Counted from the stretch's first letter, positions 1 to 64,000 are shown. The stretch is DNA of 64,000 nucleotides from an uncultured SAR86 cluster bacterium (GCA_902631785.1 CACOZT010000001.1:19453-83452), one strand, 5' to 3'. Numbers and translations are program-made. Notes: generated by a model from the sequence alone, not told the origin.

Positions 1-614
1 ATGCTTCTAACGGAGGATTGATGGATTGGAGAAAAGCAATAGATATGCCTGAACTATTTGAAAATGCATTAAAAGATAAATCTATCGGTCATATATCAGA
101 ACCCTTAGAAAGTGGTTCAGGTTTTCACATTTTAAAACTCGAAGACAAAAGAGGCCAATTTGTGCAATTTGAAGATCAATGGAATGCTCGTCACATACTT
201 TTGATCCCATCCGCAATAAGAAGTAATGATGAGACAGAAATTCAGCTCAAAGAAATTAGGCAAAGAGTTATAGATGGTGATGATTTTGCTTTACTCGCTG
301 AAGAGTTTTCAGAAGATCCAGGTTCGGCAAAAATTGGAGGTGATCTTGGGTGGATGGGTCTTGGTGTCTTTACTCCAACTTTTGAGGAAATTATGCTCAA
401 TACCGAAGTTGGCACAATTTCAGAAGTTTTTGAAAGTGAATTTGGTTATCACTTTCTTGAAGTTCTAGGTAAAAGAAATCATGAACTTACAGATAAACTC
501 ATTGAAGATAGAGCCTATGGACTTCTTTATTCAAGAAAATTTGATGAAGAACTTGAGAATACGTTAAGAACAATGAGAGCTGAAGCTTTCGTAGAATTTA
601 AAGACCTAGATTGA
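1..614 (+). CDS. surA: Peptidyl-prolyl isomerase/chaperone SurA, 5' truncated by window edge
   Basis: Frame is open to the window edge; two parvulin domains (ARHILL, FSEDPGSAKIGGDLGW, SEFGYHFLEV); upstream of pdxA. Confidence 0.92.
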   Translation, partial: ASNGGLMDWRKAIDMPELFENALKDKSIGHISEPLESGSGFHILKLEDKRGQFVQFEDQWNARHILLIPSAIRSNDETEIQLKEIRQRVIDGDDFALLAEEFSEDPGSAKIGGDLGWMGLGVFTPTFEEIMLNTEVGTISEVFESEFGYHFLEVLGKRNHELTDKLIEDRAYGLLYSRKFDEELENTLRTMRAEAFVEFKDLD

Positions 615-1591
615 AAAAAATCATCTATTCGCCTGGTGAGCCAAGTGGTATCGGTCCAGACCTAATAATAAAATTATCCTCATCTAAGCTATGGGAAGAT
701 ATAAGGATCCCTATTCTCACGGTTGGTGATCCAAAGCTTTTTGTATCCAGAACAGCTACGTTGAAGAAAAAAGTAAAAATTCTTGAGTTGGATTCGCTTG
801 ATCAAGTCAAAAAAAATATAAAGGGACATCTACAAATTATAAAAACGTCTAAATGCTCCAATACTAAACCAGGAAAACTTTACAAAAGTAATGCTCAATA
901 TGTTCTTGATAATCTTAATTACTCAATAAAACAAACTATGCTTAATGAAAGGACAGCACTAGTAACAGGTCCTTTAAGTAAAGAGAATATTATTTCGATC
1001 GACAAATCATTTACTGGACATACTGAATTTATAAAAAAAGTTACCAAAAGCAAAGATGTTTTGATGATGCTTGCATCTGATCAACTTCGCGTTGCCTTGT
1101 CAACGACCCATATCCCACTTAAAAATGTTTCTAAAAAAATTACAAAAGAATTAATCATTAATAAAGTAAAAATTCTCAACGAAGACTTACAAACTAAATT
1201 TAATATTCACAAACCAAGCATAAAGGTTCTTGGTCTTAATCCTCATGCTGGAGAAAATGGAAAAATAGGCAGAGAAGAACAAGATCATATAAAACCAGCA
1301 ATTAGAGAGTTAAGAAAGAAAAAAATTAATGTATCAATGCCCGTATCAGCAGATACGGCATTTTCTAACAAATCATTAAAAGAAACTGATGCATTCTTGG
1401 GCATGTATCATGATCAAGTATTACCAGTCTTAAAAACCTTAAGTTTTGGAAGATCAATAAATATTACCCTTGGAATTCCAATAATTAGAACTTCTGTTGA
1501 TCATGGAGTTGCTCTAGATATAGCCGGAACCAATAAATCAGATCCTTCATCATTAATACTAGCTATTAAAACTGCAAAAAAATTAATTTAA
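611..1591 (+). CDS. pdxA: 4-hydroxythreonine-4-phosphate dehydrogenase
   Basis: GEPSGIGPD, FTGHTE, GLNPHAGE, MYHDQ, RTSVDHG motifs; surA-pdxA-rsmA synteny. Confidence 0.96.
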   Translation: MKKIIYSPGEPSGIGPDLIIKLSSSKLWEDIRIPILTVGDPKLFVSRTATLKKKVKILELDSLDQVKKNIKGHLQIIKTSKCSNTKPGKLYKSNAQYVLDNLNYSIKQTMLNERTALVTGPLSKENIISIDKSFTGHTEFIKKVTKSKDVLMMLASDQLRVALSTTHIPLKNVSKKITKELIINKVKILNEDLQTKFNIHKPSIKVLGLNPHAGENGKIGREEQDHIKPAIRELRKKKINVSMPVSADTAFSNKSLKETDAFLGMYHDQVLPVLKTLSFGRSINITLGIPIIRTSVDHGVALDIAGTNKSDPSSLILAIKTAKKLI

Positions 1592-2352
1592 TGAGTTCTA
1601 GGGACATTAGAAGAAAGTTTGGACAAAATTATCTAACAGATCAGTCTGTATTATATAAAATGGCAGAAGCTATATCACCAGCATCTCTGGATAATTTCTT
1701 AGAGATTGGTCCTGGACATGGAGCTTTAACTGAACAAATAAATATAGAGAATATTAATATAACTGCGGTTGATATTGATCCAGAAAATATTGAGAAATTA
1801 AAGAAGAAATTCATAGGTCCTGCAAGCTTTGAATTCTTAGTCGGCGATATTTTAAAATATGAAATCAACAGTGTTGAACAAAGAGTTGTCGGTAACCTTC
1901 CCTATAATATCTCCACTCAAATAATTCTAAAACTTTTAGATAGTTGCGAAAATATCATTGATATGCATTTTTTAGTTCAGAAGGAAGTGGCTGAAAAAAT
2001 TGCAGGACGAGTTGGGACGAAGAATTGGGGCAAACTAGCTATTAAAATCGCTGCTTTTTTTGATAGTGAAGTTTTGTTTGATGTTCCGCCAGAAGCATTT
2101 GATATAAAACCAAAGGTTAATTCAAGCTTTATCAGATTAATGCCTAATAAAAATTTAAGACAAAACATAGATCTTAAAGAGAATTTTTTTAGGCTTGTTG
2201 ACTTAGCATTTGTTTCTCGAAGGAAAAACATCAAGAATAATTTAAAAAATTTAAATATTAATTGGGATGAGGTAGGTATTGATCCAATAAAAAGACCTGA
2301 AGAACTATCTCTTGAAGATTATCTTAATCTCTCAAAGGTCAAAGTATTTTAA
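1591..2352 (+). CDS. rsmA: 16S rRNA m6,2A dimethyltransferase KsgA
   Basis: FGQNYL, LEIGPGHGALT, VGNLPYNIST. Confidence 0.96.
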   Translation: MSSRDIRRKFGQNYLTDQSVLYKMAEAISPASLDNFLEIGPGHGALTEQINIENINITAVDIDPENIEKLKKKFIGPASFEFLVGDILKYEINSVEQRVVGNLPYNISTQIILKLLDSCENIIDMHFLVQKEVAEKIAGRVGTKNWGKLAIKIAAFFDSEVLFDVPPEAFDIKPKVNSSFIRLMPNKNLRQNIDLKENFFRLVDLAFVSRRKNIKNNLKNLNINWDEVGIDPIKRPEELSLEDYLNLSKVKVF

Positions 2353-3152
2353 TGTCACACTATGTAATTGGAGATGTTCAAGGTTGTTATGATGAACTGA
2401 TTAAATTATGTTCAAAAATAAAATTTAATCCAAAGAAGGATACATTAATCTTCGCAGGAGATCTGGTTAATAGAGGCCCTAAGTCACTTGAAGTCTTAAA
2501 TTTTTGTCTTGAAAATAAAAAATCCATTAAGGCTGTACTTGGTAATCATGATTTTTATCTTCTATATTTAATAGAACACAAAAAAAATAACAAATCACTT
2601 AAAAATATTCTTAATGCAAGCAACATTTCTAAAATACATAAATGGTTAAAAAAACTACCCCTTTTACTAAAAATTAATATTAATGGTCATAACTTTTGGA
2701 TCTCGCATGCTGGAATCCCATATATATGGGATTTAAAAACCGCTAAAAAGCTCTCAAAAGAAGTTCAGGTTGGTCTTAAAGAGGATTCTTATGAATTACT
2801 CAGAAATATGTGGGGCGACACTCCAAGCAAATGGAATAGTAAGCTTGAAAAACAAAAACGTTACAGGGTAATAATAAATTACTTTACAAGAATGAGATTT
2901 TTAAATAAAAAAGGTGCTCTAAAGTTAAAGAAGAAAAATCTTAAACCAGAAAAAAATCATATCCCTTGGTTTGAGCAAACTACTCATAACTTAAAAGAAA
3001 ACGAGTCTATTTTATTTGGTCATTGGGCAGCGCTTGAAGGAAAAACAAATTTAGATAATATAATTGGCCTAGATACTGGATGTGTGTGGGGAAATAAATT
3101 AACTGCGATTAGACTAGAAGATAAAAAAATATTTCAGGTTGGGAAGAAATGA
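2352..3152 (+). CDS. apaH: Symmetrical bis(5'-nucleosyl)-tetraphosphatase
   Basis: IGDVQGC, GDLVNRGP, LGNHD, FGHWAAL, LDTGCVWG. Confidence 0.95.
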   Translation: MSHYVIGDVQGCYDELIKLCSKIKFNPKKDTLIFAGDLVNRGPKSLEVLNFCLENKKSIKAVLGNHDFYLLYLIEHKKNNKSLKNILNASNISKIHKWLKKLPLLLKININGHNFWISHAGIPYIWDLKTAKKLSKEVQVGLKEDSYELLRNMWGDTPSKWNSKLEKQKRYRVIINYFTRMRFLNKKGALKLKKKNLKPEKNHIPWFEQTTHNLKENESILFGHWAALEGKTNLDNIIGLDTGCVWGNKLTAIRLEDKKIFQVGKK

Positions 3153-4162
3153 AAATTTATAAAGTTGGTGGTGCTGTAAGAGATTCACTTATGAGTGTTG
3201 AATGCTCTGATACAGATTGGGTAGTTGTCGGCTCATCACCTGAAGAAATGATTTCTAAAGGCTACAGGCCTATAGGTAAAGACTTTCCAGTATTTTTACA
3301 TCCCAAAACAAATGAGGAATATGCCTTAGCAAGAACAGAGAAAAAAACAGGAACTGGTTATGGTGGTTTCACATTTTATTATGGAAAAGATGTTACGTTA
3401 GAGGAGGACTTATCAAGAAGAGATTTTACTATCAATGCCATTGCTCAAGATATTGAGGGTAATATTATTGATCCTTTTAATGGACAAAATGACATAAAAA
3501 ATAAAATTTTTAGGCACGTTTCTGATGCTTTTTTTGAAGATCCTTTAAGAGCAATTAGATTGGCAAGATTTTTTTCTTATGATCATCTTGAAGATTTCGA
3601 CATTGATGAAGCTACTGTTAAATGCATCGAAAAAATTGTTTCATCTAAAGAGATTGCAGATATTTCACCAGATAGGATCTGGTCTGAAACTGAAAGAGCT
3701 TTATCTAATTCTAGTCCAAGTAAGTACTTTGAAAAGATTATATCTTTGGACTTATTAGATCCTTATTTTAGTAAACTAAAAAAAACTTCTTGTGACAGCC
3801 ACAAGGATAAGACAGTGAGGTGGGCTGAACTTCAAATAAATAATGATTTTGAACTAGGAAGCAAGCTTCCCCTCCCCAATGATTTTAAGAATATTGTTGA
3901 GGTGTCTAAAAATGCATTGAAATTAAATATAGATACCAATCAAGACAACTTAATTTTATTAATTGATAAAATTAATTTTGTTAGAAATTTTGAATTAATT
4001 AATCAGTTAATTTCGCTACCTCATTTTAGCGATAACAAAGATTTTATTTCTCAGCTTGCAAAGAAAATTAAAAATACTGATTTCTCACATTTATCAAATG
4101 TGTCAAAGGAGAATATTGAGGAAGAAAAGATTAAAATATATAAAGAAATTATTAATAGCTAA
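3149..4162 (+). CDS. cca: tRNA CCA-adding nucleotidyltransferase, short form
   Basis: VGGAVRD, DxD, GKDFPVFLHP, EEYALARTE, RRDFTINA, EDPLR. Confidence 0.93.
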   Translation: MKIYKVGGAVRDSLMSVECSDTDWVVVGSSPEEMISKGYRPIGKDFPVFLHPKTNEEYALARTEKKTGTGYGGFTFYYGKDVTLEEDLSRRDFTINAIAQDIEGNIIDPFNGQNDIKNKIFRHVSDAFFEDPLRAIRLARFFSYDHLEDFDIDEATVKCIEKIVSSKEIADISPDRIWSETERALSNSSPSKYFEKIISLDLLDPYFSKLKKTSCDSHKDKTVRWAELQINNDFELGSKLPLPNDFKNIVEVSKNALKLNIDTNQDNLILLIDKINFVRNFELINQLISLPHFSDNKDFISQLAKKIKNTDFSHLSNVSKENIEEEKIKIYKEIINS

Positions 4163-4164
4163 AA

Positions 4165-4890
4165 ATGAATAAAACTATTTTTATAACTGGGGCAGCTAAG
4201 AGAATTGGTAAACAGATAGCTCTTACCTTTAAAGAATTAGGCTGGAATATTATTATTCATTACAACTCATCAAAAAAAGCAGCTGATGATCTTGCCGATG
4301 AAATAAATAATTCAAACGCTAACTCTGCTGTTACTGTTCAAGGAAATTTAGATGTCAAAGAAGATGTTGAAAAAATTATCAGTGAGGTTCTTGATGCATT
4401 TCCGAGTATAGATCTATTGATAAATAATGCGTCCACTTTTTACCCTACTCCAATTGATGACATTTCAGAAGATCATTGGGAGAAATTAATTGGGAGTAAT
4501 TTAAAAGGGCCAATGTTTTTAATTAAAGGACTTAAACAAAAACTTAAAGAATCAAACGGATCAATTATTAATATCACTGATACTAATTTATCAAAAGGCG
4601 TTGCTAATTACTCCATTTATTCTGCTGCAAAGGCTGGATTAGAGGCAATTACAAAAGGATTGGCAAGAGAGTTAGCGCCTGAAATAAAGGTAAATGCAAT
4701 TGCTCCAGGTGCAATGCTTGAACCACCAGATGTTACTTGGACTGAAGAACAAAAAAACAAAGTTATTGATTCTATTCCTCTTAAAAGAATGGGTTCAGAA
4801 AAAGATATAGCTGAAGCTGTAAAGTTTCTTGCTGATTCTGATTATATAACCGGGCAAATTATAAAAGTTGATGGTGGTAGGTCACTCTAA
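4165..4890 (+). CDS. Pteridine reductase (FolM-like SDR)
   Basis: ITGAAKRIG, LINNAS, YSAAK, VDGGRSL; near folB/folK. Confidence 0.85.
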   Translation: MNKTIFITGAAKRIGKQIALTFKELGWNIIIHYNSSKKAADDLADEINNSNANSAVTVQGNLDVKEDVEKIISEVLDAFPSIDLLINNASTFYPTPIDDISEDHWEKLIGSNLKGPMFLIKGLKQKLKESNGSIINITDTNLSKGVANYSIYSAAKAGLEAITKGLARELAPEIKVNAIAPGAMLEPPDVTWTEEQKNKVIDSIPLKRMGSEKDIAEAVKFLADSDYITGQIIKVDGGRSL

Positions 4891-5942
4891 TGAAGCCTCT
4901 AGATGATGCAAAATTCTCTGGTACAAAAGATGTTGATGAAAGATTAAAAATTGACTCTGCAAATTTACAGCCCTGGATTGATGAGTATGTTCCTAATGCA
5001 GGAAAGATAAAAGCAATAGAACAGTTCAAGGGAGGACAATCAAATCCTACATATAAAATAATTACCGAATCAAAAAATCTTGTTCTTCGAAGAAAACCAC
5101 CAGGAAAACTTCTGCCATCCGCGCATGCTGTAGATAGAGAATATAAAGTAATAACTGCTCTATATGAGACTGACGTACCAGTTCCTAAAACCTATGGACT
5201 ATGTGAAGATGATGATGTTGCAGGAACTGCATTCTTTGTAATGGATTTTTTAGATGGTGATCTTTTCTGGGACCCAATGATTCCCTCAATGACAAATAGT
5301 GATAGAAAAGAAATATACAAAAATAAAAATAAAACTTTAGCAAAACTTCATAGTGTTGATTATAAAAAAATTGGTCTTGAAGATTATGGTAAGCCTGGCA
5401 ACTATGTAGCTAGACAAGTATCAAGATGGTCTAAGCAATATAGGGCTTCAGAAACAGACAATATTGAAGCTATGAATAATCTCATTGATTGGTTACCAAA
5501 AAATATACCTGATGATGATGAGACAACTATCGTTCATGGCGATTACAGATTAGATAATATGATTTTAAAAAATAATGAAGTAGTTGGTGTTCTAGATTGG
5601 GAACTATCAACTCTAGGTCATCCAATCGCAGACTTTAGTTATCACTGTTTGTCATGGAGAACTCAAGAAGCCTTTTGGGACGAAGCTAAATTAAAAGAAC
5701 TTGGTATACCTACTGAAAGGGAATATATGGAAATGTATTGTGAGAATTCTGGTAAAGATTTGTCTAAAAATTGGGAGTTTTATATGGCTTTTAATATGTT
5801 TAAGATTGCTGGAATTTTACAGGGCATACTAGGAAGAGTAAGAGATGGAACAGCTGCATCAAAACATGCTGAAGAAAGAGGCAATATGGTCTTTCCTCTT
5901 TCTGAAGCAGCATGGAGAACAATAGAAGATAACTTGCTTTAA
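4890..5942 (+). CDS. APH-family phosphotransferase (ACAD10/11 N-terminal-like)
   Basis: GGQSNPTY, LRRKPPG, SAHAVDREY, HGDYRLDN, DWELSTLG. Confidence 0.88.
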   Translation: MKPLDDAKFSGTKDVDERLKIDSANLQPWIDEYVPNAGKIKAIEQFKGGQSNPTYKIITESKNLVLRRKPPGKLLPSAHAVDREYKVITALYETDVPVPKTYGLCEDDDVAGTAFFVMDFLDGDLFWDPMIPSMTNSDRKEIYKNKNKTLAKLHSVDYKKIGLEDYGKPGNYVARQVSRWSKQYRASETDNIEAMNNLIDWLPKNIPDDDETTIVHGDYRLDNMILKNNEVVGVLDWELSTLGHPIADFSYHCLSWRTQEAFWDEAKLKELGIPTEREYMEMYCENSGKDLSKNWEFYMAFNMFKIAGILQGILGRVRDGTAASKHAEERGNMVFPLSEAAWRTIEDNLL

Positions 5943-5944
5943 AG

Positions 5945-7396
5945 TTATCTAAATTTTATTGCTAATCTTCTGTCAAAATAGTCTTCTAATTCCTTGATAT
6001 GGCTTATCTCCATAGGATGATCTCTCTTTAAAACATTTAATTGGTTAATTACAGTTGAAATTGTTATATAGTCTTGATCTTCTTGATTGTTATCCAAGTT
6101 AAATAATTTCTGTTCACAGTATCTTCTGTATCTTTCTTGAGTCTCAATCGGTGCTAAATGAATATCATATTCAAGTATGGTTTTCTTTCCCATTCTAACA
6201 ATTCTGTTATTTGGATCTAAAATCCCACTCTCTTCAGTAAACCTCCATCTGTCTTGCCAATTTAGATCATTGAATTGATTAATAAAACTCGTTTCAGCAG
6301 GAGTTACAAAATTTTCAAATATTGATTTTTCTATTGGTTCTTTAGTAAGGTCAGTTGTAAATTGTTCATCAAAGAATTTAAGAGCTCCTCTTGCAACCTC
6401 TTTCAAATTTAAATTCTTTCTTAATTTAAGAGCTCTATTTTTTAATTCTTCTAATGAAAGATTATGTGGGTTGTAACAATATTTGAAATAACTTTCAGGA
6501 AAAAATATTTTTGCACGATTGAGAGGTACCTTTATAAAAATATTATCTAAATCATATTTTTTTTGTATTTGTCTAAAAATTTCCCAGCATGATAATGTCT
6601 GAAGTTCATCAGGATTAACAAGAGAAATATCAAGTCCTAAAATATTATTCCCGTTAGATGAGAAACACAATGGAGCAACTATCTTACCCATAATAGAGTC
6701 ATCAAAACCCAAAACAGTGCAGAAAAACAAATTCTCATCCACTAAACCCTTTACAAATTTTTTGGACGAACAAAACATTGCCCGCCTTAAGATTTGTGGT
6801 GACTCGTATCGCATCAAATTAAACAAAGATATTAAGGCAGATACATCTTCTCGAGCATCATGAGGTTGATTGTTAAAATTATTTTCACGTATGATGTCTT
6901 CAAGACGAAAAGAAGGTACGTCGACTCGATTGTAAGGAAGATTTATATACTCTAAATCCCCCTTTTGTATAGCAAAAATAGTTTTTAGAGTCTCGTAGCC
7001 ACAAAAAACTTGATTGCTTGTTTTCCAAGAATACCAATCAGGACATATTAAGTTTTGATAATAGCCACAAAAAGTAAACTTAAAATCAAATGAAGAATTG
7101 TATGCAATTATGTAATCTCCGGAATATTTTTTGTTAAATAAATATTCTTGATGATGAAGATCATGAACAGGAATACCATTCTCAAGTTGATCTGCAGATA
7201 CCCTGTTAGTCATTAGTGCATATGGAGATGGTAATCGTGAACTTTCTCCACGAGCTTCTAAATAAAGTTCATCCAGAATTTGATCATTACAAAATCTTTT
7301 GGTCGAATGAGACAAGACCTGACCTGTAAATGGATCTAAGCTATCTGTTTCATGATCTTTAGCTAATATAGGTTTATTTAATATATCGATACTCAT
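5945..7396 (-). CDS. Divergent exonuclease I (SbcB)-like DEDDh 3'-5' ssDNA exonuclease
   Basis: KDHET (ExoI motif), AYNSSFD (ExoII), PSFRLE..PHDAREDV (ExoIII) align with E. coli SbcB HDYET, GYNNVRFD, PSFRLE..AHDAMADV; similar length. Confidence 0.75.
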   Translation of the reverse strand: MSIDILNKPILAKDHETDSLDPFTGQVLSHSTKRFCNDQILDELYLEARGESSRLPSPYALMTNRVSADQLENGIPVHDLHHQEYLFNKKYSGDYIIAYNSSFDFKFTFCGYYQNLICPDWYSWKTSNQVFCGYETLKTIFAIQKGDLEYINLPYNRVDVPSFRLEDIIRENNFNNQPHDAREDVSALISLFNLMRYESPQILRRAMFCSSKKFVKGLVDENLFFCTVLGFDDSIMGKIVAPLCFSSNGNNILGLDISLVNPDELQTLSCWEIFRQIQKKYDLDNIFIKVPLNRAKIFFPESYFKYCYNPHNLSLEELKNRALKLRKNLNLKEVARGALKFFDEQFTTDLTKEPIEKSIFENFVTPAETSFINQFNDLNWQDRWRFTEESGILDPNNRIVRMGKKTILEYDIHLAPIETQERYRRYCEQKLFNLDNNQEDQDYITISTVINQLNVLKRDHPMEISHIKELEDYFDRRLAIKFR

Positions 7397-7983
7397 AAAA
7401 ATCCCCTTTTTCTTTTAATAACTTTAAATACTGAGATAAGCCAATCTTCAGCCCATAGAGGATTTTGTTCATTTGGTTTAACCCTAAAAACTTCAATTCC
7501 ATTCAACTTTACAAATTTTAATCTTTCTTCCTCAGAGAAATGAGATTTGTTACAATGCGAATCGCCATCAACTTCGAGTCCAAAAAAGAAGCCGTTAATA
7601 GCTACAAGAAAATCTAACTCAACTCTTTGTTGATTAAGACATTCTGCTACAGGAAGTGGCCAATAAAGAAATGTAAATTCAGGTCCTTTTTCTTTTGCAA
7701 TCCTTTGATTCATTTTATAAAGGGCTTTATGCACGGCAACCTCCTGGTCGGTACGGTGAGGGAAATTATTCCAAATAAGATCACAATTGTGAGCAACATT
7801 TGAAGTATGTGCCATGCCATTGCATCCGCCAAATTCTTTCATGATCCCTATGAGTGGATGTTCCATATTCTTTGGTGGATGGCTTTGAATAATATTCTTT
7901 AGCCCTTCTTCATTAATGTTTTTAGTATCATCATCATAATTAGAAATTTTAATTATGTTTTCGTCGGTTTTATTATTGTTCAT
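7393..7983 (-). CDS. DUF559/Vsr-like PD-(D/E)XK endonuclease
   Basis: RTDQE, ELDFLV, LEVDGDSH, RLKFVKLNGIEVFRV match the TxxE / DF / EvDGxxH / R..L..G..V.R pattern. Confidence 0.7.
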   Translation of the reverse strand: MNNNKTDENIIKISNYDDDTKNINEEGLKNIIQSHPPKNMEHPLIGIMKEFGGCNGMAHTSNVAHNCDLIWNNFPHRTDQEVAVHKALYKMNQRIAKEKGPEFTFLYWPLPVAECLNQQRVELDFLVAINGFFFGLEVDGDSHCNKSHFSEEERLKFVKLNGIEVFRVKPNEQNPLWAEDWLISVFKVIKRKRGFL

Positions 7984-7991
7984 TCCTACTT

Positions 7992-8546
7992 TTAAGTACT
8001 TATATTGTTTTCGTAAATATTTGGTTGATTGCGCAGATTAACAACTATCATTTCTTGTTTTAATAAGTGCTTCCAACCCAGACGATCCCATGAAAGCAAA
8101 TCATTTCCAGAATAAAATAATGCAAATAAACACATTACTGATGATGGAGATATCGATAGCTCCTCACAATAAAGCTGAAGTTGTGCACAAAATAAATATG
8201 GCCAATTTGAAAGATTTTGAGATGATATTTTAGGAAGAAATGAATTTGCACCTTGAAAAAAATCTAACATGTCATAAATTTGAATGTCTATTCCAGCCCT
8301 ATCACTCAAAATATTTAAATTAGAAAGATCAAGATAATGATTTATTGAGTAATCAAAATAATCCCATGAATCTTTATCTTTAGGCACTTGGATATTTAAA
8401 GCATTTAAAATTTTTGATGGTTTAACATCCTCCAAAACTGCCATTCGTTGAACTCTCTCAGCAATAGTTAAGTTAAGTAATTCTGCATTGGAAACATTCC
8501 ATAATTCCTTATATAATTCTTTATTCATATTTTTTCGTGTCTCCAT
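7992..8546 (-). CDS. Hypothetical protein, first gene of the nuclease operon (start may be 8528)
   Basis: 184-aa ORF, 8 nt from the next gene, sigma70-like promoter upstream; no family recognised. Confidence 0.65.
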   Translation of the reverse strand: METRKNMNKELYKELWNVSNAELLNLTIAERVQRMAVLEDVKPSKILNALNIQVPKDKDSWDYFDYSINHYLDLSNLNILSDRAGIDIQIYDMLDFFQGANSFLPKISSQNLSNWPYLFCAQLQLYCEELSISPSSVMCLFALFYSGNDLLSWDRLGWKHLLKQEMIVVNLRNQPNIYENNIST

Positions 8547-8550
8547 TTCG

Positions 8551-8570
8551 TCCGTCCATTTTAAGACGGA
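8551..8570. promoter_or_regulatory. Palindrome TCCGTC-N8-GACGGA, candidate operator
   Basis: Perfect GC-rich 6-bp inverted repeat in an AT-rich divergent intergenic region. Confidence 0.5.
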
Positions 8571-8575
8571 TAATG

Positions 8576-8604
8576 ATATTAAAGCCTTGCAACTAATAAA
8601 TCAA
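8576..8604 (-). promoter_or_regulatory. Putative sigma70 promoter of the nuclease operon
   Basis: Minus strand TTGATT-17bp-TAATAT. Confidence 0.4.
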
Positions 8605-8670
8605 CCTATTTAATAACTTTTTTAATAAAAATTTGTGGTATCATTTCTACAGACAATAAAAAATAATTAT

Positions 8671-9636
8671 ATGAAACCGATTCAATTTGAAAAAATAAAT
8701 TTTGGTTCACAAGACTATCAATTCACTAACAGAGTTGAATTAGATCAAGCAGAGGCTGAATATCTTAAGCTTGTATTACAATTCCGAGATGTGAACGATC
8801 GTTTTACTGATAAAAGTAAAACATCTTTAAGGCTAGATAAGTACTTGTTGTGGCAGCTTGAACTTATATCAAGAGTTTCCTCTGAAAAAAGAATTTTAAA
8901 TAACAGAACTTACGGAGATATTCTTTCTAATTTATTAAAATACGTATATTACCCCGAAACTTTTCAAATTGATCCTGAAACCCTGTTGTTGCCAAAAAAA
9001 TATTTAAACAAACTATATTTAATGGACAATGGTGATTATGAAGTAGTTACTCTTCCAAGTCTTACTTGGGACTGGGACTACATTTTAAGAACAATCAAAT
9101 TGGCTATTTTTGATCCTCATTTATTGTCATTTTTTGAATTAACTTTATTAAGAACAATATTAATGAATGAATTGTTTGTCGATAAGCCTTATGAGTTAAG
9201 AGGTATTGCTAGCTTGAATAAATTTAATGAAAAGGTAGTGAGTAAGGATATGATTGACTTTTTAAAGGATAGAGTGGTCTTTAACTGGTATCAAATTTTT
9301 AATTATTTTGGGAGAAACTCTTCAGAGACCTTTATTCAAAAACAAGTTAAATATATTAATGACTCTGTGAGCGAAGGAAAAAAACCTAGTCCAAAGGGAT
9401 ATAAATCAGGATATACGCCTAAATCAAAACCCGGAATGCCTCAGTTGCTTGAATTTGAGGACATAGATGATAATGATAAGAAAGCAAAAGAATCATATAT
9501 GCTAAATTATTTGGAAGACGAACATAAAAAATGGCTGGATCATTATTGTGGATTAGAACAAGGAGGGTTTGAGAAAGATTTTAGAATTTCTGTTGCATTA
9601 TCAAAAAAACAGGGAGATTTTATGACGTATTTATAA
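8671..9636 (+). CDS. Hypothetical protein with a possible N-terminal ribbon-helix-helix motif
   Basis: Long ORF (track start 8635; ATG 8671 preferred, downstream of extended -10 TGGTATCAT at 8636-8644); KTSLRLDKYLLWQLELIS...TYGDILSNLL resembles RHH. Confidence 0.65.
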   Translation: MKPIQFEKINFGSQDYQFTNRVELDQAEAEYLKLVLQFRDVNDRFTDKSKTSLRLDKYLLWQLELISRVSSEKRILNNRTYGDILSNLLKYVYYPETFQIDPETLLLPKKYLNKLYLMDNGDYEVVTLPSLTWDWDYILRTIKLAIFDPHLLSFFELTLLRTILMNELFVDKPYELRGIASLNKFNEKVVSKDMIDFLKDRVVFNWYQIFNYFGRNSSETFIQKQVKYINDSVSEGKKPSPKGYKSGYTPKSKPGMPQLLEFEDIDDNDKKAKESYMLNYLEDEHKKWLDHYCGLEQGGFEKDFRISVALSKKQGDFMTYL

Positions 9637-9643
9637 GAGAATT

Positions 9644-10252
9644 TTATCTTTTAACAAAAAATAAAGTTATTCCTGATATTGAAGTCACTAGAGCAAGCAC
9701 TGATAAAATTTGTAGCAAAATATTATTTATATTATCTCGTTCACGATAATCCATTATATGCAGGGACCATAAAAAATCCCAGATTCTCCAAGAGTCTGAT
9801 CTTATTGATCCTATATCACCCGTCATATATCCAACATAAACATTAATACCGTCTTTTGTATCCGTTATAACTTTATATGCTGGCAAATCTCCTCGATATT
9901 CATCGCCAGGATAGAATTCTGTAACTAAACTAACATCTATTGGATTTAGAGTAGTTTTTTGAGCAGTAATTTTAATAGCTTCTTCCTCAGTAAGAGGTTT
10001 AATGGCATCACCTTCTGGATAAGTTTTATAAGTCTTTTTACCCTCTTCAATGGTTTCAATAACTGATGTACCAAGCCTATCAAAAATTCTGTACTCTACA
10101 CCTTTTGGAAGTCGATACTGCTCACCTCTTACTAATTCAATTTTGTTATATGCAAAATAAATTCCTGAAATTGTCCACAACAATAATTGTATTGACACAA
10201 ATATGCTCAAATATCTATGAAAGTTTCTAAAAAATTTTTTTGTTCTCATCAA
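9644..10252 (-). CDS. PepSY-associated TM helix membrane protein
   Basis: FHRYLSIFVSIQLLLWTISG and WRIWDFLWSLHIMDY His-containing TM motifs. Confidence 0.8.
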   Translation of the reverse strand: MMRTKKFFRNFHRYLSIFVSIQLLLWTISGIYFAYNKIELVRGEQYRLPKGVEYRIFDRLGTSVIETIEEGKKTYKTYPEGDAIKPLTEEEAIKITAQKTTLNPIDVSLVTEFYPGDEYRGDLPAYKVITDTKDGINVYVGYMTGDIGSIRSDSWRIWDFLWSLHIMDYRERDNINNILLQILSVLALVTSISGITLFFVKR

Positions 10253-10626
10253 ATTAATTCTTTTAAAGGTGCAGATACGAAACTATATTTCTGAATTTCA
10301 TCACTTTCAAATAATATATCATCGTTATCATCAATTTGAAGCACAATATCTATATCAAGTGTTCTAGCGCTAAACTTTGGAGCATTTCTGTTTCTTCCAG
10401 CATTGTCTTCAATTAACTTTAGCTTCTTATTGAGGTTCTTAATATCTAGTTCAGAATCTCCACAAACTACTGAGTTTAGAAAATCATCACCTTCAAAGCC
10501 TTCAGCTTTTGTTTGATGAATTGATGAGGACTGAATGTTTGAAAGTATTTTTTTTAGTTCTTCTAAAGCAAATTCTAAATTTTTCTCAGCATTAATGTTA
10601 CTGCCTAGGGATAAGAAATATTTCAT
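10249..10626 (-). CDS. folK: 2-amino-4-hydroxy-6-hydroxymethyldihydropteridine diphosphokinase
   Basis: LSLGSN, FLNSV, ARTLDIDI. Confidence 0.92.
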   Translation of the reverse strand: MKYFLSLGSNINAEKNLEFALEELKKILSNIQSSSIHQTKAEGFEGDDFLNSVVCGDSELDIKNLNKKLKLIEDNAGRNRNAPKFSARTLDIDIVLQIDDNDDILFESDEIQKYSFVSAPLKELI

Positions 10627-10973
10627 TATCTATGAATTATGAGTCCAACATCTTTAGCGCCTCGAAGTGCTCCAGGCTTAGATACACGTAATTTGATCGA
10701 TTCAACTCCGTATGTATCTTTTACTAGCGATGCGATTCCCTCAGCAAGTGATTCTTGGAGTTGAAAGGACGACTCCTCAACAAACTTAATTACTCCTTTG
10801 CAAATGGTTTTGTAATCAATAGTATCTTCAATCGAATCAGTCTTTGCAGCTCTTTTACAATCAAAGGGAAATTCCATATCAATACTAACTTCTTGTTTAA
10901 CTTTTCTTTCCCAGTCAAAGATACCAATGATTGTTTTTACTCTTAAGTCTTTTATGTAAATTATATCTTTCAT
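10626..10973 (-). CDS. folB: Dihydroneopterin aldolase
   Basis: IIGIFDWER, TIDY, KPGAL. Confidence 0.94.
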   Translation of the reverse strand: MKDIIYIKDLRVKTIIGIFDWERKVKQEVSIDMEFPFDCKRAAKTDSIEDTIDYKTICKGVIKFVEESSFQLQESLAEGIASLVKDTYGVESIKLRVSKPGALRGAKDVGLIIHR

Positions 10974-11974
10974 GCTTTCAACTCATCTAACGGCCACCTA
11001 GCTCTTGCGCTTGAGGATCTGTCATTTTCAACTGATGGTTTCATCATAGATCCTACAAATGCAATCATTGCAGCATTATCGCCACAATACTTCATATCTG
11101 GATAATACACTGTTATGTTATGTGATTCTTCAAGCTTTTTAAATTCACCTCTTAAAAACTTATTTGCAGCAACACCTCCAGCAACAATAACCTCTTTTCT
11201 TCCAGTTATTTCAATCGATTTCTTAATCTTTGCAACCAAAACATCTGAAATTGCTTGTTGGAATGAAGCAGCTATATCTGCTTTTACTTCTTTTGTTAGA
11301 TTAGATATTTTTTGAACTGTATATAAAACTGATGTCTTAAGACCACTCAAGCTCATATTTAAGTTATCGCTATTTATCATCGGTCTTGGGAAATCAAATG
11401 CATCCGATTTTCCTTCAAGTGCTAGTCTCTCAATATGAGGGCCGCCTGGATAAGGTAAATCTAGCAACTTAGCTACTTTATCAAAAGCTTCTCCAACTGC
11501 ATCGTCTTGAGATTGACCAATAATTTCATATTGTCCTTTATCTTTAACATCAACGATCATGCTGTGACCTCCTGAAACAAGTAAACATATAAATGGCATG
11601 CTTATCTGAGGAAATTCCATCATAGGTGACATCAAATGTCCTTCTAAATGATTTATTGGTATCAGAGGGATATTTAGCGCTGTTGAAAGTCCCTGAGCAA
11701 AACTCTCACCTATCAAAAGAGCGCCTAATAGACCTGGTCCAGATGTATAAGCAATCTGATCAATGCTATCGAGAGAAATATTTCCTAAAGCATCTTCAAG
11801 TACATCTACAATTTTTAAGCAATGGTCTCTTGAAGCTAATTCTGGGACTACTCCTCCATATTCAGCATGCATTTCCATTTGACTATGTATAGACTCACCA
11901 ATAATTCCATCTTTAGTGTCATAAATGGCTATTGCTGTCTCATCGCAGGATGTTTCAATTCCTAAAGTTTTCAT
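10970..11974 (-). CDS. tsaD: tRNA N6-threonylcarbamoyltransferase
   Basis: LGIETSCDET, GGVVPELASRDH, HLEGH, LLVSGGH, DNAAMIA. Confidence 0.97.
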   Translation of the reverse strand: MKTLGIETSCDETAIAIYDTKDGIIGESIHSQMEMHAEYGGVVPELASRDHCLKIVDVLEDALGNISLDSIDQIAYTSGPGLLGALLIGESFAQGLSTALNIPLIPINHLEGHLMSPMMEFPQISMPFICLLVSGGHSMIVDVKDKGQYEIIGQSQDDAVGEAFDKVAKLLDLPYPGGPHIERLALEGKSDAFDFPRPMINSDNLNMSLSGLKTSVLYTVQKISNLTKEVKADIAASFQQAISDVLVAKIKKSIEITGRKEVIVAGGVAANKFLRGEFKKLEESHNITVYYPDMKYCGDNAAMIAFVGSMMKPSVENDRSSSARARWPLDELKA

Positions 11975-11982
11975 AAAAAGTT

Positions 11983-12011
11983 TTGCAAAAATGTTAATAA
12001 AAGCCTAAACT
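11983..12011 (+). promoter_or_regulatory. Putative sigma70 promoter of rpsU
   Basis: TTGCAA-17bp-TAAACT followed by a GC-rich discriminator-like ACGCGAC. Confidence 0.5.
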
Positions 12012-12023
12012 ACGCGACACATT

Positions 12024-12239
12024 ATGCCTTCAATTATAATAAAAGATACAGAACATTTTGATATTGGTTTGAGAAAATTCAAGCGTGCTTGTGAAAAAGC
12101 AGCTATTGTTCCTGAAATAAGAGCAAGAGAATTTTATGAAAAGCCAACTGAGAAAAGAAAACGTCTTATGGCTGCTGCAGTTAAAAGAGCAAAAAAAACT
12201 AACAGAAAGTTTTCATTCCCAAGACAAAGATCTAGATAG
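12024..12239 (+). CDS. rpsU: 30S ribosomal protein S21
   Basis: [19 protein letters not shown]; divergent from tsaD. Confidence 0.96.
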
Positions 12240-12241
12240 TT

Positions 12242-12685
12242 TTGGCTCTTTTATCAGATATCAAAAACGACCTTAAGCAAGCTATGCTTGATAAAAACGA
12301 CTTGGTGAGAGATACCATCAGAATGTTTTTGTCAGAAGTCCAAAGATTTGAGATTGATAACAAAGAAGAGGTTGATGACGCAAAGGCATTACAAATCATT
12401 AATAAGATGATTAAACAAAGAAATGATTCTATTTCACAGTTTAAAGAAGGTGGAAGAGAAGATTTAGCTGATAAAGAGCAACAAGAAGTAGAAATCCTTT
12501 CAAAATATAAACCAGAACAATTAAGTGAAGAAGAAATTGCTGAAAAAGTCAAAAGCGCAATTCAAGAAAGTGGTGCTGAATCAATGCAGGATATCGGTAA
12601 GGTAATGGGGATTTTAAAATCAGCATTGGCTGGCTCAGCAGATATGGGACTAGTCAGTAAAATAGTTAAGGATCAGCTTACTTAA
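12242..12685 (+). CDS. GatB/YqeY domain protein
   Basis: KQRNDSISQF..GGREDLA, MQDIGKVMG; follows rpsU. Confidence 0.92.
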   Translation: MALLSDIKNDLKQAMLDKNDLVRDTIRMFLSEVQRFEIDNKEEVDDAKALQIINKMIKQRNDSISQFKEGGREDLADKEQQEVEILSKYKPEQLSEEEIAEKVKSAIQESGAESMQDIGKVMGILKSALAGSADMGLVSKIVKDQLT

Positions 12686-12701
12686 TAATTTTTTATAAAG
12701 C

Positions 12702-13406
12702 ATGAAAAGAAATCAAGATCGTAGTAATAATCAACTAAGAGATATTACTATTGAGCCAAACATAAATATTCATGCCGAAGGCTCTGTCCTAATTTCATTT
12801 GGTAATACAAAGGTTATTTGTAATGCGTCAATAGAAAATAATGTTCCTAGATGGATGAAAAATTCAGATGAAGGCTGGGTAACTGGTGAGTATGGAATGC
12901 TACCAAGATCTACTAATGAAAGAATGAGTAGAGAAGCTGCAAGAGGTAAACAAAGTGGCAGAACGCAAGAAATACAAAGACTCATTGGAAGATCCCTAAG
13001 ACAGGCTGTTAATCTGAAATATCTTAAAGGAAAAACTATCAACGTAGATTGTGATGTAATTCAAGCTGATGGTGGAACAAGAACTGCCTCAATAACTGGT
13101 GGTTGTGTTGCACTTTTTCTAGCTATCAAAAATCATCATGATGACCAACGTGCGATTAAATCATTTGTTGCAGCAGTATCAATGGGAATTAAAGATGGTC
13201 AAGTTTTACTTGATTTGGATTATGATGAAGACAGCACCGCAGATACTGATCTAAATATTGTTATGAACGATAGAGATGAATTGATAGAAATTCAAGGAAC
13301 TGCAGAAGATGCTCCTTTTTCAAAGCAGGAGCTTGATGATATGCTTGTTATGGGCAGTGCAGCAATAGCTGACATTATAGAAAAACAAAAAGCTTGCATT
13401 GAATAA
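12702..13406 (+). CDS. rph: Ribonuclease PH
   Basis: [33 protein letters not shown]. Confidence 0.96.
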
Positions 13407-14045
13407 GTGAAAGATTATCAAAAGTCATTTTTAAATTTAGCAATAGAATCCCAGGCTCTTCAATTTGGAGAATTTACTCTTAAGTCAGGCCGACAAAGCC
13501 CATATTTTTTTAATGCTGCCAATATGCTTAAAGGTTCAAATTTATATCAACTTGCAAAGTGCTATGTTGATGCCATAACTGATAACGGTATAGATTTTGA
13601 CTGTATATATGGCCCAGCATACAAAGGCATTTTTCTTGGATCTATTGTTGCAACAGTCTTCAGTGAACAAGGCAAAAATTATCCTATTTCATTCAACAGA
13701 AAAGAGGAAAAAGACCATGGCGAAGGTGGAAATATTATTGGAGCTAACCCTGCTGGAAAAGTACTGATTATTGATGATGTTTTATCTGCAGGAACCGCTG
13801 GAAGAGAGTCAATTAATTCGATAATTGCTAATAAAGCTTTCCCGTCAGGTTTTATTGTAGGTCTCGACAGACAAGAGAAAGGAGTTTCTGATAAGTCAGC
13901 TAGTAAAGAACTAGAAGATGAATTTAATCTAAATGTTACTTCAATTGTAAATCTTGACTCATTGATTACATACGTTGAAGATAAATCAAACTTTTCAAGT
14001 CATCTTGAGAGTTTAAATAACTACAGAGAAACTTGGGGCGCATAA
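13407..14045 (+). CDS. pyrE: Orotate phosphoribosyltransferase
   Basis: FTLKSGRQSPYFFN, GPAYKGI, RKEEKDHGEGG, IIDDVLSAGTA. Confidence 0.96.
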   Translation: MKDYQKSFLNLAIESQALQFGEFTLKSGRQSPYFFNAANMLKGSNLYQLAKCYVDAITDNGIDFDCIYGPAYKGIFLGSIVATVFSEQGKNYPISFNRKEEKDHGEGGNIIGANPAGKVLIIDDVLSAGTAGRESINSIIANKAFPSGFIVGLDRQEKGVSDKSASKELEDEFNLNVTSIVNLDSLITYVEDKSNFSSHLESLNNYRETWGA

Positions 14046-14660
14046 ATGTTTTCAGGAATTGTTCAAGGGGCAGGAAAAGTATCAAAGATAATTTCAAAAA
14101 AGAATCATATAACTTTAGAGATATCTGCTCCAAAAAATTTCACTAAAAATCTCAGAAAAGGTGCGAGTGTTTCAGTAAATGGTATCTGCTTAACTTCACT
14201 TGATGATGGCAAAAATAAATTAAAGTTTGATGTGATAAATGAGACTCTATCAAAAACAAATATTGGTAAAGCTAAAAAAGGCTCTTTAGTAAATTTAGAA
14301 AGATCAATTACAGCATCTACAGAAATAGGTGGTCATTTAATGTCAGGACATATACATTTTGCTGGAAAAGTTGAAAAGATCTCAACAAAAAATACTAATA
14401 AGGATATTCAAATTAAATTTCCTAAAAAATATAAGCAATATATTTTTGAAAAAGGTTATATCGGTGTAAATGGATGCAGTTTAACCCTTGGTAAAGTTAA
14501 TCGTGATTCCTTTTTTGTACATTTAATACCTGAAACTCTTTCTGTTACAAATCTAAGTGACTTGAAAAAAGGTTCTTTTGTAAATATTGAAATTGATCAA
14601 AATACAATTGCTATTGTTGAAACAGTAAAAAATACTTTAGCTGCCCAAAAATCGAGATAA
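14046..14660 (+). CDS. ribE: Riboflavin synthase alpha chain
   Basis: MFSGIV, SVNGICLT, VNLER, GGHLMSGH, VNIEID. Confidence 0.94.
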   Translation: MFSGIVQGAGKVSKIISKKNHITLEISAPKNFTKNLRKGASVSVNGICLTSLDDGKNKLKFDVINETLSKTNIGKAKKGSLVNLERSITASTEIGGHLMSGHIHFAGKVEKISTKNTNKDIQIKFPKKYKQYIFEKGYIGVNGCSLTLGKVNRDSFFVHLIPETLSVTNLSDLKKGSFVNIEIDQNTIAIVETVKNTLAAQKSR

Positions 14661-15542
14661 AACAGCCATTCTTATTGCAACACCGTTTGCTACCTGCTGT
14701 CTGATAACTGAATTTTCTGAATCATATACAGCTTCAGTTATTTCAACATAATTTACTGGTCCAGGGTGCATTACTATTACGTCACCTTTGGCGGATTCAA
14801 GCTTTTCAGTTGATAATTGATATTCAGACTTATATGTTTCAAGGTCTAGATTAAGCTCTTTCTCAAATCTTTCATACTGAATTCTTAGAGTCATCACGAC
14901 ATCTGCATTTTCAAGAGCTTTTACCAAATTAGGCTCGTATTTTCCAATTTTGGGATTTTGATACTTAGTACACATTTCTGGATGTCCACAAAAAGTCATT
15001 GATCCAAGTTCAAAATTAGAAACTCCTTCAATGAAAGAGGAAGTAACTCTTGAATGATCAAGATCTCCAACAATAACAATATTGAGTCCATCTAAAGTTT
15101 CTTTGTGATCCATAATTGTCTTAATATCTAAAAGTGCTTGTGTTGGATGAGAAATAGCACCTTCCCCCGCATTAATAAAAACCATTTTTGGTAAACACTC
15201 AGCAAGTTCTCTAATTACAGAATCAGGGTGTCTAAGAACACATAAATCTACTCCCATTAGATTTAATGCATCTACAGTTTCAAAAATAGATTCTCCTTTT
15301 TGAATTGAAGAACTTTCAATATTGAAGTCTATTACTGAACAACCCAGATTGTTTGCAGCTATTGCAAAAGACGATTTAGTTCGGGTACTTGGCTCACAAA
15401 AAACATTTGCGACAATTTTATCTGGAAAAAGATTTTCTTTCCTAAAGTTCCCTTCATCGTCAATAAAATTATTTGCGAATTCTATTAAATCAAGTATGTC
15501 TTTTTTCGAAAGATCATTAATTGATAAAAGATTGTTAGCCAT
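14637..15542 (-). CDS. pyrB: Aspartate carbamoyltransferase catalytic subunit
   Basis: [35 protein letters not shown]. Confidence 0.95.
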
Positions 15543-15921
15543 TTATTAACACTATTGCCTCTATTTCAACATTAACACCAAGCGGAAGGCCGGAAACTTC
15601 TACTGTAGCTCTAGCTGGGTATGGTTCAGAAAAATACTCTTTCATTACATCATTTACAGTCGCAAAATTACCTAAATCAGTAAGGAAAATTGAAATCTTT
15701 ACAACATCATCAAGACTGTTCCCTGCAGCTTCACAGATACTTTTAACATTATCTAAAACTTGTCTGGCCTGATCTTCTATTGATTCAGATACTAAGTCTC
15801 CTGTTTCAGGATCAAGAGGTATTTGACCTGATATAAACATCAAATTTCCCGCCTTTACAGCTTGCGAATAAGGGCCAATCGCCTGTGGTGCATTTTTTGT
15901 AGAAATAATTTCTTTTGTCAT
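15535..15921 (-). CDS. RidA/YjgF reactive intermediate deaminase
   Basis: [28 protein letters not shown]. Confidence 0.94.
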
Positions 15922-15956
15922 TTTAATGTTCTCCTTAAAAAAGATACTCTATTTTA

Positions 15957-18140
15957 CTACTTATCATTAATATTTCTTTTGCAGCTTGTTGTAAATTTTA
16001 ATGATCTTACTTTTTGCAAAATGCTTTTAAGTTCATCTTTATTTTTTACTTCGATTTGTATCTCAAAACCTGCAAACTTTTTATCAATTGTTTTAGTATT
16101 AACAGACCCTATATTTATGCCTGATTTAGCAAATACAGAGCCCAAGTCAGATAAAACTCCAACTTTGTCTTCAGTATTTACATCAATTTTTACTTTATAA
16201 GAGTGCTCTTTTTTATTTTCTCCCCATATAGCTGGCATATATCTTGGATCTTTGTTGAGGAAAGGTTTCACCTGTTTGCATTTTTTATTATGAATAACCA
16301 TACCTCTTTCAGTATCGGAATGTGCAACAACATCATCTCCGTGAACAGGAAAACAGCATTTTGCAAACCTAACTGTTACACTTTCAATTTTATTATCAAG
16401 AATTAATACTGGTTTAGGTTCTTTTATTCCCTCCCTTATTTGAAGCCCAGAATAAAATCTTTCAGCAATGATGCTGCCAGTTCGTTTTCCTAATCCAAGA
16501 TCAGTAAGAAGTTTGTTAAGAGAAGTAACGCCGATTGAATCCAGAATTTTCTTAAGAGAACTTCCTCTATATTCATCTAGACTAGATCCAGCTCTTTTTA
16601 GCTCAGTTTCAAGCATAACTTTCCCAGCCTTTCGTGCATCAGAAACTTTTTGTTTTCTTAAACGAGACCGAATTGCACTTCTAGCCTTACTTGTTGCTAC
16701 ATAATTTAGCCAAGATGGATCAAGATAAGATTCTTTTTTAGATGTAATAATTTCAACAGTTTGTCCAGATTCTAGCTCTATATTAAGAGGTACTTCACTT
16801 CTATTGACCTTACATCCAATTATTGTGTCTCCAAGATCAGTGTGAACCTCATATGCGAAATCTATAGGAGTTGAACCTCTTCTTAAAGCATATATGTCAC
16901 CTTTTGGTGAGAATAAAAAGACTTCTTCAGAGCTAAGGTCTGTTTTAATTGACTTTGCAAATTCTGAAGGATCTTTAGTTTTCTTTTGGAGATCACCCAA
17001 TCCCAACAACCATCTAGATGCTCTCAACTCTGAACCTTGTTTATTATCTTTAGTTTTATACTGCCAATGAGCCGCAATACCAAAGTTAGCAATTTCTGCC
17101 ATATTTCTTGTTTGAATTTGAACTTCAATAGGAAAAGCATTAAGTGCCAAGAGACTGGTGTGAAGAGCTTGATAACCATTACTTTTAGGAATGGCGATAT
17201 AGTCCTTAAACCTATTTTCTATTGGAGAAAAGTAATTATGAATAATACCCAAAGCTCTGTAACATTCATCAATAGAATCCACTAATATTCTAAATCCATA
17301 TACGTCTAATATTTCAGAGAAAGGTTTGTGTTTAGATTTAATTTTTCTATAGATGCTGTAAATGTTTTTTTCTCTTCCTTTTACTCCTACTTGCTCAATT
17401 CCATTTGACTTAAGCTTACGTTTTAGTTCTTTTCTTATTTTTGAGACTATTCTTTTTCTTCCACCACTTGATTTGTTGATTGCGCTCTCAAGCATGGATG
17501 CCCGTAATGGATGAATACATCTAAACGCAAGATCTTCTAACTCAGATCTTATTTCTTGCATACCTATTCTTAATGCTAAGGGGCCATATAACTCAATTGT
17601 TTCTCTAGATTTTCTTATTTGTTTTGATCTTGGCAAATGTTCAATTGTTCGCATGTTATGAAGACGATCACAGATTTTTACAAGAATTACTCTTACATCT
17701 TTTGATATTGCTAACATCATTTTTTGAAGATTATTTGCGTCTCTATCTGATCTACTAGATATGTCAAGCTTACCCAACTTGCTTACTCCATCAACTATGT
17801 TTGCAACATCACTGCCAAACAAATCGACTAAATTTTTTTTAGTGACATCACAATCTTCTAGGACATCATGCATTAGAGCAGCACATATAGAATCTGGATC
17901 CATTCTCAAATCAAGTAATATTGTTGCAACCGCAAGAGGATGAGTAATATATTTTGAGCCATCCATTCTTTCTTGGCCATCATGAGCATAAAAAGCTAGA
18001 GTATAAGCTGTCTGGATTTTTTTAATTTCGTCTTTATTGAGATATTGTTTTGAAGATTTATAAAATTTTGATGGTAACCTCAAAAGGCTTACTTCATTAA
18101 AATTTTTTAGTAATGTATTTGGGAGCACATGTTCGCTCAA
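15957..18140 (-). CDS. spoT: Bifunctional (p)ppGpp synthetase/hydrolase
   Basis: AHDGQER, HDVLED, DRLHNMRT, NGYQALHT, TGS and ACT domains; after rpoZ. Confidence 0.95.
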   Translation of the reverse strand: MSEHVLPNTLLKNFNEVSLLRLPSKFYKSSKQYLNKDEIKKIQTAYTLAFYAHDGQERMDGSKYITHPLAVATILLDLRMDPDSICAALMHDVLEDCDVTKKNLVDLFGSDVANIVDGVSKLGKLDISSRSDRDANNLQKMMLAISKDVRVILVKICDRLHNMRTIEHLPRSKQIRKSRETIELYGPLALRIGMQEIRSELEDLAFRCIHPLRASMLESAINKSSGGRKRIVSKIRKELKRKLKSNGIEQVGVKGREKNIYSIYRKIKSKHKPFSEILDVYGFRILVDSIDECYRALGIIHNYFSPIENRFKDYIAIPKSNGYQALHTSLLALNAFPIEVQIQTRNMAEIANFGIAAHWQYKTKDNKQGSELRASRWLLGLGDLQKKTKDPSEFAKSIKTDLSSEEVFLFSPKGDIYALRRGSTPIDFAYEVHTDLGDTIIGCKVNRSEVPLNIELESGQTVEIITSKKESYLDPSWLNYVATSKARSAIRSRLRKQKVSDARKAGKVMLETELKRAGSSLDEYRGSSLKKILDSIGVTSLNKLLTDLGLGKRTGSIIAERFYSGLQIREGIKEPKPVLILDNKIESVTVRFAKCCFPVHGDDVVAHSDTERGMVIHNKKCKQVKPFLNKDPRYMPAIWGENKKEHSYKVKIDVNTEDKVGVLSDLGSVFAKSGINIGSVNTKTIDKKFAGFEIQIEVKNKDELKSILQKVRSLKFTTSCKRNINDK

Positions 18141-18160
18141 GATAACCCCCCTATAGTCAT

Positions 18161-18430
18161 CTATCCTATGTTATCGTCTTCTTTATTGCCTGGAGCAGAG
18201 AATTCGTCTAACAAAACATCTTCCTCAAGAGTTTGCTCAAGAGTTTCTCTATCAAGAAGCCCCTCTTCAATTTCTCTTAATGCTACAAGTGTTGGCTTAT
18301 CGTTATCCCACTCTACAAGGGGATCTCGACTTGTTGTTGACAACTGTCTTGCCCTTTTTGATGCCATAAGAATTAGATCAAATCTACTAGGAATTTTTTC
18401 TAAACAATCTTCTACAGTAATTCTTGCCAT
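18161..18430 (-). CDS. rpoZ: RNA polymerase omega subunit
   Basis: [27 protein letters not shown]. Confidence 0.96.
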
Positions 18431-18473
18431 TTAATAATCTCCTGGGACGAGTATTCTAATTCCAATTACCCCA

Positions 18474-19094
18474 TTAATCCAATAAATCTTCTAATATATT
18501 TTTATTATTTGTATCATTATATTCATAATTTTTATCAAATATAATAGAAGTTATCTGATTAAATGCTCTATTAAAATCATCATTTAAAACAATATGATCA
18601 AAAGATTCTGCATGTTTTAATTCCTTTTTTGCATTTATTAATCTTTTATTTATTACTTCTTCAGTATCAAGACCTCTTAAAACTAATCTCTTTTTTAATT
18701 CATCTAATGATGGAGGAATGATAAAAATAGAAATGATATCTTTTATTGATTCACTGATTTGACTAAAGCCTTGAACATCGATATCCAAAACAACACTTAT
18801 ATTATTTTCTAGCTTCTCTTCAACAAATGTTTTTAACGTACCGTATTGATGTCCATGAACATTAGCGCTCTCAATAAATGCTTCTTTTTCCTTTAAATCA
18901 TTAAATTCTTTATCAGAAATAAAAAAATAGTCTTTACCATGCGTCTCTCCCTCTCTCGGGATTCTTGTGGTCGCGGAAACTGATAATTCAATATTCTCAT
19001 TATTACTAACAATTTCTTTTATAAGAGATGATTTTCCCGCACCAGAAGGTGCAGCAAAAACAATCAACTCACCTCTTTTTAGATCATTCAACAT
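18474..19094 (-). CDS. gmk: Guanylate kinase
   Basis: APSGAGKSS, SATTR, YGT, LDIDVQG. Confidence 0.96.
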   Translation of the reverse strand: MLNDLKRGELIVFAAPSGAGKSSLIKEIVSNNENIELSVSATTRIPREGETHGKDYFFISDKEFNDLKEKEAFIESANVHGHQYGTLKTFVEEKLENNISVVLDIDVQGFSQISESIKDIISIFIIPPSLDELKKRLVLRGLDTEEVINKRLINAKKELKHAESFDHIVLNDDFNRAFNQITSIIFDKNYEYNDTNNKNILEDLLD

Positions 19095-19932
19095 TTTGAG
19101 TTTGTTCTCTCATTTCTTCAATTAGTAACTTCATATCAAGTGCTAAATCTTTTAATTTTGAGTCATCGATTTTTACTGATAGAGTATTTGACTCTCTAAA
19201 GAGTTCTTGTAGTATGAAATCAATTTTTTTGCCACTTGACGCTTTCTTTCTAAACTCTTCTTTAATACTCTTAGTATGAAAAAAAATTCTGTCTAATTCC
19301 TCTGAAATATCATGCTTCAGAGCCAGCATAGCAACCTCTTGATCTAATCTTGTATCATCAAAATCTTCTATAAGTTTTTTTATTTTATTTTTATAATTTT
19401 TTATTTTTTTATTTAGAGTTTTTTTCTCAAGTTTTTGGATTCTTAAGGCTATAGATTCAATGCTCTTAGTTTTTTTTAATAATACGTTTTCGATTCTTTT
19501 ACCTTCTTTTTTTCTTGAATCAACAAATGCTCTTAAAGCTTTATTAAAGCAATTTTTTATGAGTTTTTTATCAACGCTTTTTGATGTTTCAATATTGAAA
19601 ATTCCCGGAACATCTTTTATATCTGAGAAATTTAAATTAACTTTATCTTTTAAAGCGGCCTCAAGAGACTTTTCAAGCATTTTGAGCAGTTTTTTGTTGA
19701 TATCATATTTTGTTTTTGATGATGACTTAGCCTTTATTTTTACCTCTATTTTGCCTCTATTAATACTTTTAGATATTCCCTCTCTAATAAAATCTTCGAT
19801 ATCATTGCCTAATTCACTTGATTTTATGGATAGTTCTAGGAATCTATGATTTACACCTCTAATTTCAATTGAGATATTAGATGTTTTATCAAAAGATTCA
19901 GACAAGCCGAATCCAGTCATGCTTTTAATCAT
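19084..19932 (-). CDS. yicC: YicC/YloC family endoribonuclease
   Basis: IKSMTGFG, VNHRFLE, EELDR, IEEMREQTQNVE. Confidence 0.92.
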   Translation of the reverse strand: MIKSMTGFGLSESFDKTSNISIEIRGVNHRFLELSIKSSELGNDIEDFIREGISKSINRGKIEVKIKAKSSSKTKYDINKKLLKMLEKSLEAALKDKVNLNFSDIKDVPGIFNIETSKSVDKKLIKNCFNKALRAFVDSRKKEGKRIENVLLKKTKSIESIALRIQKLEKKTLNKKIKNYKNKIKKLIEDFDDTRLDQEVAMLALKHDISEELDRIFFHTKSIKEEFRKKASSGKKIDFILQELFRESNTLSVKIDDSKLKDLALDMKLLIEEMREQTQNVE

Positions 19933-19964
19933 TTAAATATTGTATTTTGCATAAGGATTGAGTT

Positions 19965-20639
19965 CTAGTCGTATTCATTAAAAATAAAACCAAGCTTTTT
20001 TAATTTTGAGTTAGAAATATTACTTTGTTGATCATTTCTGTCTTCGGAGCAATTAAATATTTGATGTTCATCTGAATTAAACTCATTCTCTATAAAAAAT
20101 TGAATAATTTTAGCGGCATTATTTCTATGTAAGTGATTTACAAAATTTCTTTGAGATATTGATTCATATAAACCAGCAAATCTTAAAATTATTAAATCAC
20201 TACCATAGTTCTTTATTTGATTTTTTTCATAATTAATTAACGCCTTACTCCTAAAATCGTCTTCTTTTAGAGGATCTGATTCTTTAGAAATACCACTTTT
20301 ATTTTTTCCATAAACTCTTGTTGATGAGATGGTTATAAATTTTTTAAAAGATAATTCACTAGATAATTTAAAAACATTAGCAGATGAATAAATGAAGCCC
20401 TTATCATACCCCTCTTCGTCAAATGAGCTTGGTTTTGGTATAAAAATTATTGAATCAAATTCAGTAGTATCTAATTTTGGAATTTCACTTGAAAGCCAGT
20501 CCCACTCTTCATAATTTTCTATATCTGACCTTCTATTACCTCTTGAAATTGCATGCAGCTGATATTTATCTTCATTGATTATATGACAAACTCTTTTAGC
20601 AATATCGCCAAAGCCTATAAATAGGATATTTTTTTTCAT
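19965..20639 (-). CDS. NAD-dependent epimerase/atypical SDR
   Basis: IGFGDIA Rossmann-like start, ISSTRVYG, ILRFAGLY. Confidence 0.7.
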   Translation of the reverse strand: MKKNILFIGFGDIAKRVCHIINEDKYQLHAISRGNRRSDIENYEEWDWLSSEIPKLDTTEFDSIIFIPKPSSFDEEGYDKGFIYSSANVFKLSSELSFKKFITISSTRVYGKNKSGISKESDPLKEDDFRSKALINYEKNQIKNYGSDLIILRFAGLYESISQRNFVNHLHRNNAAKIIQFFIENEFNSDEHQIFNCSEDRNDQQSNISNSKLKKLGFIFNEYD

Positions 20640-20658
20640 GCAATGCATACATTAACAC

Positions 20659-20689
20659 AAAAAAAATCCAGGGCTGCAACCCTGGATTT
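20659..20689 (-). terminator. Rho-independent terminator of hppA
   Basis: Minus strand AAATCCAGGG-loop-CCCTGGATTT followed by a T run. Confidence 0.85.
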
Positions 20690-20707
20690 CAATTATAAGT
20701 TCCTTAA

Positions 20708-22690
20708 TTAAATACTTAAAAGAGGAGCAATAACCAAACTAACTATAGCCATCACATTTATAAGTATATTCATCGAAGGTCCAGAAGTATCCTTAAATGG
20801 ATCTCCAACTGTGTCACCTACTACAGTAGCAGCATGTGTGTCAGATCCCTTTCCTCCTAAATTACCTTTTTCAACATATTTCTTTGCATTATCCCAAGCG
20901 CCTCCGGCATTAGCCATCATAAGTGCAAGTGATACGCAACCAAGCAATCCTCCAGCCAACATGCCTCCTAAGGCTTGAGCACCAAGACCAAACCCAATAA
21001 TAGCTGGCATTGATACTGCAATAACTCCTGGTAACATCATTTTCTTTAAGGCTGCTTCGGTAGCAATCTCAACACATTTTTCTGAATCAGGTTCTGCAGT
21101 GCCTTCCATTAAGCCAGATATCTCTCTAAATTGTCTTCTTATTTCATTAATCATTTCAAAAGCAGCATCGCCAACAGCCGTCATTGTTATTGAAGAAACT
21201 AAAAAAGGTATACAAACTCCAATAAACATTCCAACTAAAACAATTGGCTCTGTCAGTGCTAATGAAAATTCAGGATTTGCTACCCCTACTACAGCTGAAA
21301 AAGCTGAAATTATTGCTAAAGCAGCTAACGCTGCAGCTCCAATTGCAAAACCTTTTCCGATTGCAGCAGTAGTATTTCCTAATTCGTCAAGAGAGTCAGT
21401 AATCTCTCTTACTTCCTCACCCATACCTGACATTTCAGCTATACCGCCAGCATTGTCAGCAACCGGTCCATACGCATCTATTGCCATTGTTATTCCAACA
21501 GTAGCAAGCATACCAACAGCCGCAATTCCTACACCATAAATGCCCGATAGTTGAGTTGAAGTAAGAATGATGCCGGCTAGAATAACAATAGGTATTACAA
21601 CTGATTGCATTCCTACTGATAAACCTGAGATCATTACTGTTGCAGAACCAGTTTCTCCTGATTCAGCAATTTTCTTAACCGGGCCTCCACCTGTGTAATA
21701 TTCTGTAATAAGTCCAATCAAAACACCGCCAACAGCTCCAGCAATAACACACCACCATACATTCATTCCAACTCCATCAAATGAATTAATTATGAAATAG
21801 GCCATAGCCACAAATATTACTGGCGCTAAAAGAGTTCCAGATCTTAATGCACTTGCAGGTGCTTTTGCAGACTGAAGCTTAACTATAAATATTCCAATTA
21901 TTGAAGCTATTAAGCCAGTCGCAGCTAAAGCCAGTGGAAGCATCATCATATCTTGGTTGCCAAGCGTATAAGCTATAGCTATTGATGCAATCATAGAGCC
22001 GCAATATGACTCAAATATATCTGAACCCATTCCAGCAACATCACCAACATTATCACCAACATTATCGGCAATAACGCCTGGGTTTCTTGGATCATCTTCA
22101 GGAATACCAGCTTCAATCTTTCCAACAAGATCAGCTCCTACATCAGCACTCTTTGTAAAAATTCCTCCGCCTACTCTGGAAAAAAGCGCTACAACAGAAG
22201 CCCCCATAGCAAAGCCTTCAAGTTTATGAGGGTCAATTTCAGCTGGGATATAGAAATAATATAATCCACCTAAACCAATAAGACCCAATGATGCAACACA
22301 AAGACCCATTATAGAACCACCATAAAAAGAAACCGATAAAGCTGCTGCTGGACCGTCTTTTTGAGCTGCAGTTGCAGTCCTAACATTTGCTTTTGTAGCT
22401 GCATACATACCAATAAAACCTGCAACAGATGAGCATATTGCTCCAACAACAATAGAAATTGCTGTATAAGGTCCCAATGCATACCATGCTAGTAATACTA
22501 TTACCGCAATAAATATGGATAAATATTTGTACTCTGTTTTCATGAAAGCGAGAGCTCCAGCATGAATCTGGTCGCCTATTTTTTTTACATTATCTTCGCC
22601 ATCGGGATATTTCATGACAAGCTTGTAAACAACAAATGCCATTACCATACCCAATATGCCAAGAGCTGGTGGAATGATTAAATTATCCAT
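20708..22690 (-). CDS. hppA: K+-dependent membrane pyrophosphatase, probably Na+-translocating
   Basis: [55 protein letters not shown]. Confidence 0.95.
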
Positions 22691-22755
22691 ATGAAACCCC
22701 TTAATTTTAATAAAGCATTCTAGCAAATTATTCGAAACAAAAGCGTATTTTTTCT

Positions 22756-24012
22756 CTATTTATTAAATATGTTTTTGTCTAAAAGTTCTTCTGAATTTGC
22801 AACAACGCATGCCACCGCAGCATCACCAGAAACATTTACTGATGTTCTGATCATATCGAGAATTCTGTCAACCGCCAATATTAATCCTATTGCATCAAGT
22901 GGAAGCCCTAATGAGCTCAAAATAAGAGCTAATGTAATAGTTCCAGCAGATGGAACAGCAGCTGCACCAATAGAAGCCACCATTGCAAGAAGAACTATTT
23001 GAATATATTCAATCATTGATAGGTCTACACCAACAGTGCTTGCAATAAACATAGTTGCTAGTCCCTGCATAATTGCAGTGCCATCCATGTTTATCGTGGC
23101 TCCAACAGGAATTACAAATGAAGAAACATCCTTTTTAACACCTAACTCATCAGTTACTGTCCTGAGAGTTACTGGAATAGTTGCTGCGCTTGATGATGTT
23201 GTAAAAGCAAATAAAGCAACATTTCTCATTTTTTTAAAGAAAATAATTGGATTTAAATTAGCAAATATTTTTAGTACTAAAGAATATGTAAAAAATAAAT
23301 GAAACAGTAAAACAAAAATTAGTATCAAGACGTATTGAATTAAATCTCCAAAAATATTTAACCCTTTATCCATTACATAACTACCCATCAAACAAAAAAC
23401 TCCAATAGGCGCAAAACTCATTATGATTAAAACTATCTTCATAAAAACTATATTTAATCTTTCAAAATTTTTAGAAAGATTATCAGTAAGATTGTCAGTA
23501 AGATTTAGAGCGATGCCAAACAAAATACTTATGAAAACAATTCCCAGCATATTGTTTTCAACAAAAGCTCCAAAAATATTATTAGGAAAAACTTTTAAAA
23601 CAGTATCATATAAACTGGCTTCGCCTGAGGGTGCATTAAATGAAGTAACTTCACCTTCATATCCAGAAATGTTAAAAACCCATCCAAAAAATATTGCAAT
23701 TACAACAGCAAAAGCTGTAGTTAATAAATAAAGCAGCACTGTTTTCGAAGCTATCGATCCAAGCTTAACCATATTCGATAAAGAAGAAATGCCAGAAACT
23801 AGAGAAAAGAAAACCAGAGGAACTACTATTAACAAGAGGAGATTCTTGAAAATTTGTCCGCCTAAGTTAAAAAGATATTTTTCTATGCCTAGAAAAACCG
23901 ATTGTGAAATTGAATCTTGAAAATAAAAGAAAATAGAGGCTAAAAGTACACCTGAGAACATACCCACCAAAACATTTCTAGTAAGATTTTTTGGAGGATC
24001 TAATTGACTCAT
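22756..24012 (-). CDS. Dicarboxylate/amino acid:cation symporter (DAACS)
   Basis: [36 protein letters not shown]. Confidence 0.93.
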
Positions 24013-24182
24013 GTTATCTCTATCATATCAAAGTCTTCTTTTCCGACACCGCACTCAGGACATAACCAATCTTCGGGAACATCTTCCCATGCAGTTCCAG
24101 GCTCTATTCCATCGTCAGGCCAACCTAATTCTTCGTCATATATTAGTCCGCAGACAATACATTCCCATTTTTTAAATTTCAT
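24009..24182 (-). CDS. Rubredoxin, 57 aa, absent from ORF track
   Basis: Manual translation [57 protein letters not shown]; two CxxCG motifs; ATGA overlap with the symporter. Confidence 0.95.
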   Translation of the reverse strand: MKFKKWECIVCGLIYDEELGWPDDGIEPGTAWEDVPEDWLCPECGVGKEDFDMIEIT

Positions 24183-24252
24183 AAAGTGCTAAAAATTAAG
24201 TTATTTCGTTTATAACAAGGAGGCTATAATATCAGATTTAACCATTAAATTA

Positions 24253-24741
24253 ATGAAGCTAAAGCAAAAATCTTCTTGGATAAATTATAAAGAAATGGCA
24301 GAACAGGTTTCTGATGAGATTATAAAGTCTTGGCTGACCGAAAATGGGCCAATAACTAAACGAATTTCAGCGAAGGAAGATTTTGAGTTGAATCTTATTC
24401 GTGACGAAATTGATGAGGTCGATGAAACAGATAAAAAATATTTAGGTGATGATATTGGAGAAATTAAAGTAAGAGAAGTTATTCTGTTTGGTAATAAAGT
24501 TCCAAAAGTTTACGCGAAGTCTTTAATACCAGTTAAAACGATTGAAAAAGGGTTTTCAAAACTAGGAAGTCTTGGAACAAAACCTCTAGGCGACATATTA
24601 TTCGAAAAAGATATCTTTAATAAAATTGATGTTATTTACTCTACTTTTTCCAATGAAATAAATATATTTTGGGGAAGAAAAACAAAATACTTAGTTAAAG
24701 ATCTTCCCTTTTCAGTAATGGAAATTTTTTTAATAGATTAA
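24253..24741 (+). CDS. ubiC: Chorismate pyruvate-lyase
   Basis: WLTENGPITKR, REVIL, LGTKPLGDILF, WGRK; precedes ubiA. Confidence 0.85.
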   Translation: MKLKQKSSWINYKEMAEQVSDEIIKSWLTENGPITKRISAKEDFELNLIRDEIDEVDETDKKYLGDDIGEIKVREVILFGNKVPKVYAKSLIPVKTIEKGFSKLGSLGTKPLGDILFEKDIFNKIDVIYSTFSNEINIFWGRKTKYLVKDLPFSVMEIFLID

Positions 24742-25595
24742 TGATAGATAAAATTCGTTCTTTTATAGAGCTTGCAAGACTAGATAAACCTATTGGGATC
24801 TATCTCCTATTGTGGCCATCATTATTGGGTTATGTTTTAGCAGGAATAAATTCTGAGCTTAAGTTAAAAAACTTTTTGATAGTAGTGATTGGCTCAATCA
24901 TAGTTAGGTCCTGTGGCTGCGTTATTAATGATATTAGTGATTATAAAATTGATAAGCTTGTTAAAAGAACTTTGAATAGGCCACTTGCCTTGGGTTCAAT
25001 CTCCCTAATCGAAGCATGGATATTTTTTCTTTTGCTGGCTATTTCGTCGCTTGTACTTCTTTTTCAAACAAATCCTCTGACAATAAAGATAGCAATATTT
25101 TTTGCTTTTTTAATAATGTTATACCCGCTTACAAAAAGATTCTTTGTTGCCCCACAGTTCATTCTTGGAATCACATTTGGGTCTGGTTCAATAATTGCAT
25201 ATTCACTAGAGTCTAATATTTTTTCAATGTCACTTGCGATTTTATATTCTGGAATAATCGCTTGGATAATAAGCTTTGATACTTACTATGCTTTAGAAGA
25301 TAAAGATGATGACGAACGTATAGGAGTAAATTCTACAGCAATTTTATGGGGAAATAATTCAATAACATATTCAAAAATACTCCACATATTTTTTTATGTA
25401 TGTCTTTTAACCATTGGAATCATAAATAGTTTTTCATACCTTTTTTACATATTTTTTTTCTTACTGATATATCTTTTTATTCATCAGGCAAAAATTATCA
25501 AGAAAAAGAAATATATTGAAGCATTCAAAATAAATAATTGGATAGGTATTGTTGCCCTTCTTAGTTTCGTGTTCGAAATTATTTACTTAAGTTAA
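24741..25595 (+). CDS. ubiA: 4-hydroxybenzoate polyprenyltransferase
   Basis: RLDKPIGIYLLLWP, GCVINDISD, RPL, DTYYALEDKDDD. Confidence 0.93.
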   Translation: MIDKIRSFIELARLDKPIGIYLLLWPSLLGYVLAGINSELKLKNFLIVVIGSIIVRSCGCVINDISDYKIDKLVKRTLNRPLALGSISLIEAWIFFLLLAISSLVLLFQTNPLTIKIAIFFAFLIMLYPLTKRFFVAPQFILGITFGSGSIIAYSLESNIFSMSLAILYSGIIAWIISFDTYYALEDKDDDERIGVNSTAILWGNNSITYSKILHIFFYVCLLTIGIINSFSYLFYIFFFLLIYLFIHQAKIIKKKKYIEAFKINNWIGIVALLSFVFEIIYLS

Positions 25596-26732
25596 ATGAA
25601 TAAAAATTTAAATTTTATTGATAATTTTGATTCAATAGATGAATCTCAGTTCAATAAATTAATTCGTAAAGATGATGCTCCCTTTATTCAATATTCTTTT
25701 TTAAAGGCTCTTGAAAATTCAGGGTGTGTAGGAAGAGATTTTGGCTGGACTCCAAAACATCTGATTAAGTCAAACAAAAATATTTTAAGTGGCTTTCTGC
25801 CAATATATATAAAAAATAATAGTCATGGAGAGTTTGTTTTTGACCACTCATGGTCATATGCATTAAACAGAGCTGGAAGAAATTACTATCCTAAATTACT
25901 TACAGCTATACCTTTTACCCCATGTGAAACAAGAAAAATCATCACCGAATCTGATTCTGATGAATATATTGAAAAGGTGATAGATCTTATGGAGGAGAAA
26001 AATATTGAAACTTGGCATGTCCTGTACCCAGATTCAAATTTAAAAGAATTATTTCTAAAAAATAATCTTATAGAACGTTTTGGGTATAAGTTTATATGGA
26101 GGAATAAAGGTTATGAAGAGTTTGATGATTACCTTAGTATTTTTAAATCAAGACAAAGAAAAAATATAAAAAATGAAAGACGAAAAATATCTGACTTAAA
26201 TATCACTTTTCAAATAAAAGAAAGTGACTCTCTAACAACTAAAGACTGGGATGATTTTTTTAAATTTTACACAAATACATATGAAGAAAGATTGCAAAGA
26301 CCATATCTGAATATAGATTTTTTTAAAGAAATACATAAATTTAGAGAAACTTTAAGGCCTGTTATTTTTTTTGCATTGCATGATAATAAAAAAATAGCTG
26401 GATCATTGTGCTTCGCTGGTAATGACACTCTCTATGGAAGGCATTGGGGATCATCATACAACATTGACTCTCTTCATTTTGAAACTTGTTTTTATCAAGG
26501 AATTGAGTTCTGTATTAAAAATAAGCTTAAATTCTTTGATCCTGGCGTTCAAGGTGAACATAAAATAAGAAGAGGATTTGAACCAAAAAGAACTAGTTCA
26601 TTTCATTATATAAAAGAGAAAGATTTTAGAGGAGCCATACTAGAATTTTGCGAAAAAGAGCAAGATGAAATTAATAGATATTTAAAAGCATGTGAGAGAT
26701 ATACACCTTTCAATAAAGAATATAAAATTTAA
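25596..26732 (+). CDS. GNAT/FemAB-like protein (DUF482)
   Basis: SHGEFVFDHSW, YYPKL..IPFTP, LYGRHWG, LHFETCFYQGI, GEHK. Confidence 0.88.
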   Translation: MNKNLNFIDNFDSIDESQFNKLIRKDDAPFIQYSFLKALENSGCVGRDFGWTPKHLIKSNKNILSGFLPIYIKNNSHGEFVFDHSWSYALNRAGRNYYPKLLTAIPFTPCETRKIITESDSDEYIEKVIDLMEEKNIETWHVLYPDSNLKELFLKNNLIERFGYKFIWRNKGYEEFDDYLSIFKSRQRKNIKNERRKISDLNITFQIKESDSLTTKDWDDFFKFYTNTYEERLQRPYLNIDFFKEIHKFRETLRPVIFFALHDNKKIAGSLCFAGNDTLYGRHWGSSYNIDSLHFETCFYQGIEFCIKNKLKFFDPGVQGEHKIRRGFEPKRTSSFHYIKEKDFRGAILEFCEKEQDEINRYLKACERYTPFNKEYKI

Positions 26733-27157
26733 TGATGATTAAATCCTTACCAAAAACTAGTCATCAGCTTGCTGTTTGCGAGGCTAACTTTTTGAGATTA
26801 AAGAAAATCCTTAACGATTTTTTAAAAAATAAGTATTCGTTTGAAACAATAAATCCAGACTCTTCATCTAATCCAATATCCTTTCATGTAATACATAGAA
26901 CACGCCATACATTAATTATTGAGGCTAAGCAGAAAATTAAACTTAAGAAGATAGAAAGCCTCATTATCAGAATACAAGTTTCCTTAGATGCTAAATTAGC
27001 AGAAGTCGTATCTTTTCAAGGAGAAAGAGCAGTGCCTTATTTTATGAAAGTACTTAAAACACAATCTAGAGACGAAAAAATTCAACAAAATAGATTTTTA
27101 ACTGAATGGCTGGAGACCATTTTTGCGAATGGTATAAACCCTGAAGTTAAAATTTGA
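26732..27157 (+). CDS. DUF1249 (YqiB-like) protein
   Basis: CEANFLRL, DAKLAEV, DEKIQQNRFLTEWL; next to yqiA. Confidence 0.8.
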   Translation: MMIKSLPKTSHQLAVCEANFLRLKKILNDFLKNKYSFETINPDSSSNPISFHVIHRTRHTLIIEAKQKIKLKKIESLIIRIQVSLDAKLAEVVSFQGERAVPYFMKVLKTQSRDEKIQQNRFLTEWLETIFANGINPEVKI

Positions 27158-27729
27158 TGGTAAAAACAATTTTATATTTTCATGGCTTTGCCTCATCATC
27201 AGATTCAGACAAAGCAAAGATTATTAAGAAGCATATATCTAAAGTTTCTAAAAAGATAAAAATATTTACTCCAGATCTTAGTAACGAATTTAAGGAAGCA
27301 AATAGTCAGATACAAGAACTTATTGACGAAAATAAAAAAGACTTTGTATTTATGGGAAGTTCTCTTGGGGGATACTATGCAAATTTTTATGGAAATATTT
27401 ATAACTCAAAAGTAATTTTAATAAATCCAGCAATTCCACCATTGAAGGGTTTTGAGGAGTATCTTGGTGAAAATGAAAATTATTCTACAGGAGAAAAATT
27501 TATTGTTACCAAGGAGGATATAAAATTTCTAAGAACTCTTGTGGCTAAAAAATCTAATAACCAAAATAATACATTGATCTTACTTGAGTCTGGAGATGAG
27601 GTTCTTAATTACATTGAAGCTGCAAAATACTTTCAAGGTTCGAATATAGATATAACATTTGGTGGAAGTCATTCGTATGAGTCAATTACTGATAAGTTAG
27701 AGAAAATCGTCAAATTCCTAGAAATTTGA
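27154..27729 (+). CDS. yqiA: YqiA/YcfP family esterase
   Basis: YFHGFASS, GSSLGG, LINPA, GDEVL, GGSH. Confidence 0.88.
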   Translation: MMVKTILYFHGFASSSDSDKAKIIKKHISKVSKKIKIFTPDLSNEFKEANSQIQELIDENKKDFVFMGSSLGGYYANFYGNIYNSKVILINPAIPPLKGFEEYLGENENYSTGEKFIVTKEDIKFLRTLVAKKSNNQNNTLILLESGDEVLNYIEAAKYFQGSNIDITFGGSHSYESITDKLEKIVKFLEI

Positions 27730-27734
27730 TAAAT

Positions 27735-27825
27735 TGAACTAAAATTGAACAAAAAACTTTATTTTGCACAAAATTAATGCATAATAATATCAATATATGT
27801 GCAATTACATCACAAAATAATTGCA
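27735..27825. promoter_or_regulatory. NtrC-binding sites upstream of glutamine synthetase
   Basis: TGCACAAAATTAATGCA (27765-27781) matches TGCAC-N7-GTGCA with one mismatch; weaker 17-mers at 27735-27751 and 27809-27825. Confidence 0.6.
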
Positions 27826-27858
27826 TATAATTTTTTTTGATTACTATTTTTAGGAGAA

Positions 27859-28875
27859 ATGATGACTGATATTAAAACATACGAATACATCTGGTTAGAT
27901 GGTTATAAGCCTGAGCCCTCAATGAGGAGCAAAATTAAGGCTACCGATCTAAGAGGAACTGATAAAGGAGAGGATAATGATAATATGCCTCCAAAATGGT
28001 CATTTGATGGATCATCAACACAACAAGCAGAGGGAGATAGTTCAGACTGCTTACTAGTTCCTGTTCAAATATATGACAATCCAACAACACCCGATCACTT
28101 AGTAATGTGTCAGGTTTTGGCTGCTGATCAAACAATACACCCTTCTAATACAAGATCTGCTGCTGCTGAAGTTGTAACTGATGAATGGTGGTTTGGTTTT
28201 GAACAAGAATACTTCTTTACTGATCCTGAAACAGGAGAACCATTAGGATGGGAGAATGGTGAGCCTGGTCCTCAAGGCCCCTATTATTGTGCAGTTGGTA
28301 CTGGAAATGTTTCAGGTAGAGAAGTATCCGAAGTGCATCTTCAAGCATGTATTGATGCAGGTATAAATCTTACAGGAACTAATGCTGAAGTTGCTATTGG
28401 TCAGTGGGAGTATCAATGTTTTGGTAAAGGCATCAAAGCCGCAGACGACCTTTGGGTTTCAAGATATCTCTTATATAAAATTGCTGAAGAATTTGGTGTT
28501 GGTGTGAATATACACCCAAAACCAAAAACTGGAGACTGGAATGGATCAGGAATGCACTGTAACTTTTCTAATGAAGAAATGAGAACATCAGGATCTGAAG
28601 AATTATTTTCATCTATGTGCGATAAACTTGGTGAAGTTCATGAAGAAGGAATAGCTGCATATGGTTCAGATAACGATATGAGATTGACTGGTCTTCATGA
28701 AACTCAAAGTATTGATCAATTCTCATATGGTGTGAGTGACAGAGGCGCAAGTATTCGTATACCTGTATACACTGTTGAACACAATTGGAATGGCTACCTC
28801 GAAGATAGAAGACCTGCATCAAATGCAGATCCCTATAAAATCTTATCTCATATAGTAGGAACTCTTAAAAAGTAA
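27859..28875 (+). CDS. glnII: Glutamine synthetase type II
   Basis: 338 aa; EYIWLDG, WSFDGSST.QAEG..SD, GDWNGSGMH, RLTGLHET, RGASIRIP, EDRRPASNADPY. Confidence 0.9.
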   Translation: MMTDIKTYEYIWLDGYKPEPSMRSKIKATDLRGTDKGEDNDNMPPKWSFDGSSTQQAEGDSSDCLLVPVQIYDNPTTPDHLVMCQVLAADQTIHPSNTRSAAAEVVTDEWWFGFEQEYFFTDPETGEPLGWENGEPGPQGPYYCAVGTGNVSGREVSEVHLQACIDAGINLTGTNAEVAIGQWEYQCFGKGIKAADDLWVSRYLLYKIAEEFGVGVNIHPKPKTGDWNGSGMHCNFSNEEMRTSGSEELFSSMCDKLGEVHEEGIAAYGSDNDMRLTGLHETQSIDQFSYGVSDRGASIRIPVYTVEHNWNGYLEDRRPASNADPYKILSHIVGTLKK

Positions 28876-28889
28876 TTTTGGTTATTTAT

Positions 28890-28918
28890 ATCTGCTCTAT
28901 TTCTATAATAGAGCAGAT
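28890..28918. terminator. Hairpin between GS and ntrB (terminator or stabiliser)
   Basis: ATCTGCTCTATT-5nt-AATAGAGCAGAT perfect 12-bp stem; no clear U-tract on the + strand. Confidence 0.55.
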
Positions 28919-28929
28919 TATTAAAAAAA

Positions 28930-30006
28930 ATGAATTCTGAGAAACTATCTTTTTTAAATCAACTTGAAACTGAAATTATTATTCTAGATAGAGATCTATT
29001 CGTAATATGGTTAAATGATTCCGCTCTTAACAAAGGTTGGGTTTTAAATTCGAAAAAAAATCGTAATCTAATAACTGATCAATTTTCAGAAGAAACAAAT
29101 GGGTCTCTGATAAATCTTTTGAAGAAAACAGTAAATGAAGATGGCGCCAAAACTAAAAGAGACTTTGAGATAATTACTGCTGCGAATACTAAAAGAGTCA
29201 TAGACTTAACCGTATCTTGGAATAATGAAAATGAGTGTTTGATCCTTGAGATATTATGTGTCGACAATCTAAATAAAATAATTGACTCTACAAAAACATT
29301 TTCAACACAAAAAATTGCTGCAAATTTAGCAAGAACACTTGCTCATGAAGTTAAAAACCCACTTTCAGGTATCAGAGGAAGTGCACAAATTTTAAGCAAA
29401 AAACTAACAGATGATTACTCTGAAAAATTTCTAAAAATAATTATTGATGAGACTGATAGATTGAACTCTATTGTAACTAAAATTTTAACGCCACCCTCAA
29501 AGCCAAATTTCAGTTTATTCAATATTCATTCCGCACTTGAAAAAGTTTACGCTCTTTCAGAAGCAGATAAGGATAATGAAATTATTCTAACAAGAGATTA
29601 TGACCCAAGCATTCCTGAAATAAATGGAGATGAAAACTTATTTGTTCAAGCTATTTTAAACATTGTTAAGAATGCTCAACAAGCAATAGAAAATATTCAA
29701 AATCCAACTATCAAAATTAAATCAAGAATTGAATACAGTAAACCAATTAATGGAGTAGTTCACCAAACAATTTGTAATATCGAAATTATTGATAATGGTC
29801 CTGGAATACCGCAAGAACTTCATGACCAGGTATTCTTTCCAATGGTTTCTGTAAAGGAAAATGGGTCGGGTTTAGGCTTAACAATAGCTCAAGATATAAT
29901 AAGAATTCATGGAGGTGGAATTATTTTTAAATCAAATCCTGGAAAAACGATTTTTGCAATTCAAATTCCTATCAGAATAGAAAATAAGGAGGCAAAAATT
30001 GCATAG
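28930..30006 (+). CDS. glnL: Nitrogen regulation histidine kinase NtrB
   Basis: LAHEVKNPLSGIRGSAQ, DYDPSIP, DNGPGIP, GSGLGL. Confidence 0.93.
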   Translation: MNSEKLSFLNQLETEIIILDRDLFVIWLNDSALNKGWVLNSKKNRNLITDQFSEETNGSLINLLKKTVNEDGAKTKRDFEIITAANTKRVIDLTVSWNNENECLILEILCVDNLNKIIDSTKTFSTQKIAANLARTLAHEVKNPLSGIRGSAQILSKKLTDDYSEKFLKIIIDETDRLNSIVTKILTPPSKPNFSLFNIHSALEKVYALSEADKDNEIILTRDYDPSIPEINGDENLFVQAILNIVKNAQQAIENIQNPTIKIKSRIEYSKPINGVVHQTICNIEIIDNGPGIPQELHDQVFFPMVSVKENGSGLGLTIAQDIIRIHGGGIIFKSNPGKTIFAIQIPIRIENKEAKIA

Positions 30007-31375
30007 TATTTGGATTGCTGATGACGATGAGGCTATTAGATTAGTCCTAGAAGAAAGTCTTTCTTCCGCTGGCTTTGAAACAAAAAGTTTCTCAAGTGGA
30101 GAAGCGTTAGTTTCTGATCTAGAGAACTCTCAACCAGATTTAATAATTACTGATGTTCAAATGCCTGGAATGCTTGGCTATGATCTTTTAAAACATATTA
30201 ATAATAATTTTGAAGACCTTCCTGTAATTGTAATGACCGCCTTTGCCGATATGCAAGCGGCTGTTGAGTCATTTGGTGGTGGAGCCTTTGAATATATTCC
30301 TAAGCCTTTTGATCTTGAGGATGCAATAAAGATAATTGAAAGAGCTTTAGAGGAAAAGCCAAAGACTAAAGGCTTAAAACAAGATACTAAACTGGATATT
30401 ATTGGCGAATCTCAAGCAATGCAAAATGTTTTTAGAGCTATTGGAAAGCTCTCAAATACAATTGCAACTGTTTTGATTCAAGGCGAATCTGGAACTGGTA
30501 AAGAGTTAATTGCAAAGTCACTTCATAAGAATAGTCCAAGGCATGATATGCCATTCATAGCATTAAACATGGCAGATATTCCAAAGGAACTTGTTGAATC
30601 AGAGCTCTTTGGACATGAGAAAGGATCATTTACTGGTGCGGTTGAGAAAAGAATTGGAAGGTTTGAACAAGCAAATGGTGGAACGCTTTTTCTTGATGAA
30701 ATTGGCGATATGCCTTTAGATTCTCAAACTAGGCTTTTAAGAGTTTTATCTAATAAGGAATTCTATAGAGTTGGCGGTGATAAGCCTATAAAAGTTGACG
30801 TTAGAATAATCGCAGCAACTCATCAAAATCTAAATAATTTAGTCTCTCAAAAAAATTTTAGAGAAGATCTTTTTTACAGGCTTAATGTGATAAAAATTGA
30901 GGTGCCTCCACTTAGAGACAGAAAAGAGGATATTAGTGATTTGTCTAAATACTTTTTAAAGAATTATTCTAGCTCTCTAGATGAAGACTTAAGAGTGATT
31001 TCTGATGAAGCAATGAACTTAATGAATAGATATGACTGGCCAGGTAATGTAAGACAGTTAGAAAATGTATGTTACTGGTTAACTCTCATGTCTCCATCAC
31101 AAAACGTAAAGTCGCAAGACCTTCCGACTGAAATTAAGGAATTTGAAGTTACAGATATCCCAACTTCTTCATGGGAAGACGGAATGCAGAATTGGCTTAA
31201 AAATGTCTCAATGAATATAGATTCAGGTTTATCTGAGATAGCAATAACTAAAATTGAAAAAATGTTAATTAAAACTGCATTGGAAAGATCAAACGGTAAA
31301 AAAAATGATGCTGCCCAAATTTTAGGATGGGGTAGAAACACGCTATCAAAAAAAATGAAAGAACATGGTATTTAA
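29999..31375 (+). CDS. glnG: Nitrogen regulation response regulator NtrC
   Basis: Receiver domain, GESGTGKE, ESELFGHEKGSFTGA, HTH AAQILGWGRNTL. Confidence 0.95.
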   Translation: MHSIWIADDDEAIRLVLEESLSSAGFETKSFSSGEALVSDLENSQPDLIITDVQMPGMLGYDLLKHINNNFEDLPVIVMTAFADMQAAVESFGGGAFEYIPKPFDLEDAIKIIERALEEKPKTKGLKQDTKLDIIGESQAMQNVFRAIGKLSNTIATVLIQGESGTGKELIAKSLHKNSPRHDMPFIALNMADIPKELVESELFGHEKGSFTGAVEKRIGRFEQANGGTLFLDEIGDMPLDSQTRLLRVLSNKEFYRVGGDKPIKVDVRIIAATHQNLNNLVSQKNFREDLFYRLNVIKIEVPPLRDRKEDISDLSKYFLKNYSSSLDEDLRVISDEAMNLMNRYDWPGNVRQLENVCYWLTLMSPSQNVKSQDLPTEIKEFEVTDIPTSSWEDGMQNWLKNVSMNIDSGLSEIAITKIEKMLIKTALERSNGKKNDAAQILGWGRNTLSKKMKEHGI

Positions 31376-31776
31376 ACTAATGGCAGATTATCCATTCTCC
31401 ACTGATTAATTCCACCTCTTAAAATAAAAATATCTTTTAATCCCTCTTTTTTTAAAGTTTCGCCTGCATTTGGAGATAAATTACCCATTTCACATACAAG
31501 TACAACAGACTTAGTAGAGTTAATAATTTCGTTTGATCTTCTCGAAAGATCGTTCATAGGAATATTGATTGAAGCTGTTATATGACCAGAATTAAAATCT
31601 TCAGAGCTTCTTAGATCAATAATAAATGCCTGATCTTGGTTGGAAAGACTAATTAATGATTGGCAAGATATTTTTGTACCGCCTTTTTTAGAATTTGAAA
31701 TCAAAAATAATATCAAAACAATTACAAGCGGCCCAGAAAAATAATAATGCTCTATTAAAAAATTAATTAGTTCCAT
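31372..31776 (-). CDS. Rhodanese-like protein (YibN-like)
   Basis: N-terminal TM, IIDLR...GHI..SINIP, LRGGINQWRMDNLP. Confidence 0.85.
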   Translation of the reverse strand: MELINFLIEHYYFSGPLVIVLILFLISNSKKGGTKISCQSLISLSNQDQAFIIDLRSSEDFNSGHITASINIPMNDLSRRSNEIINSTKSVVLVCEMGNLSPNAGETLKKEGLKDIFILRGGINQWRMDNLPLV

Positions 31777-31823
31777 ATGTATATTATCTATTAAAATGGT
31801 GAAGATTAATTAAAAAAATATAA

Positions 31824-32447
31824 ATGAAAAATATAAGTTTAATTTTAGTTCGACATGGTCAAAGTGAATGGAATGAAAAAAATCTTTTTACTGGTTGGGA
31901 AAATCCTGGACTTACTGAGAAAGGTGCTAATGAAGCAAAAAATGCTGGGATGTTAATAAATAATCTTAATATCAAATTTGATCATTTATTTACTTCTGTA
32001 TTAGATAGAGCAAAACTTACTGGAACAATTATTTTAGAAAATATAAATCAAAAAGATATAGATATAATCGAAAATAAAGCGCTCAATGAGAGATTTTATG
32101 GCGACCTTCAGGGCCTTAATAAGGATGAGTGCAGACAAAAATGGGGTGCAGAACAAGTTCAAATATGGAGAAGATCATATGACGTGGGTCCACCAGGAGG
32201 AGAATCACTAAAGGAGACTGGAGAGAGAGTTTTGCCATACTACTTAGGTGAAATTTATCCACTTATCCTTGATGGAAAAAATGTTTTAGTTGCAGCTCAT
32301 GGAAATTCTCTTAGGTCATTGATAAAGCATCTAGACAAATTGTCAGCTGACGAAATTGTTAAATTAGAAATACCAACTGGAGCTCCTATTCAATATATTT
32401 TTAATGATCAAGGAGATGTATTAACCAAAAAAAACCTAATTGAATAA
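31824..32447 (+). CDS. gpmA: 2,3-BPG-dependent phosphoglycerate mutase
   Basis: LVRHGQSEWN, LNERFYGDLQG, AHGNSLR. Confidence 0.95.
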   Translation: MKNISLILVRHGQSEWNEKNLFTGWENPGLTEKGANEAKNAGMLINNLNIKFDHLFTSVLDRAKLTGTIILENINQKDIDIIENKALNERFYGDLQGLNKDECRQKWGAEQVQIWRRSYDVGPPGGESLKETGERVLPYYLGEIYPLILDGKNVLVAAHGNSLRSLIKHLDKLSADEIVKLEIPTGAPIQYIFNDQGDVLTKKNLIE

Positions 32448-33459
32448 TTTGAAGCAAAACAACGAAAATTTTTCTCAAATAATACCTCAATGGTATTTAA
32501 CTCAGGGTAGAAATGGTTTGCCTTGGAGAAAAAAGATTTCTCCATACAGAGTATGGATATCTGAAATTATGCTTCAACAAACGCAAGTTAAAACTGTAAT
32601 CCCTTTTTTCAATAAATTTATTAAAAAATTTCCAAACCTAAAATCAATATCTAAAGCATCCGAAGACGAAATTCTAGCGCTTTGGTCAGGCTTAGGATTT
32701 TACAGAAGAGCAAAGAATATATACAAAACAAAAGAAATTATTAAAAGTGAGTTCAAAAATAGATTTCCAAAAAAATTTGAGGAATTGATTCTTTTACCTG
32801 GTATCGGTCGGTCTACAGCTGGTGCGATCATGTCAATTGCATATAACAAACCATATCCAATACTTGATGCAAATGTGAAGAGAGTTATATCTAGGTATAA
32901 AAATATAAATCTTGAACAAAAAGACGCAATAAAATCACTTTGGTCGCTATCAGATATTTACACTCCTTCGGAAAATGTCTTTGAGTATACGCAAGGCATC
33001 ATGGATTTAGGCGCAACAATTTGTCACCTAAGGTCTCCGATGTGCTCAGAGTGTCCTTTAAATCTTTCATGCGAAAGTGCTTTTAAAGAATTTGATGTTA
33101 ATAAAAGAAATAAAAGACAAAAATTAACTAAGAGAATTAATTTTACGTTAGCACATTCAAATCAATCTTTTCTCTTATTTAAAAAAAATGAACAAAGCTT
33201 TTGGGAGAGTTTATGGATACCATATGATAATCAATACCAAGATTTTGATAGGATATTCAAAGAACCAAGAAAAACCAAGATTCAAAATCTCTTTCATCCT
33301 TTATCTCATATTGACCTAGAAATTACTGTCAAAATTTTTGACTATGACAAACCATTCAATATTGATACAAATTTAGAGCATCAATGGATTAACAAATCTC
33401 AAATTAATGATTTTGGATTGCCCAAGCCCATAAAGGCTATAATAGATACATATGTCTAA
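32440..33459 (+). CDS. mutY: A/G-specific adenine glycosylase
   Basis: WISEIMLQQTQV, WSGLGFY, LPGIGRSTAGA, Cx6Cx2Cx5C Fe-S motif. Confidence 0.94.
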   Translation: MNNLKQNNENFSQIIPQWYLTQGRNGLPWRKKISPYRVWISEIMLQQTQVKTVIPFFNKFIKKFPNLKSISKASEDEILALWSGLGFYRRAKNIYKTKEIIKSEFKNRFPKKFEELILLPGIGRSTAGAIMSIAYNKPYPILDANVKRVISRYKNINLEQKDAIKSLWSLSDIYTPSENVFEYTQGIMDLGATICHLRSPMCSECPLNLSCESAFKEFDVNKRNKRQKLTKRINFTLAHSNQSFLLFKKNEQSFWESLWIPYDNQYQDFDRIFKEPRKTKIQNLFHPLSHIDLEITVKIFDYDKPFNIDTNLEHQWINKSQINDFGLPKPIKAIIDTYV

Positions 33460-33721
33460 AAAAATATTTTGTAAAAAACTTAATAAAGAATTACCTGCTC
33501 TAACTATTCCACCAATGCCTGGTCCAAAAGGAATAGAAATAATGAATTCCATCTCTGAAGAAGCTTGGGAAATGTGGAAATCTCATCAAACTACACTCAT
33601 TAATGAGAAGCATTTAGATATGTCAGATCCTGAAAATAGAATATGGCTTCAAGATCAGATGGACAAATTTTTCAATAACGAAGACTACGAAAGTGCTGCT
33701 GGATTTAAGGCGCTCGACTAG
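33452..33721 (+). CDS. yggX: Fe(II)-trafficking oxidative damage protection protein
   Basis: IFCKKL, WKSHQTTLINEKHL; follows mutY. Confidence 0.93.
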   Translation: MSKKIFCKKLNKELPALTIPPMPGPKGIEIMNSISEEAWEMWKSHQTTLINEKHLDMSDPENRIWLQDQMDKFFNNEDYESAAGFKALD

Positions 33722-33817
33722 TAATTTTTTTGCTAAAAAATCTTAAAATTTTTTGATTTACAAACTAAATAAAATAGAGTTTAATTTTCTTAAATAACAG
33801 CCTTTGAGAAAAATCCT

Positions 33818-36421
33818 ATGACTGAAAATTCAAATTCAAAATTTCCATCTGAAGCTGACGTTGTTATTGTTGGTGTTGGAGGTATCGTTGGTTCTATGTT
33901 GGCTTATTGGTTGGCTGAGCTTGGACAAAAAAATATTGTAGGGCTTGAAAAATCAACCATAATTCCATCAGATATTGCATCAACAGCTCATGCCTCTGAT
34001 TTTGTATATAACACAACACACGATAAGTTAGGCTGTTGGACTACCGCATTTAGTAGAAAGTTTTATGAGGATAACGGTTTCTTTTTAAAGAAAGGTGGAC
34101 TTGAAATCTGTAGAAAAGGTGACGATGAGCGATGGGAAGAACTGAAACGAAAAGTTGCATCAGGAAAAGCATTTGGTACAAATGTTAGATTAATATCTGC
34201 TGCTGAGGCAGTTGAAAAATTTCCCTTACTTGAAGAAGATTCTATGATCGGTGCTATGTGGGATCCAGATGCAGGTCTTGTAGTTCCAAGATCGCAAGAA
34301 GTTGTCAACTTTGCTGTTGAAAATGCAAAAGAAAAAGGAGCATTAAAAACATTTACTAATACTCCTGCAACAGGATTTGAAACAGAGAATGGAAAAATTG
34401 TTGCAGTGAAAACTGATAAAGGAACTATAAAGACAGAAAAAGTTGTAATTGCTTCAGGAATTTGGGGGCCATTAATGGGTGATATGGCTGGTGTTGGTGT
34501 TCCACTAATGCCCGTTGAACATCCATTATTATTTTTTGGACCATACGAAGAAATACAAGATACTGAAGAAATGCTTGTTTATCCTCTTCTAAGAGATCAA
34601 GGCAATTCAGCCTATGTTAGAGATACAGGAAAATTCCATGGTGGTATGCTCGAGTGGGGTTTTTATGAGGACAAAAATCCTAGATTAGTTGATCCTGAGG
34701 ATATAGGTAATCCTGATAAAACCATGTTATCTGATTCAATGAGATATTTAGAGTTAGATGAGATCGCAGAGCCATTAGAAAAGGCTTTTGAAACAACACC
34801 AATTCTTAGCGAATTAGGCTGGGATGAAAAAAGCTCATTCAATGGACTTCTTTCTGTAACTGCTGATGCAGGTTCATTGATTGGTGAAAGTCCTGAGGTA
34901 AGAGGTTTTTGGTTGTGTGAAGCTGTTTGGGTGAAAGATGGCCCCGGTTGCGCCAGACTTTGTGCAGAGGCGATGGTTAATGGAAAAACTCAAGTAGACA
35001 TGCATTCTTTTGATATCTCAAGATTCTATCCACATCAAAAAGAAAAAGAGTTTGTTAAAACAAGAGCGTTTGAAAACTCTCAAACTATATATACACCTGC
35101 TGTTCATCCTAGAGAGCCTTACATTACTCAAAGAGAAATGTTTGTAAGTCCATTCTATGAGAGAGAAAAAGAATTAGGTGGACACTTTGAAAACGAAGTA
35201 GCTGGTTGGGAAAGAGCTTTAGCTTATATTAGCAATAGAGAAAAGCTTGATAATTATCTTAAAGAAGTGCCTTTACGAGAAAATGAGTGGGACACGCGAC
35301 ATGTTCCATATGATGTTGCTAATGCTGAACATCTTGCGATGAGTGATTCTGTTGGCATGATTAATTTATCTCATTTTCCAATAATGGATATAAAGGGTCC
35401 AGATGCTGAACGCATGCTGGAATATTTATCAGTGGCTAAGGTTGGTGGTAATACTCCTGAGGGTAAAGTTATTTATACAAACTTCTTAGATGAAGATGGT
35501 GGAGTTCATGCAGATCTTACTATTTCACGTCTAGGTTCTGATAGTTACAGAGTTGTAACAGGTGGTGCTGATGGAAACCGTGACTGGGTTACATTAAGAA
35601 ATTATAGAGACGATAATGGATTGAATGCAGATATAAATATAAGAACTCATGATATTGCAACTATAGGATTATGGGGACCAAAAGCTGTAAATGCTCTTGG
35701 TAATTTTATTGATCCTAATGAAATTGATATTAAGAGTTTTCCGTTTGTAACTGCAAAAAATTTGACACTCAATTTGTCAGGAGGAAAGAAAGTCGATGTT
35801 TGGGCGGCTAGAATTTCGTATGTTGGCGAAAGTGGATGGGAAATTTACTTTGATAATAATAAAGAAGATGGTTTGGCTTTATATGATTCATTGCTTGAAG
35901 TTGGCGTGGTTCCAGTTGGCATTGAAACATATGCTAATAGTAGAAGGCTAGAGAAAAGTTTTAGACTTCAAGGCGCAGATCTTGAAACAGAATACACTGC
36001 AATTGAAGCAGCTATTCAAAGACCTCTTGTTAAAGAAGCTGATTTCCATGGGAAAGCAGCTCATCTTTCACAAAGAGAAGAAGATCCATGTGCAATTCTA
36101 TGTACAATGACATTAGATGATTTGGATGTATCTGGAAATACAAGATACCCTGTTGGCATCTCACCAATTATTGATCCTGCAACAGGTGAGGTACCAATAG
36201 ATAGCAAAGGTAGAAGATCATATACAACTGGAATGTCTTATTGTCCCTCTCTAAAGAAATTTGTTGTTATGGGCTATCTCCCAAAAGAGATTGCAATTCA
36301 AGGCAAGTCGCTTCTAATCGAATACTTTAATGAAGATGGGGACGGTTTATATCCTATGACTGTTCAAATAGTTGGCAAGGGATCTCTTTATGATCCTACT
36401 AACGAAAGAGTTCGAGCTTAA
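33818..36421 (+). CDS. FAD-dependent oxidoreductase with GcvT folate-binding C-terminus (dimethylglycine/sarcosine dehydrogenase family)
   Basis: N-terminal DAO-type FAD domain, GWER, GLWGP, RISYVGESGWE, RLEKSFR; 867 aa. Confidence 0.85.
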   Translation: MTENSNSKFPSEADVVIVGVGGIVGSMLAYWLAELGQKNIVGLEKSTIIPSDIASTAHASDFVYNTTHDKLGCWTTAFSRKFYEDNGFFLKKGGLEICRKGDDERWEELKRKVASGKAFGTNVRLISAAEAVEKFPLLEEDSMIGAMWDPDAGLVVPRSQEVVNFAVENAKEKGALKTFTNTPATGFETENGKIVAVKTDKGTIKTEKVVIASGIWGPLMGDMAGVGVPLMPVEHPLLFFGPYEEIQDTEEMLVYPLLRDQGNSAYVRDTGKFHGGMLEWGFYEDKNPRLVDPEDIGNPDKTMLSDSMRYLELDEIAEPLEKAFETTPILSELGWDEKSSFNGLLSVTADAGSLIGESPEVRGFWLCEAVWVKDGPGCARLCAEAMVNGKTQVDMHSFDISRFYPHQKEKEFVKTRAFENSQTIYTPAVHPREPYITQREMFVSPFYEREKELGGHFENEVAGWERALAYISNREKLDNYLKEVPLRENEWDTRHVPYDVANAEHLAMSDSVGMINLSHFPIMDIKGPDAERMLEYLSVAKVGGNTPEGKVIYTNFLDEDGGVHADLTISRLGSDSYRVVTGGADGNRDWVTLRNYRDDNGLNADINIRTHDIATIGLWGPKAVNALGNFIDPNEIDIKSFPFVTAKNLTLNLSGGKKVDVWAARISYVGESGWEIYFDNNKEDGLALYDSLLEVGVVPVGIETYANSRRLEKSFRLQGADLETEYTAIEAAIQRPLVKEADFHGKAAHLSQREEDPCAILCTMTLDDLDVSGNTRYPVGISPIIDPATGEVPIDSKGRRSYTTGMSYCPSLKKFVVMGYLPKEIAIQGKSLLIEYFNEDGDGLYPMTVQIVGKGSLYDPTNERVRA

Positions 36422-36434
36422 CCAATTGTACTTA

Positions 36435-36463
36435 ATGACAACAGTTGTAAACTTGCCTATAAT
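36435..36463 (+). promoter_or_regulatory. sigma70 promoter of tRNA-Phe
   Basis: ATGACA-17bp-TATAAT, 16 nt upstream of the tRNA. Confidence 0.7.
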
Positions 36464-36479
36464 CCAAAGTTCAATTTAA

Positions 36480-36555
36480 GCCCAGATAGCTCAGTTGGTA
36501 GAGCAAAGGACTGAAAATCCTTGTGTCGGTGGTTCGATCCCACCTCTGGGCACCA
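36480..36555 (+). tRNA. tRNA-Phe (GAA)
   Basis: 76-nt cloverleaf: GCCCAGA/TCTGGGC acceptor stem, anticodon loop CTGAAAA, GGTTCGATCC T-loop, encoded CCA. Confidence 0.97.
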
Positions 36556-36599
36556 TTAGTATCCTGTGATTTCTGGGTAGTTTGTATTATTATTTAATA

Positions 36600-37079
36600 A
36601 TGAAGTTATTTTTACTCCTTTGCATAAGTTTTTCGCTAAACATTTTTACTGGTTATTTAGTTAATGAAACATTGGTGGATGAATTTACTGACGAAGAATC
36701 AGTTGCATTAACTTTTACAGCTGATGACGACATGGAAATTTTTAGAAAATGGGGTCAGATTGTTTGTAATCAAGGTTCTTTATTGCTTGGTATTGAAGAT
36801 ACAGATTCTTGGCATTTTGAAGATTATATTAGAGTAAAGTTTAGATTTGATAAAAAGCAACCATTTGAATATGTATTAGATTTTGATTCAGACTCATCTT
36901 TTGCATATACATACTCTGAAGAAATAATATTTACTGTACTGGACGAATTAAGAGGCTCTAAAAGCTTTTTAATTCAATTAGAAGCTACAGATGAACCAAT
37001 GAGATTTACAAATATTTATGATTCTGAGAAAAAGGTAGTTAAATTTTTAGATGATCTCGTTGTAAAATCAAACTGTTAA
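36600..37079 (+). CDS. Hypothetical secreted protein
   Basis: Signal-peptide-like MKLFLLLCISFSL; acidic; directly after the tRNA. Confidence 0.65.
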   Translation: MKLFLLLCISFSLNIFTGYLVNETLVDEFTDEESVALTFTADDDMEIFRKWGQIVCNQGSLLLGIEDTDSWHFEDYIRVKFRFDKKQPFEYVLDFDSDSSFAYTYSEEIIFTVLDELRGSKSFLIQLEATDEPMRFTNIYDSEKKVVKFLDDLVVKSNC

Positions 37080-38230
37080 ACACTCCAGGATTTATCAATC
37101 TTAATTTTTGCATCCTTCATGCCAAATGATTCATAGATTTCCATCAGGAGTTTCTTATGATTTATACTTTTACTCTCAGGAGCTATAACCCCCCTTTCAG
37201 ATATTTCATTCTTAAGAAACATTTTAAGACCTAATGACAGAGGATTAGCTGTTGCTTCACCCATCGTAAGCTCTCTTGTTATTGTTCCATCAAGCGATAC
37301 TCCAACAGTTTCCTCATTGCCATTTTTTAGTCCGACCGCTAAAGCATAAATCTCTGGTAAAGAGTTTTCTTGAATATGGTTTTGAGAGCTTTCTTTTCTT
37401 TCAAGCCACTCTAAAAATCTTGCAGCTATATTTTTTGATAGTATTTTAAGACTAATTAGTAGTCTTATAATTCTCAAAACAAATATTGTCGATTTATTTC
37501 CATGAGCAAGATTGACTGAGTTTGTAATATCTTTGTGATGATATGGAAATGTTATTGCCTCAGGATGGCCAAAAATATATGCATTATAAGTTCCATGATT
37601 AGGGTATGAAACTTTTAATTTTTTTAAAGGGTTAACCATCTTAAAACTCTTATCCTTAAATATCTTTACTTTTCCTGAAATTTGCTCGATACCGTGAATC
37701 ATGGCGGCATTTGTTTCTTTTTGTGAAGATATGTCCTCTGGTTGGGCCTCTTCTAGATTCCAGCCAGTATAAATTGTATGAGCCTTATCAAGATTGTCTA
37801 TTGCAATCTTTCCTAACAAATTTGTGATACCTGGACTAGCTCCAAGACCTAGTATAGCTAAAAGATTTTTTTCTTTTGCTTTGCTGTTAAGCTCTAGCAT
37901 CCTCTCTGTTGGCTCCCAGTCATCACAAATATCCATGTAATGACAGTTAGCATCAAGTGAAGTTTGAAGTATTTTATATCCAAACTTAAAGAATGGTCCT
38001 ACAGTATTTAGAACAATATCATAATTAGATAGGATGCTTAATAATTTTTCAGTATCATTGATGTCAACACCAACTCCCTTTGTATGCGGGCCTAACTCAG
38101 AAGCAAGGATTTCAGCATCTTCTATATTCAAATCTGCAATACCAAGATTATCAATTTCTTGAAATGATGAGATTGATTTCGCAACATACCTGCCCATTCC
38201 ACCGCAGGCACCTAAAATTATTACTTTCAT
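37076..38230 (-). CDS. Saccharopine dehydrogenase family oxidoreductase
   Basis: LGACGGMG, NTVGPF, YMDICDD, GLGASPGITN, GHPE. Confidence 0.85.
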   Translation of the reverse strand: MKVIILGACGGMGRYVAKSISSFQEIDNLGIADLNIEDAEILASELGPHTKGVGVDINDTEKLLSILSNYDIVLNTVGPFFKFGYKILQTSLDANCHYMDICDDWEPTERMLELNSKAKEKNLLAILGLGASPGITNLLGKIAIDNLDKAHTIYTGWNLEEAQPEDISSQKETNAAMIHGIEQISGKVKIFKDKSFKMVNPLKKLKVSYPNHGTYNAYIFGHPEAITFPYHHKDITNSVNLAHGNKSTIFVLRIIRLLISLKILSKNIAARFLEWLERKESSQNHIQENSLPEIYALAVGLKNGNEETVGVSLDGTITRELTMGEATANPLSLGLKMFLKNEISERGVIAPESKSINHKKLLMEIYESFGMKDAKIKIDKSWSV

Positions 38231-38264
38231 TTTTATGTGTCTTAAAGAAGGTTACAATACATAC

Positions 38265-39242
38265 ATGATATCAAAACAACAAAAACCAACAAACTCTGGA
38301 TTTCACTCAAAAACAAATGCTGATGAGATCATAAAAGGAATAGATATTACTAATAAAATCGCTATTGTAACTGGTGGATATTCAGGAATTGGTCTTGAAA
38401 CTACAAGAGCACTAGTTAATGCAGGAGCAAAGGTCATAATACCTGCTAAAAGAACAGAGATAGCTTGTAAAAATCTTGAAGGCATAGTTCCAAATGAAGA
38501 TATAGTTGAAATGAATCTTGGAAATCTAAATTCTGTTAAAAAATTTACAGAGGATTTTAAAGAAAACTTTAAGAAATTAGATCTATTGATTAACAATGCT
38601 GGCATTATGGCCTGCCCAGAAACTAGGATAGGCAACAATTGGGAGAGTCAATTTGCTGTAAATCACATTGGTCATTTTTTACTAACAAAAGAATTAATGA
38701 ATACTATGGCTGAAACTGATGGTGCTAGATTTGTTAGCCTTTCATCCTCAGCGCATTCTCTTACCGGAATACTCTGGGATGATATTCACTTTGAAACTAA
38801 TTCATATGACAAGTGGATGGCATATGGTCAGTCTAAAACAGCATCTTCACTAATTGCAATTGAATTTCATAAAAGAATGATAGATAAAGGTGTATCTGGT
38901 TATTCCGTTCATCCAGGTGGTATTCTTACACCTCTTCAACGTCATCTTCAAAAAGAAGAAATGGTGGCTTTGGGTTGGATGGATGAGGATGGAGCGCCAT
39001 CAGAAATGGCAAAGAATTTCTTTAAAACAACCAGTCAAGGTGCATCAACTACTCTTTGGTGTGCTACAAGCTCAAGTCTTAATGAAATTGGTGGAGTATT
39101 TTGTGAAGACTGTGATGTTGCCAAAAGAAAAAATGAAGTAGATGAGTCTCTTCAAAGATATTTTGGTGTAGCCGATTGGGCCATAGACACCGATGAGGCA
39201 TCAAAATTATGGGATATCACTGAAAAGATGCTTGCATCGTGA
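38265..39242 (+). CDS. SDR oxidoreductase (retinol dehydrogenase-like)
   Basis: VTGGYSGIG, LINNAGIM, NHIGHF, YGQSK, VHPG. Confidence 0.88.
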   Translation: MISKQQKPTNSGFHSKTNADEIIKGIDITNKIAIVTGGYSGIGLETTRALVNAGAKVIIPAKRTEIACKNLEGIVPNEDIVEMNLGNLNSVKKFTEDFKENFKKLDLLINNAGIMACPETRIGNNWESQFAVNHIGHFLLTKELMNTMAETDGARFVSLSSSAHSLTGILWDDIHFETNSYDKWMAYGQSKTASSLIAIEFHKRMIDKGVSGYSVHPGGILTPLQRHLQKEEMVALGWMDEDGAPSEMAKNFFKTTSQGASTTLWCATSSSLNEIGGVFCEDCDVAKRKNEVDESLQRYFGVADWAIDTDEASKLWDITEKMLAS

Positions 39243-40201
39243 GTCAAACAAAAACACTTTTTGAAAATATCGAGCCATATTCAACAGGTTATTTAGAGGT
39301 TGATGAGCATAAGATTTATTATGAAGAATGTGGAAATCCTGACGGAAAGCCTGCTGTTTTTCTTCATGGAGGTCCGGGTGGTGGAGGAAGCACAAAAGTA
39401 AGAGGATTTTTTAACCCCGACTTATTTAGAATCATAATATTTGATCAACGTGGCTGTGGCAGAAGTCATCCTCATGCTTGTTTAAACAATAATACAACTT
39501 GGGATTTGGTCGAAGATATTGAAAAGCTTAAAAAACAATTAGAAATAAAAAAATGGCTTGTTTTTGGTGGTTCTTGGGGAAGTACACTTTCATTGGCATA
39601 TGCTCAAACGTATCCTAATTCAGTTTCAGAGCTAGTTCTAAGAGGTATCTTTATGTTGAGAGATAAGGAACTAAAATGGTTTTATCAGGATGGAGCTAGC
39701 AGAATATTTCCAGAGGCCTGGGAAGGATTTTTGAAACCAATTAAAGAAGAAAAAAGACATGATTTAATGGATGCATACTACAAAATTTTCATAGGAGATG
39801 ATGAACAAAAGAAAATGGAAGCAGCAGTAGCATGGTCAAAATGGGAGGGATCTGTAAGCACGCTCAGTTATAAACCTGACATGATTTCATCATATTCTGA
39901 ATCTAAATTTGCTTTAGCCTTTGCGCTTATTGAAAATCATTATTTTATTAATAAGGGTTTTCTTAAAAGTGAAAATCAATTAATTGCATCAGAATCTATT
40001 GATAGAATTCGTCATATACCTGCAAAAATAATTCAAGGTAGATATGATATTGTTTGTCCTATGGAAACAGCATGGGAACTTTCAAAAAATTGGCCTGAGG
40101 CAGAATTAATAGTTGCGCCCTCCTCCGGGCATAGTGCATTTGAAAGAGAAATAACTCATGAACTTATTAAAGCAACAGAGGAATTTGCACAAAATGGATA
40201 A
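39239..40201 (+). CDS. pip: Proline iminopeptidase
   Basis: HGGPG, DQRGCGRS, GGSWGSTL, LRGIF, QGRYD, GHS. Confidence 0.95.
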   Translation: MSQTKTLFENIEPYSTGYLEVDEHKIYYEECGNPDGKPAVFLHGGPGGGGSTKVRGFFNPDLFRIIIFDQRGCGRSHPHACLNNNTTWDLVEDIEKLKKQLEIKKWLVFGGSWGSTLSLAYAQTYPNSVSELVLRGIFMLRDKELKWFYQDGASRIFPEAWEGFLKPIKEEKRHDLMDAYYKIFIGDDEQKKMEAAVAWSKWEGSVSTLSYKPDMISSYSESKFALAFALIENHYFINKGFLKSENQLIASESIDRIRHIPAKIIQGRYDIVCPMETAWELSKNWPEAELIVAPSSGHSAFEREITHELIKATEEFAQNG

Positions 40202-40613
40202 ATTGAGTGGTAATTGTGAATGTAAGAAAGTTTCATTCACTCTTAGCAATGAAATTACTTATTTTTCACATTGTCATTGCTCACAATGCAGAAGATGTCA
40301 TGGTTCAGCATTTGGTAGTTATGTAGAGATAGAAAGATCATCTTTTGAATATACTTCTGGTGTAAACAATATAAAAATATTTCCATCATCAAAGCTGTGT
40401 GAGCGCATATTCTGCAAAGATTGTGGATCAAACATTATGTTTATCAACAAGGCAATTCCTGACAAATATTATGTATCGATTGGTGTTATCAATGGAAATC
40501 CTAAACTACCTGAAGCTCATCATATATTTGTTGGTTCAAAAGCATCATGGGATAAAATTAATGATGGTTTAAAACAATACGAAGAATATCCTATCAATAA
40601 CAATAATGAATAA
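40194..40613 (+). CDS. GFA (CENP-V) family zinc protein
   Basis: CxC, CHCSQCRR, FCKDCGS, HIFVGSKASW. Confidence 0.88.
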   Translation: MDKLSGNCECKKVSFTLSNEITYFSHCHCSQCRRCHGSAFGSYVEIERSSFEYTSGVNNIKIFPSSKLCERIFCKDCGSNIMFINKAIPDKYYVSIGVINGNPKLPEAHHIFVGSKASWDKINDGLKQYEEYPINNNNE

Positions 40614-41100
40614 CATAAGTTTTATAGGTATGGCGGCTTGTGGTAAATCTACAGTTGGAAAAGCGGTTGCAGAAAAGCTTAATGATAATTTTGTTGATAC
40701 TGATTTACTTATAGAGCAAAAACATGGTGCGTCTCTTGAAGAGATAAAAAATAAGTATGGTTATAAATTTGTAAGGGCCGAAGAAGAAAAAGTAATACTT
40801 AATCTAAATTCTTCAAATAAAATAATATCCACTGGAGGCAGTGCAGTCTATTCACAAGAGTCAATGATGCACTTAGGAACATTTTCAAAAATTATATACA
40901 TTAATACGCCGCTTGAAATAATTATGAAAAGAATCGATGTTGGTCAAAAAAGAGGCCTTGCGGTGCCTGAAGGGATGCCTATTCCAGATATTTACAATGA
41001 AAGAGAGCCTTTATATCAAAAATATTCTGAGATTACTCTAGATGGGTCAATGACAATTCAACAGCTTGTTGATGAAGTTTTAAAACATTTTCATGAGTAA
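40606..41100 (+). CDS. aroK: Shikimate kinase
   Basis: GMAACGKST, DTD, STGGS, R.PLY. Confidence 0.85.
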   Translation: MNNISFIGMAACGKSTVGKAVAEKLNDNFVDTDLLIEQKHGASLEEIKNKYGYKFVRAEEEKVILNLNSSNKIISTGGSAVYSQESMMHLGTFSKIIYINTPLEIIMKRIDVGQKRGLAVPEGMPIPDIYNEREPLYQKYSEITLDGSMTIQQLVDEVLKHFHE

Positions 41101-41764
41101 AAAAATTTTAATTGTTGGTGCTTCTGGTTTAGTTGGCAGTGAAATACTTAAAAACTTAAAATCAACTAATAATGACCTAATTGTATTAAGTAGAAGAAAA
41201 CTTTTAGATGAAAATAATATTAGTCAAATAATTATTGATTTTGAAAATATTGACTCTCTAAGTGTTGACACTGAAATAGATGAGATTTATATCGCAATTG
41301 GTTTTAGATTAAGCCTTTCTGAGCTTGTATTTATTAAAAGAGATAATAGAAGAAATTTCGTTAATGTCGATTTTCACTACATCAAAAAAGTTGCAGAATT
41401 TGCAAAGCGTTGTGGAGCTAGTTCAATTGGCATGATATCCGCAATTGGAGCAAATTCTAACTCTTTAAATACATACTTAAAAATTAAAGGTGATGTCGAG
41501 AACGAAATTAAGTTAATGGGATATAAAAAAATCATAATTGCTCATCCAAGTCATTTGTTAGGCGAGCGTCCCAATGAGGAAATTCCAACAAATGTAAAAG
41601 TATTTGAAAAAATAACCAACTTTTTTGGTTTCCTCATGATTGGACCTCTTCAAAAATTTAAAAATATAGACGCAAAAAAAGTGGCTAAAGGAATTATTTC
41701 AAAAATGGGTTCAGTTGAAGACGGCATCCACTATATAGACTATAAATATTTCAAAAATTTTTAA
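41093..41764 (+). CDS. NAD(P)-binding protein (YraR/TIP30-like)
   Basis: GASGLVG, ISAIGA, YLKIKG, PSHLLGER. Confidence 0.8.
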   Translation: MSKKILIVGASGLVGSEILKNLKSTNNDLIVLSRRKLLDENNISQIIIDFENIDSLSVDTEIDEIYIAIGFRLSLSELVFIKRDNRRNFVNVDFHYIKKVAEFAKRCGASSIGMISAIGANSNSLNTYLKIKGDVENEIKLMGYKKIIIAHPSHLLGERPNEEIPTNVKVFEKITNFFGFLMIGPLQKFKNIDAKKVAKGIISKMGSVEDGIHYIDYKYFKNF

Positions 41765-42023
41765 TCCTCTTATTTTTAGTTTTAATAATTTTTTTTATTC
41801 CGTTGCATGCATTGAGAAGCCAAAATGCATTTGCAAAAACAAAATAATACAAACCTAAATATAGTTGAACAATTATTGCGAAAAAGCTGCCAGCAATAAC
41901 TGCAGAAAGCCCTACCATTCTTTTTTTAGCTTTTTTTGACACAACAAGAGGTGCGGCTATCAAAGTACCGAAAAAAACACTTAATAATTGAATTAAATCT
42001 AGCATATCCATACTAATAAACAT
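41751..42023 (-). CDS. Small hypothetical membrane protein
   Basis: About three hydrophobic segments, basic tail; fills the gap. Confidence 0.55.
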   Translation of the reverse strand: MFISMDMLDLIQLLSVFFGTLIAAPLVVSKKAKKRMVGLSAVIAGSFFAIIVQLYLGLYYFVFANAFWLLNACNGIKKIIKTKNKRIKNF

Positions 42024-42153
42024 TCAGAATATGCTCATTAGTATGAATATTGGCGCACATTATGAATACTTAAAATCAAAAGTAAAGATTTTTTTGGAAC
42101 TTTTATAAAAAGAATGTAACCTAATATACATAAATAAATTTGAGGTAATATTT

Positions 42154-42525
42154 ATGAAAAATTTGGTTGTAATATTTAGTTTTTTCCTATGTTTTACAGT
42201 TGTCGCAGATGGTCATAAAGATAGTGAAAAAACTATGAAAGATAAGTTTATGAATAATCCAAACTATCTATTGGATTTTAAAACATGTAAAGAAGTAAAA
42301 GACGGAGTATCTGGATTACTATCATTGAGTGATTCTATATGGAAAGAGATAGAACTTGATCCGGAAAATGAAGAAAAATGGCTTGAAGTAAGTGTTATGG
42401 CAGATATGGCTGCAAATTATTCAACTATTTATGACGTGTGGTGTAAAGACATGATAAATCATAGAATGAAAATGAGAAAGATGTCTGAAAAAAAGAAAGG
42501 TAAAAAAGAGAAAGAGGATAATTAA
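42154..42525 (+). CDS. Hypothetical secreted protein
   Basis: GAGGT RBS, signal peptide ending VVA, two Cys in the mature part, Lys-rich tail. Confidence 0.75.
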   Translation: MKNLVVIFSFFLCFTVVADGHKDSEKTMKDKFMNNPNYLLDFKTCKEVKDGVSGLLSLSDSIWKEIELDPENEEKWLEVSVMADMAANYSTIYDVWCKDMINHRMKMRKMSEKKKGKKEKEDN

Positions 42526-42746
42526 AATTTTCCTCTTTGAAACCTCATTCTTATTGCATAAACCCTAATGAGAGCAACAACCGTTATTATAAGTTGAACA
42601 AACATTGATATTTTTATAGGATCTGCCCATTGCCAATTATCTATTGTTAGCCACAAAAGATAGGTTTGTAATGGAAAGTTTATAATAGCTCCCATTAAAA
42701 CTATTATAACTGCTTCTCTTAGAGCAACTTTTTCTGTTTTATTCAT
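42522..42746 (-). CDS. Small two-TM hypothetical protein
   Basis: 74 aa, two hydrophobic helices, AGGA RBS, co-oriented with the YbjQ gene. Confidence 0.65.
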   Translation of the reverse strand: MNKTEKVALREAVIIVLMGAIINFPLQTYLLWLTIDNWQWADPIKISMFVQLIITVVALIRVYAIRMRFQRGKF

Positions 42747-42754
42747 ATTATTTC

Positions 42755-43081
42755 CTATTTAATTTTTACAGCAGTTCCATATGCCAAAATTTCTGCAGCT
42801 CCTGCAGCAACTGTGGAGGTTTGAAAACGGAATCCTAAAATTGCATCTGCTCCTTTTGATTCAGCATCTTCTAGCATCCTAGCATATGCCTGATCCCTCG
42901 AAGTCTTTAAAAGCTTTGAATATCCAACTAATTCTCCACCTATAACATTTTTAAGAAATGCAAAGGCGTCAGCCCCAACATTCCTAGATCTTACAGTACT
43001 TCCTTGAACAAGACCTATATGTTCAAGAATTTCAACATTCGCTATATCGTAAGTTGTAACAACTTTAATATCTTCTCTCAT
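42755..43081 (-). CDS. YbjQ/UPF0145 family protein
   Basis: GLVQG, GGELVGY, GADAI, EILAYGTAV. Confidence 0.92.
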   Translation of the reverse strand: MREDIKVVTTYDIANVEILEHIGLVQGSTVRSRNVGADAFAFLKNVIGGELVGYSKLLKTSRDQAYARMLEDAESKGADAILGFRFQTSTVAAGAAEILAYGTAVKIK

Positions 43082-43117
43082 GACATTTTCCTAATAATGG
43101 TTTAAGTTATAAATATA

Positions 43118-43450
43118 ATGCAAGAGTTAGTAGAAGCAAAGTTTTCGATTGGAAATGTTGTAAAACATAAATTTTTAAATTTTCGAGGTGTTATCTTCGA
43201 TTTAGATCCTTCTTTTAATAATACTGAAGAATGGTACAACTCAATACCAGAAAATTTCAGACCAAGAAAAGATCAGCCTTTTTATCATGTTTTTGCAGAA
43301 AACGAAGAAATATTTTATATCGCATATGTCTCAGAGCAGAATCTAATAGATGATGTAGAAAGCGGGCCTGCAAATCATCCTGATATTAAAAAAATTTTTT
43401 CACACTTTGACGGAAAAGCATACATCCCACACAATCTAGCTACAAATTAA
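43118..43450 (+). CDS. hspQ: Heat shock protein HspQ
   Basis: AKFSIG.VV.H, RGVIFDLDP, QPFYH, AYVSEQNL. Confidence 0.9.
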   Translation: MQELVEAKFSIGNVVKHKFLNFRGVIFDLDPSFNNTEEWYNSIPENFRPRKDQPFYHVFAENEEIFYIAYVSEQNLIDDVESGPANHPDIKKIFSHFDGKAYIPHNLATN

Positions 43451-44658
43451 ATATCAATTTCAAAGTGAGCAACTTCGACAGAAGTTATAAAAGCATTCAT
43501 AGCATCAGCTAGCTCTTCTTTACTCACAAATGTTGGGGCCAGTCTGATAATGCTATCGTTGGGATCATAGTTTTTTGGGAAAGTAGAACCAGCTGGAGTT
43601 ATCAATACTCCTAAATCCTTACATAACTCAACGACTTTTGATGCAATAGGTTTAGATGTTGAATAAGTTATGAAATATCCACCAGTGGGTCTTGAAAATG
43701 AACCACATTCGTCAGGAAGTTTTTCTAAATATTTGTATGCTAATTCGAATTTTGGTCTTACTAACTCAGCATGTTTTTCCATATGCACCTTAATGTTGGC
43801 AACATTCTTTAAAAACTCAACATGTCTTTTTTGATTTAATTTATCTGGACAAATGATCATCGTCGTTCTAACTTTTTTTATTAAATCCAGCGAGTGACCT
43901 GAGGTAGCCATAAAAGAAATTCCGCCGCCACCAAATGTAACTTTCGAGAAAGATGTTGTTACTACAGTTTGATCCTGCACCTTTGACTCTTCCACAACTT
44001 TCCATAAAGGTTTTTGTTCAGGAGTTGGTAAAAAATCATGAATCAAATATGCATGATCAAAAAGGAATAAAAATTTATCTGAATAATTAGATCCTAACTC
44101 AAACATCTTCTTTAAATTTTCATCTGAATATATTTCACCAGAAGGATTTGAGTGCTTTGGCACACACAGTATCCCGACGAAATCATCACCAGTTTTTAAT
44201 ACTTCTTCAAACACATTTAAATCTATCCCATCATCCAGAAGAGGTATTGGAACTGCTTCGATTCCAAAATCCTCAAGCATCATAAAATGCCTGTCAAAAC
44301 CGGGTACCGGACATATGATTTTTGGATTTTCTAAATTTTTCCATGGAGTTGGTTCTGCAAAAAGGAAATTTGAAAGAACAGTTTGATATGTTAGGAGTAA
44401 GCTAGACTGTTCTCCAGCAAGAATATTTTCAATTGGGGCATTTAATAACTCTGAGCCAAGCTTTCTTGCTTCAATTATTCCAAAAGGTTCGCCATAGTTT
44501 CTAAGGTCAACACCATCTTCAGATGAAGTTGGAATTTTGATATCTATAAGGCCGTTAGATAGGTCTAGTTGATCTTTATCTGGCTTTCCTCGAGTAATAT
44601 CAATAGATAATTGTTTTTCTTTTAAGGAATTAAATCTTTCTATAATTTCTTGGTGCAT
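43447..44658 (-). CDS. PLP aminotransferase (corynebacterial AspAT-like subgroup)
   Basis: DITRGKP..QLDLS, RNYG, PVPGFDRHF, VPKHSNPSG, SFSKVTF, IRLAPT. Confidence 0.85.
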   Translation of the reverse strand: MHQEIIERFNSLKEKQLSIDITRGKPDKDQLDLSNGLIDIKIPTSSEDGVDLRNYGEPFGIIEARKLGSELLNAPIENILAGEQSSLLLTYQTVLSNFLFAEPTPWKNLENPKIICPVPGFDRHFMMLEDFGIEAVPIPLLDDGIDLNVFEEVLKTGDDFVGILCVPKHSNPSGEIYSDENLKKMFELGSNYSDKFLFLFDHAYLIHDFLPTPEQKPLWKVVEESKVQDQTVVTTSFSKVTFGGGGISFMATSGHSLDLIKKVRTTMIICPDKLNQKRHVEFLKNVANIKVHMEKHAELVRPKFELAYKYLEKLPDECGSFSRPTGGYFITYSTSKPIASKVVELCKDLGVLITPAGSTFPKNYDPNDSIIRLAPTFVSKEELADAMNAFITSVEVAHFEIDI

Positions 44659-44686
44659 AATATATGTGTAATTTTATACTAACATC

Positions 44687-45574
44687 ATGATTAATTACTT
44701 AATATTTATATCTTTAATTCTTATATTGGGAGTATTAGTCTATCTAATTTTTAGTATAAAAAATAAAGAATCTTCAGAAATTGGTGGTGCTCAAATACTA
44801 CAGAACAAACTTAATGAAGTTTCAAATGATATTAATAAGATAGAGATTGATTTAGCTTCTGTAACTACTCCAATTAATGAATTAAATAGATTCTTAGGTG
44901 GCAATGTTACAACAGGAAGACTAGGTGAATGGAGTCTAGAATCAATTGTTCAAGACATAATGCCAAGTGATAGTTATAAGTTTCAAGCTCAAGTAAATTC
45001 TGAAACTTCTGATAGAGTAGATTGCGCAATAACAAGTGCAGAAGGATTTATTATTCCAATCGATTCAAAGTTCTATGCTGGTCAATACCAAAATTATCAA
45101 TCAGCTGGAAATGATGCAGATAGAAAGAAAGTTTTGAGAGATCTTAGAACAGCCATTTTAAGAGATGCCGAAGATATTTCTAGTAAATATATATTACAAA
45201 ATACAACATCTAACTATGCTGTACTATATGTTGCATCAGAAAAACTAGTCGATCTTATTGATACGATTGATGGTTTAAGACAAGAGTGTCTCACAGAAAA
45301 AAAAATACTTATTCTAGGGCCCAATACCCTTGCAGCTTTCCTTGATACTATTAGAGTTGGGCATCATTATTTAAAATTAAACGAAACAGCTGCAAAAGTT
45401 GCTAAAGTTGTAACTGATATCCAAAAAGAATTTTCTAATTTAGATTTAAGTACCGAATCTGTAATAAAAAGATTAGATGGAGCTTTGAAGGATGTACAAA
45501 AACTCCAAACAAGAGTGAATGTTTTAGGAAACAAGCTTGAAAAAGGTGCTGAAAGTTTAGACGAAGATCAATAA
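44687..45574 (+). CDS. rmuC: RmuC family DNA recombination protein
   Basis: N-terminal TM, GRLGEWSLE, IPIDSKF, ISSKYI, GPNTL. Confidence 0.82.
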   Translation: MINYLIFISLILILGVLVYLIFSIKNKESSEIGGAQILQNKLNEVSNDINKIEIDLASVTTPINELNRFLGGNVTTGRLGEWSLESIVQDIMPSDSYKFQAQVNSETSDRVDCAITSAEGFIIPIDSKFYAGQYQNYQSAGNDADRKKVLRDLRTAILRDAEDISSKYILQNTTSNYAVLYVASEKLVDLIDTIDGLRQECLTEKKILILGPNTLAAFLDTIRVGHHYLKLNETAAKVAKVVTDIQKEFSNLDLSTESVIKRLDGALKDVQKLQTRVNVLGNKLEKGAESLDEDQ

Positions 45575-47124
45575 TGCAAAATCTAAAATTATGGAAATAC
45601 ATTTCATTGCCATGGATAATCTTTACATTTATTTTCTTTATAGTTTTTTTTATTCTTGCTTTTACTAAGGATATTGATATTGAATTCTTATCGAGTACCT
45701 ATTTATTAGGGCTATTTCGCAATACAATTTTATTATCTTTTGGGTCTGCATTTATATCTATGCTTTTGGCAGTTCCTTTAGCAATATTGGTAACTTTTTA
45801 TAAATTTCCTGGCTGCAATTTTTTTAGTTGGGCTTTAAGTCTTTCAATAGCTTTCCCTGCATATGTTTATGCGTTTATTTTTGTTGGAATCTTCGAATAC
45901 TCAAGCCCTGTATCAGAATTTTTTCGAAATATAGGAATTATCTTGCCATCAATCAAAAATATATTTGGTGCTTCTTTGATAATGTCGATGGCTTTATTTC
46001 CATATATTTTTCTAATAACCAAGGTTCAATTGTCTTCCGTTGGCATAAAAATATTTAGAGCAGCAAAATCTCTTGGCGATTCAAATTTAAGTGCTATCAG
46101 AAAAGTAATACTCCCATCACTTATACCAGCAATTATTGGAGGAATGACTTTAGTGATCTTTGAAATAATTGCAGACTTTGGAGGAGTATCAACTTTAAGA
46201 ATAGAAACATTTACAGTGGGTATTTATGATGCATGGTTTGGATACCAAAGCTATTACTCTGGAGCTAGATTAGCTGGGTATCTTTTGATATTCGTCTTTT
46301 TTATAATGCTACTTTCCAAATATTTTGTGGAGGGCAATAAGATGGTTGCCCCAAAAACCGCAGAATTAGTTAATAAAATAGAATTAGCTAAATCTAAACA
46401 AATAATATTTACATTGTTAAGCTCATTAATATTTTTAATAGTCTTCTGTTTACCATTATTTCAACTTATCTATTGGCAATTATCTGATTTGAGTATAAAT
46501 CTTATCGATAACTTATATTTATTAATAAATTCTTTGATATTGGGTGTTTCTGTTGGAGTTTCCACGATCTTTTTTGCAATCGCCCTTTCGCTTTCTTATA
46601 GACAGTCAAAAAGATTGAAATCATTAATATCAATTTCAACATCAGGATATGCTATTCCAGGATCCGTCATATCTGCAGGACTTTTAATAGGATTTGATGC
46701 AATTTTTAGTACTTCAATAACTTTTTATGGAATATTTAGTCTAATTATTTGTTTAAGTCTAAGGTTCATGACTCCTGCTTATAATTATTCTGCTTCTTCT
46801 TTAACTAATATCTCTAACTCAGCTGAAAACGCACTTTCACTTATTCCTAGTAATTCTATAAAAGCATTTCGTTCATTTTATTATCCTCAAATGAAGTCGG
46901 CGTTATTTTTAGGATTCATGATTGTGTTTATTGAGTCTGTAAAGGAACAACCAGCAACACTTCTTCTTAGGCCTGTTGGATTCGATACTCTTTCAACAAA
47001 AATTTATAATTTCACAAGCGAAGGTCAATGGGAGATGGCAGCAAGTCCAAGTATTTTGTTAATATTTTTAAGTCTTCTATTTGTATATTTGATTAATAAG
47101 AATATTGATCTAATTACTAAATAA
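45574..47124 (+). CDS. Fe3+ ABC transporter permease (FbpB-like)
   Basis: Duplicated permease domain; PAYVYAF, ADFG, GYAIPGSV, KEQPATLLLRP.GFDTL. Confidence 0.85.
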   Translation: MQNLKLWKYISLPWIIFTFIFFIVFFILAFTKDIDIEFLSSTYLLGLFRNTILLSFGSAFISMLLAVPLAILVTFYKFPGCNFFSWALSLSIAFPAYVYAFIFVGIFEYSSPVSEFFRNIGIILPSIKNIFGASLIMSMALFPYIFLITKVQLSSVGIKIFRAAKSLGDSNLSAIRKVILPSLIPAIIGGMTLVIFEIIADFGGVSTLRIETFTVGIYDAWFGYQSYYSGARLAGYLLIFVFFIMLLSKYFVEGNKMVAPKTAELVNKIELAKSKQIIFTLLSSLIFLIVFCLPLFQLIYWQLSDLSINLIDNLYLLINSLILGVSVGVSTIFFAIALSLSYRQSKRLKSLISISTSGYAIPGSVISAGLLIGFDAIFSTSITFYGIFSLIICLSLRFMTPAYNYSASSLTNISNSAENALSLIPSNSIKAFRSFYYPQMKSALFLGFMIVFIESVKEQPATLLLRPVGFDTLSTKIYNFTSEGQWEMAASPSILLIFLSLLFVYLINKNIDLITK

Positions 47125-47128
47125 ATAT

Positions 47129-47614
47129 ATGCAAGAAAATGAATATAGATTAAACGTTAGTGTAATTATTGCAAATAGGCAAGGTAAATTATTACTCTGT
47201 AAAAGAAAAGGTATGAATAGCTGGCAATTTCCGCAAGGAGGAATTGATTTTGGAGAAAATTCTCTTAAAGCTGCTAAAAGGGAGTTATTTGAAGAAGTTG
47301 GAATAAAATCAAAATCAGTAAAATTAATAGATTCGATTGATGATTGGCTAAAATATGATATTCCAAATAAAAGCAGAAGAAAAAAAATATTCAAAACTAA
47401 CTTTAAGGGACAAAAACAGAAATGGTTTTTATTTAAGTTAAAAGAGGATGTGGAGATATCTTTTGATAACGATCCTGATAATGAGTTTGATAGTTTTAAA
47501 TGGGTATCCTACTGGTACCCTCTTAATGTGATCATTTCATTCAAAGAAAAAGTCTATAGAGAAGCATTAAATAAATTAAAATATTCATTCTGCAGAGAAT
47601 TTAATAATGTTTGA
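47129..47614 (+). CDS. rppH: RNA pyrophosphohydrolase
   Basis: YRLNV, WQFPQGG, Nudix RELFEEVG, GQKQKWF, WVSYWYP. Confidence 0.94.
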   Translation: MQENEYRLNVSVIIANRQGKLLLCKRKGMNSWQFPQGGIDFGENSLKAAKRELFEEVGIKSKSVKLIDSIDDWLKYDIPNKSRRKKIFKTNFKGQKQKWFLFKLKEDVEISFDNDPDNEFDSFKWVSYWYPLNVIISFKEKVYREALNKLKYSFCREFNNV

Positions 47615-48395
47615 TGAAATTTTTATATTTGGAGCGCTAGGAATTCTTTCAGGATTATTGGCTGGTATGTTCGGCATTGGAGGCGGGCTTATTATGGTTC
47701 CAGTTCTTATAGGAACATTCATTAATCTTGGCTTTAATGAGGAAATTATCGTTCAGCTCGCAATTGGCACATCAATATCATGTATTATCTTCACAAGCCT
47801 TTCGTCAGCAAATGCTCATAGGAAAAAAAATTCAATTGATTTTGATAGCTTGAAACCGGTTGCTACTGGGATAATATTTGGTGCATTTTTGGGAGCATTA
47901 TTTGCAGTCCAAGTCGATGGAATAATATTAAAAATTACAATCGCAACATTCATATTAGTAGTTGGCCTCGATATTCTTTTAAATAAGGACTTCCTGCAAA
48001 ATATGTTTCGCCTAAAGCCTAAATCAGTTTTTGTTGGTTCTGGAATTGGTTTCTTATCCTCTATTTTAGGTATCGGAGGAGGAACTTTTTCAGTTCCCTA
48101 TTTCAAAGGATCTGGACTAAATCTTACATCTGCAATTGGCACATCAGCTGCGTGTGGAGTACCAATAGCTATTTTTGGGACGCTAGGATATATTTTTGCA
48201 GGCATAAATCAGAATATGCTGCCTAACTTAAGTTTTGGATATATTTATTTACCTGCTCTTTTGGGGGTCTCAATTACAAGTGTTTTTTCTGCAAAATATG
48301 GTGCTGATATAGCTCATTATTTGTCACAAACAACTTTGAGAAGACTTATGGCAGGTTGGTTTTTTATAATATCAATATATATGTTCATCGTATGA
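47607..48395 (+). CDS. TauE/SafE family membrane protein
   Basis: Duplicated GIGGG..VP and AIGTS motifs. Confidence 0.88.
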   Translation: MFDEIFIFGALGILSGLLAGMFGIGGGLIMVPVLIGTFINLGFNEEIIVQLAIGTSISCIIFTSLSSANAHRKKNSIDFDSLKPVATGIIFGAFLGALFAVQVDGIILKITIATFILVVGLDILLNKDFLQNMFRLKPKSVFVGSGIGFLSSILGIGGGTFSVPYFKGSGLNLTSAIGTSAACGVPIAIFGTLGYIFAGINQNMLPNLSFGYIYLPALLGVSITSVFSAKYGADIAHYLSQTTLRRLMAGWFFIISIYMFIV

Positions 48396-49189
48396 TAATA
48401 GAGCTATCAAATTTCTTTAATAATCCAACGCTAGTTGAGTTAGGGCCTTTAAAAATTCAATACTATGCAGTGACATGGTTGTTATCTGCATTTCTAATTT
48501 ATGTTTTTTTAAAAAATAGTAGAGCAATGACTGAAATAGGTCTCAATAAAGATGAAATAAACGATATGGTTTTTTTGTATGGATTATTCTTCGGAGCAAT
48601 CTGTGGTGGAAGAATAGGATACATGTTCATATATGGTTCAGAACAATTAATAAATAATCCGCTATCTTTATTTTATGTTTGGCAAGGCGGACTGAGTTTT
48701 CATGGTGGCTTAATTGGTGTAATTATTAGCCTAATTATCTTTTGTCATAAAAAAAATATTGAGTTATTAAAGTTATTAGATGGTGTAGCATTAGCAATGC
48801 CTATCGGTCTTGGCATAGTAAGAATTGGTAATTTTCTAAATGGTGAATTATATGGCAAGGCTACAAATGGAGATTGGGGCTTTATATTTCCAACTGATCC
48901 GTTTGGAGTCTTGAGACATCCATCTCAAATTTACGAAAGTTTTGGTGAAGGATTATTATTATTCATAATTTTATTTGTAGTTAGTAAACAGACGAATTTG
49001 AAAGGTGTAGTTTCTTCATCATTTCTTATTTTTTATGGACTAATAAGATTTATAATTGAATTCTTTAGGCAGCCTGATGCTCACATAGGTTACATTGCTT
49101 TTGAGTCATTAAGTATGGGTCAGATTTTATGTATACCAATGATGATTATTGGATTTTTTATGTTGATTTACTCAAGGAACAATAAATGA
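48392..49189 (+). CDS. lgt: Prolipoprotein diacylglyceryl transferase
   Basis: GGRIGY, WQGGLSFHGG, RIGNFLNGELYG, HPSQIYE, EFFRQPD. Confidence 0.95.
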   Translation: MIIELSNFFNNPTLVELGPLKIQYYAVTWLLSAFLIYVFLKNSRAMTEIGLNKDEINDMVFLYGLFFGAICGGRIGYMFIYGSEQLINNPLSLFYVWQGGLSFHGGLIGVIISLIIFCHKKNIELLKLLDGVALAMPIGLGIVRIGNFLNGELYGKATNGDWGFIFPTDPFGVLRHPSQIYESFGEGLLLFIILFVVSKQTNLKGVVSSSFLIFYGLIRFIIEFFRQPDAHIGYIAFESLSMGQILCIPMMIIGFFMLIYSRNNK

Positions 49190-50049
49190 AAGCTTACTTA
49201 AACCTTCTTCAGTATATTCTAGAAAATGGAGAAGAAAAGAGTGATAGAACTAATACTGGGACAATATCATCTTTCGGGCACCAGTTTGAGTTTGATTTAG
49301 AAAAAGGATTCCCGGCAGTTACTACAAAATCTCTTGCATGGAAAGGTGTTGTGTCTGAACTTTTGTGGTTCCTTGAAGGTTCTGATGATGAAAGAAGGCT
49401 TGCTGAGATAAGATTCAATAAAGATAGGACTGAATTAACTGATTTAGAAAAATACTCAACAATATGGACTGATAATGCAGACACACAAGGCAAAGATTTA
49501 GGATATGAAAATTCAGATACAAAAAAGTTACTAGGTCCAGTTTATGGTGTTCAATGGAGAAATTGGTGTGGAACTGATCAAATCAAAGATTTACTTAAAG
49601 GATTGAAAGAGAATCCAGATGGTAGAAGACATATTCTTTCTGCATGGAATGTTGGTGAAATAGAAAAAATGGCTCTGCCGCCATGTCATGTTATGTCACA
49701 ATTTTATATTCATAATAATTCTATAAGTTGTCACATGTATCAAAGAAGTGCTGATATGTTTCTTGGAGTTCCTTTTAACATAGCAAGTTATGCTTTGCTT
49801 TTATCTATTTTTGGTGAAATCCTAGATTTACAACCAAAAAGGTTTATACATTCTTTTGGTGATGCTCACATTTATAAAAATTCAATTGAGCAAGTAAAGG
49901 AGCAAATATCAAGAGAGCCTAGGCCACTTCCAACTCTAAAAATGCCTCAAATCAATTCTCTTGAAGATATTAATAAATATGGCGTAAATGATTTTATTTT
50001 AGAAAATTATGATCCTCATCCTCAAATTAAAGCAGAAATGGCAGTATGA
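49186..50049 (+). CDS. thyA: Thymidylate synthase (T4-phage-like sequence type)
   Basis: DRTNTGT, MALPPCH, YQRSADMFLGVPFNIASY, GDAHIY. Confidence 0.96.
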   Translation: MKAYLNLLQYILENGEEKSDRTNTGTISSFGHQFEFDLEKGFPAVTTKSLAWKGVVSELLWFLEGSDDERRLAEIRFNKDRTELTDLEKYSTIWTDNADTQGKDLGYENSDTKKLLGPVYGVQWRNWCGTDQIKDLLKGLKENPDGRRHILSAWNVGEIEKMALPPCHVMSQFYIHNNSISCHMYQRSADMFLGVPFNIASYALLLSIFGEILDLQPKRFIHSFGDAHIYKNSIEQVKEQISREPRPLPTLKMPQINSLEDINKYGVNDFILENYDPHPQIKAEMAV

Positions 50050-50555
50050 GTATAATAATTTCACATGTAGTAGCTTTATCAAATAATAATGTTATTGGAG
50101 TAGATAATAAACTTCCATGGAATTTAAAAACCGATTTAAAACATTTTAAAAACTATACTACAGATAAAATTCTATTAATGGGAAGGAAAACATTTGAATC
50201 TATAGGCAAGCCTCTTCCTAATAGAATAAATTATGTTGTTTCAACAACAATGAGTGAAATTGAGGGCGCTGAGGTATTTAAAAGTACACAGGATGCTTTA
50301 GATGCAGCAAATAAAAAATGTGCAAATGATTCTAATTATAATGAAATCGTAATAATTGGTGGTGGTTATCTCTTTAGAGATACTCTAGGAATAACTAACA
50401 AATTAGTATTAACAAATGTGGATTGTGATATTGATGGAGATGTGTTTTATCCAGATATTAATTTAAATGATTGGCAAGAGAGAAATTCAGAAAACTTCTC
50501 AAAAGATGCAGAAAATGATTATGATTTTACGGTTAAAGTTTTAGAGAGGATTTAA
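50046..50555 (+). CDS. folA: Dihydrofolate reductase
   Basis: VIG..NKLPW, D..HFK, MGRKTFESI.KPLPNR, IIGGG. Confidence 0.95.
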   Translation: MSIIISHVVALSNNNVIGVDNKLPWNLKTDLKHFKNYTTDKILLMGRKTFESIGKPLPNRINYVVSTTMSEIEGAEVFKSTQDALDAANKKCANDSNYNEIVIIGGGYLFRDTLGITNKLVLTNVDCDIDGDVFYPDINLNDWQERNSENFSKDAENDYDFTVKVLERI

Positions 50556-51964
50556 GAAGAAGAATTCATCTGGATATAGTCTCTTCTTAAAGCAAGATTT
50601 TTAACTCTCACCTCCTCATTTTCAGTGTATTTAATCCAGTTATTTGCTTGGGTTTTAATTTTCTTATCTTTGTCTCTGGCAGCAATTCTAAAATTTTTCT
50701 TTGCTTCTTCAAACTCTTGAAGTTCAAAATATGCTTGTCCTAAAGTTAGATATACTTGTGAAAGTTTTTTAATATCTCCTTTTTTAAGACCTTTTTTAAT
50801 TGCGTCAACAGCTTCATTAACCTTATCCTCAGATAAGTATAAGTTACCTAACAACACGTAGGATTTACCATCTTTCGACATCTCAGCAGCTTTTTCTAGA
50901 ACTGGAATGGCTTTATCAATCTCTTGTGCCATTCTCCATGAATCTGCTAATACCTTTAAATTTTTTTCAGTACTTTTGACAACAGGGACCATTTTTTCTT
51001 CTTCAGTTTTCTCATCAACAATAGTTATCATTTTATTTTGGCCAGATACAAGAACTTCAGCAGCCCAGTATGGATTTTTATTTAGCAACAATAATTGTGC
51101 TAACGCTAAATACTCTGATTCTTTATCTAAAAAATCTTTTTGAAAAGCAGTCTTTAAAGTGATCATATAATCTCTTTCTCTTCCAAGAGTTCCATATGCT
51201 CCTCCAAGTTGGATAAAATAAGTTTTCTTAGGGTATAAGTTAACTAATATCTCGTATATTGGTATTTGCTTTAGTAAAGATTCTCTCTCACCTATTTCAT
51301 CTTTCAATTCACTGTAACAACCAGCGAGAAGTGAGTACCAATTTTCTCTTGGTTTATAACCCTCTTCTTCAGCCATTGATATAGCTGTTTCTAAAGATGA
51401 CATGGATTTTCTATAATCGCCAAGAGCAAAATATGCTTGTCCTAATACAGAATAAGACTGAGCTGTAACCTCTTCCACCTCACTCATCCACTGTAAGATC
51501 AAGTTAACACCCTTTTGATAATTGCCTTCAGCTAAATTCAATTGCGCAAGAGAAAATAAGGCACCGTTTCTTAGCCCTATTGTAACCTCTGGCTCATTCA
51601 TCACATTTGTATATGCTGTCATAGCCTGTGGATACTTACCATCAGTCATATAAACATAAGCCCAAGCATTCCACATTACTGATCTGTCATAGCTTTTAAG
51701 GTTGTCTCTATCAGACCTAAGTTCTGTAAGAATATTAACGACTGTTACCATGTCAGGAGCAGGCTCTCCTTTATCATCAACCACCTCTAATGCTTCATAT
51801 ACCTTTGCCATTTTTTTTGCAGTTGATGTTTGCAACGCACGAGCTTTTTTATACTTTATTGGTTTTTTTGTTTCTGATTGAGCCTGAACTTCGATCGAAA
51901 TTGATGAAAATGCAAATAATAAAGCGAGTATTGAAAATAAATGTAATGTAAATCTTTTATTCAT
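50552..51964 (-). CDS. Periplasmic TPR protein of the TonB operon (TtpD-like)
   Basis: Signal peptide, multiple TPR-like helices, last gene after tonB. Confidence 0.82.
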   Translation of the reverse strand: MNKRFTLHLFSILALLFAFSSISIEVQAQSETKKPIKYKKARALQTSTAKKMAKVYEALEVVDDKGEPAPDMVTVVNILTELRSDRDNLKSYDRSVMWNAWAYVYMTDGKYPQAMTAYTNVMNEPEVTIGLRNGALFSLAQLNLAEGNYQKGVNLILQWMSEVEEVTAQSYSVLGQAYFALGDYRKSMSSLETAISMAEEEGYKPRENWYSLLAGCYSELKDEIGERESLLKQIPIYEILVNLYPKKTYFIQLGGAYGTLGRERDYMITLKTAFQKDFLDKESEYLALAQLLLLNKNPYWAAEVLVSGQNKMITIVDEKTEEEKMVPVVKSTEKNLKVLADSWRMAQEIDKAIPVLEKAAEMSKDGKSYVLLGNLYLSEDKVNEAVDAIKKGLKKGDIKKLSQVYLTLGQAYFELQEFEEAKKNFRIAARDKDKKIKTQANNWIKYTENEEVRVKNLALRRDYIQMNSSS

Positions 51965-51974
51965 AAGTTATTTT

Positions 51975-52676
51975 TTATTCATCATCTAGTATATATGTAA
52001 ATCTATGAAGAACTCCACTCACAGGAACCGCTTTTCCATCTACGATTTTAGGTTTATATTTTAACTTTAATGCCGCTCTAGCAGACGCACTATTAAACAT
52101 TGTGCATGGTCTAAATTCGGTAGATGGATCACTTGGATCACTGTTTGAACAATATCCTTCAATAGTATTTGCATCTTCTACGCTTCCAGTTTCAGTTATT
52201 GTAAACTCCACTAATGCATAGCCCATAGTACCTCTTTCTTGAGCTCTTCTAGGATATATTGGTACAACTTTAAATAGTGGAATATATTCGCCATCTCTAA
52301 AAAATGATCCCCCAGCCTTAAAGTTAGCTTTTGGTTTTGCAACTGACACATCAAGACCGGTTAATGGTTGGAGATCTAGTTCAGGCTGAGCAATATCTTC
52401 AGGTTGTTCTTCAGGCTTTTCAGGTTTATCAACTTCTGACATAAAAGTATCAATTTCTCTTTCTGGCATAACGATATCTTGAAGTTTCACAGAAGTATCT
52501 TGTTTTAATCCACTATCACCTAAAGCAATCAAAAGAACCATTACAAAAAATAAAGTTAATGTAATTAAAGATGAAAATCCTATACCTGCTGCATATTTAT
52601 TTGCATTGAAAGCCTTAATGTAAATATCATATATAGGTTTTGTAACAGTATTAATTGCAGACAGGACTTGATTCAT
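51975..52676 (-). CDS. tonB: Energy transducer TonB
   Basis: TM anchor, Pro-rich linker, PIYPRRA..RG..G, KYKP. Confidence 0.92.
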   Translation of the reverse strand: MNQVLSAINTVTKPIYDIYIKAFNANKYAAGIGFSSLITLTLFFVMVLLIALGDSGLKQDTSVKLQDIVMPEREIDTFMSEVDKPEKPEEQPEDIAQPELDLQPLTGLDVSVAKPKANFKAGGSFFRDGEYIPLFKVVPIYPRRAQERGTMGYALVEFTITETGSVEDANTIEGYCSNSDPSDPSTEFRPCTMFNSASARAALKLKYKPKIVDGKAVPVSGVLHRFTYILDDE

Positions 52677-52679
52677 AAT

Positions 52680-53090
52680 CTATTTTGGTTCTGATGCTAG
52701 AGATATAGCATTAACTCCAGCTTCACGAGCCCCATCCATAACTTTGATTATGGTATCTGCAACCGCTTTTTCGTCAGCTTGTATTACTACAGATCCCTGC
52801 GGATTATCAGCAAGCATTTTTACAACATTTGCTTTGACTTGCCTCACATCAATTCTTCTTCCATCCATCCAAACCTCTCCAGTTGGACCGACAGCAATTA
52901 ATATTGCAGCATTTTCCTGAGTTTCAGCTGTATCAGAATCAGGTCTGTTAATCTCGAGTCCTGGTTCTTTGATAAAGTTAGCTGTCACGATAAAGAAGAT
53001 AAGCATGATGAAAACAACATCAAGCATTGGTGTCAAATTAATTTCGCTTTCTTCATCCTTAACAGCAGTACTGATAGCATTTCTTCTCAT
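52680..53090 (-). CDS. exbD: Biopolymer transport protein ExbD
   Basis: INLTPMLDVVFIMLIFFIVT, IQAD. Confidence 0.94.
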   Translation of the reverse strand: MRRNAISTAVKDEESEINLTPMLDVVFIMLIFFIVTANFIKEPGLEINRPDSDTAETQENAAILIAVGPTGEVWMDGRRIDVRQVKANVVKMLADNPQGSVVIQADEKAVADTIIKVMDGAREAGVNAISLASEPK

Positions 53091-53101
53091 TTGTTAATCT
53101 C

Positions 53102-53632
53102 CTATAGTTCTCTCTTTATTAATTCTCTTAAATCATTTGTGTGTCTGTCAGACGCACTAGATAAATATATAGTGGCAAATACGCCTGATAAAGCTACAAC
53201 CATACCAGCCATTGTTGGAAGTGTTGCCTTAGAGACACCACCAGCCATTGCTCTTGCATCGCCGCCGCCATTAAAGGCCATAACTTGGAAAACTTCTATC
53301 ATCCCTGTTACTGTTCCTAAAAGTCCAAATAATGGGGCTAAAACAACACAAGTTTGAATTATTGATAAGTTTTTATTAATCTCCACTTTTGCTTGAGAAA
53401 GCATCTTTTCTCTGATTTGAAGAGCATGCCAAGAAGTCTTATCAGCTCTGTTATTCCATTTTGCTGACAGATCCTTAATATAAAATTCATGTCCGTGAGA
53501 AAAATACCAAATCCTCTCAAAAATCATTGCCCACATGAAAAAAACTAAAAGTGCGATCAGCCATAAAACACTTCCACCCGCCTCCATGAAGTCTCTGATG
53601 GATGAGAATGCTTCTGAGATAGCAAAAAACAT
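53102..53632 (-). CDS. exbB: ExbB (MotA/TolQ/ExbB family)
   Basis: APLFGLLGTVTGMI, MAGGVS..T. Confidence 0.9.
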   Translation of the reverse strand: MFFAISEAFSSIRDFMEAGGSVLWLIALLVFFMWAMIFERIWYFSHGHEFYIKDLSAKWNNRADKTSWHALQIREKMLSQAKVEINKNLSIIQTCVVLAPLFGLLGTVTGMIEVFQVMAFNGGGDARAMAGGVSKATLPTMAGMVVALSGVFATIYLSSASDRHTNDLRELIKREL

Positions 53633-53641
53633 AACTAATTA

Positions 53642-55027
53642 TTAACTTCCTTCAGCTCTTTCAGCAAGAATACCTGTGCTTTGTTCCTCAAGAACACTAA
53701 TTATTCCTTTAGCCGAAGAGGCTGTGAAGGAATGGAGAAGTGTAGTAGGTATTGCAACTAACAAACCTAAAACTGTAGTAACAAGTGCTTGAGAAATACC
53801 ACCAGCCATAAGTTTAGGATCGCCCGTTCCATAAAGAGTAATCATTTGAAAGGTAACAATCATACCTGTTACTGTTCCCAATAGACCTGCAAGCGGTGCA
53901 ACAACTGAAATTATTCTCACAGCGCCAATTCCTCTTTCAATTGAAGGTCTTTCAGCCATAATTGCTTCAGCAAGTTTAAGCTCTAATGTATCAATATCTT
54001 TCTTGAAGTTTTCTTCTCCGACTTTAAGAACTCTTCCAAGAGGATTTCTAACATCTAGTGTTTTAGATCCTGCTTGAGCTCTTACTGCCTTGCCGAGAAC
54101 ATATAAACTCCACAATTTCCAGAAAGCTAATCCAATACCAATAAGACCAACAAAAATAATTGCATATCCAACTTCTCTACCTTGGGCAGCTCTTTCTGCT
54201 AAAGAAGGAGTCTGAATTAAATTAGCTAGAAGACTTCCTCCAGTAGGTCCAGTTGGGTCAACACCGAATCTAACTTGTTCTCCAGCGTCTGCATTACCAA
54301 CACTTTTTGCAGTTTTTGTAAATCTTCCAGCAGGTTGTCTTGGTAAAAATGCATATTGACCGGTTGCAGCAACATATTCTAAATATTTACCGTCACAAAC
54401 AGCATTGAACAAACCTACCCTAGTTACATTGCATGTTGAAGACTCACCGTCAACATCTATAACAGTTGTATCAAAAGACACTACTTGCCCACTTGCAACC
54501 ATTTCTCTTTGAAGTTCATACCATAAACCTTCAATTTCTCTAATAGTTGGTAATTCTGTAGTCTCTGACATTTTTGAAGTAAGATCATTTAAGAAATCTA
54601 CTCGCTCAAGACCATACTGAGGGCTTGTTAAAGATCCAGAAAATTGAACTGCAGCCTCACCTGCGGAGCTTTGAAGATGACCAAAGAGTTCCACTAAAGA
54701 TCCAAGTTCTTTTTGATATGCTTCCTCCTTCACTCTTAAAATTTCTTCGTTCTTTTTATACTCAGCCTCAAGCTGATCAGCAATTCTTTCTTGTCTAGCT
54801 AATTCTCTCTTTTCAGCAGCTAAAATTGCGGCTTGTTCATTTTTATTAGCCATAAACTTAGCTTCACGATCTGCATTTGCAGATTGTTCTTTAGTTTTAC
54901 CTTCTTTAACAAGTTGTAAAAGCGCTTCAACAGTTGATATTTCTGTTTCTTCACCTTCATCTTGTGCAAATACAAAAGTGTTAAGTGTTAAAGTTAGAAC
55001 AAATAAAATAGATAAGTACTTTTTCAT
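53642..55027 (-). CDS. Large MotA/TolQ/ExbB protein (TtpC-like)
   Basis: Signal peptide, periplasmic coiled coil, APLAGLLGTVTGMI, MAGGISQALVTT. Confidence 0.88.
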   Translation of the reverse strand: MKKYLSILFVLTLTLNTFVFAQDEGEETEISTVEALLQLVKEGKTKEQSANADREAKFMANKNEQAAILAAEKRELARQERIADQLEAEYKKNEEILRVKEEAYQKELGSLVELFGHLQSSAGEAAVQFSGSLTSPQYGLERVDFLNDLTSKMSETTELPTIREIEGLWYELQREMVASGQVVSFDTTVIDVDGESSTCNVTRVGLFNAVCDGKYLEYVAATGQYAFLPRQPAGRFTKTAKSVGNADAGEQVRFGVDPTGPTGGSLLANLIQTPSLAERAAQGREVGYAIIFVGLIGIGLAFWKLWSLYVLGKAVRAQAGSKTLDVRNPLGRVLKVGEENFKKDIDTLELKLAEAIMAERPSIERGIGAVRIISVVAPLAGLLGTVTGMIVTFQMITLYGTGDPKLMAGGISQALVTTVLGLLVAIPTTLLHSFTASSAKGIISVLEEQSTGILAERAEGS

Positions 55028-55794
55028 TATGCCTCTCCCTTAACAACAGGCATCATCAACATATCAGTGGGCGCTAATTTTTTAGCCATCCTAATACCGT
55101 CTCTGATAGGTTTCCTGTAACTTCCAGGAAGTTCTTCCCAAGTGCCATTTTCATTGTCCCATCTTCCACTAGTTCTTTCGTCTTTAGTTTGATAGAACAT
55201 TCCAATTCTTCCTATTACAAGTATGTTAACAACAGTGCCATCAGCTAACTTATCTTCGTAAGTATCAACTTTACGCCCATACTCAGCTTCTATATTGTAA
55301 GCCTCCAGAACTTGTCTTACTTGCTCAGATGCAGTCACTTTTGGTTTTGCCAAGGAAGACCTAACCAAATCAACCCTAGCTTTTCTTTCTTCTGATCTAA
55401 AGGGAGTATCTAGATTGATAAAAGTCTCTAGGGTATCCAGCATCTTTTCTGCTAATGGAGGTATTTGTCTTTGCATAACAACAACTTGAACTAATTGCTC
55501 ATCAAGTTTGTCCATTAGGTCTAGTTGAGCTTGAATTTGAATTCTCTTTTGTGCGTTGTATAACTTGAGCCCTTCTACTTGTTTGTTAACTACTTTATAT
55601 TCATTAACAATTTTGTCTGTTTGTCTTTCTGTCTGATCTATTTTATCTTGCGAATTTGCAGAAAGAGTTTGATTTTCTCTACCTACTTCTAAAATACTTT
55701 CCATATTTACTTCGACGTTGGTTTCATTTGCAGAAATCAATACGCTAATGCAAAAAAGTACTGGTAAAGATATATTCTTTATTAATTTAAACAT
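55027..55794 (-). CDS. DUF3450 protein (TtpB-like)
   Basis: Signal peptide, coiled coil, LEAYNIEAEYGR, IGRIG; first gene of the TonB operon. Confidence 0.85.
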   Translation of the reverse strand: MFKLIKNISLPVLFCISVLISANETNVEVNMESILEVGRENQTLSANSQDKIDQTERQTDKIVNEYKVVNKQVEGLKLYNAQKRIQIQAQLDLMDKLDEQLVQVVVMQRQIPPLAEKMLDTLETFINLDTPFRSEERKARVDLVRSSLAKPKVTASEQVRQVLEAYNIEAEYGRKVDTYEDKLADGTVVNILVIGRIGMFYQTKDERTSGRWDNENGTWEELPGSYRKPIRDGIRMAKKLAPTDMLMMPVVKGEA

Positions 55795-55948
55795 TTTTGT
55801 ACTCCCTAAGGTTTGAACATGTTAACAGCCCTAAACCAATAAATAAAATATAAATTTATACTTTATCTAGTATCTAATTCTATCAAAAAGTTAGTGATTT
55901 CTACGAATTTTGTAAATTTTTCTATTTTTGCTTGAAATTTATCAAAAA

Positions 55949-56794
55949 TTATAATTTAGGAAATAACATTGGAGTGCTTTTCTTATATGACTTATAACTC
56001 TCATCATTAGCCCATTTTTTATCATTCATGTCTTCAAGCATCCTAACACCACTAACATAAACAAGTAAGATATATGTGAACAATGGTGATATTAGTGTAA
56101 CTAGTTGAAGCCCCTCAAGAGATGAAAAAGAAATCACTGCAATTGCAAACCATAACAAAACTTCTCCAAAATAATTAGGATGTCTAGATTTGGACCATAG
56201 ACCAGACGTTATAAAACTGTCTTTATTTGCTTCGATAGATCTAAAAGCTGTTTTTTGATTATCTGCAATAACTTCAATACTAAATCCAATAATAAATAAA
56301 ATTATCCCAATATAAGTTAATGCATTCATAACTATGCCTTCAGCGCTAGATATGGCTACGAGCGCACACATTGAGCAAAGTGTTACCCATAACCCTGACA
56401 ATGTGAATGTCATAAAAAACTGAGAAGCAGATGTTTTGATTGTTCTAAACCTTTTATCCTCACCAGCTTTATGTATTCTCATGAATAAAAACACACCAAG
56501 TCTTATTGTCCAAACTGAAATAAACAAAACTAAAATCAGATTTCCAAAATTAAGTGAAATGGATTGATATGAAGACAAAAAAACAAACCATACAACAAAT
56601 AAGTATGTAATGCTTCCTGTTAAATCATAGAACTTTTCAGTTTGCAGCATGTATGCTGGTATATATGCAACCCAATGAATTACATATGCCAAAAGTACTG
56701 CATTTTTCACAATTACACTTCCAGTCAAATATGCAATACCGTAACTAATTGCAAAAGATAAAACCGAAATTAAAATATTAGTTATCCATTTCAT
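55949..56794 (-). CDS. DUF1295 steroid 5-alpha reductase-like membrane protein
   Basis: TEKFYDLTGS, EDKRF, ADNQK, GLWSKSRHPNYFGE. Confidence 0.88.
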   Translation of the reverse strand: MKWITNILISVLSFAISYGIAYLTGSVIVKNAVLLAYVIHWVAYIPAYMLQTEKFYDLTGSITYLFVVWFVFLSSYQSISLNFGNLILVLFISVWTIRLGVFLFMRIHKAGEDKRFRTIKTSASQFFMTFTLSGLWVTLCSMCALVAISSAEGIVMNALTYIGIILFIIGFSIEVIADNQKTAFRSIEANKDSFITSGLWSKSRHPNYFGEVLLWFAIAVISFSSLEGLQLVTLISPLFTYILLVYVSGVRMLEDMNDKKWANDESYKSYKKSTPMLFPKL

Positions 56795-58608
56795 TCTTCA
56801 CTCCATCCACAAGTTCTGTTTTTATTTTCTTCATCAAGCCATTTTTTTAGTGGTGCATAATAGTTCAATATTGATTTTCCACTGAGCTGTCTTGAGCCAG
56901 TGAGATTCTCAAAAGCATCCTGCCATGGCAAGCTTTGACCCATTGCCATAGTTGTAATAATTTTATCACCTGCTTCTTTATTTCCATAGATTGAACATTC
57001 GTGTAAATACCCATCATAATCAATTAAATTACAAAGTGCTTCATGAAACTGATATTGCATAATGCTAGCTAAATAATATCTAGTGTATGGAGTATTGCCA
57101 GGAATATGATACTTTGCCCCTGGGTCAAAATAGTTTTCAGATCTTGGATAGCTAGAATTAATTCCCTGATATTCTTCTCTTAAACTCCACCATGAAGAAT
57201 TCAAATTTCTTTCGTCAATTTCGCCATTAAATACTCCAGATCTCCATTTATCTAGCATTAATGCCCATGGAATGATTACTACACCATCTAAAGCTTGTTT
57301 CATAAGTAACGCGATAGGGTCTCGTTTTGCTTCTTCTGCATCGTCTTTAGATATAAAACCAATATCAACTAAGTAATCAGGAGTTATCGAAAGCGTTAAA
57401 AGATCACCAAATGCTTCATGAAATCCGTCATTTGCGCCGGCTTGAAAAACTGTTGGGATATGGTTATATGCCTGGTAATAAAAAATATGACCTAGTTCGT
57501 GATGGATAGTAATAAAATCTTCTTCATTCTTTTCAATACACATTTTTATTCTAAGATCATTATTTGCAGGATCTAAGTTCCACGCGGATGCATGACATAC
57601 AACTGATCTATCTCGAGGTTTAACAAATAAGGACCTTTCCCAAAAAGTTTCTGGTAGAGGCTTAAATCCCATTGATATGAAAAAATCTTCTGCATACTCC
57701 ACCATCTCTATTTCACTCAATGATTTTTCATCAATTATTTTAGTTACATCTATATACTTCGAATCTGGTTTTTCTTCATATACCAAATCATAAATATTTG
57801 ACCATGATTGGCCCCACATATTTCCTAGCATGTGAACAGGCAACGGTCCTGTCTTTGAGATAACCTCATCGCCATAATGCTCATTTAATTTTGCCCTAAC
57901 ATGACAATGAAGAGCTTCATATAGTGGTTTTACATCATTCCAAACTCTGTCAGTATCATCAAGGAAATCATCTGCGGGCATATCGTATTTGCTGAACCAT
58001 AAATCGCTCAATCCCTCATAGCCAAGATCAACCGATCCTTGATTGCCTATCTCTACCATTCTCATGTACATTGGTTTCATCGGCTTACCAATCTCATGCC
58101 AACCCTCCCAAGCTCTCAGTAATTCCTTAGGATCTCTAGAGTTATCAATAATTGATTCGAATGCTTCTAAGTCATAGCATTCTCCATTATCAAAACAATG
58201 CTCTCCACTTCCGTACATTGCTTCAAGGTTTGTGGTAATTTCTGAAAGTTCAGATGCCAGCATTTCATCTAAAGGCGGAGGCATCACAAAAGAACTTTTA
58301 AGAATATTTAACATTCTTCGATTTTCTTTAGAAGTATTAAGTCGGTCAAAACTTGCAGCCTGTCTCGATCTTTCTAATGATTTTAATGTGTATTTTGTTC
58401 CATAATCTGCTATTACTTTCTGAGAATCATATGTTATAAAATTTGAACTTATCCACGAGGCAGAATATATTACAGGGCCATCTTTTTTATTTTCTAATTC
58501 AACGTTAGCAAGAAATTCTTCTAAATCTTGATTTGTTTGGGTTTGTTCGCCACTTGGAGCACAAGAAGTTACAATAATAAGTAATATTAAGCTTAGAAAA
58601 TTTTTCAT
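56791..58608 (-). CDS. M2 metallopeptidase (angiotensin-converting-enzyme-like), lipoprotein
   Basis: Lipobox VTSC, LGNMWGQSW, CHASAW, HHELGH, GFHEAFGD, FDPGAKYHIP. Confidence 0.94.
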   Translation of the reverse strand: MKNFLSLILLIIVTSCAPSGEQTQTNQDLEEFLANVELENKKDGPVIYSASWISSNFITYDSQKVIADYGTKYTLKSLERSRQAASFDRLNTSKENRRMLNILKSSFVMPPPLDEMLASELSEITTNLEAMYGSGEHCFDNGECYDLEAFESIIDNSRDPKELLRAWEGWHEIGKPMKPMYMRMVEIGNQGSVDLGYEGLSDLWFSKYDMPADDFLDDTDRVWNDVKPLYEALHCHVRAKLNEHYGDEVISKTGPLPVHMLGNMWGQSWSNIYDLVYEEKPDSKYIDVTKIIDEKSLSEIEMVEYAEDFFISMGFKPLPETFWERSLFVKPRDRSVVCHASAWNLDPANNDLRIKMCIEKNEEDFITIHHELGHIFYYQAYNHIPTVFQAGANDGFHEAFGDLLTLSITPDYLVDIGFISKDDAEEAKRDPIALLMKQALDGVVIIPWALMLDKWRSGVFNGEIDERNLNSSWWSLREEYQGINSSYPRSENYFDPGAKYHIPGNTPYTRYYLASIMQYQFHEALCNLIDYDGYLHECSIYGNKEAGDKIITTMAMGQSLPWQDAFENLTGSRQLSGKSILNYYAPLKKWLDEENKNRTCGWSEE

Positions 58609-58651
58609 TTATATTCCTCGCTATTAAAATAACATAAAAAATAAAATTAAT

Positions 58652-59218
58652 ATGAAAATTTCAACAAACCAGTTTAAAAACGGAACCAAATTAGTAATAG
58701 ATAATGCTCCCTGCTCAATTATTGAGCATGAATTTCATAAGCCTGGAAAAGGCCAAGCTGTGATGAGGGTTAAATACAAAAATCTTTTAAATGGAAACAC
58801 TAATGATAAAACTTTTAAATCGGGAGAAAGCGTTGAAGCAGCCGATGTGAGTCATAAAGAAATGGAATTTTTATACAAAGATAATGATTCGTGGCATTTT
58901 ATGGATAAAAATAATTATGAACAAATTGAAGTTAGTTCATCTCAGATTGGAAATGCATCAAAATGGTTAGTAGGACAGGAAACTTGTGAGGTTATTTTAT
59001 GGAATGGTCAGCCTATTATGGTAAATCCTCCTATAATTGTTGAACTTAAAATTATCAGAGCTGAGCCAGGAGTGAAGGGAGATACTGTTTCTGGTGCAAC
59101 AAAAATTGCAAAACTTGAAACAGATGTTGAGGTTCAAGTTCCTTTATTTGTTAATGAAAATGAAATAATTAAAGTGGATACCAGAGATATGACATATGTT
59201 GGAAGAGCAAAATCTTGA
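58652..59218 (+). CDS. efp: Elongation factor P
   Basis: KPGKGQA, PGVKGDT, VPLFV, KVDTR. Confidence 0.96.
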   Translation: MKISTNQFKNGTKLVIDNAPCSIIEHEFHKPGKGQAVMRVKYKNLLNGNTNDKTFKSGESVEAADVSHKEMEFLYKDNDSWHFMDKNNYEQIEVSSSQIGNASKWLVGQETCEVILWNGQPIMVNPPIIVELKIIRAEPGVKGDTVSGATKIAKLETDVEVQVPLFVNENEIIKVDTRDMTYVGRAKS

Positions 59219-60948
59219 TTGATGCAATCAATAAAGAAGTAGAAAATTTTCTATCTTCAATTATAAATAATAAAAAAAATATTAATTCAGTTATGGAAAA
59301 GTGCTCTACTGCTATATCAGATGATCTTAGTAAAGGTCATATAACTACTAATGTTTGCATGATTGCAGCAAGTATACTTAAGGTTAACCCAAAAAAATTA
59401 GCAGATGATCTAAAAATTAGACTAGAAGAGATTAACAAATTTGATAAGGTCGAGACAGCAGGCCCTGGATTTATAAATGTCTCATTAAAGAGAGAGGATT
59501 TTGCATCAATAATTAATTTAATTAATAAAAGCAAAAATTCATTTGGCAGTTCAAAAGCTAGAAAAGAAAATAAAGTTCAAATTGAGTTTGTTTCAGCTAA
59601 TCCTACTGGGCCTCTTCATGTCGGCCATGGAAGAGGGGCTGCCTATGGCGATGCAATTGCAAGGATTCTTGAGTCGACAGGCGCAAGTGTTGAAAAAGAA
59701 TATTATGTTAATGATGCAGGAAGACAAATTGATATTCTTACAGCAAGCGTAATATTAAAATTAATTAAGAATGATATTAATAATTATTTTCCTGAAAATG
59801 CATATAAAGGAGAGTATATCGATGAAATTGGAAAAAAATTAGGCCAAGAAGTCAATGTAGATGATTTTAAGTCACTTTCTACTTCAGACTATAAAAATCC
59901 AGAAGAAGAAATAGATAATATTATTTATGAACTGGAAAAATTAAATAAAGAATCATGGAATCTTATAAAAAATTTATCGTTAAAAGAAATTGTTAAATCA
60001 ATTGAGGATGATTTAAAAGCATTTAATGTTAATTTTGATAAATGGTTTTATGAATCTTCTATGGGTAAGGTTGATGATGAAACATCTGACATAGCAACAT
60101 CAATAAATAAATTAAAAAAAGATGGGCATGCCTATGAGAAAGATAAGGCTATATGGCTAAATACAGATATTAGTGGTGATGACAAGCATAGAGTTTTAGT
60201 TAGAGATAATGGAAAGACTACTTATTTTGCATCAGATGTTGCTTATCACAAAAATAAGATCGATAGAGGCTTCGATAAATTAATAAATGTATGGGGAGCT
60301 GATCATCATGGATACATTAAAAGAATAGAGGCATCTATTGAGAATCTTGGTTCAAGTAAAAACAAATTAGTTGTTAAGCTTGTGCAATTTGCCAATCTTT
60401 TTAAAGATGGAAAAAAAATCAAAATGTCCACAAGATCTGGAGAATTCTTTACGTTAAAAAATCTGATTGAGGATATTGGTTCGGATGCTGCAAGATTCTA
60501 TTATTTATCAAAACAGGCTGATCAACATTTAGATTTTGATCTTGATTTAGCAAAATCTGACAGCAAAGAAAATATCTTTTACTACATACAATATGCACAT
60601 GCAAGAATTGTCTCGCTTGAAGAAAAAGTTGTCGATAAGTATTCTGATATTAAAAGAAATATTACAAACATAAATAATGGAAATTACATAGAGTGTGACA
60701 ATCTAATTCACGAAATCTCAAAATTCCCTGATATCGTAAATAAATCTGCAAATTCACTTCAGCCACATGTAATTATTTATTACCTAAAAGATTTATCTCA
60801 GCTATTTCACAGTTTCTATAATGATAATCATGTTTTATCTGAATCTGAGGAGAATATGCAATCAATTATGGAATGTCTCACGGCTGTTAAACAGGTAATT
60901 TCAAACGGCTTGAATCTTCTTGGAATAACTCCAATGCAAAAAATGTAG
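59215..60948 (+). CDS. argS: Arginine--tRNA ligase
   Basis: EFVSANPTGPLHVGH, WGADHHGY, KMSTRSG, YIQYAHAR. Confidence 0.96.
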   Translation: MIDAINKEVENFLSSIINNKKNINSVMEKCSTAISDDLSKGHITTNVCMIAASILKVNPKKLADDLKIRLEEINKFDKVETAGPGFINVSLKREDFASIINLINKSKNSFGSSKARKENKVQIEFVSANPTGPLHVGHGRGAAYGDAIARILESTGASVEKEYYVNDAGRQIDILTASVILKLIKNDINNYFPENAYKGEYIDEIGKKLGQEVNVDDFKSLSTSDYKNPEEEIDNIIYELEKLNKESWNLIKNLSLKEIVKSIEDDLKAFNVNFDKWFYESSMGKVDDETSDIATSINKLKKDGHAYEKDKAIWLNTDISGDDKHRVLVRDNGKTTYFASDVAYHKNKIDRGFDKLINVWGADHHGYIKRIEASIENLGSSKNKLVVKLVQFANLFKDGKKIKMSTRSGEFFTLKNLIEDIGSDAARFYYLSKQADQHLDFDLDLAKSDSKENIFYYIQYAHARIVSLEEKVVDKYSDIKRNITNINNGNYIECDNLIHEISKFPDIVNKSANSLQPHVIIYYLKDLSQLFHSFYNDNHVLSESEENMQSIMECLTAVKQVISNGLNLLGITPMQKM

Positions 60949-60952
60949 TTAT

Positions 60953-61486
60953 ATGAAAGACTTTGCAAATGTAAGAAGTAGTAAATCGACTAAAACTAAA
61001 AGAAAGGCTGTTTTTAGATCAAAAAAACCATCTGCAAATACAATATCAACTAAAACAATTCTTATATTAATCTCGATAAGCACAGGTTTAGTTGCAGCTT
61101 CAGTATTTCTATTTAAAACAGATGTTACATCAATCAAGACTACCAATACGTTAAATTCTGTAAATATAGATTTCCCCTCATCATTACTCGAGAATTCAGT
61201 TCTTATTGAATTTAATGAAGAAAATAATTTCCTAGAGTGTCAGTATTTCGTGCAAGTTGGTGCTTACGGAAATAAAAAATATGCTTATGAAGCAATTAAT
61301 ATGCTGAGTGGCGAAATAAAAAATCTAACTATTAACGAGGTATATAGTACTCTTTTGCCTGGAAAACCCCTAAATAGTGTAATATCAGGGCCCTATGTTA
61401 ATAGGTCTTCTGCAAATAATGCTAAAGAAAAAATAACAAAAAGTGGTTTCGAGCCTAGATTAAGAACTTTATGCAAAGAGAATTAA
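60953..61486 (+). CDS. SPOR domain membrane protein (FtsN-like)
   Basis: MKDFA, TM helix, YFVQVGAY, GPY; follows argS. Confidence 0.75.
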   Translation: MKDFANVRSSKSTKTKRKAVFRSKKPSANTISTKTILILISISTGLVAASVFLFKTDVTSIKTTNTLNSVNIDFPSSLLENSVLIEFNEENNFLECQYFVQVGAYGNKKYAYEAINMLSGEIKNLTINEVYSTLLPGKPLNSVISGPYVNRSSANNAKEKITKSGFEPRLRTLCKEN

Positions 61487-62157
61487 TTAAAAATATAAAT
61501 TCAATTAATAGCAGTATCAATGAATTATGTTCATCAATTAACAGAAATAAAGAGGAGATAACTTTAATTGCTGTTTCAAAGAAAAAAGACTTCAAATTAA
61601 TTGAAATAGCTCTTGAGAATGGAATATATAATTTTGGAGAAAATTATGCTCAAGAGCTTGAAGAAAAGTCATCATTGATAAATTCAACTGACATAGTTTG
61701 GCATTTTATAGGGCCAGTTCAATCTAATAAGGTAAAAATGATCTCAAAGAATGCTGATTGGATTCATACCCTTGATAGAGAGAAAATTATCAAAAAATTT
61801 AATGATGAGTGTAAAAAAATTAACAAAGTAATTAATGGTTGTATTCAAGTAAACATTTCATCTGAAGAATCAAAAAGCGGATGCAGTTCAGATGACCTTT
61901 TTGATATAGCTAAATTAGTTGAGTCTATGGAAAATATAAAATTAAAAGGCATAATGGCTCTCCCAAAATTAACAAATGACAAAGAAGAAAGAGACTTTAT
62001 GATGAAAGAAGTAATAACTTTAAGCTGTAAATTAAAAAAAATTTATCCCGAAGCTGACGTAGTGTCTCTGGGAACTACTTCTGATTTTAAAGATGCGATA
62101 ATCCATGGCTCAAATATGCTTAGAATTGGAGAGTCAATTTTTGGTAAAAGAACATGA
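61471..62157 (+). CDS. yggS: PLP homeostasis protein
   Basis: LIAVSK, FGENYAQE, WHFIGPVQSNK, RIGESIFG. Confidence 0.94.
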   Translation: MQRELIKNINSINSSINELCSSINRNKEEITLIAVSKKKDFKLIEIALENGIYNFGENYAQELEEKSSLINSTDIVWHFIGPVQSNKVKMISKNADWIHTLDREKIIKKFNDECKKINKVINGCIQVNISSEESKSGCSSDDLFDIAKLVESMENIKLKGIMALPKLTNDKEERDFMMKEVITLSCKLKKIYPEADVVSLGTTSDFKDAIIHGSNMLRIGESIFGKRT

Positions 62158-62942
62158 AAGATATAGTTTTTTTTGGTGGAGGTAATATTGCGCAAGCATT
62201 GATTGCAGGGCTTACATCAAATGGTGTAGAAAAGAAAAAAATATTTTTTATTGATAGGAATACTCTTAATCAAAAAAAATTACATAGATTAGGAATTAAG
62301 AGCTTAAAAAAATCAAGAATTGATATCGATTTATTTATTTTGTCTGTAAAACCTAAAGATGCTCTAGAGGCCTATAAAGAAATTTTAAATAGCTATAGAA
62401 AACCTAAAATTATTAGTCTTGTAGCAGGGATAAAATCTTCAACTTACACTAAACTAAATAAAGATATTGAATTCATGAGGGCAATGCCAAATACTGCTGC
62501 AAAGTATAGCCAAGGAATTACTGCTTTATATAATTCGTCTTTTAAAAAAAATAGTTTAAAAAAAGCTCATTCCCTATTTTCAAAATTAGGTACAGTAATT
62601 GAAGTAGATAGTGATTCAAAAATAGATACTTTTACTGGAGTCATTGGAAGTGGTCCTGCATACTTTTTTCAAACACTAAAATCATTTGAAAAAAAACTTA
62701 TGAAATTGTGCAATCAAGATGAAAAAATTGTCAGAGAAATTATTGCAAATCTTATGAAAGGCGTAGGATCATCAATAGAGAATGATGGAGACTTGGATAA
62801 TCTAATAAAAGCAGTAGCTTCAAAAAAAGGCACAACTGAAGCTGGTTTAAAGTCTCTCAAATCAAATAAACTTAATCAAATCTTTGAAAAAGGATTAAGT
62901 GCTGCAATTAAAAGATCAAAGGAAATTTCAAATGAGTTCTAA
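62154..62942 (+). CDS. proC: Pyrroline-5-carboxylate reductase
   Basis: GGGNIA, VKP, RAMPNT, GSGPAY, SKKGTT. Confidence 0.93.
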   Translation: MKDIVFFGGGNIAQALIAGLTSNGVEKKKIFFIDRNTLNQKKLHRLGIKSLKKSRIDIDLFILSVKPKDALEAYKEILNSYRKPKIISLVAGIKSSTYTKLNKDIEFMRAMPNTAAKYSQGITALYNSSFKKNSLKKAHSLFSKLGTVIEVDSDSKIDTFTGVIGSGPAYFFQTLKSFEKKLMKLCNQDEKIVREIIANLMKGVGSSIENDGDLDNLIKAVASKKGTTEAGLKSLKSNKLNQIFEKGLSAAIKRSKEISNEF

Positions 62943-63456
62943 TATACAAATACTTGGGCTCATTTTAAGTATATTGAATTATGCCCTTATATTTCTTTTC
63001 ATCTTTAACTTAATGAAAGTGAATTATTACAATCAAATTGTTTCTATATTTGTCAAAGCATATAGTCCCATAGCTAAAATATTCTCTCCATTACCAGTCC
63101 AGGCTCTAAATATTTTAATCATAGCCATAGTATTTAAACTTTCATCACTTGTAATATATTTTGGTGATCAGTATGAGATTACAACCTTAATAGGAGTTTC
63201 AATAATTCAAACAATAATGGTGATTTTACGGATCATATTTTTTGCTGTTATAGGGGGTGTGATTTTAAGCTGGGTATCACCCTCAAAATCAAATGCTTTT
63301 TTAGAATTAGTTGAAGAAATTTCCTATAAATCTTTGATGCCTATTAGGAATTATATTCCATCAGCTGGAGGACTAGACTTCTCTCCTCTTTTTGTTTTGA
63401 TTCTCATAAATTTAATTGAATCTTTTCTATCAGATGTGCTTAGGTCAATAGTATGA
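62932..63456 (+). CDS. yggT: YggT family membrane protein
   Basis: ILSWV, P.R..IP..GGLDFSP; yggS-proC-yggT synteny. Confidence 0.9.
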   Translation: MSSNIQILGLILSILNYALIFLFIFNLMKVNYYNQIVSIFVKAYSPIAKIFSPLPVQALNILIIAIVFKLSSLVIYFGDQYEITTLIGVSIIQTIMVILRIIFFAVIGGVILSWVSPSKSNAFLELVEEISYKSLMPIRNYIPSAGGLDFSPLFVLILINLIESFLSDVLRSIV

Positions 63457-64000
63457 AGATAGAAACGAAATTAATTCATTTTTCAAAGGGAATTATTCTT
63501 GAATCAGGTGAGAAACTCGATTCATTTGATTTGATGGTTGAGACCTATGGTGATTTAAATGAAAACAAATCAAATGCAATTCTTTTATGTCATGCTTTTT
63601 CAGGTAATCATCATGCAGCTGGAAAAAATGATGATTTTGGAGTCGGTTGGTGGGATCAATTAGTTGGACCAGATAAACCAATTGATACTAATAAATATTT
63701 TGTTGTTTGTTGCAATAATCTTGGTGGATGCGCAGGATCATCTGGACCAGCTTCAACCAATTCATCATCAGGAAAAGTATTCGGAAAATCTTTTCCTCAA
63801 GTAAGTGTCTTAGATTGGGTTAACTCACAAAAAATGCTTATGGATGAATTAAATATAGATTATTGGCATTTTATTGCTGGTGGAAGTCTTGGCGGAATGC
63901 AGGCCCTTCAATGGTCAATTTCATATCCAGATAAAGTTAAAAAGGCTGGAATTTTTGCTGCAGCCGCGAAATCTAGCTCTCAGAATATTGCAATGAATGA
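63453..64000 (+). CDS. metX: Homoserine O-acetyl/succinyltransferase, 3' truncated, absent from ORF track
   Basis: Manual translation MKIETK...ETYG.LN..KSNAILLCHAFSGNHHAAG...WWD.LVGP.KPIDT...GGSLGGMQALQW. Confidence 0.95.
   Translation, partial: MKIETKLIHFSKGIILESGEKLDSFDLMVETYGDLNENKSNAILLCHAFSGNHHAAGKNDDFGVGWWDQLVGPDKPIDTNKYFVVCCNNLGGCAGSSGPASTNSSSGKVFGKSFPQVSVLDWVNSQKMLMDELNIDYWHFIAGGSLGGMQALQWSISYPDKVKKAGIFAAAAKSSSQNIAMN

Follow-up and report, generated by a model that had tools for sequence, protein, structure and literature searches.

We analysed a window of 64,000 nucleotides from an uncultured SAR86 cluster bacterium, in which four open reading frames (ORFs) make up a 3.7 kb cassette in the junction between converging genes, with housekeeping genes on either side (Table 1). 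The ORFs are those of a preliminary description of this DNA, in which the plus-strand frame was taken as open from 8635 to 9636 (333 aa), and the tight coupling it reported for the three minus-strand genes is exact: an 8-nt gap (7984–7991) separates the first two and a 4-nt ATGA overlap (7393–7396) joins the second to the third. It had also seen no integrase or transposase, and the cassette indeed contains neither. Contigs from other studies bridge both junctions (X3 record 14, positions 5906–6301, 0 differences; X6 record 23, positions 9198–9745, 1 difference), so the insertion is no assembly chimera. There were no terminal or att-like repeats around the cassette, where the repeats present resemble chance matches, no Rfam match in positions 4000–12000 and no terminator in a scan of the cassette. 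Over 11 nt the right junction resembles the 3′ end of the phosphotransferase (APH-family) gene of some congeners, a resemblance set aside as too weak in AT-rich DNA.

Table 1. Features of the cassette and its flanks (positions in the window)
Feature	Position	Strand	Evidence
Divergent 3′ end of flanking phosphotransferase (APH-family) gene	5913..5939	+	Comparison with closest congener, G014
Divergent second exonuclease I (SbcB-like, DEDDh), 483 aa	5945..7396	-	PRK11779, 1fxx profile alignment, catalytic residues
DUF559/Vsr-like endonuclease, 196 aa	7393..7983	-	DUF559 matches in family; invariant E81, D124, E137, D139, H143
Unclassified two-repeat protein, 184 aa	7992..8546	-	AlphaFold2 model, hhalign of halves
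Divergent intergenic region, predicted promoters (both) and operator	8547..8670	.	Sequence
Predicted ribbon-helix-helix regulator, large helical C-terminal part	8671..9636	+	Conserved block and second helix; ORF open from 8635
Divergent 3′ end of flanking PepSY-TM gene	9644..9793	-	Comparison with G014

The last gene of the operon encodes a divergent exonuclease I (ExoI). Its family profile (profile positions 8–367) aligns with residues 8–376 of E. coli ExoI (1fxx; E 3e-25); the match reaches past the nuclease domain over the three-domain length, and PF08411 was found in two of the three family members scanned. The NCBIfam PRK11779 match (E 1e-18) lies below the cut-off (67 vs 260 bits), as do those of this order's housekeeping SbcB proteins (at most 186 bits). 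The DEDDh motifs first noticed in the window are kept throughout the family: D14, E16, D104, H179 and D184, the equivalents of SbcB D15, E17, D108, H181 and D186 (numbering mapped via Erwinia SbcB, with an offset of one), are invariant in all 17 aligned sequences. ExoI acts on single-stranded DNA (ssDNA), for which the anchor site is given as R113, Y124, W128, R134, K214, N257, N304, Y368 and F371 (PMC3675492). The cassette family retains W128, K214, N304 and F371, has mostly F at Y368 and varies at N257; the equivalents of Arg113, Tyr124 and Arg134 are replaced in 17/17 sequences, and the full anchor site is absent from the family. SAR-type housekeeping copies retain each of these three residues wherever their sequence extends to it, in 18, 18 and 18 of 20 rows; the remaining two rows are fragments. 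Judged from these alignments, the catalytic site is intact and the ssDNA anchor site is remodelled. Positions that we take to form the SSB site are unconserved in the host's housekeeping SbcB too, so sequence is not decisive for SSB binding.

The host genome retains its own housekeeping sbcB (G000:C7:3003-4391); the refuting case named in the preliminary description, a sole vertically inherited sbcB, does not apply. Identity between the cassette enzyme and the housekeeping SbcB of relatives is 21–26%, and it falls outside the clade of their chromosomal sbcB genes on a separate long branch, not as a vertical ortholog. A quick IQ-TREE run gave the cassette clade an SH-aLRT of 100 and a stem of 2.1, one outgroup row (L068) being the wrong ORF; FastTree with the correct Erwinia protein placed all 17 cassette ExoI sequences together with a stem of 1.5 and a printed support of 0.54 after re-rooting. 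These trees assign the cassette enzyme, as the second copy in its genome, to a lineage of its own. No relative of the family was found in viral contigs, and annotated phages and plasmids yielded ordinary sbcB only (24–29% identity).

The middle gene encodes a predicted endonuclease of the Vsr type. On its own the window protein matched no Pfam family; among 20 family members, 11 matched DUF559 (PF04480) at E ≤ 0.1 (best 2.3e-4), one scored just over the curated PF04480 cut-off (21.4 vs 20.6 bits) and five matched MTES_1575. The DUF559/Vsr-type motifs claimed for this gene hold across the family, with E81, D124 and E137-x-D139-G-x-S-H143 invariant in 20/20 members, and a conserved N-terminal motif, G-x-N-G-x-A-H, is specific to it. 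No NUMOD-type domain was recognised. There was a weak match to 3hrl, an 'endonuclease-like protein' (E 0.34), and a single weak REase match in PADLOC for each of two of the 20 members; profile matches to GlmS and penicillin acylase were rejected as chance. A search of viral contigs with the endonuclease pattern reported 2 matches and returned 0 loci, so that a viral copy may exist.

The first gene, which is the signature gene of the cassette, encodes two tandem repeats of about 70 aa, each running strand, long helix, P-S, short helix, strand, W. Aligned with hhalign, the N- and C-terminal halves gave a probability of 96% and a score of 46.7, where the highest of 60 column shuffles reached 15.8. 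In the AlphaFold2 model (pLDDT 86.7, pTM 0.80) the repeat unit forms two helices followed by a Trp loop; a Cro/C1-type HTH would have three helices, one of them for recognition. The model had no fold match in the PDB by Foldseek, in the PDB by VIA (best Z 2.8) or in BFVD, a blank that does not equate to a new fold, and leads to helix-turn-helix (HTH) proteins in the ESM Atlas reached only 0.75–0.76, under 0.9. Among 1.84 billion proteins, 18 representatives were found at E ≤ 1e-10. Weak matches in two genomes, G105 (E 2.5e-4, within a 401-aa protein resembling a membrane transporter) and G106 (E 4.8e-4), were dropped as chance. Net charge is negative in 8/9 copies, and the remaining cassette proteins are mostly acidic too. 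From position and charge we would guess at a sensor or inhibitor. Complex prediction for ExoI, endonuclease and two-repeat protein scored 0.00 with its controls not folded, which is evidence neither way.

The divergent gene probably starts at 8671 (321 aa), because its closest homologs begin at the Met encoded there. Its product has a conserved T-S-x-R...L-W-x-L-E-L-I-S-R block followed by a second helix, and a monomer model places helices at 57–72 and 81–93 after the T-S-x-R segment. The ribbon-helix-helix (RHH) assignment is only a lead: ESM Atlas hits to NikA, MetJ and ParB-C were weak (0.78–0.80, under 0.9), none of 13 family members matched a Pfam RHH family, and fold searches with the model gave no match, the best Z of 4.7 lying on a pair of C-terminal helices while the N-terminal part was hardly covered, a blank that again does not mean a new fold. 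The trio had been proposed to carry its own regulator. A divergent gene does face it in 9/9 copies, across an intergenic region of 86–219 bp; the RHH type does not hold throughout, being present in five copies and replaced by an HTH protein with no similarity to it (probability 0.2%) in four, so the RHH gene is an exchangeable component. A promoter scan of the cassette was at chance level (23 found vs 20.7 expected).

The expectation that homologs of these genes would co-occur was borne out. The two-repeat, endonuclease and ExoI genes recur in identical order in all eight homologous loci with enough DNA to be informative (nine copies with the window), their products being 25–52% identical to those of the window, with gaps of −17 to +30 nt between core genes. 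Four measurable gene pairs gave dN/dS values of 0.12, 0.40, 0.22 and 0.15. Alignment A6 excludes P0039 and P0040, and alignment A9 excludes P0082 and P0083. Since the order recurs in 8/8 loci and dN/dS is 0.12–0.40, the cassette is not a product of chance. It might still be neutral or decaying cargo from a lost mobile element, and the codon usage of three of its genes, in the lowest 11–13% of 775 genome ORFs, would suit such an origin; frames that are intact in nine copies, one of which is truncated where its contig stops, invariant catalytic residues and purifying selection largely refute this, and we consider it very improbable. At least seven diverged alleles exist, and alleles at one site are highly diverged, with most pairs at 24–58%. 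High divergence together with purifying selection is the pattern expected for genes in host–parasite conflict. Two copies, L053 and L054, have cores 90–97% identical and therefore do not count as independent loci. Parts of the cassette are exchanged between alleles: in L055 and G069 the ExoI proteins are 89% identical, the remaining two core genes just 35–38%, and the regulators of different types.

Copies occupy at least three sites. The window cassette lies between APH and pepSY, L053 and L054 between folK and pepSY, and L055, L056 and G069 between folK and DUF6356; L058 adjoins rpmB with an ABC binding-protein gene, and L059 is tRNA-linked, ending in a tRNA 3′ fragment at one end and, at the other, in a gene with a terminal HNH-like motif (read by eye). 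In the window, the APH 3′ end differs from G014 at 8 of 27 nt, against 4 in the preceding 200 nt, and was likely brought in with the cassette. The PepSY-TM 3′ end, which differs from G014 at 18 of 150 nt when the following 250 nt hold 2 differences, possibly was as well; that gene is mosaic in any case, because it has 33 differences in 250 at 10044–10293. The conserved genes on either side likely let the cassette spread by homologous recombination, into junctions of converging stop codons where insertion would disrupt no gene. Homing would be another route, with a free-standing endonuclease of the EDxHD/Vsr fold cutting the empty junction and driving the copying of the cassette. EDxHD homing endonucleases do use the Vsr fold (PMC3239194), and the short replaced tracts in the flanks would fit. 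Insertion points differ among copies, however, the cassette remains rare, and the endonuclease is free-standing, outside any intron or intein and with no recognised NUMOD-type domain. An accompanying ExoI would, moreover, strip the 3′ tails needed for homing repair. We regard homing as highly unlikely.

The genes had been called non-core, and the distribution agrees: the ExoI family is present in 2/265 genomes of the order, and its cassette in 0/399 other genomes drawn from the class. Among 116 genomes of the family, the APH–folB gap exceeds 1150 bp in three, two with the cassette and one (G012) with a GmrSD-family restriction gene (Pfam E 4e-31; PADLOC HEC-06 E 2e-47); the junction is empty in almost all relatives. 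The coverage dip predicted for metagenomes was seen in 4/4 runs from four studies, all seawater, marine or unlabelled: median depth over the cassette was 0.011–0.053 of that of the flanks, a ratio that is not a share of cells, and the flanks also collect reads of related species. Loose read ends reveal the empty junction at 9642–9643. Pattern scans of genome contigs found nothing and are insensitive, because the cassette of G069 went undetected. The cassette stands alone amid housekeeping genes, outside any multi-system defence island, and just one other defence gene occurs at the junction in the 116 genomes; both observations speak against defence.

UV damage is plausible in the habitats of the seawater, marine or unlabelled runs used for read depth, which would suit an accessory DNA-repair module. 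In such a module the two-repeat protein would detect damage, the Vsr-like enzyme would nick DNA at the mismatch or lesion and the second ExoI would trim the displaced strand. Vsr nicks at T:G mismatches (PMC3239194), and E. coli ExoI acts in mismatch repair (PMC3675492). A gain in repair would, however, be expected to spread or to be clade-wide, yet the cassette is in 2/265 genomes; its many diverged alleles with swapped parts, the host's retention of its own sbcB and the finding of a restriction gene where the junction holds a different large insert also argue against repair, which we think rather unlikely.

A selfish, toxin-antitoxin-like addiction module would combine an endonuclease toxin, a two-repeat antitoxin and an ExoI that clears toxic ssDNA, acting by post-segregational killing with no anti-phage benefit. 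The small acidic gene directly upstream of the nuclease, the autoregulator-like divergent gene and the ends of L059, as on an integrative element, are in keeping with this, and host SbcB is reported to suppress the toxicity of DRT10 (bioRxiv 10.64898/2026.04.29.721553). Mobility genes are nevertheless absent from most copies. Streamlined genomes, here of about 1.0–1.8 Mb, are not expected to retain 3.7 kb without benefit. We judge pure addiction unlikely; it overlaps with abortive-infection defence, and the two are not mutually exclusive.

Support for a defence role is indirect only and comes from neighbourhoods such as the GmrSD gene at the junction in G012. Homologs of the RHH gene lie opposite an operon, in G255 and G257, that includes a PD-(D/E)XK nuclease and a type II REase beside a C5 methylase (probability 92%); this restriction-modification link depends on homologs of the regulator, from two genomes that are related, and not on the core genes, which counts against defence. 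In G225, the gene opposite a homolog of the HTH-type regulator encodes a DnaQ-like DEDDh exonuclease, and next comes a homolog of the two-repeat protein with a single repeat (probability 98% and 84%); the repeat domain is therefore associated with a DEDDh nuclease in two distinct operons. Additional SbcB copies occur in other defence settings, namely PADLOC RTasSbcB and a Mesorhizobium plasmid (NZ_CP080530) on which HTH and IrrE genes, presumably CapH/CapP-like, lie with SbcB amid TerB, ATPase, helicase and ThiF genes. The locus had been said to correspond to no named system, and PADLOC-DB 2.0.0, a library dating from 2023, found no catalogued system in its defined combination: three of the four window proteins were without any match, and the sole match, of ExoI to RTasSbcB, was weak (E 3e-15, 54 bits vs 318 for the Mesorhizobium protein). 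Neither the window-region ORFs nor the eight homologous cassettes include a reverse transcriptase. A literature search, with subscription journals and the supplementary lists of large screens outside its scope, turned up no paper on a DUF559 and exonuclease I defence operon.

The locus is a rare accessory cassette, present at several insertion sites, with a fixed, tightly coupled three-gene core of constant order, intact catalytic motifs and purifying selection, and with an exchangeable divergent gene. Our best reading, to which we assign a probability of roughly 0.55, is an uncatalogued nuclease defence cassette against phage or other foreign DNA. The Vsr-like endonuclease would cut target DNA, and the dedicated ExoI would then digest ssDNA 3′ ends laid bare by a host helicase, by strand displacement or during replication. 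With a tyrosine and two arginines missing from its anchor site, this ExoI would probably be less processive or prefer other substrates. The two-repeat protein, which is acidic, might act as a sensor or inhibitor that shields the host chromosome from the endonuclease until infection occurs; repression of the operon would fall to the RHH or HTH protein encoded opposite it. The observation in the preliminary description thus stands, and its interpretation, a nick-and-resect module, is supported in part only: that model is incomplete because ExoI digests ssDNA and the cassette has no helicase. Strand opening and self/non-self discrimination are left unexplained by a cassette in which we found no helicase, ATPase or methylase.

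More tentatively, and as a possibility to which we give little weight, the cassette may be an undescribed three-component immune system of ocean bacteria with streamlined genomes. The anchor-rewired ExoI would act as guard or decoy towards ssDNA or anti-nuclease proteins of phages, and the two-repeat protein, possibly of a new fold, would relay the signal and release the Vsr-type endonuclease; alleles shuffling exonuclease and regulator at shared junctions would then provide population-level, frequency-dependent immunity without a mobility gene. Streamlined surface-ocean bacteria, most of them uncultured, are thought to have few immune systems. As a candidate the cassette is compact and clonable, and it brings two DNA-repair folds together with a protein family unnamed in the libraries searched. 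If it restricts phage, it would add a system type in which exonuclease I has been recruited as a dedicated immune component, and the loss of three anchor residues beside an intact active site offers a direct test of the basis of ExoI processivity.

Compared with known systems, the cassette ExoI shares the full-length DEDDh, SH3-like and helical architecture of E. coli ExoI/SbcB (1fxx; PRK11779) by profile alignment; unlike that enzyme, it is in an operon with an endonuclease and has lost the Arg113, Tyr124 and Arg134 equivalents. The endonuclease has the E...D-F...E-x-D-G-x-x-H pattern of Vsr, DUF559 (PF04480) and MTES_1575 proteins and of EDxHD homing endonucleases such as I-Bth0305I. It differs from Vsr and EDxHD enzymes in having no dcm partner, intron, intein or recognised NUMOD, in always being flanked by the two-repeat and ExoI genes, and in its family-specific N-terminal motif. 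RTasSbcB/DRT and DRT10/UG17 resemble the cassette in tying SbcB to a defence function, whereas the cassette lacks a reverse transcriptase, an Rfam-listed RNA and a SLATT gene, and the SbcB of DRT10 is the host copy (same preprint). The Mesorhizobium HTH, IrrE and SbcB module likewise sets an accessory SbcB and a regulator among defence-type genes, but with another SbcB lineage, a peptidase in place of the endonuclease and no two-repeat protein. GmrSD type IV restriction (PF03235/PF07510; HEC-06) occupies in G012 the same junction as the window cassette and differs from it in being a single gene with unrelated nuclease domains.

The cassette is an accessory insertion whose ORFs fill the interval between the APH and PepSY-TM genes, the stop codons of which converge; the four ORFs, 8-nt gap and 4-nt overlap of the preliminary description were reproduced exactly in the sequence. 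When the APH-PepSY junction was compared among relatives, as had been proposed there, the cassette was present in none of the 22 other same-genus loci around the APH gene. Across the family, we surveyed 116 genomes with APH and folB on one contig, and the gap between these genes exceeded 1150 bp in three: the window genome, G069, which belongs to a different genus and carries the same cassette in this gap, and G012, whose insert at the APH-pepSY junction is a single GmrSD-family restriction gene (649 aa; DUF262/DUF1524; PADLOC HEC-06). Within the order, the ExoI family profile matched 2 of 265 genomes (1 of 57 when only near-complete genomes are counted); a sample of 399 other genomes from the class gave no match to the two-repeat profile. 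The predicted coverage dip was also seen: median contig depth over the cassette was 0.011-0.053 of that of the flanks (four runs, four studies), a ratio that is not the share of cells and in which the flanks, at 90% likeness, also gather related species. Loose contig ends at 9642-9643 represent the empty junction, and other contigs bridge both cassette ends.

Features of the cassette, its flanks and related loci
Feature	Location	Remark
APH-family phosphotransferase gene	window 4890-5942	left flank; stop codon converges on PepSY-TM's
ExoI	window 5945-7396 (-)
Endonuclease	window 7393-7983 (-)
Two-repeat protein	window 7992-8546 (-)
Divergent gene	window 8671-9636 (+)	probable start, matching those of closest homologs
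PepSY-TM gene	window 9644-10252	right flank; stop codon converges on APH's
GmrSD-family gene	G012:C1, L063:9039-10988
161-aa basic ORF	G018, L065:3528-4013	APH-folK junction
Empty second site	G000:C1 about 223,515	window genome, outside the window
249-aa HNH-like protein	L059:61-810
tRNA 3' fragment	L059:4380-4438	CAT anticodon, contig end
RHH-like gene locus	G257, L085:7718-12281
RHH-like gene locus	G255, L086:4306-9284
sbcB match with one TAG stop	G041:C1:545328-546686	housekeeping
sbcB match with one TAG stop	G053:C1:53649-55010	housekeeping
Single-repeat cassette	G225:C10, L087:8156-10341	downstream of birA
Mesorhizobium module	NZ_CP080530, L067:1030-10639

The host assembly is 1.03 Mb, 75% complete and about 32% GC; genome size, gene order and marine occurrence suggest a SAR86-type gammaproteobacterium. 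Cassette GC content resembles that of the flanks, and in codon usage three of the four genes rank in the bottom 11-13% of the genome's 775 ORFs. The last 27 nt of APH differ from the closest congener (G014) at 8 positions, compared with 4 in the preceding 200 nt. Over window 3800-5900 and 9800-11000, identity to this congener is mostly 0.93-1.00 near the junction and 0.78-0.91 farther out, which may reflect cross-species recombination centred on the site or simply gene conservation; pepSY is a mosaic gene in the window. At the APH-folK junction, gaps fall into classes of about 400, 630 and 1000 bp. The pepSY-TM and DUF6356 genes are themselves present or absent there by lineage across the family, and the 161-aa ORF of G018, which has no Pfam or PADLOC match, is possibly a small nuclease or other cargo.

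Of the nine cassette copies, six sit in the region of the folK-APH junction, flanking pepSY on one side or the other or adjoining the DUF6356 gene. At a second site where genes converge, the L058 copy follows a gene reading as rpmB; the corresponding site of the window genome, between converging rpmB-like and iron ABC binding protein-like genes, is empty. As first noted, no integrase is visible, and no terminal repeats were found; we therefore infer that the cassette spread by homologous recombination through its flanks. One copy, L059, ends in a tRNA fragment and carries at its opposite end a protein that has repeats rich in K, R and Y and ends in an HNH-like motif, which suggests an integrative element; the cassette possibly originated on a tRNA-integrated element.

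The core is conserved and its parts are exchanged between copies. The order two-repeat protein, endonuclease, ExoI was kept in 8 of 8 homologous loci with enough DNA (with -17 to +30 nt between neighbouring genes; in a ninth, L057, ExoI alone is present), at identities to the window proteins of 26-39%, 33-52% and 36-46%, respectively. In five of the nine copies the divergent gene is RHH-like; the other four have an unrelated HTH-type protein in its place. Between copies L055 and G069, ExoI is 89% identical, partner genes are 35-38% identical and the regulators differ in type, and between L053 and L054 the core is 90-97% and the regulators 32% identical. The core genes are under selection, with dN/dS of 0.12, 0.40 and 0.22 for L053 versus L054 and 0.15 for ExoI of L055 versus G069, more distant pairs being saturated; decay is a highly improbable account of genes with such ratios. 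G255 and G257 have homologs of the RHH gene that face a PD-(D/E)XK nuclease and a type II REase, with a C5 methylase alongside. In these two genomes the nuclease is Cas4-like and an 88-aa ORF is also present; the REase differs while its neighbours look nearly identical, and G255 additionally has a T5orf172-like gene.

The cassette ExoI is not the genome's only sbcB, as the preliminary description had allowed, but a second copy: the sbcB family search placed the housekeeping gene on contig C7 and matched 59 of 60 relatives, two of them weakly (E about 5e-4). Two housekeeping matches contain one TAG stop each. Cassette and housekeeping copies share 21-26% identity, and the cassette family formed a separate long branch in a quick tree (SH-aLRT 100) in which one outgroup row was wrong; the corrected tree kept 17 of 17 cassette proteins together with a printed support of 0.54. 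None of the five catalytic residues varies. Among the E. coli ExoI anchor-site residues listed in PMC3675492, W128, K214, N304 and F371 are kept, and R113, Y124 and R134, retained by housekeeping copies, are replaced in all 17. This points to an active nuclease with an altered grip on long ssDNA. A DNA-repair role for the cassette is a reading we regard as unlikely.

The window endonuclease has no Pfam match; 11 of 20 family members match DUF559 (E<=0.1), and the Vsr-type residues E81, D124, E137, D139 and H143 are invariant. The NUMOD region that EDxHD homing endonucleases carry (PMC3239194) was not recognised in it, and homing is a very remote explanation.

The two-repeat protein was named by none of the libraries searched. 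It belongs to a small family, with 1.84 billion proteins yielding 18 representatives at E<=1e-10 (full-length members 164-192 aa). Its model is confident (pLDDT 86.7), and its two tandem repeats align with 96% probability in hhalign (score 46.7 versus at most 15.8 in 60 shuffles). A related cassette in G225 has an HTH-type regulator homolog facing a DnaQ-like DEDDh exonuclease (237 aa) directly followed by a single-repeat homolog (96 aa), plus an 85-aa unknown; the cassette endonuclease was not found in this 76% complete genome. Two distinct operons thus pair this repeat domain with a DEDDh exonuclease.

The cassette is real, selected, rare and modular, joining one unclassified protein family to a rewired ExoI. 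We favour an uncatalogued nuclease defence system as the best candidate reading (probability about 0.55) because rarity goes with high allelic diversity, the alternative junction occupant is a restriction gene, and regulator homologs have nuclease and restriction-modification neighbours. Counting against it, PADLOC matched none of three cassette genes, no defence island surrounds the cassette, and its loci are non-independent. In such a defence system, the endonuclease would cut DNA and ExoI would digest exposed 3' single strands, with the two-repeat protein as sensor or inhibitor and the divergent protein as repressor. The nick-and-resect scheme first proposed is incomplete in its plain form, since ExoI needs single-stranded DNA and the cassette encodes no helicase; the substrate would have to be supplied by phage DNA as it replicates or by a helicase of the host. 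Addiction, as another account of the cassette, seems doubtful.

The preliminary description recognised no named system with this architecture, and our literature search, with supplements and subscription journals outside its scope, likewise found no published account of the gene combination. The nearest analogies, neither of which has the cassette's trio, are the SbcB roles in DRT systems (PADLOC RTasSbcB; bioRxiv 10.64898/2026.04.29.721553; PMC9226505; PMC9122126) and an HTH, IrrE and SbcB module among defence-type genes on Mesorhizobium plasmid NZ_CP080530. The SbcB-like exonuclease of that module scores 318 bits against RTasSbcB, with no reverse transcriptase in the stretch seen, and the module is flanked by a ThiF/JAB/ubiquitin-like cluster on one side and a TerB-ATPase-helicase cluster on the other.
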